A DNA stretch of 34,186 nt from a virus (lineage: Duplodnaviria > Caudoviricetes). The notes under the pieces are model-generated. The model saw only the letters and a program-made list of their open reading frames with translations. It was not told the DNA's origin and did no database searches. Shown piece after piece: positions 1 through 34,186 of the stretch (position 1 is its first letter; the number at the start of each line of letters is the position of its first letter). A program made the translations under genes and the position numbers. Where the stretch lies: IMG/VR virus record IMGVR_UViG_3300010384_000021, positions 1 to 34,186 of that record. One strand, 5' to 3'.

Positions 1-59
1 CTGGACGCATCGATCGCATAGCGCGTCCGGTCTGGTTCGAACGGGGCGAACGAAATCAT
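1..59 (-). CDS. 5' start (runs off the window) of probable tail tube/head-stabilisation protein, MISFAPFEPDRTRYAIDAS...
   Basis: ATG at 59 overlaps the stop of the adaptor gene (ATGA coupling); position after the adaptor in the podovirus gene order. Confidence 0.55.
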   Translation of the reverse strand, partial: MISFAPFEPDRTRYAIDAS

Positions 60-691
60 GCGCCCAAACGCCAGTCATCGCAGCGGCGGCCCAGCAACGC
101 GGGATCGACCGTCAAGACCCCGCGCTTGGACTGTGCGATCACATTCCTGACGCTGGGGATCATCTCGTCCAGCACAGTCTTGAAGCTGGCCGCGTAATTG
201 CCGTTCTGGATGAACACGCCGCCCCAGACGAGAGAGGCCGCGAGATAGAGGTCGGGATGGTTTTGCAGCAGCCAATTCGTCGGAACCGCATCGGAGAGCG
301 CAAACCTCTCCTGATAGCGGAAGCGGAACGTATAGTCCTGGTCCATGTTGCGGTTGAAGACGACGGATTGGCCATCGATCGACCATATCGCCGGTTTTCC
401 GGTCGTCCCGACAATCGGGTAAGTTCCGGCGGCACGCTGGAGAAGTTCGACCTCGCCGCATGTGTCCGTGATGAACAGCGCTATCGGCCTGACGGCGCAA
501 GCGACAGTGATATTGATGGAACGGTCGCCTGTGCGCCCATAGAGCGTCATTTCCGTCTCGACGGGATTGAGCGCCCGGTTCAGCCCGGCCTCGCCAAGGG
601 CGATGAAATCTCCCGCAGAGCCGAGAACATCGGCGCGGGCCATCCAGTCGGAAACGGCCTGCTGCAACTGCGTGTAATTGGAAATCGGCAT
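56..691 (-). CDS. Phage head-tail adaptor/connector protein (211 aa)
   Basis: N-terminus ISNYTQLQQAVSDWMAR and C-terminal TNWLLQNHPDLYLAASL resemble podovirus adaptor proteins; immediately downstream of the capsid gene. Confidence 0.7.
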   Translation of the reverse strand: MPISNYTQLQQAVSDWMARADVLGSAGDFIALGEAGLNRALNPVETEMTLYGRTGDRSINITVACAVRPIALFITDTCGEVELLQRAAGTYPIVGTTGKPAIWSIDGQSVVFNRNMDQDYTFRFRYQERFALSDAVPTNWLLQNHPDLYLAASLVWGGVFIQNGNYAASFKTVLDEMIPSVRNVIAQSKRGVLTVDPALLGRRCDDWRLGA

Positions 692-708
692 GTCAAGCCC
701 TCATGAGG

Positions 709-748
709 CCAAAAAGGCCAGAAACCGTTGATCGAGGTTTTTGGCCTT
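709..748 (-). terminator. Second hairpin with U-tract between capsid and adaptor genes
   Basis: Minus-strand AAGGCCAAAAACC...GGTTTCTGGCCTT followed by TTT; an alternative pairing 706-715/738-747 is also possible. Confidence 0.5.
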
Positions 749-751
749 CGC

Positions 752-791
752 AAAAAGAGGGGGGGGGCCGACCTAAGCCAGCCCCCCCCTC
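752..791 (-). terminator. Rho-independent terminator after major capsid gene
   Basis: G-rich arm (757-768) pairs with C-rich arm (781-791); followed on the minus strand by TTTTT (752-756). Confidence 0.8.
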
Positions 792-795
792 GTTG

Positions 796-2040
796 TTACG
801 CCGCGCCGGAATGGCGGGTGGCCAGACGCGGGTCGATGGTCTTGGCGCCGAACAGGATGTCGCAGCGCCATGCCGACTTGTCATTCGTGCCGTCGTAGAC
901 GGGAATGATGCGGACGCTCGTGCCCTTGTAGGACTGCCGGGACACGTCCACCGCGCCGGGAGGCGAGACCAGCGGGACCATCGCAAGCGCGAAGGCATTG
1001 CGGTGGAACATCAAGTTCTGCCTGTAGCCGGTGCCGCCAGTGCCCATCACCGTGATGTTGGCGCTGTCGGACGGGACCGCCGAACAGTTCTGGAACGCGC
1101 CGCTGGCGATGATCGGCGGGCTGATCGTCAGCGTTGCCGGGCCGGTCGAGGCACCCGAGTCGGCGTCGGCCATCACCACGAACTGCTTGGGGAACGGCAG
1201 CGTGGCCTTGGTGACGGGATTGACCGCGTACACGCCGGCGATGGTGAACACGTCGCCCTTCTTCAGGATGCCGGTCGTGGAGTTCGTCCAGCCCTTGGTG
1301 ACAAGGCTCTGGGTGCCGGTGTCCTTCACGTCGGCGTAGGTCGACCCCTGAGTGCCGCCATCGACCTTCGGCGTGCCGGTGGCAACACCGACCGTGTGGG
1401 TCTTGATGTTCTGCGACATATAGGTGTCGACGCCGCCGATCATGCCGAGCTTGCCCGAACGATAGGCATCTTTGGCCGCCGCCTGGATGTAGAGCGAGGT
1501 CTGCGAGCCGAGCAGGCCAGCCTCGTCCGCCGGGGATAGGACGGAAGCAAGATTGTCGGTCGGGGCCGCGCCTTCCATCAGGCGTTCCTTGGCGGCGTAG
1601 AAGTCCGAGAAGGAATTGATGGTCTGGCCGGGCGTGCCTACCCAATTCGGCACGCTGGAATACAGGCCGGTCAGATAGGTATCGACCGAGTTGGCAAGCT
1701 GGACCATGGCCGGCTTGATGACGCGCTCGGAAAGCTCGCCAATCTTGAGGGTCAGATCCTGCGAGGTGAACTCGAAGTCGACGCCACGACGCTGGTCGAC
1801 GGTGAGGCTGGTCTTGCCTTCCGTCACGTCCTGCGCCGACATGGTGGCGGTGGTGCGGACGGTGAAGTCGGTCGGCTTGCGGATCGAGATCGTCTCGCCG
1901 ACCGTGTAGCCGTTCACCTTCTTGTCGAACTCGTTCTCATAGCCGCGAAAGACCTTCTTGGCCATCACGAGTTCGTTGTCGAGGATCATCACCGCTTCCT
2001 TGGCGATGATGTCCGCAGTCAGGGTCGTATTGGTGGACAT
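796..2040 (-). CDS. Major capsid protein, P22 coat protein (gp5) family (414 aa)
   Basis: NTTLTADIIAKEAVMILDNELVMAK, GETISIRKP, LKKGDVFTIAGV and RCDILFG motifs; follows scaffold; GGAG RBS. Confidence 0.93.
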   Translation of the reverse strand: MSTNTTLTADIIAKEAVMILDNELVMAKKVFRGYENEFDKKVNGYTVGETISIRKPTDFTVRTTATMSAQDVTEGKTSLTVDQRRGVDFEFTSQDLTLKIGELSERVIKPAMVQLANSVDTYLTGLYSSVPNWVGTPGQTINSFSDFYAAKERLMEGAAPTDNLASVLSPADEAGLLGSQTSLYIQAAAKDAYRSGKLGMIGGVDTYMSQNIKTHTVGVATGTPKVDGGTQGSTYADVKDTGTQSLVTKGWTNSTTGILKKGDVFTIAGVYAVNPVTKATLPFPKQFVVMADADSGASTGPATLTISPPIIASGAFQNCSAVPSDSANITVMGTGGTGYRQNLMFHRNAFALAMVPLVSPPGAVDVSRQSYKGTSVRIIPVYDGTNDKSAWRCDILFGAKTIDPRLATRHSGAA

Positions 2041-2111
2041 GGTAGCTCCATCTGGCGGCCTCGGCCGCGCTGGGACTGGACGTCATCCGACGTTCAATCG
2101 GGTTGGGGTGC

Positions 2112-2975
2112 TTAGCCCCGGCCAGCCTTCCGGGCGGCCACGTATTCATCCATCGACATTTCGCCGAGAGACTTGTTGGCGCCAGGCGTGGCGCGTCCGC
2201 CGACCGTCTTGGACGGTTGCGGCTGGGCGGCTGGCTTCTGTACCGGGGCGGGTTTGGAAAGGGCGTTCTGGCCGATCCGGGCGAGATAGATCATCTCGTA
2301 GACCAGCGGGTTCATCATGCTCTGCATCTGCTCTCTGGTCACACCCTTGGAGAGCGCAAAATCGATGACCTGCTTGTCGGTTTCCGGCGTCCAGCCCTTG
2401 AGATTGGCTTTCACGTGCTCGTGCGTTTCCTGCATGCGCTTGGCAATTTCTTGCTGCGCAGAGGCAGTGCGAGAGCTTTCATGCTGCTGGATGGTGGCCT
2501 CCAGCTGGCCCTTCTGGTTGCGAAGATGCTGCGCGTAGTTCCACGCCTCATCCGCGCCGAGCGGATCGGTCAGGCGATGATGCTGGTATGCTGACCAGTC
2601 GTAATCCTTGAACCGCTCGAGTTCCTTGCCGACCGTGCGAAGGTCAGCGCGCGCGTCAATGTACTCCTCGCTCGCTGCGAATTGCTGGTCGAGGCGCTGC
2701 GCGCGTTCTTCCAGTTCCTTGCGAGTTGCGGCGGTCTCCTGCGTTTTGCGCGTATAGTCGGCGTGCATCATCACGCCGTCTTTCAGCCCTTTCGGGCCTT
2801 TGATCTTCGTCCCGTTCCAGTCGAATTCCTCGAATTCGTCATCTTCGGGTTGAAGCTCTTCCTCGATCTCCGGCTCGACCGGCTCATCGAGGTTTACCGG
2901 CTGCTCAGCCTCCATTTCCGGTTCGATTGGCGTTTCCGCTTCTACTTCGGCAATAGATTCCTGTTCATCGGCCAT
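2112..2975 (-). CDS. Capsid scaffolding protein (about 287 aa)
   Basis: Acidic N-terminus, DYTRKTQ motif, helical core, C-terminal MSMDEYVAARK; between portal and coat; AAGGAG RBS 8 nt before ATG 2975. Confidence 0.85.
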   Translation of the reverse strand: MADEQESIAEVEAETPIEPEMEAEQPVNLDEPVEPEIEEELQPEDDEFEEFDWNGTKIKGPKGLKDGVMMHADYTRKTQETAATRKELEERAQRLDQQFAASEEYIDARADLRTVGKELERFKDYDWSAYQHHRLTDPLGADEAWNYAQHLRNQKGQLEATIQQHESSRTASAQQEIAKRMQETHEHVKANLKGWTPETDKQVIDFALSKGVTREQMQSMMNPLVYEMIYLARIGQNALSKPAPVQKPAAQPQPSKTVGGRATPGANKSLGEMSMDEYVAARKAGRG

Positions 2976-3032
2976 GCGATGCACTCCTTGTCGGGTTGGT
3001 GCTGGTTGTGCGCCGTTACGTGGCGCTGTCGA

Positions 3033-5144
3033 TCAGGCGGGTCTGCCTGAATTCTGCATGACGGGGGCAGGACGAGCCGCGAGTGCAGCCGCGTTCAACT
3101 GCGCCTTGTACGTTTCGATCTCTTTCTGCGCGTCGATCTTGATCCGCTCGATTTCCATCTCGGATTGGATTTTCATGAGCGCGATCTGCTTGTCCGCCTC
3201 GATCTTGGCCGCCGCCTGCTGCTGGTCGGCCTGCAACTTCATCGCGCTCGCCTGCTGGTCGGACTTGAGGTTCTGGTTCTCCTCGGCGAGCTGCTGCAAT
3301 TTCTGCTTGCCTTGTTCGATCTGCTTCTGCACTTCCGGCGGAAGCTGGCCCTCCGCGACCTTCTCCATCTTCTCGGCGATCTTGTCGGCGCCCGGCCAAT
3401 CGAGGTTCTTGGCCAGTTCGGGACCGATAATCGGGGCCGCCTGCGGAAATGCGCGGATCATTTCCGTCATCTGCGCCGCCGCCTCCTCGCGCTGCGTCGT
3501 GTAGCTCGGGCCGGTCGTCACGGTCAGGTCGTACTTGCCCACGGTCAGGTCATGCAGCGCCGTCACCGTTTTCATGATCGGGTTGCCGTTCGGGTCTTGA
3601 AGGGGCTGTCCATCCTGCCCCATGGCCGGCTGCTGCATCGGCTGGCCCGTCTTCGGATCGCGCACCTGATACGGCGCGTTGACCTGCTTGGCCTCCTGCG
3701 TTCCGTCTTCGCCGATCACGCGCACGATCCGCTCGGCGCTGTAGACATGCGGTATCAGGTCGATCAGGATACGGCCCGTATGCCGGATGGCCCGCGCGAG
3801 GTTGTCGATGAAATGGAAGGTCGAAACATCGCCCTCCCTTTGCCGCGCGAGGATCGCCTTGCCGCTGGTTTCGTTCGACCGCGCCCCCAGGGAAGCATCA
3901 TACATGCCGATGATCGCCTTCATGTCGTCGGAGGCATTCAGGGCCTCTTGCAGTGCCCCGGCGGCAACGCCTGTATCCATGGGCTGACGCTGCGGAGGCG
4001 TGTTGACGGCGGCCGGAACAAGATCATACTCCAGAAAGGCGTGATTGCGCGTGTTGGCCGTCATCCAGCGTTCCATGTCGCTGTCAAACGCCCCCTTCGG
4101 CCCGATGAACGGAACGCGCGGGGCGAGTGCCACCAGTTCCGTCGCCGACGAGCGCCAATAGTTGAAATTTCGCTGCGGGTCTTTCGCGTCGTGCACCAGC
4201 GAGCGGAAATAACGCTTGCCCTGCACATCGAACTCGTCGCCGTAGACCGGAACGATGGGAATGTACCTCCCAGCCCACTGCACCGTTTCCAGCACCTCGG
4301 CTGCGGTCATGATATGCTGCACGACCTTGTGGGTCTTCGTCGTGCGCTGCGCCTTGAATTCAAGGAACTGCTGCGCCGCCTGGAAATCCGCATCCTTCTC
4401 GATCTGGTCCTTGCCATAGACCAGCATCGAGCCGTCGCGCGTGTCCCGGAACATCAGTATTTCGCGCTCGACCTCCGTGCGCTTCCAGTATTCGGCGACC
4501 ATCACCTCGTTTTCAGTGCGCCATGGCTCCCCAGCCGACGACCAGCGGGTATCGTCCCAATCCACAGCCGCCTTGTCGCCGTATTGCGCCTTGAAGGCCG
4601 ATTTCGTTAGACGATCCACGACAAAGGCCGTGTTCCAGTCGCTGCTGTCCGCCGCCGTAGAATAGGGGTCGCCATAGACCGCGAAGGGGTTGATCACCCG
4701 TTGTATCTGCAAATCCATGTCAAAGGTGTCATCATAGGCATAATCGATGCCGACGCGCCAATATCCGAACCCACCTGTCACCGCGCACTCGACGCCGGTG
4801 TCATAGGCCACGTCAGCCGATGACGTGTATTCGATGTTGCGGATCAGGCCATTGATGACCTCCGCCGTCTCGGGATCGCTCTTGCTGTCAACCGGATGAA
4901 CGTGGATGGCCGGCTTGTTCTGGCGCGCGTCGTTGACCACCTGGCGGATGAAGGCGGGGAGCTTGTTGATCGTGAGACACGGCCGGCCTTCACGTTCCCG
5001 CTGCTTGGTGATGCCGTCCGGCCACTGCTCGGCGAGACGCGAGAACTTGATGTCGTCAAGCGCAGTCTGTCTATTATGGTCGGCGGCGTCGGCGCTCTCT
5101 GCGAAAGCGTCCTTGGCCTCCTTGAGGATATCGTCGTCAGCCAT
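3033..5144 (-). CDS. Portal protein, P22-like (703 aa)
   Basis: RPCLTINKLP, YIPIVPVYG, SNETSGKAILARQREGD and GKYDLTVTTGPSYTTQREEA motifs; long C-terminal coiled coil; follows TerL. Confidence 0.93.
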   Translation of the reverse strand: MADDDILKEAKDAFAESADAADHNRQTALDDIKFSRLAEQWPDGITKQREREGRPCLTINKLPAFIRQVVNDARQNKPAIHVHPVDSKSDPETAEVINGLIRNIEYTSSADVAYDTGVECAVTGGFGYWRVGIDYAYDDTFDMDLQIQRVINPFAVYGDPYSTAADSSDWNTAFVVDRLTKSAFKAQYGDKAAVDWDDTRWSSAGEPWRTENEVMVAEYWKRTEVEREILMFRDTRDGSMLVYGKDQIEKDADFQAAQQFLEFKAQRTTKTHKVVQHIMTAAEVLETVQWAGRYIPIVPVYGDEFDVQGKRYFRSLVHDAKDPQRNFNYWRSSATELVALAPRVPFIGPKGAFDSDMERWMTANTRNHAFLEYDLVPAAVNTPPQRQPMDTGVAAGALQEALNASDDMKAIIGMYDASLGARSNETSGKAILARQREGDVSTFHFIDNLARAIRHTGRILIDLIPHVYSAERIVRVIGEDGTQEAKQVNAPYQVRDPKTGQPMQQPAMGQDGQPLQDPNGNPIMKTVTALHDLTVGKYDLTVTTGPSYTTQREEAAAQMTEMIRAFPQAAPIIGPELAKNLDWPGADKIAEKMEKVAEGQLPPEVQKQIEQGKQKLQQLAEENQNLKSDQQASAMKLQADQQQAAAKIEADKQIALMKIQSEMEIERIKIDAQKEIETYKAQLNAAALAARPAPVMQNSGRPA

Positions 5145-6460
5145 CAGCCCATCCAGCTTCCAGCGCCGCTGTATGAAAGAACAGGGCGCGCTACCGGCTT
5201 CGTCGGGATTTCATAAGCCACGCACATCAGCCCGAAAGCATCCGCGCCATGGCTCGACCAGTCGTGTTCGGGGCCAAGGCCGATGTTGCGGGCCTCGTCC
5301 ATCTTCTCGTGATACCAGCCGATTGCATCGATGCCGGCGGTACATTTCGGACCATTGAACCAGATCGACGGGAATAGGCGTCTCGCCGCCTCGACGCGCT
5401 TCATCGCAGCGCCCTTGCCCTGGTTCGGAATGGTCCGCACGGTGAAACCCGCTGTCCTTATGTGGTCTTCGAACCGGATCGCCGTGATCGCGTCTTCCTT
5501 CGCGCCGTCGTGCGGCAGGAAGCATTCAGCGCCCGCATATCCACTCGTCCGCAACCACTCCAAATGCGTTGCCAGCGGCTGGCCGACTGCCTCGTAGTAA
5601 TCCAGCACCCGGATTTCACGGCCGACGAACTGCGCAATCCATATGGCGGTGGCGTCCCTTACCCCAATGTCCCAGAATGCCTTGACCGGCAGATTCGGAT
5701 CGCGAGCAACGTTTCCAATCCGCCCTTCCTGTCTGGCAACGACCAGGCTCCGCGCATAGTAGGCGCCGCTCAGGACTGTCGCATATCCGCCTTCCCAGAT
5801 GTGGTCATACTGGTCCGGCGTCTTGTTGAGGCAATCCTGCCGCTCCTGCTCGAGAACGCTCGGGAACCACGGATTGTCCGACCAATTGGCCCGCACGACT
5901 TTCGCGCCGGTCGGGATCGCATCGCTGCGCAGCATCACGTCCACCGCATCGGTCTTGCGAAGCGGGTTCCAGCTCCACCACATTTCCGATTGCAAGCCGC
6001 GATTCCTGTCTTCCCATCGGATCGTCGGGCGCACCAGCCCAATCGACCGGGACGAAATCGAGTGCGCTTCCTCACCCCACAGCCGGTGAAAGCCCTCGAA
6101 AGACTTGATCGAATCCGCCGTGTGATCCTGAAGGCCTTGGAAGATCAGGATGCCATCACCCGGCGTGGCGATCCTGTCGTTGTAGACTTTGAAGCCGTCC
6201 GCCTCGCCTATCTCGAACTCAGCCAGCTTGCTTTCGATCAGGTGCTTGGCTGAATCCTTGAGCGACTTCTGGATTTCACGAGCGCAGATGCCACGAAGTC
6301 CCTCACCCGCCTCCCCCGGGAAGCGCAAGGCGTCTTCCACCATCAAGCCTGCAAAGAAATGAGACTTCCCTGAACCGCGTCCGCCCCACGCCCCCTTGTC
6401 GCGCGCAGGCTCCAGCAGAGGCAGGAAGACCTCAGCCGTCTCGATCCGCAGCCCGGACAA
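5144..6460 (-). CDS. terL: Terminase large subunit (438 aa)
   Basis: Walker A GGRGSGKS, Walker B LWGEEAH, coupling motif SWNP, nuclease motifs WDIG and HDWSSHGADAF. Confidence 0.95.
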   Translation of the reverse strand: MSGLRIETAEVFLPLLEPARDKGAWGGRGSGKSHFFAGLMVEDALRFPGEAGEGLRGICAREIQKSLKDSAKHLIESKLAEFEIGEADGFKVYNDRIATPGDGILIFQGLQDHTADSIKSFEGFHRLWGEEAHSISSRSIGLVRPTIRWEDRNRGLQSEMWWSWNPLRKTDAVDVMLRSDAIPTGAKVVRANWSDNPWFPSVLEQERQDCLNKTPDQYDHIWEGGYATVLSGAYYARSLVVARQEGRIGNVARDPNLPVKAFWDIGVRDATAIWIAQFVGREIRVLDYYEAVGQPLATHLEWLRTSGYAGAECFLPHDGAKEDAITAIRFEDHIRTAGFTVRTIPNQGKGAAMKRVEAARRLFPSIWFNGPKCTAGIDAIGWYHEKMDEARNIGLGPEHDWSSHGADAFGLMCVAYEIPTKPVARPVLSYSGAGSWMG

Positions 6461-6731
6461 TGATGCGCTCTATCTTGTGAACGAGGTTAATCGCGCCGTC
6501 CTCGCCTTCGCCGGCCACCGGCTGGACAGGCTTGCCCCAACCACGATCAAGAATGGCAGTCGCAGCAGACACGCGAGCGGCTGCCGGCGTCTTGCCGTTC
6601 TCCATCACGCGAACAAGCGTGGCGATGGCATTCTCGGTCTGCGCTTGAGCAAGTTCGCGAACGCGGGCGTCAAGCTTTGGCCGACCGCCCGGATTTCCAG
6701 AGCGGCCCTTTTCAAAAGGCTTGCCTACCAT
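6432..6731 (-). CDS. terS: Terminase small subunit (DUF5681-type N-terminus, 99 aa)
   Basis: PFEKGRSGNPGGRPK and ARVSAATAILDRGWGKP motifs; overlaps the TerL start. Confidence 0.85.
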   Translation of the reverse strand: MVGKPFEKGRSGNPGGRPKLDARVRELAQAQTENAIATLVRVMENGKTPAAARVSAATAILDRGWGKPVQPVAGEGEDGAINLVHKIERIIVRAADRDG

Positions 6732-6793
6732 GTTGTTACTCTGCTGTTCTCAGCGGATCGTCCGCCGCCCTTCCGCGCTCAGCCATCGGACTC

Positions 6794-6878
6794 TCCGCGA
6801 AATTTGAATACCAGACGCGGAAATCATCCGCGTTTCTTGAATTTTAAGGCTTGCAAACGTCCGCGAAATGCGTATACT
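6794..6878 (+). promoter_or_regulatory. Sigma70-type promoter and operator-like repeats of the moron cassette
   Basis: TTGCAA (6851-6856)-N16-TATACT (6873-6878); TCCGCGAAAT at 6794 and 6860; palindrome ACGCGGA-N5-TCCGCGT at 6815-6833. Confidence 0.6.
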
Positions 6879-6902
6879 CATCTCATCGAACGGAGACGAG
6901 AC

Positions 6903-7370
6903 ATGCGCACTCACGAAAAGCAGGCCGAACAGTTCATCGCCCTCATCGAGAAGGCAGGCGGTTCCGTCTCGTTCTCCAAGGCGCAGACCGGGACGGTCTA
7001 TGTAACCGTCGAAGGTTCCTTCAAGGCCCGCTTTGCCGATCATGGCGAGTGCTACTGCAACGAAGACGTTTCCGTTGACCCGCAGGGTGTTTCGATGCTC
7101 CAGGCGCTCCGGTCCTGCGCCAAGGCCACCGGTCTTGATCTTTCCCGTTCCATCAAGGCTCGTGAGGCTATCGAGCGCCGCCAGAACGAAGCCGCCGCCG
7201 TGCTGAACGCTGAACTGGCCGTCATTGCCGCCGAAAGCGCCCTGATCGCAGAAGTTCGCCGGGACACACAGCGCTCCGCCATTCTCGCACGCTGGCCTGA
7301 CTATGACAGCTTCCCAGCCAAGAAGCGTCAGCGCTGCCGCCACAAGATCAATCAGGAGATGGGCCTGTGA
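6903..7370 (+). CDS. Hypothetical protein of moron cassette (155 aa, MRTHEKQAEQF...)
   Basis: GGAG RBS before ATG 6903; normal composition; opposite strand to the late operon; contains RFADH-ECYC. Confidence 0.75.
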   Translation: MRTHEKQAEQFIALIEKAGGSVSFSKAQTGTVYVTVEGSFKARFADHGECYCNEDVSVDPQGVSMLQALRSCAKATGLDLSRSIKAREAIERRQNEAAAVLNAELAVIAAESALIAEVRRDTQRSAILARWPDYDSFPAKKRQRCRHKINQEMGL

Positions 7371-7573
7371 CCGCCGAGCAATTCTGCCTCTGGCTGGACG
7401 AGATGAAGGCCGCCGGACTGACAAGGTCGGATGCCGATGCCGGACGGCGGCTCGGGAAGTCGACGGACCGCATCGTCTTCTACAAGAAGAACGGCGCTGA
7501 CATCACCGTCGCCCTCGCCTGCCGCGCCCTCTTGCATCGCATGCAGCCTTATGGTTCAATCTCTCCGCTCTGA
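7367..7573 (+). CDS. Small HTH-like protein (68 aa)
   Basis: GTGA coupling with AGGAG RBS; MTAEQFCLWLDEM...DAGRRLGKSTDRIVFY...VALACRAL pattern typical of small XRE/Cro-like proteins. Confidence 0.7.
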   Translation: MTAEQFCLWLDEMKAAGLTRSDADAGRRLGKSTDRIVFYKKNGADITVALACRALLHRMQPYGSISPL

Positions 7574-7680
7574 GGCTACGGCCTCGGCGCGTTTTCTGAA
7601 CTGCACTTGCTGGGATACGGTCATCTGTAGTTGCCGGTGCTCCGGTGCTGGTTAACACGGCCTAGATGCCACCAAATAAG

Positions 7681-7709
7681 GCCCTCGCTACGGCGGGGGC
7701 TTTTCTTTT
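7681..7709 (+). terminator. Rho-independent terminator of moron transcript
   Basis: GCCCTCGC-TACG-GCGGGGGC followed by TTTTCTTTT. Confidence 0.75.
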
Positions 7710-7715
7710 GCCTCT

Positions 7716-7984
7716 ATGGCTGGGGATGCGAGGCGGTCGAGCTATCATTCGGAGTCCAGTGTCGTCCGAAAGCCCCAATACGTATCGGCTCTAGAACCGG
7801 TCGCGCTGGCCGCCCTGGCTTCGCCTCGCATCTGTTGCCGTCATGGACGGCGAATTGAATGGGCGTTCCGGCGTGGCTCAGGTTTGCGATTATCCGTGTC
7901 GCCTACCGGGAAGGAGCAACGGCGGGCCGGGTTGCAATCCCTCTGTCCGCGATCCTGTCCAACTCGATCCGCTCTCGCGGAAAC
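7716..7984 (-). ncRNA. Candidate structured RNA segment in the late leader
   Basis: Perfect 11-bp stem 7725-7735/7822-7832 enclosing nested stems; further hairpins at 7835-7854, 7929-7941 and 7946-7981; no credible ORF. Confidence 0.4.
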
Positions 7985-8061
7985 TGGTTGCGGTGGCGGG
8001 ATTTGAACCCGCGTCCTCTTGGTTATGAGCCAAGCGAGCTACCGGACTGCTCCACACCGAC
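7985..8061 (-). tRNA. tRNA-Met(CAT), initiator-like body with atypical acceptor stem
   Basis: GTCGGTGTGGAGCAGTCCGGTAGCTCG-CTTGG CTCATAA CCAAG-AGGAC-GCGGGTTCAAATCCCGC-CACCGCAACCA; 77 nt, encoded CCA, D arm like tRNA-fMet. Confidence 0.85.
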
Positions 8062-8065
8062 AAGA

Positions 8066-8092
8066 ATCAGAAAGGCCGCCGAAGCAGCCCCT
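8066..8092 (-). terminator. Terminator-like UUCG hairpin in the late leader, just upstream of the tRNA
   Basis: Minus-strand GGCTGC-TTCG-GCGGCC-TTTCT. Confidence 0.55.
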
Positions 8093-8179
8093 CACCGCGA
8101 CACAGCTTCGCCTTCCGCTGGTTGCGATTCCCAGCATCAGGCCGGGCCTATGGCCCCGATCACCCGTATCGCGCCGCAG

Positions 8180-8207
8180 AGTTTAAGCGCTGTGCGCTTA
8201 CTGTCAA
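8180..8207 (-). promoter_or_regulatory. Late promoter (pR'-like) with palindrome in the spacer
   Basis: TTGACA (8207-8202)-N16-TAAACT (8185-8180) overlapping the NusG-like stop codon; TAAGCGC-N3-GCGCTTA palindrome at 8184-8200. Confidence 0.7.
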
Positions 8208-8896
8208 GATGCGGCCTTGAGGAACTCAAATGGTACAGTGATCGTTTCTGTCGCCGCCTCAAGGCTATCGAGCAGCACTTTCACCTGATCCTGATCGTCC
8301 CATCCCTGCACCGTCGCCTCGTGGCCGGCCTTGTCGCCCCAGATCAGCCGCACCTCCCTTCCGGGGAACAACTTCTTCTTCGCGCCCTTGATGATGCCTT
8401 TGCGCTTCTCTCGCTCAAGGCGCTCGCCGGCTTTGGAAAGACTGTCGGCCTTGGCTTGCGCCACCGCCCGGCTGTTCTGCTCGTACATGCGCAGACGGAA
8501 CAGGTCCAAGGCGCTGATGGCGAACGGCTGGCCGCAATTGTCGACCACACCACGGACGCCGACGACCTCATAGAGGCGCAGCCAGTCCCAATCCGACAAC
8601 TCGACAAAAATATAGCCCTTGAGCAGGGCGAAGCGGCGAAGCTCATAAAGGCCGGATTTCTTCCGGTTCCGCACCGCCATGTATTCGGCCGGCATGTAAT
8701 GGACGAAGCCGGCGATATCGAGATTTGCCTCGATCTTCGAACGATCCGGGGTGAGCGCCGAGGCGATGGTGTAGCCCCTTCCCCGCGTCTGCCCTTTGAG
8801 AGCCGACTCGCTCGGTTCCGGCCAACGCTCACGGTGCGGAGCCTGGAACCCCGGCATCGTCCGCACCGCGTACCAGTTGCCTTCCGCCTTCGCCAT
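8204..8896 (-). CDS. NusG-paralog transcription antiterminator (NGN + KOW), probable late-gene activator (230 aa)
   Basis: WYAVRTMPG, LLKGYIFV and VVGVRGVV (NGN domain); FPGREVRLIWGDKAGHEATV (KOW-like); occupies the position of lambda Q. Confidence 0.88.
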   Translation of the reverse strand: MAKAEGNWYAVRTMPGFQAPHRERWPEPSESALKGQTRGRGYTIASALTPDRSKIEANLDIAGFVHYMPAEYMAVRNRKKSGLYELRRFALLKGYIFVELSDWDWLRLYEVVGVRGVVDNCGQPFAISALDLFRLRMYEQNSRAVAQAKADSLSKAGERLEREKRKGIIKGAKKKLFPGREVRLIWGDKAGHEATVQGWDDQDQVKVLLDSLEAATETITVPFEFLKAAS

Positions 8897-8913
8897 GTCC
8901 TCGTGTCCTCGTG

Positions 8914-9132
8914 TCAGCGAAATTTCGGGTGCGTGATAGCGGTCAGGATCATGTCTTCCGCGATCATCTTGTTCGTATGCTGGGACCGGCCGATATTGAC
9001 GATTGCCACGATGCCGGTAGGTTCATGCGTGGCGCGGACCCCGCCATGTGTCCCGACCATCTGCCCGCCAACGCGATTTCTGCCGCCGTCAGGCCAAGCC
9101 TCGAATGTGATGCCAGCCGAAAGGTCGCTCAT
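8914..9132 (-). CDS. Stand-alone class I release-factor (RF-1/peptidyl-tRNA hydrolase) GGQ domain protein (72 aa)
   Basis: GGQMVGTHGGVRATHEPTGIVAIVNIGRSQHTNKMIAEDMI aligns by eye with RF1/RF2 domain 3 (GGQHVN...VRITHLPTGIVV...RSQHKNK); GGAGG-type RBS, ATG 9132 two nt after the upstream stop. Confidence 0.85.
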   Translation of the reverse strand: MSDLSAGITFEAWPDGGRNRVGGQMVGTHGGVRATHEPTGIVAIVNIGRSQHTNKMIAEDMILTAITHPKFR

Positions 9133-9134
9133 CC

Positions 9135-9521
9135 TCACCCCTCCCGCTGGATGGAGAGGAACGGCAGCGACACATATCCGCCCTCGCCCTTCGCCGTCAT
9201 CGGAGCGCTGCCAAGCGCCGTTCGGTTCGGCACCCATTGGCGGTAGAACTTAATGCCGGATGAGGTCACGTACGGGCCGGTGTCGGGCTCATCCACCTTG
9301 ATCGGCTCGGGCGTCGGATCGACGTGCCGGACGTGATCGCGCTTGCCGAGGGAATGCGTCGTCTCCCGACTGGCATTGATCTGCGCCTTGCGCTTTTCCA
9401 GCCATACGGGGTCCAGTCTTGCCCGCGCCATGTAGTAGCTGATGCCAAACGCGCTTCCGATTTCCGCGAAGCCCAGGCCGCGCGCTTTCATGGCTTTCGC
9501 TTCATCGAGATTCCAGTTCAT
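9135..9521 (-). CDS. Hypothetical protein with N-terminal HTH-like segment (128 aa)
   Basis: MKARGLGFAEIGSAFGIS is HTH-like; ATGA coupling at 9518-9521. Confidence 0.65.
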   Translation of the reverse strand: MNWNLDEAKAMKARGLGFAEIGSAFGISYYMARARLDPVWLEKRKAQINASRETTHSLGKRDHVRHVDPTPEPIKVDEPDTGPYVTSSGIKFYRQWVPNRTALGSAPMTAKGEGGYVSLPFLSIQREG

Positions 9522-9691
9522 GCCAATTCCCTCACAACATGCAGGTTGGGACCGCGCTCGCGTTCGTTCGCGGCGTGGATCACCTTGCAAACGTCCGGTT
9601 CAGGGACGTGCAGAGCCGATGCAATGTCGAACGTATCGAAGCGGTTGGAACGCCATAGAACCAGTACGGCGGCGGCTTTCAGGAGCGTCAT
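9518..9691 (-). CDS. Small HTH-like protein (57 aa)
   Basis: FDTFDIASALHVPEPDV pattern; ATGA overlaps on both sides. Confidence 0.65.
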   Translation of the reverse strand: MTLLKAAAVLVLWRSNRFDTFDIASALHVPEPDVCKVIHAANERERGPNLHVVRELA

Positions 9692-10197
9692 GCTCGATCT
9701 CCGATGAGAGGAACGGCATTGCGCCACCAGGGATCGGGGCCGAACAGATCGCCAATTTCCGGCTTCCCGGTGATCTCTCCCGGACACCAGATCGAGCCGC
9801 GAGGGTGAATTCCCTGATGGACAAGCTGACGTGCCCAGTCCTTCGTGCACTTCCGCTCAACCACCTTCGAACGAGGCGGGTGGTAACCGTACAGTCGCCC
9901 CTCGACGTGGAACTTCGGCTCGGGTTCGATGGCGCCGCGAACGATTGCGGCAAGTTCCGGGGGGTGCGGGCAGAACTTGTTGCTGATGTCTTTGCACTCG
10001 CCGCGAAGAAACCGGCGAATACCGTGCGCGATGGCCTCGACAGGCAACCCTTGAAGCGCCTGCATGTAGCCGAAAACCGCCTTCTCAGGATCGGTACCGC
10101 GTGGCAACGGCATCGAATTGAACAAGATTTGCAGCGCCGCCCCGATCTGTTCGTGCGTAGCTGCCGTCGATGGTTTGATTTCCGTGCTGTGGTGCAT
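9688..10197 (-). CDS. Replication-associated protein (putative helicase loader/inhibitor)
   Basis: Follows the initiator gene; YMQALQGLP...FCPHPPELAAIVR resembles the F-P-xxEL motif of phage helicase loader/inhibitor-like proteins. Confidence 0.55.
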   Translation of the reverse strand: MHHSTEIKPSTAATHEQIGAALQILFNSMPLPRGTDPEKAVFGYMQALQGLPVEAIAHGIRRFLRGECKDISNKFCPHPPELAAIVRGAIEPEPKFHVEGRLYGYHPPRSKVVERKCTKDWARQLVHQGIHPRGSIWCPGEITGKPEIGDLFGPDPWWRNAVPLIGDRA

Positions 10198-10762
10198 TGC
10201 TTTCGCCTTGGACGATGCGGTCGAGGATGCTGTTCACTTCCGCCATGTGGCTTGGCGGCGCGGTGGCTTGAGGCTTGGGAGGAGGCGAAATGTTGCGGCG
10301 GTACCAGACGCGCCAAGTCGCCGGCCAATCGAGTTTCAGGCCGCCAGCACCCGGCTTTGCGCGCCAATAGTCGCAGAAACTGCGAGCCTGCCGTTCGGCC
10401 TCGATGCGAGGAACCCCCTCGGAAACGGCAGCGTCGATGTCAGGCTGGAAATCGTCCGGGATGCGCGACCCACGGGAAGGGCGAGCCGAAGGCGAGGCAA
10501 CCTTCTTTTCTTCCTTTCCAGATGTATCCTTAGTTTGGAGATTATCTTCTCCGCGCGCCACGCTCGCGTCATGTGAGGAAACTGTCACAGTGACTTCACG
10601 TGACTTCACGTGACGTCGACGTTCTTGACGCTCACGATCATTGGCACGTCGACGCTCAAGAGCATCCGATTGCTGTTCCTCGAACGCCTTTACGGTCGCA
10701 AGGATCACGTCGCCGGGGACGCCGGCTGCAATCATCGGCTCAAGGATGGCGGAAAGCTTCAA
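10085..10762 (-). CDS. Phage replication initiator protein (about 225 aa, TTG start)
   Basis: RRRANDRERQERRR, RGSRIPDDFQP and FCDYW...KLDWPATWRVWYRR motifs; TTGA coupling with AGGAG RBS; contains iterons. Confidence 0.78.
   Translation of the reverse strand: MKLSAILEPMIAAGVPGDVILATVKAFEEQQSDALERRRANDRERQERRRHVKSREVTVTVSSHDASVARGEDNLQTKDTSGKEEKKVASPSARPSRGSRIPDDFQPDIDAAVSEGVPRIEAERQARSFCDYWRAKPGAGGLKLDWPATWRVWYRRNISPPPKPQATAPPSHMAEVNSILDRIVQGESNAPQHGNQTIDGSYARTDRGGAANLVQFDAVATRYRS
10501..10640. repeat. Putative replication origin: TCACGTGAC-type iterons next to an AT/purine-skewed tract within the initiator gene
   Basis: gtcacagtgac-ttcacgtgac-ttcacgtgac-gtcgac at about 10584-10620; AT-richer pyrimidine tract at 10501-10550; lambda-like ori layout. 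Confidence 0.65.
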
Positions 10763-11166
10763 GCAGCCATCTCCTGTTCCGCAGCGCAGATCAGGACGAC
10801 GACTGCCGGGCCGCCGAGATTGTCGGCCCACTTCGCGCTGACGCTTTCCGCCAGGCTATCGTCGGGGACAACGCCGGCGGCAACCAGAGCATCACTCACC
10901 GGCTTTATGAGGTTGTCGATGTCTCTTGCCCGCTTGGTGCGCCAATCGCGCTGTACGGCGATGGAAAGGCGATACGGGCCGGATATGCTGCCGGGGCGAG
11001 CGGCGGCGATTTCCCATGCCGCAGCCTTCTTCCACTCGGCATAGGCCTTGCTCTTGACGGATCGGACCTTGCCGCCGTCAATGAAGTGCGAGCGCATCCC
11101 GTTCGCTGACGGAGGCATGTCCGCCAGTTCGATCCGCACCAGCCCCCTTGCTTGTGTGGAGGTCAT
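10759..11166 (-). CDS. rusA: RusA family Holliday junction resolvase (135 aa)
   Basis: PPSANG and RDIDNLIKPVSDALVAAGVVPDDS catalytic motif. Confidence 0.92.
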   Translation of the reverse strand: MTSTQARGLVRIELADMPPSANGMRSHFIDGGKVRSVKSKAYAEWKKAAAWEIAAARPGSISGPYRLSIAVQRDWRTKRARDIDNLIKPVSDALVAAGVVPDDSLAESVSAKWADNLGGPAVVVLICAAEQEMAA

Positions 11167-12179
11167 GCGGCCTCGCAAACAGAAAGCAGGTCGTCGGGCT
11201 TGCGCTTTTCCATCGCTGCGAGATTTCGCGCTGCCTGATCGAAGTAGGTATCCTTGAGTTCGAAACCGACGCCCCTCCGACCCATCTGCGCGGCGACATA
11301 GACCTCGCTGCCGATGCCGAGGAATGGCGTCAGAACGGTTTCGCCGGGAAGGCTCCATAACTGGCAGCACCGCTCGATCACGTCGAGTTGCAGCGGCGAA
11401 ATGTGCTGCTCATCCTTCTCGTCTCGCTCGTCCTGCGCGACGGGGTTCCACTTCCTGTTTTGCAGGGTGCGGGTCTGATCAATGTCGGACCAGACCGGCG
11501 ATGCGTATCGCTGCCAGATCAGGATCGATCGCCAAGTCTCGAAGGGCCATGCCTTGCGGCCTTCGGACTCCGTAATCATCCGGTGACGGTCGTAGGCTTC
11601 GCGCGACACGTCGAGGCTGTCATCGCCGGCCCAGATATCGAAGCCGCCCGAAACCGCATCCTCATTATCGCCCGGCTTGCGGAAGCTCACGATGTAGTCC
11701 GCCAGTCCCATGCCGGAGATTGTGCTGTCCTTGAGGATTTGTTTGTGAAGGAGCCGGATCGACTTCGTGCGCTGCTGCGCGATAACCGGGTCTTTCCAGA
11801 TGCAAACCTCGCTGTGGAAGATCCATCCCGCATCCTGATAAGCGCGGATCACGTCACCGCGAAAATCCTGCATGCCGATGAAGCCATGACGAGTCTTGCT
11901 CGTCGGAAGCTGCATGCAATGGACAGAATGAAGCCGGCCAGGCCTTGTTACGCGATGGAGTTCACGGATCAAAAACCCATAATGCTGCCAGAACGTGTCG
12001 CCTTCGGAATTGGAGATATCCCGTTCCGAATTGCTGAACTTGTAGAGGCCGATGAACGGAGGGGAATGGATGCCGAAATGCACACTGTTGTCCGGCAGGC
12101 CGCGAATGAGTTCGCAGCAATCGCCTTGAAAAATGGCGTAGTCATCCGTAACGATCTGCTTAGCTGCGTTCACGTTCAC
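11163..12179 (-). CDS. Amino-type (N4-C/N6-A) DNA methyltransferase, beta class (338 aa)
   Basis: Motif IV SPPF near the N-terminus, HISPLQ, and motif I VLTPFLGIGSE near the C-terminus. Confidence 0.9.
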   Translation of the reverse strand: MNVNAAKQIVTDDYAIFQGDCCELIRGLPDNSVHFGIHSPPFIGLYKFSNSERDISNSEGDTFWQHYGFLIRELHRVTRPGRLHSVHCMQLPTSKTRHGFIGMQDFRGDVIRAYQDAGWIFHSEVCIWKDPVIAQQRTKSIRLLHKQILKDSTISGMGLADYIVSFRKPGDNEDAVSGGFDIWAGDDSLDVSREAYDRHRMITESEGRKAWPFETWRSILIWQRYASPVWSDIDQTRTLQNRKWNPVAQDERDEKDEQHISPLQLDVIERCCQLWSLPGETVLTPFLGIGSEVYVAAQMGRRGVGFELKDTYFDQAARNLAAMEKRKPDDLLSVCEAA

Positions 12180-13582
12180 GCTGCTTCCTCCTGCTTTAGC
12201 CAGCTTGGTAGGGTCATCGGGATCGATGGGGCGTAGTCAGAGCGGACCCGTGCGTTGCCGCGCACGAGTTCGCTCGTCAGGTCCGCCATATGAGCGACCA
12301 TCTGTTCCGCCATATGATCGGCGTCGGATTCCTTGCGCCGGAGATTGGCGACAACGGCCCCTTCCATTTCCGATGCGATGAAGTGGACGTTGACGGGCTT
12401 CGACTGCCCGAACCGCCAGAATCGGCGGATTGCCTGATAGATTTGCTCGAAGCTGTCATTCAGGCCGACGAAGCCGGTGTCGGCGCAATGCTGAAAGTTA
12501 AGCCCGAACCCGCAAATCGAAGGTTTGGAGACCAACACCCTCGCTCGACCGTCAAGGAAATCGGCAATCTTACGCTCCTTGTCCTCATCCTTGTCAGAGC
12601 CGCTAAGATTGATCGCGCCGGGGATAGCCTTCGCGAGCGCATCAGCTTCCGAATTGAGATTGCACCACCAGACGAAAGGCCGATCATCCGGCGTGATGGA
12701 AGCCGCGAGCGCAACACGTTCCTCGATGCTATCCCGGCGAGCCGCGATGCGTTCCTGCATGGTGTGCGCTTCCATCGGAAATAGCAGGCCAGTATCGAGC
12801 GACGGCTCGTACTCGACCGCTACTGTGTGCGATTTCTGATGAAGCGGGGGCAGATCATAGCCATCGTTCGGATAGCCAAGATCGGAAGGCTGGCGAAGCA
12901 TGACGGCCCATGAAGCCATCCACTTCCAGAATTCATTCTCTGCGTGGCCTTTCAACCGCCATTTCTGCGTGTCGCCCCCGTCATGGACGAAGAACGTGGC
13001 GAGCATATCCGTGTAGGACATGACGCCCAAAAACTCGGCATGGTTGCCAAGTTCCATGAAGTCATTTGGCGCAGGCGTTGCCGTAGCTGCCAGCCGGAAG
13101 GGAACCTGCGAACATTCGGAAATCAGCTTCGTGCGGTATTTGCCGTCAGTCGATTTCAGGATGCTGCTTTCATCGAGGCAGACGCCGCCGAACGCGGGCA
13201 GATCGAAATGCTCGATCTTCTGGTAATTCGTGACGTTGACGCCGGGGCCGACTTCGGGTTGGTCCCGAACGATGCGCGCCGATAGCCCGAACTTGACCGC
13301 CTCTCGGATATGCTGCTGCGACACCGCGAGCGGCGCGAAGATCAAGACCGGCCTGCCGGTATGAGCGGCAACACGATCCGCCCACGTCAATTCCATCAGC
13401 GTCTTGCCGAGACCAGTTCCGGCGAAGATTGCCGCCCTGCCCCGGCGAAGCGCCCAACGCGTGATATCGCGTTGGTGTGGCATCATCACGCCCGGAAGAT
13501 CGACTTCGCCAGCGATACCGGTATCAGGATCAATGATCCGCTTTGTCGACAAGAATGACTGATAGTCTGGAAGCGAGTTCAC
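12176..13582 (-). CDS. SF2 (SNF2-like) helicase (about 468 aa)
   Basis: Walker A GTGLGKT, motif II LDESS, motif III TATP, GFGLNFQ, QAIRRFWRFGQ; GTG start with GGAGG RBS. Confidence 0.9.
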   Translation of the reverse strand: MNSLPDYQSFLSTKRIIDPDTGIAGEVDLPGVMMPHQRDITRWALRRGRAAIFAGTGLGKTLMELTWADRVAAHTGRPVLIFAPLAVSQQHIREAVKFGLSARIVRDQPEVGPGVNVTNYQKIEHFDLPAFGGVCLDESSILKSTDGKYRTKLISECSQVPFRLAATATPAPNDFMELGNHAEFLGVMSYTDMLATFFVHDGGDTQKWRLKGHAENEFWKWMASWAVMLRQPSDLGYPNDGYDLPPLHQKSHTVAVEYEPSLDTGLLFPMEAHTMQERIAARRDSIEERVALAASITPDDRPFVWWCNLNSEADALAKAIPGAINLSGSDKDEDKERKIADFLDGRARVLVSKPSICGFGLNFQHCADTGFVGLNDSFEQIYQAIRRFWRFGQSKPVNVHFIASEMEGAVVANLRRKESDADHMAEQMVAHMADLTSELVRGNARVRSDYAPSIPMTLPSWLKQEEAA

Positions 13583-13701
13583 ACCCACCTCCATCCAAAA
13601 GCTGCGCAGATCACAGCAGCAGCGAGAATTGCAGCGAAGAACCAGGGGAAGCGGTCGCGGGGATTGGGACCGCGCAACTCGTCAGCGAAGTCGTGCTGCA
13701 T
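13579..13701 (-). CDS. Small membrane protein (40 aa, MQHDFADEL...FAAILAAAVICAAFGWRWV)
   Basis: TGATG and GTGA coupling on both sides; single hydrophobic helix. Confidence 0.6.
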   Translation of the reverse strand: MQHDFADELRGPNPRDRFPWFFAAILAAAVICAAFGWRWV

Positions 13702-14354
13702 CAGGCGGCCTCCCTGCTTTCGAGAGAGACGGATCGGGCCATGGAAAGCAGACGCTCGCGGAATGGTGCAGGCGTGTGGATTCGTGCCGTGCTGTTCTGT
13801 CCGCCGCCTCGGCCGCCGACCTCGCCAAGGCGCTTGGCGCGCTCCAGCCCCATGCGTTCGATGACGGCCGGGTCGAGCCGCGGCTCGCCTACACCCCAAT
13901 CCAATTCCGGCAGCTCGCAGCCATAGGCCAACAGAAGCGTCGGCTTACGGGCATAGTGGCCGTACCGGCCTTGCTCAACACAGCATGTCCAGCCGCCATG
14001 AAAATCGGCTACGACCCATCCGCCTTCACGCGGCGGTTTATTCAGCCCGAAATGCGCCCAGGCATGACTGCCCCATGGATGCTCCAGAACGCCGCCATGC
14101 AACCGGACAGAGGCCAGAGCAGCGGCAAAGCAACCGCCGTCGTCTCCCTTGATCTTCCGCTCGCCGGTACGTTTGATCCAGAGAGGCTGGCCGGCCCACA
14201 GCTTGCCCCATCGCTGACAGGGCGGATGCGCGACAACAGGATGCGGACCGGCATAGTTCCGCGCGTCTCGCGACTCGTCCCATGGATCGACGCCAGGCAG
14301 GCCGAAGTAGGCCCCGTCTGTTTCGACATAGAGGGCGGCGACGGTCTGCATCAT
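13701..14354 (-). CDS. Compact C5-cytosine methyltransferase-like protein (217 aa)
   Basis: VAHPPCQRW (catalytic PC-like), VLEHP (ENV-like), QGRYGHYARKPT (motif VIII-like), R-HTP-PF C-terminus; motif I degenerate. Confidence 0.65.
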   Translation of the reverse strand: MMQTVAALYVETDGAYFGLPGVDPWDESRDARNYAGPHPVVAHPPCQRWGKLWAGQPLWIKRTGERKIKGDDGGCFAAALASVRLHGGVLEHPWGSHAWAHFGLNKPPREGGWVVADFHGGWTCCVEQGRYGHYARKPTLLLAYGCELPELDWGVGEPRLDPAVIERMGLERAKRLGEVGGRGGGQNSTARIHTPAPFRERLLSMARSVSLESREAA

Positions 14355-14725
14355 CCCCTCCCCTTCCGCTTTGCGGGGGTGGCGGGCTTCGAAGTCTGGT
14401 TGCCGAACGAAATCACCTTCTCATGCTGATCGAGGCCCGACAGGATCGACCGGCGTTCGCTGTTCAGCACCCTGAGGCGGCCGATCTCGACCTCGTGGCC
14501 GGATATCTCGATCTCGTCATCTTCGATCTGGCGCATTAGCCTGGACCGCTTGTTGCCGATCTCCTGCAATTCGAGCTGGATAGGGGTCAGAGGCGGGAAC
14601 TCGATAACGAGAGCGCCATGCACTTCGGTTTCGAGGTCGCCGGCCAGTTCGGTCGCCGCTTCAAGATCGGCGGTGAAGGCGTCGGGCTTGCGGCCACGAA
14701 ACGGGATCAGTTCTGCCAGGCTCAT
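14351..14725 (-). CDS. Hypothetical coiled-coil protein (124 aa)
   Basis: ATGA coupling with GGAGG RBS; in operon order. Confidence 0.7.
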   Translation of the reverse strand: MSLAELIPFRGRKPDAFTADLEAATELAGDLETEVHGALVIEFPPLTPIQLELQEIGNKRSRLMRQIEDDEIEISGHEVEIGRLRVLNSERRSILSGLDQHEKVISFGNQTSKPATPAKRKGRG

Positions 14726-15111
14726 TTCAATTCCTCCCGCGCTTTGCCCTTCGCAGCCGCCAAGCGAGCCACCAGAGCTTCAATTTCAGTTTGAATAGCT
14801 GCCACATCGTCGCTGGGCTCCACGGCATGGGCCGTCTTAGCTTCTTCAAGGAGACGCGCCGCTTGCCGGCCGCAATGATCCGCAAATGCTGCGCGGATGC
14901 GGGCAAACGTTGAGACTTCACACGTCTTGGCTTTTTGCTTGCGCAGATGATCGAGGGTCCAGAAGCCGATGCCATACTTGGCCTCCAGCCTCGTCATTGC
15001 GTTCTCGTAGTCACCCGGTCCACGCGCCTCGCGGTGGATCATCTGGCGCACGTAATCACTCGCTACAGCGGCGCTCATGGGTTTCGGATTCCCTTCGTTT
15101 GGGTACGACAT
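14722..15111 (-). CDS. Hypothetical helical protein, possible transcriptional regulator (129 aa)
   Basis: Position downstream of cro; LEAKYGIGFWTLDHLRK is HTH-like. Confidence 0.65.
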   Translation of the reverse strand: MSYPNEGNPKPMSAAVASDYVRQMIHREARGPGDYENAMTRLEAKYGIGFWTLDHLRKQKAKTCEVSTFARIRAAFADHCGRQAARLLEEAKTAHAVEPSDDVAAIQTEIEALVARLAAAKGKAREELK

Positions 15112-15593
15112 GCTCTCGGTCCTATGGTTTCGTTGCGGTCATGGAAAACCGCAGACGAAAAGGACCGGAGACGATTGGACAGGCCGCAGCGCGATTGCTT
15201 CGCAGGCTGGATGCGCAGCGGAAAAGACCACCGGGCGAGAGGCCCGGAGAATTTGCGGCGTCGAAGGCCCATGCCGGGGAGGAGGTCGGTCAAGCCTCCG
15301 ACGCCATCCGCGCGGGGAGTGACGCGCAGATGAGAAATGGATGCGGGCAGGTTGGTTTCCAGAGTACGCACCGGGTCGCCCATGAGGGACAGACGACATT
15401 GCCTATCGCCTGCCCGCCACCCAGCGGAGGTACGATAGCCGGCAATTCTCGGGGCTGTGCGAGCAACGTCCGCTGGATAAGTGATTTCAAACGCGGCGGA
15501 ACGGTCCCTGATACCGTCGCTTGCGGGCCGGCGGTGATCCTCGCATTTGCCGGCCCGCGTCAGGTCCGCCGCTATGGTGGATGAGGCGGTCAC
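15075..15593 (-). CDS. Hypothetical protein (GTG start); strand ambiguous with + ORF 15141-15584
   Basis: GTGA coupling to the upstream small gene; no recognisable motif. Confidence 0.3.
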   Translation of the reverse strand: MTASSTIAADLTRAGKCEDHRRPASDGIRDRSAAFEITYPADVARTAPRIAGYRTSAGWRAGDRQCRLSLMGDPVRTLETNLPASISHLRVTPRADGVGGLTDLLPGMGLRRRKFSGPLARWSFPLRIQPAKQSRCGLSNRLRSFSSAVFHDRNETIGPRACRTQTKGIRNP

Positions 15594-15703
15594 TCGCTCG
15601 CCCCATAGATGCAGGTCCAGCGGTAGCCTACGAAGGCCCAGACAGCACCGAAGATGATCGATGCCAGAAGCCAGTAAGCGAGTATGTGGATGACGATGCT
15701 CAT
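15590..15703 (-). CDS. Small membrane protein (37 aa, MSIVIHILAYWLLASIIFGAVWAFVGYRWTCIYGASE)
   Basis: Read manually; ATGA coupling to the GapR-like gene; hydrophobic helix. Confidence 0.6.
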   Translation of the reverse strand: MSIVIHILAYWLLASIIFGAVWAFVGYRWTCIYGASE

Positions 15704-16368
15704 GCGCCCGCCCTCGCCTTTGAGCGAGCCGCATTGCAGTCAGCGCACAGAGCCGACGTGGCAAAGCCGATCCTGCAATGACCGTCTTTCAGCTTGAGGC
15801 AGTTGGGCTTGTCGCCAGCCGGCTTCGGCGCGTGATCGCGCTTCAAGAAGGCCGGCACATCGTCATCAGAAAGGGCGCCCGAGACAGGCGGGGGGCGAAC
15901 TGCCTCGGGCTTATCCGCACCGGAGAGGGTGGACGGTTGCGGATTGGTGATGGGTGCCGAGATTTCGTCGCCCAGGCTCTCGGCGGGCACTGGTTTGGCT
16001 CTGGACTGCGGGTTAACAACGTCCGCGTCCTGCGACGAAGGCTGTTCGTGTTCGGTGATTTCGCCGGTTTCGGCGTCAAATTCTTCAATGATTTCTCGTA
16101 CACGCGCAGGTGCAGGCGTGTGCGAGGACGCCCGCTCATAGGCGTCGAGATACAGGCCGAACGCAGCATCGCGTTCTTCCAGAGCGTCGGCGCCATGCTT
16201 CTCGATCTTGCGCAGGTGAGCGACGACCGCACCCATGGCGGTCTTGTCGTAGCCGTTGCCCTTCGCCTCGGCATAGACCTCGCGAATGTCGGCGGCGAGC
16301 GCGTCCTGTTCTTCCTTGAGGCGGAGAACGCGGTCGATGAAGGATTTGACGATGGTGTCCGCGCTCAT
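15700..16368 (-). CDS. GapR/DUF2312-family DNA-binding protein with long C-terminal extension (222 aa)
   Basis: VKSFIDRVLRLKEEQDALAADIREVYAEAKGNGYD is the DUF2312/GapR signature. Confidence 0.88.
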   Translation of the reverse strand: MSADTIVKSFIDRVLRLKEEQDALAADIREVYAEAKGNGYDKTAMGAVVAHLRKIEKHGADALEERDAAFGLYLDAYERASSHTPAPARVREIIEEFDAETGEITEHEQPSSQDADVVNPQSRAKPVPAESLGDEISAPITNPQPSTLSGADKPEAVRPPPVSGALSDDDVPAFLKRDHAPKPAGDKPNCLKLKDGHCRIGFATSALCADCNAARSKARAGA

Positions 16369-16616
16369 GCCGCCGCTTCTCCCTCTTTGGGAGAGGTGGG
16401 GGCGAACAGGGCTGCGAGATCGGGGCGAAGCGCAAACTTCGACACTTCGCCGTTCGTGGCCCGGTCAATGGCGAGCGCCATTTCTGGCGTGATCGACTTG
16501 GCTTCCTTGAGGAGAAACGAAATGGCCTGCTGCGAGCAGCCCGCCGCTTCCGCCAGCTTCTCCTGCGATCCCTTGATCTGGACCGCGCGCTCAATGTGTT
16601 TGCGAAATGCCTGCAT
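16365..16616 (-). CDS. cro: Cro/YdaS-like repressor (83 aa)
   Basis: GSQEKLAEAAGCSQQAIS HTH and ATNGEVSKFALRPDL; divergent from cI. Confidence 0.9.
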   Translation of the reverse strand: MQAFRKHIERAVQIKGSQEKLAEAAGCSQQAISFLLKEAKSITPEMALAIDRATNGEVSKFALRPDLAALFAPTSPKEGEAAA

Positions 16617-16700
16617 ACAAGCAAACTAGTAGATTTGGCCGAAGCCGTCAACTAGGAAACTTGTGTAGCGAATTACTAGCCCGCTGGTAGGGTTGCGGGC
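16617..16700. promoter_or_regulatory. OR region: three operators (ACTAG-N4-CTDGT) with PR and PRM
   Basis: Operators at 16617-16630, 16651-16664 and 16675-16688; minus-strand TTGACG (16651-16646)-N17-TAGTTT (16628-16623); plus-strand -10-like TAGGGT at 16688-16693. Confidence 0.8.
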
Positions 16701-17288
16701 ATGGGGATTGCCGAGAATCTGTTGAAGCTTCGCAAGGCGGCGCGCTTGTCTCAAACCGGGCTGGCGAAGGAAGCTGGCGTGAGCCAGCAACTCATTTCGC
16801 AGCTTGAGAATGGCGTGAACGTGGCGACCACGAAGCTGCCCGATATAGCCCGCGCGCTCGGCGCAAATGTCTCGCAGATTGACCCGAACTACGTCGAGCA
16901 CGCGGTGGGGAGCCTCGAAGAAGTCCCGTTGATCGGCTATGTCGGCGCCGGTGCGACAGCGCATTATTACGACCATGCCGACCTTGGCACGGTCCCCGCC
17001 CCGGATAACGCCACGCCGGACACGGTGGCAGTTGAAATCCGGGGAGAAAGCCTTGGTGCCCTCTTTGAGCATTGGCTGGTCTACTATGACGAGGTTCGGT
17101 CGCCCGTCACCCACGATATGATTGGACGACTTTGCGTCGTGGGCTTGGTCGATGAGCGCGTGCTGGTGAAGAAAATCCAGAGGTCCAAGACTGCCGGCCT
17201 CTTCCATCTGCTTTCCAATACCGAAGCGCCGATCCTCGATGCCGAAGTGGTCTGGGCGGCCCGCGTCAGGAGCATGATGCCGAGATGA
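16701..17288 (+). CDS. cI: CI-type repressor, XRE HTH + S24 autopeptidase (195 aa)
   Basis: LSQTGLAKEAGVSQQLISQLE HTH, VGAG cleavage site, GESL serine and LVKKI lysine. Confidence 0.93.
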   Translation: MGIAENLLKLRKAARLSQTGLAKEAGVSQQLISQLENGVNVATTKLPDIARALGANVSQIDPNYVEHAVGSLEEVPLIGYVGAGATAHYYDHADLGTVPAPDNATPDTVAVEIRGESLGALFEHWLVYYDEVRSPVTHDMIGRLCVVGLVDERVLVKKIQRSKTAGLFHLLSNTEAPILDAEVVWAARVRSMMPR

Positions 17289-17470
17289 CCGACAAGCCCA
17301 ACATAGCCGACGAATTGGCTTACATGGCCGCTCACCCGGAACTGTTCACGAAAAAGGAAATGGCGGCGATGATCGCCGAGGCCGCCAGCGTGATCGAGAC
17401 GCTGCGCACCCTCGTCGGCATCCGCCAGGAGATCGAGCTTGAGGACGTAGAGCCGGAGGGGAATGCGTAG
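17285..17470 (+). CDS. Hypothetical acidic protein co-transcribed with cI (61 aa)
   Basis: ATGA coupling with the cI stop. Confidence 0.7.
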   Translation: MTDKPNIADELAYMAAHPELFTKKEMAAMIAEAASVIETLRTLVGIRQEIELEDVEPEGNA

Positions 17471-17510
17471 AGCACCAGCTTCGCGCAATGCTGCATTGCG
17501 AAACTGTGAT

Positions 17511-17542
17511 TTGACACATTGGAAACCTAATGCGCATATAAG
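17511..17542 (+). promoter_or_regulatory. Putative promoter of the hicB-hicA-like pair
   Basis: TTGACA at 17511-17516 and CATATA/TATAAG at 17535-17542; upstream palindrome CGCAATGC-T-GCATTGCG. Confidence 0.55.
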
Positions 17543-17582
17543 TCGTTGACGGTGGGGGACTGTACGGAGAGGGTTTCGTGCA

Positions 17583-17882
17583 GTGAGCAACAAAATGACG
17601 AAAGACCGATCCTACAAAATCACGGTTTGCTTTGAAGAGCGGCCAGGCGGTGGTCTGCGAGCTTGGAGCGAGGACGTTCCTGGCATGGTGCTTTCACATT
17701 CGGACGTTGACGCCGTCCTTACTGACGTGACCAACGCGCTAAAGACAATCCTGTCGCACCGGTTTGGCCGCCGCATCGAGGTGCGCCCCCTCCCCGGCAT
17801 CCGGGAAGCTCTTGAAGACGAGGGGATGGTGCCGCCGGCATTCACTCCCGGCCCGAAAGAGTACGTCGCGACCTGCCACTGA
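17583..17882 (+). CDS. HicB-like (partial RNase H fold) antitoxin-like protein (about 95-99 aa)
   Basis: YKITVCFEERPGGGLRAWSEDVPGMVLSHSDVDAVLTDV matches the HicB/DUF1902 N-terminal pattern; no DNA-binding tail. Confidence 0.7.
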   Translation: MSNKMTKDRSYKITVCFEERPGGGLRAWSEDVPGMVLSHSDVDAVLTDVTNALKTILSHRFGRRIEVRPLPGIREALEDEGMVPPAFTPGPKEYVATCH

Positions 17883-17885
17883 CCA

Positions 17886-18098
17886 GTGATCCGCGAGCCA
17901 ACTCTTTCGCGGAAGGAATGGGAAGCCAAGCTTCGTCGCTGGGGCTGCAAGCCTCTCGAAGGCAAGGGTGAGTTGAACACAGCCGAATGGTGGATCGGCA
18001 AGCAAGGGCCTTTTACCGTCCCGATTGACGATGACGGCCGGTGTGATTTCTGGGCGATCCAGAAGATAGCCCAGCAGCAGGCGCCCGGACAAGAATAA
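17886..18098 (+). CDS. HicA-like toxin-fold protein (70 aa)
   Basis: SRKEWEAKLRRWGC...GKG...FTVP follows the HicA helix-beta3-helix pattern; canonical GSH His absent. Confidence 0.55.
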   Translation: MIREPTLSRKEWEAKLRRWGCKPLEGKGELNTAEWWIGKQGPFTVPIDDDGRCDFWAIQKIAQQQAPGQE

Positions 18099-18113
18099 CC
18101 AGCACTCGCAACC

Positions 18114-18137
18114 GGCCGCCTTCGGGCGGCTTTTTGT
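18114..18137 (+). terminator. Rho-independent terminator ending the immunity region
   Basis: GCCGCC-TTCG-GGCGGC-TTTTTGTT. Confidence 0.88.
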
Positions 18138-18153
18138 TGCCTGAATAATTTTC

Positions 18154-18196
18154 ACTAGTTTCCTTGTTGACAGTGATACTAGTTTGCTTGTATTCT
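18154..18196 (+). promoter_or_regulatory. OL/PL: two repressor operators overlapping the early promoter
   Basis: ACTAGTTTCCTTGT (18154-18167) and ACTAGTTTGCTTGT (18178-18191); TTGACA (18167-18172)-N18-TATTCT (18191-18196). Confidence 0.85.
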
Positions 18197-18280
18197 CTCC
18201 CTTGTCGAACGGCGATTGAGCCAACCCGGCCAGCCCCTCGACAGAGACACACCCCGGCAGCGGGGAAGGGAGATGGAAGA

Positions 18281-18616
18281 ATGGTAGAGAAACTGAAAGT
18301 CGGCCCGGCGAAGTTCATGGGTGCCGGCTACGTCGAGTTCAGCAAGTATCCCTACAACGGCGAAACCGCCATACGGGTCTTTTCCGAGGACGGCGAGCCG
18401 GAAGCGACGGCGACCGTTGCTCTTGAGAGCGCCCCGCCGGCACGCTCCCGCAACGGCGTCTGGCTCAAGGGCTGGTCCGAGAACGAAGGCGTCCCCGAAG
18501 CCCTCGAAAAGGCCGGCATCGTCAAGCTGACCGGCGAGACGCATCCTACCGGATTTTGCGAAGCGGTGTTCGGCGAACTGACGCCGGCTGCTCTCGAAGC
18601 AATGGCGGAGGCCTGA
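18281..18616 (+). CDS. First early-left protein, DUF4313-like hypothetical (111 aa)
   Basis: Purine-rich RBS region; ATATVAL...WLKGWSENEGVPEALEKAGIVKLTG...GFCE pattern. Confidence 0.7.
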   Translation: MVEKLKVGPAKFMGAGYVEFSKYPYNGETAIRVFSEDGEPEATATVALESAPPARSRNGVWLKGWSENEGVPEALEKAGIVKLTGETHPTGFCEAVFGELTPAALEAMAEA

Positions 18617-18620
18617 CCCC

Positions 18621-19016
18621 ATGCTCCGCACCAAGCCCGATACGGTGACTGCGACACACAGCCCGGCCATGCTCAAGGCTTTCGAGGATATCCGCCAGTA
18701 CGGCATCCGCGAAGCCCGCCAGCACCATTTCGAGCGCAAGCGCCTCGTGGACCAGTTCAAGGCCAACCAAGTCACCCTATGGGGCTACCTGAACCTGTTC
18801 CGCCCGCAACCGCTTCTGTCGATGGACGAAGCGATCCGGCACTACAAGGCCATCGTCACGTTCCAGCGCAAACTTGCCGCCGATCCGGTTCTTCGCTTCT
18901 CGGCCCGCCGGGATTTGGGCCTGCACCGCATGGCAGCGGAGCGCGTTCTGGTCGCGCGGTATTTCCGTCGGTTCGGACAGCGCGTCTGGAAGCGCGACAC
19001 GCGGAGGGCAGCATAA
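18621..19016 (+). CDS. Hypothetical basic protein (131 aa)
   Basis: GGAGG RBS, operon order. Confidence 0.7.
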   Translation: MLRTKPDTVTATHSPAMLKAFEDIRQYGIREARQHHFERKRLVDQFKANQVTLWGYLNLFRPQPLLSMDEAIRHYKAIVTFQRKLAADPVLRFSARRDLGLHRMAAERVLVARYFRRFGQRVWKRDTRRAA

Positions 19017-19261
19017 TGGTCCGCCCATCCACTCGCGAACGCAAGATCGAGTTCATCAAGTCGTTCGGCTACCGGGCGCTGGAAACGGCAATTTCAGAAG
19101 CTGTCTACCGCTTCGGAGCCGAGAACTTCCTCACCGACGATCAGCTTGACGAGATCACCACGGAACAGGTCCGGCAGGCCCGATTTAGCGCCAAGCTCAA
19201 CCGCGAGAACCGCAAGCGGCTCGCCGCCCTCGCCAGCCACCAGACCAAGGAGCAGGCGTGA
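19016..19261 (+). CDS. Hypothetical protein (81 aa, MVRPSTRERK...)
   Basis: TAATG coupling, GGAGG RBS. Confidence 0.7.
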   Translation: MVRPSTRERKIEFIKSFGYRALETAISEAVYRFGAENFLTDDQLDEITTEQVRQARFSAKLNRENRKRLAALASHQTKEQA

Positions 19262-19471
19262 TGCTTCTCGTCCTCATTTGGCTTCGCATCCGAGCGCCGC
19301 CCACCAGTCACCCAGCTTTCGGTCTGCCCACCGACCAAAGCGCGATGCGGGATCAGATGGGCAGTTCGGCCAAACCGCCGCCGCTTGGATGCCTGGCCTG
19401 AGTATGGCGAGCGCCATTGACTTCGCCGGGGCCACCGCATCGGCCCCGGTTAGCAACTAAGGAAATTCGCA

Positions 19472-19582
19472 ATGTCTGACGCCTTCTGGAACTTCGCTGC
19501 CGACCGCCCTTGGTGCCTATGCGCCATCATCTGTGCATCCATCCTTATCGGGTGCGCGATACCTGGGCAGATGCTCGGATGA
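19472..19582 (+). CDS. Small hydrophobic Cys-containing peptide (36 aa, MSDAFWNFAADRPWCLCAIICASILIGCAIPGQMLG)
   Basis: Read manually; TAAGGA RBS; ATGA coupling to the next gene. Confidence 0.55.
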   Translation: MSDAFWNFAADRPWCLCAIICASILIGCAIPGQMLG

Positions 19583-19719
19583 TCGCCTCCCTCTCCATAG
19601 AGCGGCGGGACGTGCTGGCCGCAATCGAAACGCTCCTGAAAGAAGCGATCCACCCGGAAGTTCGCGCCTATCTGCGCGGGCTGTACCTCGACCTCACGAA
19701 GAAGGATTTGCCGGCATGA
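19579..19719 (+). CDS. Hypothetical protein (46 aa, MIASLSIERRDV...)
   Basis: ATGA coupling at both ends. Confidence 0.55.
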   Translation: MIASLSIERRDVLAAIETLLKEAIHPEVRAYLRGLYLDLTKKDLPA

Positions 19720-20501
19720 CCTCCGCAGCAACCGCACTCACCGTCGAGCATGAGCCTGCCGAGCGGCAGACTGTCGTGCCGGCCCCGTCCGTGGCCGTGA
19801 CGCCCATGGACATGATCGACCGCGCCTTGGTGACGGGTGCCGATCCGTCCACGCTGGAGAAGCTTCTGGCGCTGCAAGAGCGATGGGAAGCCAATCAGGG
19901 GCGTAAGGCTTTTGACGAAGCCATGGCAGCGGCTAAGGCGGAAATCCCGACGATCACCAAGAACCGCCGCGTCGGCTATGCGCATAAGGATGGCGGTGGC
20001 GAAACCAGCTACCAGCACGAAGACCTTGGCGAGATTGCCCGCGTCGTGGCGCCGATCCTTGCCAAGCACGGCCTGTCCTATCGCTTCCGTACCACGTCGG
20101 AACTCAATCAGCCAGTATCGGTGACCTGTATCGTGTCGCACCGTGCCGGCCACTCGGAAGAAAACACGCTGGTAGCCGGCGCCGACAACAGCGGCAAGAA
20201 GAACAGCATCCAGGCTATCGGCAGCACGATCACCTATTTGCAGCGGTACACGCTTAAGGCGGCACTCGGGCTGGCGGCGGCGACTGACGACGATGGCGCG
20301 AAGGCCGATCACACCGAGGATGATGGCCCGATCAGCGCCGAACAGGTCGCCGCGATCAGATCGCTCATCAAGGAGACGGATACCGACGAGACGGCGTTCC
20401 TGACTTGGCTGGAGGCCGATAGCGTCGAGGCTATCCCATCCAGCCAAATGAAGCGTGTCGAGGATTCCTTCGCGGCCAAAAAGCGGAGGATGGGCAAGTG
20501 A
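19716..20501 (+). CDS. erf: ERF family single-strand annealing recombinase (261 aa)
   Basis: ILAKHGLS, VTCIVSHRAGHSE and QAIGSTITYLQRYTLKAALGLAAATDDDG signature. Confidence 0.93.
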   Translation: MTSAATALTVEHEPAERQTVVPAPSVAVTPMDMIDRALVTGADPSTLEKLLALQERWEANQGRKAFDEAMAAAKAEIPTITKNRRVGYAHKDGGGETSYQHEDLGEIARVVAPILAKHGLSYRFRTTSELNQPVSVTCIVSHRAGHSEENTLVAGADNSGKKNSIQAIGSTITYLQRYTLKAALGLAAATDDDGAKADHTEDDGPISAEQVAAIRSLIKETDTDETAFLTWLEADSVEAIPSSQMKRVEDSFAAKKRRMGK

Positions 20502-21163
20502 TCGTCCAAGGTTCGCCTGAATGGTTCGAGGCCAGACGCGGGTTTGTAACTGCGTCCCGCATGGCCGACCTGACCGACCGTCTCAAAAGCGGCGCAGCCG
20601 GCGCGAAGCGCACCAATTACATGGGCCAGCTTCTCGCCGAACGGCTGACCGGGATTGTCGCGACCGGGTACAAGAGCGCAGCCATGCGCCACGGCACGGA
20701 CACCGAGCCGGAAGCGCGTAAGCACTATGCGTTCTTCACCAACGCGACCGTGACGGAAGCCGGTTTCGTTCTGCACCCGTCGATTGCCGAGGCCGGCGCT
20801 TCGCCTGACAGTTTCGTCGGCGATGATGGGCTGCTGGAAATCAAATGTCCCGACACCAAGAACCACGCCGACACGCTGCTGACCGAGAAAATCCCGGAGG
20901 AATATCTACCGCAGTGCCATTGGCAAATGGCTTGCACCGGCCGGCAATGGGTCGATTTCGTCAGTTATGACCCGCGTATGCCTGGCTGGGGCTTGATCTT
21001 CATCAAGCGGCTGCACCGCGATGAGGAAGTCATTGCAGCGCTCGAAAAGGACGTGACCGACTTCCTGATCGAGCTTCGGGAAACCGTCCGGCGGCTCAAG
21101 GCCAAGTACGAGCCTGACAATGCCGACGTGCCGGAAGCGGTACGCCTCATGGCGGCGGGGTGA
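20498..21163 (+). CDS. Lambda-exonuclease/YqaJ family exonuclease (221 aa)
   Basis: QGSPEWFEARRGFVTAS, GASPD, LEIKCP and Q-HWQMAC motifs. Confidence 0.93.
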   Translation: MIVQGSPEWFEARRGFVTASRMADLTDRLKSGAAGAKRTNYMGQLLAERLTGIVATGYKSAAMRHGTDTEPEARKHYAFFTNATVTEAGFVLHPSIAEAGASPDSFVGDDGLLEIKCPDTKNHADTLLTEKIPEEYLPQCHWQMACTGRQWVDFVSYDPRMPGWGLIFIKRLHRDEEVIAALEKDVTDFLIELRETVRRLKAKYEPDNADVPEAVRLMAAG

Positions 21164-21678
21164 CGGCCATGGCGACCATTCCACTCCTATTCCGCTACGA
21201 AGGCGAAGGCGAGTTCCAGCCTGCCACGCCCTATTGGGGCCAGCGCGCGGACAAGTCGTATGTCGTCGGCGAAGTCTACCGGCTAGTGACGCACGAAGAG
21301 CGCAGCCAAGCCAGCCATAACCATTTCTTCGCCTCGATCCAGAACGGTTTCGACAACCTGCCGGATGCGATGCGGGATCAGTTCCCGACTGCCGAGCATT
21401 TGCGCAAGAAACTGCTGATCCGGGCCGGCTACGCCGACGAGCGATCGATTGTCTGCGCCTCCAAGGCAGAGGCACAGCGTGTGGCGTCCTTCGTCCGACC
21501 GATTGACGAATATGCCATCGTCGACGTTCGCGAGGCCGTGGTGCGCGTTTTCACCGCGCAGAGCCAGAACATGCGCGCGATGGGCGCCAAGCAGTTTCAG
21601 GAATCCAAGCAAGCCGTCCTCGATCAGCTTGATGACCTTCTCGGCGTCGAGCGCGGCGATACGTCGAGGGCAGCATGA
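21160..21678 (+). CDS. NinB/DUF1367-like recombination accessory protein (about 170 aa)
   Basis: RSQASHNHFFA and MGAKQFQESKQAV motifs; follows the exonuclease. Confidence 0.6.
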   Translation: MTAMATIPLLFRYEGEGEFQPATPYWGQRADKSYVVGEVYRLVTHEERSQASHNHFFASIQNGFDNLPDAMRDQFPTAEHLRKKLLIRAGYADERSIVCASKAEAQRVASFVRPIDEYAIVDVREAVVRVFTAQSQNMRAMGAKQFQESKQAVLDQLDDLLGVERGDTSRAA

Positions 21679-21836
21679 GAACCGCATCCTCCCACATAGC
21701 CCGCTCCTGCGAAGTCAAAGCGCATATCCGCTCCTTGCCGGTAAGGCGCTCGCCGCTGGCAAACGCCATTCACCGTGCCCTCATCAAGGAAACCGGCTTC
21801 AAGTTTCGTGTCAAAGCCGGTCGGAGGGTGCGGTGA
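21675..21836 (+). CDS. Small basic hypothetical protein (53 aa, MRTASSHIARSC...)
   Basis: Read manually; ATGA and TGATG coupling at both ends. Confidence 0.55.
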   Translation: MRTASSHIARSCEVKAHIRSLPVRRSPLANAIHRALIKETGFKFRVKAGRRVR

Positions 21837-22285
21837 TGGCGCTCCGTATCCTTCGCCCCGAAACCGCATTCTCAAACGCCCCCGTCGGCAAGCAGAAGAA
21901 GCGCGCCCGCTCCGAGGATCGGGATCACCTTGCCTGGATCAGGACGCTTCCTTGCGTCGTCACAGGCGAGCGCCCGGTCGATCCGGCACATATCCGCTAC
22001 GCTGATCGCGTCTACGGCAAGCGAGAAGTCGGCAAGGCTGAAAAGCCCGATGACCGATGGGTTGTCCCGCTTTGTCGTCGCATCCATGACGAGCAGCATT
22101 CCATGTCCGAGCGCATCTTTTGGGCGCGCTATGGGCTGGACCCGCTTCGCATCGCCTTGGCTCTCCATGCCAATTCCGGCGACGACGACCAGGCGATGGT
22201 CATCCTTCAAGAGGCTTGGGGTGTCCGAAAGACATTCGAGGCTCGCAAACCCGATTTCAATCCATCGACAGGAGAAGTTCTGTGA
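21836..22285 (+). CDS. DUF968/HNH-like nuclease-fold protein (149 aa)
   Basis: HLAWIRTLPCVVTG...AHIR...KPDDRWVVPLCRRIHDEQH. Confidence 0.8.
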   Translation: MALRILRPETAFSNAPVGKQKKRARSEDRDHLAWIRTLPCVVTGERPVDPAHIRYADRVYGKREVGKAEKPDDRWVVPLCRRIHDEQHSMSERIFWARYGLDPLRIALALHANSGDDDQAMVILQEAWGVRKTFEARKPDFNPSTGEVL

Positions 22286-23529
22286 GCGAGAAGCTTTTGC
22301 CCTGCCCGTTCTGTGGCAAGGCTATGATGCTCCGTGGCGCGCTTTGGCCTTCCGAAGGTGACAGAGATGCGATCATCCATGCCGCGCCTACCGAATGCCC
22401 GATGGGCGATTTCTCCAACGACACTTTTGACGAAAGCATTATCGAAGTCTGGAACCGCCGCGCCTCCCCCTCACAGGTAGCGCCCGCCAATCCGGCGCAG
22501 GTGATGGAACTAATCGCGGACCTTGAGCAAGCTGTGCTCGATTTCGAGGACGCATCCAGCGCCACGTACAACCGCTCAAAGGCCGAACTCGTCAAGGCTC
22601 GCACAGCCCTCACCGCCGCCATAGGCGCAGACGGGCAGGCGGTGGCATACCTGATCGAAGAAGCCGAAAGCCGAGTGGTTGAGTTTGACAAAGACGAGGC
22701 AGAAGCCGCCAAGTCTGATGGATACGAGGTTCGCCCCCTCTATACCCATCCAGCCCCTAGCGGGCAGGCGGTGGCGGTGAAGCCGCTGATCTGGGAAGAA
22801 GACCACGGCATAGCCGGAATGGGGCCGTATCGTCTTTTCAAGGCCGAAACGCCGCTTGGCCGGTTTGCGTACGGCACCGACAGCGAAGGCTCCGCATATT
22901 ACCACACCGCGTCATCTGGCGTGATGATGGTTGGCAACGAGGCCACAGCGAAGCGCTTGGCCGAAGCCGCATGGGAGAAGGTAGCGCTTGCCGAAGTTGG
23001 CAAGTTTGTCGACCCGTCCGCCCTCCCCCAACCCCATCCCGCCGATGAGCGGGTGGTGGAGGCGCTGGAACGCATGGTCGCGCTTTATGAGAGTGAATAC
23101 GACGCTGACGCGCCATTTGTTCGCCCTGATTGGCTTATTGCCGCCCTCTCCATCGCCCCTGCTACGGCTGACGGGTGGCGGACCAAAGCGGTTGACGATG
23201 TGTTGGCGGAGCGCAAACGCCAGATCGAAGTCGAAGGCTGGACGCCGGAACACGACGACATGCACGACAAGGGCGAGTTAGCTCGCGCAGCCGGTCTATA
23301 CGCTTTGATTGCCGGTGCCGATGCGACCGACTACCGGAACGCTCGTGACGGCTACGGCTTGACCGATTATCTCGCCGCCGTGATGAAGGAATACTGGCCG
23401 TTTAATCGGTCATGGTTCAAACCGACCAACCGTCGCCGCGATCTCGTCAAGGCGGGCGGGCTGATTATTGGTGAAATCGAACGGCTCGACCGTCTCCCCG
23501 CCGCTCCTACGGCTACGGGAGGGCGGTAG
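22282..23529 (+). CDS. Mosaic protein with N-terminal Lar-like (restriction alleviation) Zn domain and conserved C-terminal phage domain (415 aa)
   Basis: LLPCPFCG...WNRR (Lar-like); VLAERKRQIEVEGWTPEHDD...RRDLVKAGGLIIGEIERLDR; GTGA coupling with AGGAG RBS. Confidence 0.75.
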   Translation: MSEKLLPCPFCGKAMMLRGALWPSEGDRDAIIHAAPTECPMGDFSNDTFDESIIEVWNRRASPSQVAPANPAQVMELIADLEQAVLDFEDASSATYNRSKAELVKARTALTAAIGADGQAVAYLIEEAESRVVEFDKDEAEAAKSDGYEVRPLYTHPAPSGQAVAVKPLIWEEDHGIAGMGPYRLFKAETPLGRFAYGTDSEGSAYYHTASSGVMMVGNEATAKRLAEAAWEKVALAEVGKFVDPSALPQPHPADERVVEALERMVALYESEYDADAPFVRPDWLIAALSIAPATADGWRTKAVDDVLAERKRQIEVEGWTPEHDDMHDKGELARAAGLYALIAGADATDYRNARDGYGLTDYLAAVMKEYWPFNRSWFKPTNRRRDLVKAGGLIIGEIERLDRLPAAPTATGGR

Positions 23530-23530
23530 G

Positions 23531-23746
23531 ATGAAGCTGACAGAAGCACAGTTTTCCATGCATTGCGCGTTTATCGCGAAGAATGCCGCAGGATGGGCCG
23601 CTGACACGCTCACGCTACCAGAAAGGCACAATCAGCCAATTGACCCGGCGACCGTCGCTCGGTTCACGGATGACATGCGTTGTCGTCTCGACAGGCTGGA
23701 CGAATGGGCCGGTCGCTCCATACTGGATGGAGGGCGGGAGCCATGA
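23531..23746 (+). CDS. Hypothetical protein (71 aa, MKLTEAQFSM...)
   Basis: GGAGG RBS; starts 1 nt after the upstream stop. Confidence 0.65.
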   Translation: MKLTEAQFSMHCAFIAKNAAGWAADTLTLPERHNQPIDPATVARFTDDMRCRLDRLDEWAGRSILDGGREP

Positions 23747-23776
23747 GCATGCTATCCGCAACGGAGGGCCGGTGAC

Positions 23777-24238
23777 ATGGCTGATTGGAAGAACGTCGCG
23801 ATCGCCGACCTTGAGCGCCAGCTTGCCGAGGCGCGGGCGAAAATCGACGTACAGCGCGAGAGCAAAGAATACGCCCAGCGCTGTTGCGAAGCCGCCGAAG
23901 CCGAGCGCGACCGCCTCGCGGCTGACAATGCGCGGCTGACGCAGGAGCGCGACGAAAAGATCGCGCAGGCATTGGCTAAGGCCGACTACGAAGCCGAAAG
24001 AGCCGGCAATATCGAAAATGATAACGACCGCCTCACAGATGAGCTTCGGGCCGTCCGCGCCCAACTGGACATACAGCTTGCCGGCCATCGTCTAACGGCC
24101 AAGGATGCGACGAAGCAACTGCTGCGGGCAACACGCCTTGAGGAAGCCATCACGCGCGTCGTAGACCCGGCACCGGGCTGCAATTGCCCGCCGTGGATTT
24201 TAGGCATCCTGAAAGCCGCCCTCGCAGGAAAGGAATAG
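23777..24238 (+). CDS. Hypothetical coiled-coil protein (153 aa)
   Basis: GGAGG RBS; heptad-rich sequence. Confidence 0.7.
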   Translation: MADWKNVAIADLERQLAEARAKIDVQRESKEYAQRCCEAAEAERDRLAADNARLTQERDEKIAQALAKADYEAERAGNIENDNDRLTDELRAVRAQLDIQLAGHRLTAKDATKQLLRATRLEEAITRVVDPAPGCNCPPWILGILKAALAGKE

Positions 24239-24240
24239 CC

Positions 24241-24552
24241 ATGGACGCGAGAGAAGTAATTCGCCACTTCCTTCAGGGCACCGATCTATCCTGCGATGAT
24301 CTGATTACCGCACTGGAATGGCACGGCAATCGCATCATCCACGACAGCGAGAACCATGGGCCGACGCTGGAGCGGGCGGCGGGTATCGCTGCCGCCGCTG
24401 CCGCCGAATTTGATCGCCTGATCGAAAGTGGGAAAGGCGAACACGGCAAGCCGGGCTATGTCACCGACGCTGTTTGGCATTCATGGTCCGGGAAGTCGAG
24501 CGCGCTTAACTCCATCGCTTCCGCTATCCGCGCCATGGGAGAGAAGAAATGA
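24241..24552 (+). CDS. Hypothetical protein (103 aa, MDAREVIRHF...)
   Basis: AAGGA RBS, operon order. Confidence 0.65.
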   Translation: MDAREVIRHFLQGTDLSCDDLITALEWHGNRIIHDSENHGPTLERAAGIAAAAAAEFDRLIESGKGEHGKPGYVTDAVWHSWSGKSSALNSIASAIRAMGEKK

Positions 24553-24797
24553 AGCTGACAGAAGCGCAGCGGCAATTGCTTGGGCGGATGAAGAATGGTG
24601 CATCGCTGTCCTACGACAAATTGCACGGTTCAATCTGGTCGAGCGATGGCCGTTTCACGATCAAGGTAAGAGCGAGCACGTTCAACTCATTAACCGTCAG
24701 AAACCTGATCGGACCTTGGATTACCGAGGGGGACACCACGGGCTACCGCATCACCGAGGCCGGCCGTCGCGCCCTCCAGGAAGGAGGCGGGGAATGA
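24549..24797 (+). CDS. Small winged-helix-like hypothetical protein (82 aa)
   Basis: LTVRNLI...YRITEAGRRAL is a wHTH-wing pattern; ATGA coupling. Confidence 0.65.
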   Translation: MKLTEAQRQLLGRMKNGASLSYDKLHGSIWSSDGRFTIKVRASTFNSLTVRNLIGPWITEGDTTGYRITEAGRRALQEGGGE

Positions 24798-24994
24798 GCC
24801 GAAGCACGCTTGTTCGGCCTTATAGGCGATCCTGCCCTATGTGCGGGTGCCTCGGTTTCGCGCGCACCGGCACCGACTTCTTCGGCCGCTCCACATTCGA
24901 ATGCAACGATTGCCGCCATGAATGGGCGACAGAACGCGGCCCTCTAAAAGGCACGTCGCTTAACCGCGATCAGAAGGCCAGCCGCCATGACTGA
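24794..24994 (+). CDS. Zinc-ribbon protein (66 aa)
   Basis: CPMCG...FECNDCRHEW; GGAGG RBS and ATGA coupling. Confidence 0.7.
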   Translation: MSRSTLVRPYRRSCPMCGCLGFARTGTDFFGRSTFECNDCRHEWATERGPLKGTSLNRDQKASRHD

Positions 24995-25460
24995 GCGCAA
25001 GGAGGCGGTGACCGGCTACCACGGCCATAAGACGATGATCGACGGAACGCATGTAGCGCTCTCCAAGGATGAAGCTGAAGCAATCTGGAAAGCGATCGAT
25101 GAAGCAGACGCAAAACGCGCGCAGGAAATGCCAACGGCTCAAGACGCCTTGCGCGTGATGATCGCAGCCAGGCATCGATTGCAGGAACTCGGCTGGTGGA
25201 AGGGCGGCGGCTTGCGCGTCAAGCGCGGCGACGAATGCGCCGTGGCGGAAACCGGCTCGACCGGTATGTGGCGCGGTCGCCTCGATGCGGAGGGCAAGTA
25301 CATCCACCACGGCGATTACGTGTCCGATCCGCGCAAGTGCTGGCTGAAACCGCTCGCTGACCTGACCGAGGATGAGCGGGCGTGGATGGTCGAATGCGAC
25401 CGGCGCGAGGCCGAAGCATACTCTGCGATGCTTGACCGTCTCGGAGATGGCGGTGAGTAG
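24987..25460 (+). CDS. Hypothetical protein (157 aa)
   Basis: Operon order; normal composition. Confidence 0.7.
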   Translation: MTERKEAVTGYHGHKTMIDGTHVALSKDEAEAIWKAIDEADAKRAQEMPTAQDALRVMIAARHRLQELGWWKGGGLRVKRGDECAVAETGSTGMWRGRLDAEGKYIHHGDYVSDPRKCWLKPLADLTEDERAWMVECDRREAEAYSAMLDRLGDGGE

Positions 25461-25791
25461 GGCGGCCTTTATCCCCACTGTGTACACCCCCGCGCAGATT
25501 GCCGATCGCTGGCAGTGTTCGGAGAGGCATGTGCGCAATATGATAGCGTCCGGCGAGCTTCCATCCTTCCGGCTGGGCGGGAAGCTGTTGCGCATCCGTG
25601 CCGAAGACGTGGAGGCTTTCGAATGCCAGAATGGCGGCTCACAAGATTGCGGGGAGAGTTTTGCGTCACATGGGACGAAGCAGGAGGCATCCGGCGACGT
25701 TATCGACTTGGAACATCAGATGCAAAAGAGGCGGCCCGCCTCGCCCCGGCTCGATACGCAGAACTCACGCGCCCGCGAGGTACGAAGGTAA
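25453..25791 (+). CDS. xis: Excisionase (HTH_17/MerR-like)
   Basis: YTPAQIADRWQCSERHVRNMIASGELPSFRLGGKLLRI; immediately upstream of and overlapping int. Confidence 0.85.
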   Translation: MSRAAFIPTVYTPAQIADRWQCSERHVRNMIASGELPSFRLGGKLLRIRAEDVEAFECQNGGSQDCGESFASHGTKQEASGDVIDLEHQMQKRRPASPRLDTQNSRAREVRR

Positions 25792-26606
25792 AGGACCTAT
25801 GGGCGGCCTATTGCCTCGATATGGACGGGCGCGCCGTCGTGACCACCATGGGGTACACGTGGAAAGCTCTGAAAGACAGGTTCGGAGAGATCGAGGGGGA
25901 GGCCATCTCGATTGCCGACTGCCGCGCGCATACAGTCGAGCGTCGCAAGGCGGGGATCAAGGATGGCACGATCCATACCGAGCTCGGACACTTGCGCATG
26001 GTGCTTCTGTGGGCCGGGAAGCACGACCTCATCGTCAAGGTGCCGGCCATCGAGCGTCCGGCGAAACCAGAGCCGAAAACCGATCACCTGACACGAGACG
26101 AGGCCAAGGCGCTGATCGACGCCGCAAGGGCGCCACACGTCGCACTCGCCGTCCGCCTCATGCTTGGGACCGGAGCGCGCAACGAAGCCGCGATGCAACT
26201 GACATGGGATCGCGTGGATCTCGACCGCCGAATGATTCAGCTTCGAAATCCGTTCGACAAAGCGAGACGAAAGGGCCGGGCGACAGTTCCGATGAACGAT
26301 ACCCTGTTTGCAGCCTTGGAAACCGCCAAGAACGGCGCTCTGACGCCATTTGTAATCGAATGGGCCGGGGCACAGGTGAAGTCGATCAAGCGCGGTTTGA
26401 AGGCGGCGGGGACAGCAATTGGGCGGCCTGACGTGTCGCCGCACATGCTTCGGCACAGCGCGGCCGTGTGGCTGGCCGAGGATGGACACTCGATGGACGA
26501 GATCGCTCAATATCTCGGCCACAACAACGTCAAGACGACTACGCTGATCTACGCGCGGTTTTCACCGACGCACCTGCGGAAGCTGGCGGACAGCCTGGCT
26601 GTGTAG
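25623..26606 (+). CDS. int: Tyrosine integrase (327 aa)
   Basis: TGARNEA (R), K, HMLRHS (HxxR), LGH and catalytic Y in IYAR; GGAGG RBS 8 nt before ATG 25623. Confidence 0.95.
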   Translation: MPEWRLTRLRGEFCVTWDEAGGIRRRYRLGTSDAKEAARLAPARYAELTRPRGTKVKDLWAAYCLDMDGRAVVTTMGYTWKALKDRFGEIEGEAISIADCRAHTVERRKAGIKDGTIHTELGHLRMVLLWAGKHDLIVKVPAIERPAKPEPKTDHLTRDEAKALIDAARAPHVALAVRLMLGTGARNEAAMQLTWDRVDLDRRMIQLRNPFDKARRKGRATVPMNDTLFAALETAKNGALTPFVIEWAGAQVKSIKRGLKAAGTAIGRPDVSPHMLRHSAAVWLAEDGHSMDEIAQYLGHNNVKTTTLIYARFSPTHLRKLADSLAV

Positions 26607-26609
26607 AGT

Positions 26610-26857
26610 ATGAAGTGCCCGGTAGGTTCGGTGAACCTTGAAATCGGAACGCAAACGGAACATGATGCCGGAAACGACCATTTGCGAAGCGCCCACTTCC
26701 CGGAGTTCTGCGGGGTTCAGGCAGGGGAACGATGTTGACATCGAAGGGGTCCCAAGTTCGATCCTTGGTACGCCCACCATCCAACTCCTTGAACCTCCTA
26801 GATATTTTGGTTTCGGCCTTCGCGGGAATGAAGTTCCTGCTAGGTTCATCAAACCTT
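26610..26857 (+). repeat. Putative integrase arm-type sites: imperfect 30-nt direct repeats flanking the att core
   Basis: ATGAAGTGCCCGGTAGGTTCGGTGAACCTT (26610-26639) vs ATGAAGTTCCTGCTAGGTTCATCAAACCTT (26828-26857), 23/30 identical. Confidence 0.65.
26735..26779 (+). other. attP core: 3' half of tRNA-Val(GAC)
   Basis: TTGACAT anticodon loop, CCAAGTTCGATCCTTGG T-arm, TACGCCCACCA acceptor end; no 5' half upstream; about 130 nt after int. Confidence 0.88.
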
Positions 26858-26894
26858 TGAGGCCAGTTGCGGCCCGCATTCAGGAGGCAAACGG

Positions 26895-27119
26895 ATGGCA
26901 GAGACAGCAGCAGACCGCGTTGATTTCGTCAAAGGGGATCTGGACGAGGTTGTCTCGTCACGCGGCGCTCATCTGGAGCATCTGGGGAAAGGCCACTGGT
27001 TCCTGTCGTTCCAGCATGAGGACGGGATCGAAAGCGCCTTCTGGTTCGACAGCAAGAGCCTGAGAAAGCCATTCTGGGAGAAGCGCCCTCCCGCCCTCTC
27101 CCCTCCCTCTAAGGATTGA
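26895..27119 (+). CDS. Hypothetical protein next to attP (74 aa)
   Basis: AGGAGG RBS 8 nt upstream; aromatic-rich beta-type sequence. Confidence 0.7.
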   Translation: MAETAADRVDFVKGDLDEVVSSRGAHLEHLGKGHWFLSFQHEDGIESAFWFDSKSLRKPFWEKRPPALSPPSKD

Positions 27120-27122
27120 GAC

Positions 27123-27209
27123 GTGGGCCGCTTCCCCCTTCGCATCGTCCTCTACCTCCTGCCAGCGGCAGCTATAGTAGCGATTGCGTACAAGGCGATG
27201 GGCTACTGA
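27123..27209 (+). CDS. Small membrane peptide (28 aa, MGRFPLRIVLYLLPAAAIVAIAYKAMGY)
   Basis: Read manually; TAAGGA RBS before GTG 27123; single hydrophobic helix. Confidence 0.5.
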   Translation: MGRFPLRIVLYLLPAAAIVAIAYKAMGY

Positions 27210-27223
27210 CCCTTGGCCTTCGC

Positions 27224-27523
27224 TTAGGGTGCAAATCCTCCCTTGATGAGGAAGCCGAGCGCGGCCATGATGATGCCTCCGATCAGCAGACGGACCACCC
27301 ATTGTAGACTGTCGGATATTTTGTCGACCTTCGACCCGACGGCATCAATCTTGTCGTTCATCGCCTTCCATTCTCCTTCCTTCCGAGCGTCGGCCAGGTC
27401 GGACTGGCGCTGCCATGTCTCCAGCGCCGTGAGACGCTGGCTGTTGCCTTGCGCCGTATGTTCCAAGCTCACCACGCGGCTGCGAAGATCGCTATCAATC
27501 TGCCCGGTCATGTCTTCCGCCAT
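27224..27523 (-). CDS. XhlA-like/holin-associated membrane protein (99 aa)
   Basis: Coiled coil (RVVSLE, RLTALE) plus C-terminal TM WVVRLLIGGIIMAALGFLI; end of the lysis cassette. Confidence 0.65.
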   Translation of the reverse strand: MAEDMTGQIDSDLRSRVVSLEHTAQGNSQRLTALETWQRQSDLADARKEGEWKAMNDKIDAVGSKVDKISDSLQWVVRLLIGGIIMAALGFLIKGGFAP

Positions 27524-27557
27524 CGTCCCCTAGCCGCCCTTTCCATGCACTGCGAAG

Positions 27558-27761
27558 CTATTTGCAATACGAATCCCGGCGAGCGTTTGCCTGCCGGATT
27601 TCCGTCACCGTCTGAGGCGTGTCGCCCTTGGCCGAGTAGGTCACTGGTCGCCAGATCAGGCACACGTCACGGCTGGTTGTCGCGGTTGTTCTGGTCGACT
27701 GACACCCCGTCAGAAGGAGTAGCGCCAGCAGCGCGCTTGATGCGGTCGATTTCTTCGGCAC
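27558..27761 (-). CDS. Outer-membrane spanin (Rz1-like lipoprotein, 67 aa)
   Basis: GTG 27761 with AGGAGG RBS; signal KK...LLALLLLTGC lipobox; additional Cys residues; starts inside the i-spanin gene. Confidence 0.8.
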   Translation of the reverse strand: MPKKSTASSALLALLLLTGCQSTRTTATTSRDVCLIWRPVTYSAKGDTPQTVTEIRQANARRDSYCK

Positions 27762-27918
27762 GGGACTTGGCCTCCTTGGCCGCTTGGTTTGCCTTCTCCA
27801 GCTTCGCGCCGGAAAGCCTGCCTTTGACATACGTGGCCACAAACGCCGCGATGACGACGCCCGCGCCGACGAGGTACGTCCCGGCCTTGCTTGCGAGCAT
27901 GGCGATTATCGCGCTCAT
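27667..27918 (-). CDS. Inner-membrane spanin (Rz-like, 83 aa)
   Basis: N-terminal TM followed by helical periplasmic part; overlaps the o-spanin; ATGA coupling. Confidence 0.75.
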   Translation of the reverse strand: MSAIIAMLASKAGTYLVGAGVVIAAFVATYVKGRLSGAKLEKANQAAKEAKSRAEEIDRIKRAAGATPSDGVSVDQNNRDNQP

Positions 27919-28130
27919 AGGTCGGTCGCCCGGCGGCGGCGCAGGTATTCGGTCGCAATGCCGTTCGCCAGAACCAGCCATGGGAACCATGCCACGTCAC
28001 CGATCAGCGGCGACATGACGGCCGGATCGATGTAGGTGAGGACGAGGGCGAGAAAGCCGAGGGCAGACTGGATACGCGCCCAAGCGATCGTCTCCGACCC
28101 GGCGCAGAACTTCTTGATCTTGGCCCACAC
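27915..28130 (-). CDS. Putative holin (71 aa, two TM segments)
   Basis: Two hydrophobic segments and basic C-terminus LRRRR; between endolysin and spanins; GGAGG RBS. Confidence 0.65.
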   Translation of the reverse strand: MWAKIKKFCAGSETIAWARIQSALGFLALVLTYIDPAVMSPLIGDVAWFPWLVLANGIATEYLRRRRATDL

Positions 28131-28139
28131 GGGAACCTC

Positions 28140-28880
28140 CTATCGACAGAACAGCCCAAACCAATCGCATGGCGCAGCAGCGATCCACGCCCATGCGATG
28201 CCCAGCCCGGCACCGATCAGCGCGAAGAACATGGCAAGGCCGGTTTTCGGCGGGGCAGAGGGAGCGGCAGGCGGGGCCGCTGGTGCGGGTTGAGCCTTCG
28301 GAGGCTCGGGAGTGGCCGGAACGGGTTTGGGCGCTTCCACGGGCGCGGGAGGGGGAGACAGGACAGAGTGGTCCACCATGTCGAGCGCCGCAGTCTTCAC
28401 GCGAGCAACACGAGCCGACCAGCCCTTGCGATACCTACCCCACGTCGGAAGGCCCCTGAGGTATTCCAACCGATCCGCGCTGAGGGTGTTGATGACGCTG
28501 GCCTTGAACGAGGCTTTTGCGGCGCCGATAGTGGCCGGGCCGATCTTGCCGTCTACTGCCACACCGAGAATACGCTGGAGGAACTTAGCCGCTCTGCCCG
28601 GCCCGCTGTTGACGGCGAAATCGAACACGGCGTAGTCGATGCCGTCAGGCAGATCGTCGCCCTTCACCGCGTCCCAATACTGGCGCTTGTAGACCTTGGC
28701 GACTTCGGCGGCGGTGATATGCTTAAGGTCGTCAACCGTGCCCTTGGAATTGACGTAGCGACGATAGGTGGCAATCGTGATGCCCTTGTTCGTCGCCCCA
28801 CCAGGGTCATGCGGATCGTTGACGAATCCGCCCTCCTCCCTAAGGACGAGCGAAAGCGCCCGCGCAAAATTGCGGTCCAT
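28140..28880 (-). CDS. Endolysin, glycoside hydrolase family 108 with PG-binding domain and C-terminal TM helix (246 aa)
   Basis: EEGGFVNDPHDPGGATNKGIT, FDFAVNSG, VDGKIGPAT and KGWSARV motifs; AAGGA RBS before ATG 28880. Confidence 0.92.
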   Translation of the reverse strand: MDRNFARALSLVLREEGGFVNDPHDPGGATNKGITIATYRRYVNSKGTVDDLKHITAAEVAKVYKRQYWDAVKGDDLPDGIDYAVFDFAVNSGPGRAAKFLQRILGVAVDGKIGPATIGAAKASFKASVINTLSADRLEYLRGLPTWGRYRKGWSARVARVKTAALDMVDHSVLSPPPAPVEAPKPVPATPEPPKAQPAPAAPPAAPSAPPKTGLAMFFALIGAGLGIAWAWIAAAPCDWFGLFCR

Positions 28881-28948
28881 TGTCTTTCCTTTCAAATTTT
28901 CGGATTTGCGGAAACCGCCGGTTGATCTGGGACGGCTATGCTCGCGCC

Positions 28949-29230
28949 ATGAAATTCGGCGCGTCACACATCACCGCGGCGGTCCTGCTGGTTGCCGGCT
29001 ATCACTATGCCGACAGGATAGCCTCGACCTTTAACGCCACCGCGCAGGAAGCCCATCCGGCATCCTGCGACATCAAGGGCAACATCTCGATCAACACCGG
29101 TGAGCGCATCTACCACGTGCCGGGGCAAGAACATTACGACGAGACGATCATCCGCCCGGAATACGGCGAGCGCTGGTTTTGCACCGAGGCAGAGGCCCGC
29201 GCGGCGGGCTGGCGCAAGGCCAGACGATAG
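28949..29230 (+). CDS. Exported small protein with ExoI/thermonuclease-associated C-terminal domain (93 aa), moron
   Basis: N-terminal hydrophobic signal; CDIKGNISINTGERIYHVPGQEHY...GERWFCTEAEARAAGWR motif. Confidence 0.8.
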   Translation: MKFGASHITAAVLLVAGYHYADRIASTFNATAQEAHPASCDIKGNISINTGERIYHVPGQEHYDETIIRPEYGERWFCTEAEARAAGWRKARR

Positions 29231-29272
29231 GTCTATTGTTTCGGCGCCCGGCTACCACCCGTTGCCGGGCAC

Positions 29273-29315
29273 AAGACGGCCCGGTCGCTCCACCCATAGG
29301 CGGCCGGGTCGTTTT
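29273..29315 (+). terminator. Terminator of the plus-strand moron
   Basis: AAGACGGCCCGGTCGC pairs with GCGGCCGGGTCGTTTT, with G-U pairs favouring the + strand. Confidence 0.6.
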
Positions 29316-29350
29316 GCCTAGCGATTGTCAGTCCGGCCTATCGCGGCCCT

Positions 29351-31288
29351 CTACCGGATCAGCAGCCATTCCGTGGAACCGGAACCAGCGAAAGCAGTGT
29401 CCGTGTTGATCGTGAAGCCGGTTGTCGCCTTGCTGGTGACCCAGTATTTGCGGTCGGTGTCGCCGGTCACCATGACGTAGTAGTTCGCGTCAGGCTCGGC
29501 GGTGCTGAACGTCACGGTCGAGGTCGTGCCGCTGGCCGGGTTGCTCACACGGCCCCGAAGGTTGTTGCCTGTCGTCCCGCTGGCCGAGAGACTTTTCAGG
29601 TTGAGCAGCCACAGGCCGAGGCCAGATGGAGAGGCCACTTCCATGCCGCCCCCCGCGTGGATCGATATTTGACCGTCAACCGTCGTCCCGCCCGTGCGGA
29701 CCAGAGCAAGAGAGCCACCGTTGGCCGCTATCCGGCTATTCAGTTCAAGCGTTGCGCCCGTGCCGGCACCGCCGAAATTCATCAGCTTGAATGCTTTTGT
29801 GCCGCCAATCCTCGGCCCGTAAGAAGGCGTCCAGATCGCGTCAAGCGTGTTGAAACTGTTCTCCGAGCCTGCGGCGACGTAGGCCGGCACGCTGCTGATT
29901 ACCGTATTACCGAGCATCTGGATCGGGCTAGACGGCGACGCATTCATGTTGATGGCATCCGCCACCACGGCCCCGCTTTCGAAACGGCAAAAAGCAATCG
30001 AACCACCACCGGCGTGTAGGTTAGCGCCGTTGTCCGATTGCAGGCGAAACGCGGTGCCGGTGAAGCCCTCGAACGCGGTAAGAAGAACCTGCACGTCGTT
30101 CGCCAGACCGGAAAACAGGCTGTCGTTCTGGTTTCTGACGACGATGCCGTTTCCGAAGCTGGCGAGCGTGCTGTTGATGATGCGGGTGGCGTTTTGGGCA
30201 CCCTGCAAATCGAAAGCAGTCGGGATGTTGTTCAGGTCGCTGCCGGTGAGTTTTCTCACCCAGAACTGGTCAAAGGTGTTCCAGAAATTCCCCTTGTTGC
30301 GGTCATCGTCCGCGTAGCCGGACATGTCGCCTTGCTTCATCCGCACGGCGGCGAAGTCTGCGTTCGACGTGTTCCCTTGAACGCCCAACCGGGCGAACCT
30401 GTTGTAGACGCAACCCCCGTCGATCTGGAAAGCGGCATCCGCGAGGTTATTGTTGCGCAGATCGGCGGCGAGGCCCTCGATGACGCAGCGCGAGGCGGCA
30501 ATCGCCTTCAAGATCGGCAGTGCGCCGCTGTTCTTGATGGTAACGCCGTTTGCATTGACGTGCAGATTGCCGATTTCCGTGAGCAGCAGCGTCTCGTCCA
30601 GTTCGTAGGTGCCCGGCGAAATGTTGAGCCGGAGCGCGTCTGGGAACCATGTGTCGGTTATGTTCTGCCGAAGCTCCTTGATCGCGTCGAGGGCCGCGTT
30701 GAACCGAGCGCCAATGCCACTCCCGCCGAATGCGTCGGTGGAAATAACTCCGTCGCGATCACGCACCTTGGCCCGGACGCTGTTGGCGCTTTGAACATAG
30801 GGTGCCGCGACGGCTGCATCGGCCACCGCATACCGGTAACCGCCAGCCTCGAATTGATCGCCCGCGCCCACTGTGAACTGTGCGCCGGAGTATCCAAAAC
30901 TGGTATCTGTCTCAAAGGCGGCAACGCTATCGAACCGTCCCCTTGGAGAGCGGGCGTCTATATTGGCCTTGATGGACTGCTGAGAGGCGGTCTTCGTCGC
31001 GTCGTCGTCTGTGAGGTCGTCCTGATCGAGGAAGAAGCCGAAGGAGGAGGCGTCGGTGGCGGTTGGCTGGATGGCGCTGTCGGCCTTGGCAAGGCTGGCG
31101 ATCGATCCAGTGGACAGGCTGATCGTGCGGTCGGTGGAGAGGTCGCCACCGCCGACCAAGCCGGTGCCCGCTTCGACCTTTCTGGACGGAGGAGTTCCAA
31201 CTTTCGGGCTGATCGTGATCGATGGCCGCGACGAGCGGGATACGACGACCGAACCGCCTGTGCTTGGCGTGATGGTGATGTTCATCAA
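29351..31288 (-). CDS. Tailspike/receptor-binding protein with probable beta-helix (depolymerase-like) domain (645 aa)
   Basis: AGTGLVGGGDLSTDRTISL fibre motif; DAFG...FNAALD...LNISPGTYEL beta-helix cap; Asn/Gly-rich repeats; C-terminal VTFSTAEPDANYYV...KATTGFTI domain. Confidence 0.82.
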   Translation of the reverse strand: MMNITITPSTGGSVVVSRSSRPSITISPKVGTPPSRKVEAGTGLVGGGDLSTDRTISLSTGSIASLAKADSAIQPTATDASSFGFFLDQDDLTDDDATKTASQQSIKANIDARSPRGRFDSVAAFETDTSFGYSGAQFTVGAGDQFEAGGYRYAVADAAVAAPYVQSANSVRAKVRDRDGVISTDAFGGSGIGARFNAALDAIKELRQNITDTWFPDALRLNISPGTYELDETLLLTEIGNLHVNANGVTIKNSGALPILKAIAASRCVIEGLAADLRNNNLADAAFQIDGGCVYNRFARLGVQGNTSNADFAAVRMKQGDMSGYADDDRNKGNFWNTFDQFWVRKLTGSDLNNIPTAFDLQGAQNATRIINSTLASFGNGIVVRNQNDSLFSGLANDVQVLLTAFEGFTGTAFRLQSDNGANLHAGGGSIAFCRFESGAVVADAINMNASPSSPIQMLGNTVISSVPAYVAAGSENSFNTLDAIWTPSYGPRIGGTKAFKLMNFGGAGTGATLELNSRIAANGGSLALVRTGGTTVDGQISIHAGGGMEVASPSGLGLWLLNLKSLSASGTTGNNLRGRVSNPASGTTSTVTFSTAEPDANYYVMVTGDTDRKYWVTSKATTGFTINTDTAFAGSGSTEWLLIR

Positions 31289-31623
31289 GACACCTGCAAA
31301 TAAATGTCGGGGGTCACGTCGTCGGATTCAGCGCTGAAGATGACGCGAAGCCGGAAACTGTTGTTCCGACCGATTCTGAGACTGGCGGCGGCGTCTCGGG
31401 AGAGCAGGAATCGCACCTGACCAAGGGCGGGACTGTCGATGGTGATTGATGCGCTGTTTTTGATGACATCCGGGTTGGAGGAAAAGACCTCCGCCGTCGC
31501 CGTGGACAGGTCGATGGGCTGGCCATTGCTGTCCTGATAGGTGAACAGGAGGTCGATGGTTTCGCCATAGTTGATCTGGTCGTCGCAGGTCGCGCCTACG
31601 ACAACGGGGCCGCATTGGGACAT
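31285..31623 (-). CDS. BppU-like/Ig-fold tail adaptor protein (112 aa)
   Basis: INYGET...YQDSNGQPIDLS...DSPALGQVRF pattern; coupled to the tailspike gene. Confidence 0.6.
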   Translation of the reverse strand: MSQCGPVVVGATCDDQINYGETIDLLFTYQDSNGQPIDLSTATAEVFSSNPDVIKNSASITIDSPALGQVRFLLSRDAAASLRIGRNNSFRLRVIFSAESDDVTPDIYLQVS

Positions 31624-31636
31624 GGTGATTTCCTGA

Positions 31637-32083
31637 TTAGAGCGTGGATGCCGCCGTGAAGAAGGCGTCGATCTGGTCAGAGGTGAAGCCCAGCGCCTGG
31701 AACCCCGACTGCATCATTGGTTCATCGCGTACGAACGTCCCGCTGTTGGCATAGGCGATCTGGACCGCCTGCGACTGCGATGCGATCCAACCTTCGACCT
31801 GGTTGAGCAGGCCGGCGGCGAGAAGTTGGAGCTTGAACTGGCGAGCCGTCACGCGGTCGGGAACAACAGGTCCAGGCTCGACGTAGGAATCGACAGGCTT
31901 GCCGTCTGCAATCCACTGCGTGATGGCGGTCCTGATCGCGGGGGCCAACCCGTATATGTCGCCATCGCGGCTGACGTATTCGGTATCATACCGATCCCCG
32001 TGCGCGTCGGTTATGTCTACCGTGGCGATATACACGCCCGTTTCGGCATCTGCCTTTACGGCAGTCAGACTGTGCAGTTTCAT
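31637..32083 (-). CDS. Tail fibre assembly/chaperone-like protein (148 aa)
   Basis: VTARQFKLQLLAAGLL...ALGFTSDQIDAFFTAA; directly after the fibre gene. Confidence 0.65.
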   Translation of the reverse strand: MKLHSLTAVKADAETGVYIATVDITDAHGDRYDTEYVSRDGDIYGLAPAIRTAITQWIADGKPVDSYVEPGPVVPDRVTARQFKLQLLAAGLLNQVEGWIASQSQAVQIAYANSGTFVRDEPMMQSGFQALGFTSDQIDAFFTAASTL

Positions 32084-32941
32084 TTAAGCTGTCCTTTGTA
32101 CGAGGCCGCCGCCTCGGCCTCGCCATGTGCCTGACAAGGTGGTTCCCGTTGTGAAACCATAAGCTTTCGTGTCCGAAGAGTTGATTCGCGGTGTTGCCGT
32201 ATCATTCCGATCTGGGAACCCGGATGTCGCAGAAAAGATGTGATGGCCGATCGGAAAATTCGTCTCGTTTAGCGTGCTGCCGGTGTAAACCTCAATCTTT
32301 GCAGCGAGTGCGGTCGTGACTGTCGCGATGCCGCCGTCAACGTATGCCTTCGCGCTCTGCTGCGTAGGTACCTTCGTGTCGCTGTCGGAAGACATATCGT
32401 CTTCGTCAATCACGTTTGACGACTGGAATGCCCCGATAATCCGGCCGTCGTCACCGGCTGCGACGGTGCCGGCGGTCGTGCCGACGTTCTTATAGGCTGC
32501 GGCTCCCAGGGTTCCTGTATCGAAAGCCTTGTTGAACAGGATGGCGCGAAACTCGGTGCCCGTGCATAGGACGAGCGCCGAATTTCCGGTCGCGACCGAT
32601 AGCGTGGTGGCCCCGTTGATCTGCTCCGAACCTGACGGGTCGATGGTTGCCGTTCCGCCGTCCCCCATCACCCACAGGCACCATCCTGCGGTGAGTGTCG
32701 CGGCTGCGGTCAGGTTGATGGTCGCGGCCCCGGTGACGCGCCAAAGCTGGTTGTAATCGCTCTTTGCAGCGGTGTAGCTGCCAGCCGATTTGTCGACAAC
32801 CTTGGTGACGCCGGCTCGCGTGTCGGCCATCATCTGCCGCATGGCGTCGTCGCCGTTCTTGATCGAGTTGGAACCGGCGATGCCGATCCCGTTGATCGCG
32901 GTGTTGGACGATGGCGTGGTCGAATAATCCAGAATGCCCAT
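32084..32941 (-). CDS. Short tail fibre/tail protein (285 aa)
   Basis: N-terminal DYSTTPSSN...DDAMRQMMAD anchor; TIDPSGSEQINGATT, LGAAAYKNVGTTAGTVAAGDDGRI and GTWRGRG fibre motifs. Confidence 0.8.
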   Translation of the reverse strand: MGILDYSTTPSSNTAINGIGIAGSNSIKNGDDAMRQMMADTRAGVTKVVDKSAGSYTAAKSDYNQLWRVTGAATINLTAAATLTAGWCLWVMGDGGTATIDPSGSEQINGATTLSVATGNSALVLCTGTEFRAILFNKAFDTGTLGAAAYKNVGTTAGTVAAGDDGRIIGAFQSSNVIDEDDMSSDSDTKVPTQQSAKAYVDGGIATVTTALAAKIEVYTGSTLNETNFPIGHHIFSATSGFPDRNDTATPRINSSDTKAYGFTTGTTLSGTWRGRGGGLVQRTA

Positions 32942-32952
32942 GTCGATTTCCC

Positions 32953-34186
32953 TTAGTAGAGGCCGCCGACGCCGCGCGAGATAGCGGACGCCGCACCGGG
33001 CGAAATGCTCCTCATGCCGGCCATCGAATTGTTGGACTGGTTGCCGCCGAGCGCGCCGGCCACATTCGGAGCGCCGGGGAACACGCCCATCGCGCCACCC
33101 GTTTGCGGAGCAATCGCCCGGATCGCACCGAAAGCCGGCGTGGCATAGGTGACGCGGTTGCCCGTGAGCGCATCGAACGGGTTCCTGCCCTGCGCGATGG
33201 ATTTGCCGATGGCTGCACCGACGATCGATCCGAGAGGCCCGGCGAACGAACCAAGCGCGCTCCCGGCCATTGCCCCGGTGAACCCGCGCGCCAGATTGCC
33301 CGTTTCAGTCTGCGCGGGCTGGATGCCGAACAAGCCGCCGCTTTTCTGCGTCGTGATGCCGCCTGCCCCGAGAGGCCCGTCGATCGATGGAGCGGATGGA
33401 AACGCCGATGCGGGCGCGGGAGCCTTGCCGTAGCCGGAAACCGTCACCTGCCCGTTCGGGAGCGTGGTGGTGCTTACGCCGTACTTGTTGTTCACCGAGA
33501 CGTTGCCGTAATTATCGCGGCTGACCATGCTGCCGTCATTGGCAAACCCAAGGTTCGCCTGCCCGTTGTACACGTCCATGGCCGAAGGCATGGAAGGGCG
33601 CTGGGGAGCTGATGGAAAGGCATTGCGGGCTGCTTGCTGCGGGACAGACACCGGCGGTGCGACTGGCGCGACTGGAGGAGCGACAGGCTGCGCCATGGCG
33701 GTGAAAGTCGGCTGTACCGGCGTCTGTGGGGAGAACGTCTGCGGCAGGCCCATGAGGCTCGGAGAGGTCAGCGCGGACGGGACGCTCGGGACAGACGGAA
33801 CGGTCGGCGCCACGCTGGGCAGGTTTGTCGTGGCGTAGGCGTTGGAGGGAGGGATGGCGGGTGCAGAAGGGCGCGGCGATGGCAGGTTGGTGGTGGCATA
33901 CGCATTCGACTGCGGGACAGTCGGTGCCGAACGCGGAGCCGGGAGATTGGTGGTCGCGTAGGCGCTGGATGGTGCCACAGCGGGCGAAGGCCGGGGAGAC
34001 GGCAAGTTGGTCGTTGCGTAGGCGCTCGAACCTGGCGATGGAAGTGCGGCCCTATCCACCTTGCCGAGCGGGGCCGAATATGGCGCATTGCCCACGTTGG
34101 CCAAGCGCATGGCCGCCTGCATGGTCTGCGGCGTGGGCGCTACCGTCGAAGCGGCTACCGGCTGATAGCGCTGCGGCGGTGCCTGC
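32953..34186 (-). CDS. 3' part of a low-complexity Pro/Ser/Ala/Gly protein, probably an internal virion/ejection protein
   Basis: Frame stays open to the window edge (QAPPQRYQ...QTMQAAM...); glycine-zipper GAMAGSALGSFAGPLGSIVGAAIG. Confidence 0.65.
   Translation of the reverse strand, partial: QAPPQRYQPVAASTVAPTPQTMQAAMRLANVGNAPYSAPLGKVDRAALPSPGSSAYATTNLPSPRPSPAVAPSSAYATTNLPAPRSAPTVPQSNAYATTNLPSPRPSAPAIPPSNAYATTNLPSVAPTVPSVPSVPSALTSPSLMGLPQTFSPQTPVQPTFTAMAQPVAPPVAPVAPPVSVPQQAARNAFPSAPQRPSMPSAMDVYNGQANLGFANDGSMVSRDNYGNVSVNNKYGVSTTTLPNGQVTVSGYGKAPAPASAFPSAPSIDGPLGAGGITTQKSGGLFGIQPAQTETGNLARGFTGAMAGSALGSFAGPLGSIVGAAIGKSIAQGRNPFDALTGNRVTYATPAFGAIRAIAPQTGGAMGVFPGAPNVAGALGGNQSNNSMAGMRSISPGAASAISRGVGGLY
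33800..34035 (-). repeat. Four intragenic tandem repeats of 60-63 nt encoding S(S/N)AYATTNLP(S/A)
   Basis: Units near 33817, 33880, 33940 and 34000; peptide conserved while codons diverge. Confidence 0.85.

What the first reader, a model, noticed from the sequence alone, without database searches (positions are those of the whole stretch)
7716..9132. Candidate coupled late-switch/translation module: GGQ protein, NusG paralog, promoter, terminated leader, tRNA-like RNA and structured RNA
Seen: these elements are contiguous and co-oriented on the minus strand just before terS. Established: NusG/RfaH KOW domains contact ribosomal protein S10 and couple transcription to translation, and GGQ domains act on P-site tRNA. 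Inference: three translation-linked parts clustered at the early-to-late transition may form one system. It could remodel or rescue translation during late expression, or counter host defences that stall ribosomes or cleave tRNA-fMet (for example enteric VapC toxins). Adjacency alone does not prove a shared function.
Basis: inference. Interest (0 to 1): 0.75.

Follow-up and report, generated by a model that had tools for sequence, protein, structure and literature searches.

The report
Phage NusG late switch with leader
This phage carries its own copy of the transcription factor NusG next to a conserved two-hairpin leader RNA and pause-like site that likely load it onto host RNA polymerase to switch on the virion genes, while the neighbouring mini release-factor gene and tRNA are optional passengers rather than parts of one coupled translation module.

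Summary
The parts are real; the proposed translation-coupled module is not supported. The 72-aa GGQ gene lies beside this NusG family in 3 of 59 loci, all three found through the GGQ gene. It precedes NusG in 8 of 22 GGQ contexts. tRNA-Met follows in 9 of 59.

- It covaries and has no Rfam match.
- It occurs in 63 of 72 NusG loci (22 of 31 outside model training) and in 0 of 12 loci with other genes in that slot.
- In the window's clade it ends in a consensus-pause 12-mer with a GCGAAGC hairpin, like RfaH ops and UpxY opsX, followed here by a terminator.

Best reading (0.7, untested): the paralog takes lambda Q's role as late antiterminator and is loaded at this leader. Side findings: an initiator-type tRNA with a conserved acceptor-stem bulge, and RNA cassettes with fixed frames and swappable interiors. 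My searches found no paper on this; this scan noted similar NusG-leader units on other DNA (e1-9708739, e1-3285152, e1-5327916).

The parts
8914..9132 (-). Stand-alone release-factor domain 3 (GGQ) mini gene, 72 aa; accessory, not part of the conserved switch
   Evidence: co-occurrence
8204..8896 (-). Phage NusG paralog, 230 aa: NGN domain with an N-terminal insert, a long basic linker helix (residues 129-175) and a beta KOW domain; predicted late antiterminator
8180..8207 (-). Sigma70-type late promoter overlapping the nusG stop codon; its spacer holds a 7-bp palindrome (8200-8184)
   Evidence: (53 of 63 leaders have a promoter of at least 8/12 upstream; control 25 of 1260)
8163..8172 (-). 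Conserved 5' motif at the predicted transcript start (GYGATWYG), shared with loci that carry other regulator families
8139..8165 (-). Leader hairpin P1 (bulged stem), covarying
8117..8135 (-). Leader hairpin P2 (UCGCA/UCAC-type loop), covarying
8101..8112 (-). Consensus-pause 12-mer GGCGAAGCTGTG, 15 nt after the base of P2, with a possible non-template DNA hairpin GCGAAGC (ops/opsX-like)
8070..8093 (-). Intrinsic-terminator-like hairpin directly after the pause site
   Evidence: by eye also in L003, L005, L167, L168; a strict scan finds one in only 8 of 48 loci
7985..8062 (-). Initiator-type tRNA-Met(CAT) with one extra pyrimidine between positions 2 and 3 of the acceptor stem; accessory
7837..7980 (-). 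RNA cassette A: conserved hairpin, conserved frame, 100-nt variable interior, second conserved hairpin; accessory
7727..7830 (-).

Best explanation
A phage NusG paralog, a sigma70 promoter and a covarying two-hairpin leader form a conserved unit in the position of lambda Q and pR', and the protein likely acts as the late antiterminator, loaded onto host RNA polymerase at that leader. Steps: (1, shown) the gene ends the replication block; the promoter and leader follow, and they stay together even when other genes are inserted between them and nusG. (2, inferred) Host sigma70 polymerase starts near 8173, makes P1 and P2, and pauses 15 nt past P2 at the ops-like site. Without the phage protein it stops at the terminator at 8093-8070. 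(3, inferred) The paralog is recruited to the paused complex by the non-template GCGAAGC hairpin and/or the RNA hairpins, probably through its NGN insert and basic linker helix. It then travels with polymerase through the roughly 16 kb of head, tail and lysis genes (length assumes the contig is circularly permuted). (4, shown) The GGQ gene, tRNA and RNA cassettes are gained and lost independently of this unit. (5, inferred) The GGQ protein is a decoder-less release-factor domain that most likely hydrolyses peptidyl-tRNA on stalled or split ribosomes, as an accessory gene.
For: Covariation: 16 leaders, 96% of cells paired, 6 pairs with two-sided changes, 0 of 500 shuffles as high, slid controls 30-46%. 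RNAalifold finds the same two hairpins unaided. 50 model-aligned leaders: 92% paired, 11 of 14 pairs two-sided (alignment fitted to the structure). Association: 63 of 72 NusG loci, 22 of 31 outside training; 0 of 12 loci with other genes in that slot (model R2; model R1). RNA-first search: 4 hits in 151 genomes, 3 directly downstream of a NusG paralog. Slot exchange with unrelated families, one weakly DUF6456; DUF6456 is the annotation of GafA homologs (PMC9638019, passage), whose C-terminal homolog GafZ is an antiterminator (10.1101/2024.11.20.624540, section 10). Pause site in the window's clade: G-10 16 of 16, Y-1 16 of 16, G+1 15 of 16, at 14-15 nt from P2; GC-NNN-GC in 12 of 16, GCGAAGC in 10 of 16. 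Compare ops GGCGGTAGCGTG (PMC5995543, passage) and opsX YGCGNAGCR with an upstream pause hairpin (PMC11685472, passages). The fold is NusG-like. Linker residues 156-178 have a median of 8 K/R against 2 D/E.
Against: No experiment; no expression data. Gene and leader are linked, so co-inheritance alone could explain part of the association. 41 of the 63 leaders were hand-picked training sequences. 9 of 72 loci had no hit: 4 have under 400 nt downstream, 5 do not (L211, L212, L213, L222, L228; some look like variants by eye). One RNA-first hit (L301) has no nusG within the 1,287 nt available. The G-10 and DNA-hairpin features hold only in the window's clade; many other leaders keep only the YG. 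A strict scan finds a terminator within 625 nt of the leader in only 8 of 48 loci (controls 0 and 2 of 48). RNAalifold found no structure on the mixed 38-sequence MAFFT alignment, in which the two subgroups are misregistered. The window's own minimum-energy fold pairs the 5' motif with the pause motif at the cost of the outer P1 stem.
Confidence: 0.7

Rival explanations
1. The leader is a protein-independent antiterminator RNA like HK022 put, binding RNA polymerase directly. The NusG paralog is linked but acts separately, for example by excluding host NusG and Rho.
For: Same size and layout as put: about 70 nt, two stem-loops, next to a promoter, with a pause at a fixed distance downstream (PMC9378689, passages). 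The leader stays with the promoter when genes are inserted after nusG (up to 1.8 kb away).
Against: Not found in 12 loci with other genes in the slot. The leader subtype follows the NusG clade, as a cognate pair predicts, although linkage predicts the same.
Confidence: 0.12
2. One reading: the GGQ protein, NusG paralog, tRNA-Met and structured RNA form one system that couples late transcription to translation rescue or counters tRNA- or ribosome-targeting defences.
For: All parts are adjacent and co-oriented here. 4 further distinct loci carry GGQ, a NusG-family gene and tRNA-Met (L028, L032/L033, L044, plus L042 with another regulator). The GGQ gene abuts the regulator gene at 17-34 nt.
Against: GGQ in 3 of 59 and tRNA-Met in 9 of 59 NusG loci. 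GGQ precedes non-NusG genes in 14 of 22 contexts. Contigs of close relatives skip the GGQ gene or the tRNA (short joints of 21-25 letters, weak). The uS10 loop L1 aromatics are not kept.
Confidence: 0.06
3. The paralog is a promoter-proximal switch rather than a processive factor: it relieves (or, late in infection, enforces) a pause or terminator in the leader only, with the covarying promoter-spacer palindrome as part of the control.
For: A 7-8 bp spacer palindrome with differing stems in the 7 closest loci, and a relative that changes only the loop. Pause and terminator lie within 100 nt of the start.
Against: The palindrome is absent from most other loci. Characterised specialised NusG paralogs activate long operons (PMC7819879, passages).
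Confidence: 0.1

Closest known systems
UpxY with opsX (Bacteroides CPS operons; PMC11685472, passages read)
   Same: Locus-specific NusG paralog; leader pause site with an upstream hairpin-encoding region and a GCG-N-AGC non-template DNA hairpin. The window has GCGAAGC at the matching position.
   Different: Phage late operon. The gene lies upstream of the promoter, not first in the operon. Two covarying RNA hairpins; no UpxZ partner seen; NCBIfam UpxY score 25.7 against a cut-off of 100.
RfaH with ops (Enterobacteria; PMC5995543, PMC7819879, passages read)
   Same: 12-nt consensus pause starting GGCG and ending TG, with a small DNA hairpin in the middle.
   Different: Different hairpin core. 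An RNA element travels with it. The KOW domain is predicted as beta, not the autoinhibitory alpha form. RfaH score 24.6 against a cut-off of 144.5.
LoaP with the dfn leader hairpin (Bacillus velezensis; PMC12691694, passages read)
   Same: Leader RNA hairpin plus downstream pause plus intrinsic terminator. Many relatives have a NNCG (often UNCG) tetraloop on P1.
   Different: Two hairpins with bulges; the window's P1 has a triloop; phage context; RNA binding untested.
Lambda Q / Q21, BaGTA BrrG, CcGTA GafZ late antiterminators (10.1101/2024.11.20.624540 abstract and sections 8, 10; PMC11150451 passages)
   Same: Genomic slot and predicted role: regulator, late promoter, terminated leader, virion operon.
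   Different: Unrelated fold (NusG). The conserved 5' motif is not an evident NANNNT element.
HK022 put RNA (PMC9378689, passages read)
   Same: About 70-nt two-stem nascent RNA beside a phage promoter with a distance-fixed pause.
   Different: put needs no phage protein and follows early promoters. No Rfam match here.
Phage stand-alone RF-1 domain proteins (PHROG 20323) versus ArfB/YaeJ and PrfH
   Same: Release-factor domain 3 fold, GGQ and RSQ motifs.
   Different: No decoding domain and no ArfB-type basic tail. GGQxxG in 63 of 70 short relatives where cellular factors have GGQHVN.

Membership tests
NusG family | NGN domain | tested here: met
   Pfam NusG 29.4 bits against cut-off 22.2; Foldseek hits to NusG/RfaH, best E 2e-9
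NusG family | C-terminal KOW beta-barrel | tested here: met
   AlphaFold strands 181-228; profile alignment to the M. tuberculosis NusG KOW
uS10-coupling NusG/RfaH | KOW loops L1 (F141, F144) and L2 (I164, F165, R167) that insert into uS10 | tested here: inconclusive
   Residues from 10.1101/2020.03.01.971028. L1 aligns to polar or charged residues. In L2 one Leu (L212) is kept in 43 of 44, followed mostly by an acidic residue; the L2 mapping is by eye. Binding not tested.
RfaH | Equivalog score | tested here: not met
   TIGR01955 24.6 against 144.5
RfaH | ops sequence GGCGGTAG..TG | tested here: not met
   Window site is GGCGAAGCTGTG: pause positions kept, core differs
RfaH | Autoinhibited alpha-helical KOW | tested here: inconclusive
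   Best model has a beta KOW; one prediction cannot exclude fold switching
UpxY | Subfamily score | tested here: not met
   NF033644 25.7 against 100
UpxY-like mechanism | Leader pause with GCG-N-AGC DNA hairpin and upstream hairpin region | tested here: met
   In sequence only: GCGAAGC in 10 of 16 clade members, 14-15 nt after P2
Processive antiterminator | Protein-dependent read-through of downstream terminators | not testable with these tools
   Needs reporter or in vitro transcription
LoaP-like mechanism | Protein binds the leader RNA hairpin | not testable with these tools
   No protein-RNA test available
HK022 put | Rfam match; protein-independent antitermination | tested here: inconclusive
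   No Rfam family other than tRNA above gathering score, best other E 0.24; protein independence not testable
ArfB/YaeJ | Basic C-terminal extension needed for activity (PMC3950681, abstract) | tested here: not met
   Protein ends a few residues after the domain 3 helix
RF1/RF2/PrfH | Full-length factor with decoding domain | tested here: not met
   72 aa; NCBIfam scores 27-34 against cut-offs 167-423
Phage stand-alone RF-1 domain family | About 70-aa GGQ domain in viruses | tested here: met
   PHROG 20323 E 4e-4; Atlas clusters 69-93% viral; GGQ invariant in 18 of 18; no close copy in 401 host-order genomes, where the best hits are full-length factors
Initiator tRNA-fMet | CAU anticodon, A11-U24, unpaired 1:72, intact G2-C71/C3-G70 | tested here: inconclusive
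   CAU and A11-U24 present. The acceptor reads either as two mismatches or as U1-A72 with a bulged U after G2. The initiator criteria are recalled.

The most novel reading that the evidence does not exclude
Rhizobiales phages use a fourth class of late switch: a NusG paralog loaded by a composite signal, a two-hairpin nascent RNA plus an ops-like DNA hairpin pause, with leader subtypes giving phage-specific protein-RNA pairs. The switch gates a late leader that serves as a plug-in array of small RNAs (a bulged initiator tRNA and fixed-frame cassettes with swappable interiors) that may act as decoys or substitutes against tRNA-targeting defences.
Probability: 0.3. Interest if true: 0.8.

Novelty: new variant of a known kind. 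Interest (0 to 1): 0.58.

Why it matters
Known phage late antiterminators are Q-type proteins, and the characterised specialised NusG paralogs in the papers I read (RfaH, LoaP, UpxY, TaA, ActX) serve chromosomal or plasmid operons. A NusG paralog in the Q slot with a defined, covarying RNA and pause signal would be a new way for phages to time virion synthesis. It also gives a compact system, about 100 nt plus one gene, to ask whether NusG paralogs read RNA, non-template DNA or both. Natural leader subtypes could supply orthogonal antiterminator parts for rhizobia. The result also removes the GGQ and tRNA 'translation module' as a hypothesis for this locus.

Tried and rejected
A 17-base P1 pattern in viral contigs gave mostly chance matches. 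A longer gapped leader pattern gave 0. The genome-contig scan with A2 found no confirmed locus and with A4 only one. tblastn of both proteins against annotated phages gave no match for NusG and one unannotated match for GGQ. The GGQ profile in 401 host-order genomes found only full-length release factors among the listed best hits. Automatic placement of P2 by single-sequence folding was unreliable and was replaced by the alignment-based count. RNAalifold on the mixed alignment gave no structure. The antisense count for cassette B is not an independent control because the pattern is self-complementary. No RNA holder was listed for the region, so expression is unknown. ARAGORN at a relaxed threshold called no tRNA in 17 cassette sequences. 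A 5'-motif/3'-motif long-range pairing was not counted. No complex prediction was run. The careful tree did not finish; the quick tree is used. No integrase was found among the 41 window ORFs scanned against PHROGs, so the phage's lifestyle is undetermined. Ten literature searches found no paper on a phage NusG-paralog late switch, this leader, or a tested phage mini-GGQ protein. Subscription papers are not covered and no supplements were read; the supplementary tables of PMC7593976 and PMC12429752 may list such prophage genes.

Full report
Setting. The window is a 34-kb phage contig with terminase, P22-like portal, scaffold and coat genes. Named relatives of the NusG paralog lie in Mesorhizobium, so the host is probably a Rhizobiales bacterium (inference). 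The finding sits between the replication block (helicase, methylase, RusA, replication protein) and the packaging genes.

Observation. The GGQ ORF (9132-8914), NusG paralog (8896-8204), promoter (8207-8180), leader with terminator-like hairpin (8093-8070), tRNA-Met(CAT) (8061-7985) and a structured element (7832-7724) are present. They are not directly before terS: a convergent two-gene cassette and a terminator lie between.

Co-occurrence test. I fetched loci around the NusG paralog and, separately, around the GGQ gene. Of 109 NusG loci including the window, 72 were kept after dropping duplicate contigs and fragments by eye. The GGQ gene lies upstream in 3 of the 59 with at least 600 nt upstream (window, L028, L043), all three first found through GGQ. 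tRNA-Met lies downstream in 9 of the 59 with at least 1.5 kb. A broader GGQ profile found no further copies. In the quick tree the window is nested in a 20-row clade where none of the 17 others with at least 300 nt upstream has GGQ.

From the other side, 29 GGQ loci make 22 distinct contexts. The next gene is a NusG-family protein in 8, phrog_21451 (weak DUF6456 hits in 2 of 4) in 4, phrog_15385 in 3, DUF6362 in 1, and something else in 6 (one of the 6 was not scanned). So the GGQ gene is an accessory that favours the slot before the late regulator, whatever its fold. Contigs from public runs include joints that skip the GGQ gene or the tRNA, but those joints are short and count as weak support.

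What is conserved. Downstream of the promoter every close relative carries the same leader: a 5' motif, a bulged hairpin P1, a hairpin P2 and a 3' motif. On 16 leaders of the window's type, 96% of cells pair and 6 of 16 pairs change on both sides; 0 of 500 shuffles score as high and slid controls give 30-46%. RNAalifold finds the same two hairpins. A model trained only on this type finds the second type at the right place (L193, L208, E about 4e-8). Two models together hit 63 of 72 loci. 41 of these were training sequences; 22 of the other 31 were hit, and 4 of the 9 misses have under 400 nt downstream.

A sigma70-like promoter precedes 53 of 63 leaders, against 25 of 1260 random positions. 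The leader stays with the promoter when genes are inserted after nusG (up to 1.8 kb away), so it is not a feature of the nusG mRNA end. It was not found in 12 loci with other genes in the slot (model R2, filters off). More distant NusG subfamilies gave weak hits at the equivalent place. An RNA-first search of 151 bacterial genomes gave 4 hits, 3 directly behind a NusG paralog; the fourth lies near a contig end in a genome that has the gene at another contig end. Rfam has no match.

Mechanistic clue. In the window's clade a 12-mer ends 14-15 nt after the base of P2 with G-10 in 16 of 16, Y-1 in 16 of 16 and G+1 in 15 of 16; its middle is GC-NNN-GC in 12 of 16 and GCGAAGC in 10 of 16. RfaH is recruited at the consensus pause GGCGGTAGCGTG through a non-template DNA hairpin (PMC5995543, passages). 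Bacteroides UpxY proteins are recruited at pauses with YGCGNAGCR hairpins and an upstream hairpin-encoding region (PMC11685472, passages). LoaP needs a leader RNA hairpin, aided by a downstream pause, to read through a leader terminator (PMC12691694, passages). That 14-15 nt equals the RNA held inside polymerase is recalled knowledge.

The protein folds as NGN, a 47-residue helix and a beta KOW (pLDDT 87), matches NusG and RfaH structures, and has a basic linker. It fails the RfaH and UpxY family cut-offs, so it works like them at most. Against the model: the G-10 and DNA hairpin are not kept outside this clade; a strict scan finds a leader terminator in 8 of 48 loci only; linkage can mimic cognate pairing; and nothing was tested at the bench.

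The uS10 premise. E. coli NusG binds uS10 through F141, F144, I164, F165 and R167 (10.1101/2020.03.01.971028, passage). Aligned through the M. tuberculosis protein, loop L1 here is polar or charged. In L2 one Leu is kept (mapping by eye). This is inconclusive and leans against coupling.

The GGQ protein. It is release-factor domain 3 alone, with GGQ invariant in 18 of 18 close relatives and GGQxxG in 63 of 70 short GGQ-bearing representatives. It belongs to a largely viral family already annotated in PHROGs. It lacks the basic tail that YaeJ needs (PMC3950681, abstract). Peptidyl-tRNA hydrolysis on stalled or split ribosomes is the likeliest activity (inference, about 0.5); how it is targeted is unknown.

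tRNA and cassettes. 7 of 13 distinct tRNA-Met copies, including the window's, have an acceptor that reads as the host-type initiator plus one inserted pyrimidine after G2. Prophage tRNA-Met/fMet genes are already reported in Sinorhizobium (PMC12429752, passages); the passages I saw do not mention the bulge. Behind the tRNA lie two cassettes with fixed frames and mostly unrelated interiors. Cassette A occurs in 7 loci with interiors of 59-136 nt (one pair shares a short match). Cassette B occurs in 10 with interiors of 46-88 nt, and its outer pair covaries T-A/A-T in 10 of 10 (loci chosen because they showed a frame). In an unselected count cassette B had 9 hits downstream in 96 loci, 0 upstream and 0.5 expected. 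A public contig keeps cassette B unchanged and replaces the interior of A. One interior looks tRNA-derived by eye (L267). These cassettes occur with other regulator families too, so they are not part of the NusG unit.

Verdict. The conserved core is a NusG paralog, promoter and two-hairpin leader with an ops-like pause, probably a Q-replacing late antiterminator (0.7). Ten literature searches found no description, within an open-access library and without supplements. Earlier notes of this scan describe similar units on other DNA and stand-alone phage GGQ proteins; they are unchecked and not counted as support. New variant of a known kind; interest 0.58.

Noticed in passing
window 8200-8184 (-); L001, L003, L005, L167, L168, L169: A 7-8 bp palindrome fills the late-promoter spacer and overlaps the -10. 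Stems differ between phages but stay complementary, and a relative changes only the loop. It could be a cruciform or an operator.
   Followed up: partly
window 8062-7985 (-); L028, L032, L044, L196, L201, L204: Initiator-type tRNA-Met with a conserved extra pyrimidine in the acceptor stem (7 of 13 distinct copies); a possible way to evade acceptor-stem-reading toxins, untested.
   Followed up: partly
window 7980-7727 (-); L003, L006, L218, L258, L259, L267 and others: RNA cassettes with fixed frames and swappable structured interiors in late leaders, found with several regulator families; one interior (L267) looks tRNA-derived.
   Followed up: partly
window 6903-7573 (+): Convergent two-gene cassette (155 aa and 68 aa) with its own promoter-like site (6851-6878) and terminator (7678-7703) inside the late leader; no Pfam, PHROG or NCBIfam hit, and no Atlas hit for the larger protein.
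   Followed up: partly
L021, L025, L029, L031, L034, L035, L037, L042: phrog_21451, phrog_15385 and DUF6362 proteins occupy the same slot as the NusG paralog, most before a promoter and the same 5' motif; candidates for unannotated Q-like late regulators.
   Followed up: partly
L024, L025, L028, L029, L031, L032, L035, L037, L042, L044, after the GGQ stop: A conserved linker of about 30 nt joins the GGQ gene to whichever regulator follows; it was found in 2 of 75 NusG loci, both with GGQ, so it belongs to the GGQ cassette.
   Followed up: partly
L019, L020, L032, L041, L044 downstream of nusG: More distant NusG subfamilies have a different first hairpin but, in several, a P2-like second hairpin; a related leader family not modelled here.
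   Followed up: no
L008, L012, L181 directly after nusG: ORFs that look like HNH endonucleases (by eye) are inserted after nusG; in L008 and L012 they separate it from the late promoter.
   Followed up: no

What the first reader, a model, noticed from the sequence alone, without database searches (positions are those of the whole stretch)
8914..9132. Phage-encoded minimal GGQ release-factor domain (72 aa) with no decoding domain or ArfB tail
Seen in sequence: MSDLSAGITFEAWPDGGRNRV-GGQ-MVGTHGGVRATHEPTGIVAIVNIGRSQHTNKMIAEDMILTAITHPKFR, with its own RBS, coupled in the early-right operon (GGQ codons at 9061-9069). Established: class I release factors RF1/RF2, ArfB and PrfH share the catalytic domain GGQ...VRITHxPTGI...RSQxxNK, which hydrolyses peptidyl-tRNA. 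This protein keeps those motifs but lacks the stop-codon-reading domains and the long basic C-terminal tail ArfB uses to sense an empty mRNA channel. Inference: it could be a codon-independent peptidyl-tRNA hydrolase acting on stalled ribosomes or split 50S subunits, a translation inhibitor, or a decoy for PrmC or for defence factors that target release factors. Related small proteins may already be annotated in other phages, but I know of no characterised function.
Basis: partly seen in the sequence, partly recalled or inferred. Interest (0 to 1): 0.85.

Follow-up and report, generated by a model that had tools for sequence, protein, structure and literature searches.

The report
Phage stand-alone release-factor GGQ mini-protein
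A temperate phage carries a conserved 72-residue gene that is only the peptide-cutting "GGQ" domain of a bacterial release factor; it belongs to a large, database-annotated but untested phage family that likely frees jammed large ribosomal subunits, though it may instead be a decoy.

Summary
Confirmed, on the minus strand (9132-8914). The 72-aa protein maps onto domain 3 of RF1/RF2 and nothing else. It belongs to a large phage family of about 70 aa: GGQ is kept in 121 of 121 close relatives and in 70 of 82 distinct full-length loci found by patterns outside GGQ; median dN/dS is 0.25. No translation partner recurs nearby. In its Rhizobiales clade it often sits just before a NusG-like late antiterminator. 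Against a simple ArfB-like role: the family has replaced the loop Gly and Asn kept in all 23 host GGQ factors examined; tailless E. coli ArfB neither binds ribosomes nor releases peptide (PMC3950681); GGQ-less phage versions exist. Best guess (0.4): peptidyl-tRNA release on split 50S subunits with a host helper, like mitochondrial mtRF-R. Main rival (0.3): decoy for PrmC or a defence factor. The family is named in PHROGs and RefSeq; ten literature searches found no functional study. This scan noted the same family before on other DNA.

The parts
8914..9132 (-). 72-aa stand-alone release-factor domain 3 (GGQ) gene
   Evidence: selection
9061..9069 (-). GGQ codons (residues 22-24), followed by M-V-G where cellular factors have x-V/Q-N
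8968..8988 (-). RSQHxNK motif at the start of the helix (residues 49-55), shared with RF1/RF2
8917..8934 (-). family-specific C-terminal THPKFR; conserved as protein (synonymous codons vary)
9140..9144 (-). Shine-Dalgarno-like GGAGG, 7 nt before the ATG
9135..9521 (-). upstream ORF of unknown function (start uncertain), stop 2 nt before the GGQ gene
   Evidence: no Pfam or PHROG match
8204..8896 (-). NusG-like protein, likely the late antiterminator; starts 17 nt after the GGQ gene
   Evidence: Pfam NusG E 1.1e-6; PHROG 25909 'transcription antiterminator' E 6e-23
8070..8207 (-). sigma70-like promoter (8207-8180) and terminator-like hairpin (8093-8070) after the NusG-like gene, placed like lambda pR'/tR'; context only
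   Evidence: 1 promoter-like site found vs 0.9 expected by chance: position suggestive, count not
7985..8061 (-). tRNA with CAT anticodon; context only

Best explanation
The gene encodes a self-contained copy of release-factor domain 3 with an intact, selected GGQ motif, and it likely works as a codon-independent peptidyl-tRNA hydrolase on split or stalled large ribosomal subunits, probably positioned by a host helper rather than by a tail of its own. Shown here: the fold, the missing decoding domains and tail, purifying selection, GGQ retention, a mostly viral distribution, and position at the end of the early-right operon. Inferred: it is made shortly before late gene expression; it enters the A-site cleft of a 50S subunit that still holds peptidyl-tRNA (after collision splitting, heat or defence-induced stalling), where no decoding centre has to be satisfied; GGQ triggers release; the freed subunits and tRNA serve late phage protein synthesis. 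A host S4 protein of the Hsp15 type would be the helper, as MTRES1 is for mitochondrial mtRF-R.
For: GGQ is kept in 121 of 121 close relatives, in 80 of 93 small representatives of 50%-identity clusters while the flanking loop columns vary (consensus mostly under 35%), and in 70 of 82 distinct full-length loci found with patterns outside GGQ. Val(+2), His(+1), the basic residue of strand 2 and RSQHxN(R/K) are kept with it. In the diverse set the GGQ-to-strand-2 distance equals that of RFs in 53 of the 80 with GGQ. Precedent: mtRF-R has no decoding domain, is inactive on whole ribosomes in vitro, and acts on split large subunits with MTRES1 (PMC8786322, passages). The factor that clears Hsp15-50S-peptidyl-tRNA in bacteria was called unknown in 2022, with room for an mtRF-R-like domain beside Hsp15 (PMC9757039, passages). 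Five hosts carrying the gene keep RF1, RF2 and ArfB, so it is not replacing a lost termination factor. A general inhibitor is harder to square with a position just before the late-gene regulator (inference).
Against: E. coli ArfB lacking residues 101-140 has no release activity and is 100% soluble (PMC3950681; also PMC3061065); this was tested on non-stop 70S, not split 50S. mtRF-R itself keeps a basic C-terminal extension; this protein has none and a net charge of +1. Gly(-2) and Asn(+3) are present in 23 of 23 HMM-identified host RF1, RF2, ArfB and PrfH, and Arg(-5) in 21 of 23; among 121 close family members they occur 3, 0 and 0 times. The loop before GGQ is 3 residues longer than in RFs in 86 of 121 close members. 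GGQ-less stand-alone domain-3 genes occur in several phage lineages (12 of 82 loci; OLIVR5 and LPPA15). No S4, Pth or RtcB family appeared among 100 recurrent neighbour families. A 2026 preprint routes Hsp15-bound intermediates through tmRNA (10.64898/2026.04.23.720132, abstract only), which shrinks the need.
Confidence: 0.4

Rival explanations
1. Decoy. The protein would display a GGQ loop to soak up a protein that reads release-factor domain 3: the methyltransferase PrmC (lowering RF methylation and so termination efficiency) or an undescribed defence sensor or toxin aimed at RF1/RF2.
For: A small neutral domain with no ribosome anchor; an isolated GGQ domain does not bind ribosomes; loss of the Arg, Gly and Asn kept by active factors; variable loop length; repeated phage capture of domain 3 with and without GGQ, including a sister group with I-G-[A/M/Q]-G-[I/V]-G and no RSQ. 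PrmC is present in 4 of 4 carrier hosts.
Against: PrmC is described as specific for the closed four-domain RF1 (PMC3152332, passage), so a lone domain 3 should be a poorer partner. GGM, GGL and GGQ-less forms lack the Gln that PrmC methylates. A search pairing GGQ or release factor with anti-phage, toxin and defence terms listed no defence system that targets RF domain 3 (listing only).
Confidence: 0.3
2. Non-catalytic ribosome binder. The domain would sit in the A-site cleft or peptidyl-transferase centre and block elongation or termination, or hold idle 50S subunits; GGQ would be kept for fit rather than for chemistry.
For: RSQHxN(R/K) survives in several GGQ-less variants. The fold resembles dsRNA-binding domains (Z about 5-6). 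RF2's GGQ loop can form an extended hairpin that plugs the exit tunnel after release (PMC6742477, passages).
Against: The phage needs translation for its own late genes right after this gene is expressed (inference from gene order). Net charge is near zero. Bare ArfB domain does not bind.
Confidence: 0.15
3. ArfB-like rescue of intact non-stop 70S ribosomes by the protein alone, with THPKFR standing in for the linker and tail.
For: Conserved basic C-terminus in the close clade; ArfB linker Arg105 matters for activity.
Against: No tail to enter the mRNA channel (24 vs 62 residues from RSQ); tail truncations abolish ArfB activity; THPKFR is absent from about half of the diverse set; hosts already have ArfB.
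Confidence: 0.08
4. A role tied to the downstream late regulator (a physical partner or a cis-acting control of its translation), unrelated to termination chemistry.
For: The next gene is NusG-like in 8 of 59 other loci plus the window, and one of three other recurring families (PHROG 21451, 15385, 6836) in 9 more, all in the closest clade, while the upstream gene varies.
Against: The downstream genes are not one family; more distant members lie beside polymerases, exonucleases, integrases and unknown genes; shared ancestry of these phages can explain the order.
Confidence: 0.07

Closest known systems
Domain 3 (GGQ domain) of class I release factors RF1/RF2 (Pfam RF-1, PF00472)
   Same: Fold, GGQ, strand H-x-P-(S/T)-G, RSQHxN(R/K); whole protein maps to RF1 214-285 / RF2 231-302.
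   Different: No domains 1, 2, 4 and no switch loop; Arg(-5), Gly(-2) and Asn(+3) replaced; helix ends in THPKFR instead of the basic K-A-K/R-L run.
ArfB (YaeJ) / ICT1
   Same: GGQ domain without a codon reader.
   Different: No alpha-i insertion, no linker, no basic tail; only 10 of 111 members touch the ArfB model, against 111 for PrfB.
Mitochondrial mtRF-R (C12orf65) with MTRES1
   Same: RF-type GGQ domain without decoding domains (Z about 6); the functional model proposed here.
   Different: mtRF-R has a basic C-terminal extension and a known S4 partner; neither is encoded here.
PrfH (with RtcB2)
   Same: GGQ domain; sporadic factor linked to biological conflict; best NCBIfam hit of the query (E 3e-8, 33.5 bits vs cut-off 166.65).
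   Different: No rRNA-recognition domain and no RtcB neighbour; PrfH keeps Arg, Gly and Asn of the loop (8 of 8).
Phage 'RF-1 domain peptide chain release factor' (PHROG 20323; also 3122)
   Same: Small stand-alone phage domain 3; 93 of 111 members match PHROG 20323 at E<=1e-3; NCBI names such as 'peptide chain release factor-like protein' on Rhizobium and Sphingopyxis copies.
   Different: The label mixes forms: the 65-aa OLIVR5 protein so named (YP_010107386.1) has no GGQ. The query matches PHROG 20323 only weakly (E 4e-4). No function tested.

Membership tests
RF-1 domain superfamily (PF00472) | Profile match and domain-3 fold | tested here: met
   E 2.2e-5 but under the gathering score; family profile E about 1e-19 to RF2; fold match
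RF-1 domain superfamily (PF00472) | GGQ motif in the loop between strands 1 and 2 | tested here: met
RF-1 domain superfamily (PF00472) | Ribosome-dependent peptidyl-tRNA hydrolysis | not testable with these tools
   needs an in vitro release assay
RF1/RF2 | Domains 1, 2 and 4 with codon-reading motif | tested here: not met
   72-aa ORF bounded by its own start and stop; a search for longer forms gave 9 hits among 7994 candidates scored, 8 of them at about 60 bits like ordinary RFs
RF1/RF2, PrfH, ArfB | Loop signature G-x-GGQ-x-(V/Q)-N with Arg at -5 | tested here: not met
   query has R-V-GGQ-M-V-G; 0 of 121 close members have Asn(+3); hosts 23 of 23
ArfB/ICT1 | Linker plus basic C-terminal tail of about 40 residues | tested here: not met
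   24 residues from RSQ to the end vs 62
PrfH | rRNA-recognition domain and rtcB neighbour | tested here: not met
   length 72 aa; no RtcB among 100 recurrent neighbour families or beside the gene in the window
mtRF-R-like split-subunit factor | Basic C-terminal extension | tested here: not met
   extension described in PMC8786322
mtRF-R-like split-subunit factor | Acts on large subunit with peptidyl-tRNA, beside an S4 protein | not testable with these tools
   hosts have S4-domain matches in short frames (119-138 aa in 3 of 5), not shown to be Hsp15
PHROG 20323 phage RF-1 domain proteins | Match to the 73-column profile | tested here: inconclusive
   query E 4.3e-4 over residues 29-58; 93 of 111 relatives match, best 9e-15; PHROGs has no cut-off
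PrmC substrate or decoy | Binds PrmC with the Gln in the active site | not tested
   the complex-prediction queue was full; no job ran

The most novel reading that the evidence does not exclude
Phages have pared the release factor down to a 70-residue tail-less catalyst with a rebuilt GGQ loop (Pro for Arg, Gly for Asn) that clears peptidyl-tRNA from split 50S subunits: a viral ribosome quality-control factor that counters translation-stalling defences, and the smallest peptidyl-transferase-centre hydrolase yet; GGQ-less sister proteins would be its non-cutting counterparts.
Probability: 0.3. Interest if true: 0.85.

Novelty: new variant of a known kind. Interest (0 to 1): 0.58.

Why it matters
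The GGQ factors in the papers read here all need a second part (codon reader, rRNA-recognition domain or basic tail) to reach the peptidyl-transferase centre, and the bare ArfB domain is inactive. A widespread phage family that keeps GGQ without any such part either solves that problem in a new way, which bears on how bacteria and phages clear peptidyl-tRNA from split 50S subunits, or points to an unrecognised host factor that reads release factors and that phages decoy. Either result is testable with one small protein, and a cultured phage (Pseudomonas phage Boevelstad CDS0189, GGQQVG) carries a member.

Tried and rejected
Complex prediction with host PrmC plus SAH: alignments were built but the queue was full and no job ran; no result either way. 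Tree of 89 rows on 72 columns: the family falls on one side against RF1/RF2 (55 of 56 at 92/84, all 56 at 26/32), bootstrap not settled, PrfH and ArfB left out; donor unresolved. tRNA link: 12 of 60 loci have a tRNA within about 6 kb, no background control, so not used. Conserved partner: none among 100 recurrent neighbour families; most named ones are replication, nin-region, nucleotide or packaging genes, and many have no Pfam match; the gene caller was crude. PADLOC: 0 of 13 proteins. Rfam: only the tRNA. Host survey: 1 of 400 genomes, the centre genome itself, with at most 14 candidates scored each, so a floor. I first read the sister group as 'diglycine kept, Gln lost'; MAFFT and hhalign put it in another register with the first Gly lost, so that argument for catalysis was dropped. 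A 'new hydrophobic helix face' idea weakened once RF sequences were lined up: the helix Met is shared with RFs. The 464-aa plus-strand ORF 7859-9253 overlaps a tRNA and the real minus-strand genes and was set aside as an antisense shadow, not searched. A viral scan with the diverse alignment could not run; one with P0129 found nothing. The RF set of 49 was partly picked by a loop pattern, so the non-circular figure is the 23 HMM-identified host proteins; RF1/RF2/ArfB labels for these were set by inspection because the script's automatic label misnamed four RF2.

Full report
Observation. The ORF is on the minus strand, 9132..8914, and gives the 72-aa sequence reported. A GGAGG lies 7 nt before the ATG, the upstream ORF stops 2 nt before it, and a NusG-like gene starts 17 nt after the stop. 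The window is a 34-kb virus record of a temperate lambdoid-type phage: integrase and excisionase, divergent CI/Cro-like repressors at 16.4-17.3 kb, Erf and exonuclease, helicase, methyltransferase, RusA and replication initiator on the minus strand leading to the GGQ gene, then the NusG-like antiterminator, a tRNA, terminase, P22-like portal and head genes. The nearest genome-borne relative (91% identical) is in an alphaproteobacterial assembly; others are in Aquamicrobium, Rhizobium, Ochrobactrum and Sphingopyxis, so the host is probably a member of the Rhizobiales (inference).

What it is. Pfam RF-1 matches at E 2.2e-5, under the gathering score. A profile of 111 relatives aligns without gaps to E. 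coli RF2 233-301 at E about 1e-19. Two AlphaFold2 models (pLDDT 84, 88) show strand, long low-confidence loop, two strands, helix; the best structural matches are RF1, RF2 and PrfH, and residues 1-72 cover RF1 214-285. So the protein is exactly domain 3, ending before the switch loop. It has 24 residues from RSQ to the end, against 62 in five host ArfB, and a net charge of +1.

The family. A single-sequence search gave 17 relatives; a profile gave 411 at E<=0.01, of which 120 were listed. With the query, 121 of 121 have GGQ; median length 72. In the 50%-identity library the best 150 hits held 95 small proteins: 81 with GGQ, 13 without (some fragments or frameshifts), 1 RF-like. These rankings favour GGQ, so I also counted loci found by DNA patterns outside GGQ: of 89 distinct sequences from 135 loci, 70 have GGQ, 12 lack it, 5 are cut off and 2 have an RF-type loop. 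Atlas clusters nearest by features are 69-93% viral among members with a record. Codon comparison of 29 loci gave dN/dS under 1 in all 232 informative pairs of 406, median 0.25, with synonymous variation in the Gly and THPKFR codons; pairs are not independent. In 31 of 60 loci the start overlaps the upstream stop by 1 or 4 nt although the upstream gene varies. Longer fused forms were scarce. Five genomes carrying the gene all have RF1, RF2 and ArfB, and 4 of 4 tested have PrmC.

Neighbours. The next gene is a NusG-like antiterminator in the window and in 8 of 59 other loci, and PHROG 21451, 15385 or 6836 in 9 more, all in the closest clade. In the window a promoter-like site and a terminator-like hairpin follow the NusG-like gene, as pR' and tR' follow lambda Q (recalled); the promoter count equals chance. 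More distant members lie beside polymerases, exonucleases, integrases and unknown genes in other phage types. None of 100 recurrent neighbour families matched an S4, Pth or RtcB model; many matched nothing. I read the position as timing (end of the early operon), not as a partner.

What differs from working GGQ factors. Gly two before GGQ and Asn three after the Gln are present in 23 of 23 HMM-identified host RF1, RF2, ArfB and PrfH, and Arg five before in 21 of 23. Among 121 close family members the counts are 3, 0 and 0; Gly replaces the Asn in 116, and Pro is invariant where RFs have the Arg. In the diverse set 72 of 80 have that Gly. Val(+2), His(+1), the strand-2 basic residue and RSQHxN(R/K) are kept. 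These swapped positions lie in what PMC6742477 calls the compact catalytic loop (RF2 245-258, passages); I found no source giving their individual roles. Stand-alone domain-3 genes without GGQ also exist: a sister group with I-G-[A/M/Q]-G-[I/V]-G and no RSQ (8 distinct loci; hhalign 98.4%), L069/L071/L073/L080, and the cultured phages OLIVR5 and LPPA15.

Mechanism. E. coli ArfB without its tail has no release activity and does not bind ribosomes (PMC3950681, parts 2-4 of 6 read; PMC3061065, passages). Unaided action on intact non-stop 70S is therefore unlikely (0.08). The precedent for a decoding-free GGQ domain is mitochondrial mtRF-R, silent on whole ribosomes but active on split large subunits with the S4 protein MTRES1 (PMC8786322, passages). 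In E. coli, Hsp15 holds 50S-peptidyl-tRNA in a state that would fit such a domain, and the releasing factor was called unknown (PMC9757039, passages); a 2026 preprint offers a tmRNA route (abstract only). I commit to release on split or helper-bound 50S at 0.4, because a catalytic motif kept across a family of about 33% mean column identity most often marks catalysis. The decoy reading gets 0.3: it explains the missing anchor, the rebuilt loop and the GGQ-less forms, but PrmC is described as specific for closed four-domain RF1 (PMC3152332, passage). Non-catalytic ribosome binding gets 0.15 and a link to the late regulator 0.07. All functional steps are inferred; the PrmC complex could not be modelled because the queue was full.

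What is known. Databases name the kind: PHROG 20323 (93 of 111 members match), RefSeq for OLIVR5, and NCBI names on Rhizobium and Sphingopyxis copies. The release-factor survey of Burroughs and Aravind (PMC6514570; section 2.4 read, text and supplement searched) lists RF1, RF2, ArfB, PrfH and organellar forms; its text has no 'phage', and the one phage entry in the supplement stands in a list of stress-induced proteins. The jumbo-phage review mentions Pth1/Pth2, not this domain (PMC7824862, passages). PMC8012679 (passages and part of section 9), PMC1586002, PMC12829566, PMC1849895 and PMC9503650 (passages) gave nothing on it. Ten full-text searches (listings only) showed no functional study; subscription papers are mostly outside the library, and other papers' supplements were not read. 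Earlier notes of this scan describe what looks like the same family on other DNA; they are unchecked and not independent support.

Verdict. Real, selected, widespread and uncharacterised; a new variant of a known kind rather than a new kind. Added here are the family's loop signature, the GGQ-less sister forms, the position before the late regulator and a cultured phage in which to test it. Interest 0.58.

Noticed in passing
L062:5995-6213, L066:5953-6177, L070, L195-L197, L199, L200: Sister subfamily of 73-78 aa with the same fold and C-terminal MIExA(L/I)THPK but I-G-[A/M/Q]-G-[I/V]-G in place of GGQHVG and no RSQ; a conserved, probably non-cutting version.
   Followed up: partly
L135:2498-2695 (OLIVR5 YP_010107386.1); L136:2995-3360 (LPPA15): Proteins annotated as release factors in cultured phages have no GGQ at all, so the annotation overstates function.
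   Followed up: partly
L137:2477-2704: Pseudomonas phage Boevelstad CDS0189 (75 aa, 'hypothetical') has GGQQVG, in a run of small genes: a cultured member for experiments.
   Followed up: partly
window 8204-8896, 8070-8207 (-): NusG paralogue in the lambda-Q slot, followed by promoter-like and terminator-like sites and a tRNA(CAT); PHROG 21451 (weak DUF6456), 15385 and 6836 (DUF6362) fill the same slot in relatives and may be other late regulators.
   Followed up: partly
window 7985-8061 (-); L011, L015, L025, L027, L039: A tRNA with CAT anticodon recurs about 0.7-1.7 kb downstream of the GGQ gene in these phages; Met or Ile2 not resolved.
   Followed up: no
L026:7078-7151: tRNA with CTA (amber) anticodon called just after the late regulator; possible suppressor or false call.
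   Followed up: no
L046:4472-6700: GGQ gene between an RNA-binding protein (PHROG 850, 466 aa) and three tRNAs; the one locus with an RNA-centred context.
   Followed up: no
L027:9964-11805: Portal protein fused to an Acb1 (anti-CBASS) domain.
   Followed up: no
window 22120-23529 (+): 469-aa ORF with a weak Lar restriction-alleviation match and several unknown PHROG matches at its C-terminus.
   Followed up: no
window about 6850-7573 (+): Two ORFs on the opposite strand between the tRNA and the terminase small subunit, no family match; looks like a moron.
   Followed up: no
P0133, P0134, P0256: Distant members with GGM or GGL in place of GGQ.
   Followed up: no
L145: A host PrfH gene with an in-frame stop shortly after GGQ.
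   Followed up: no
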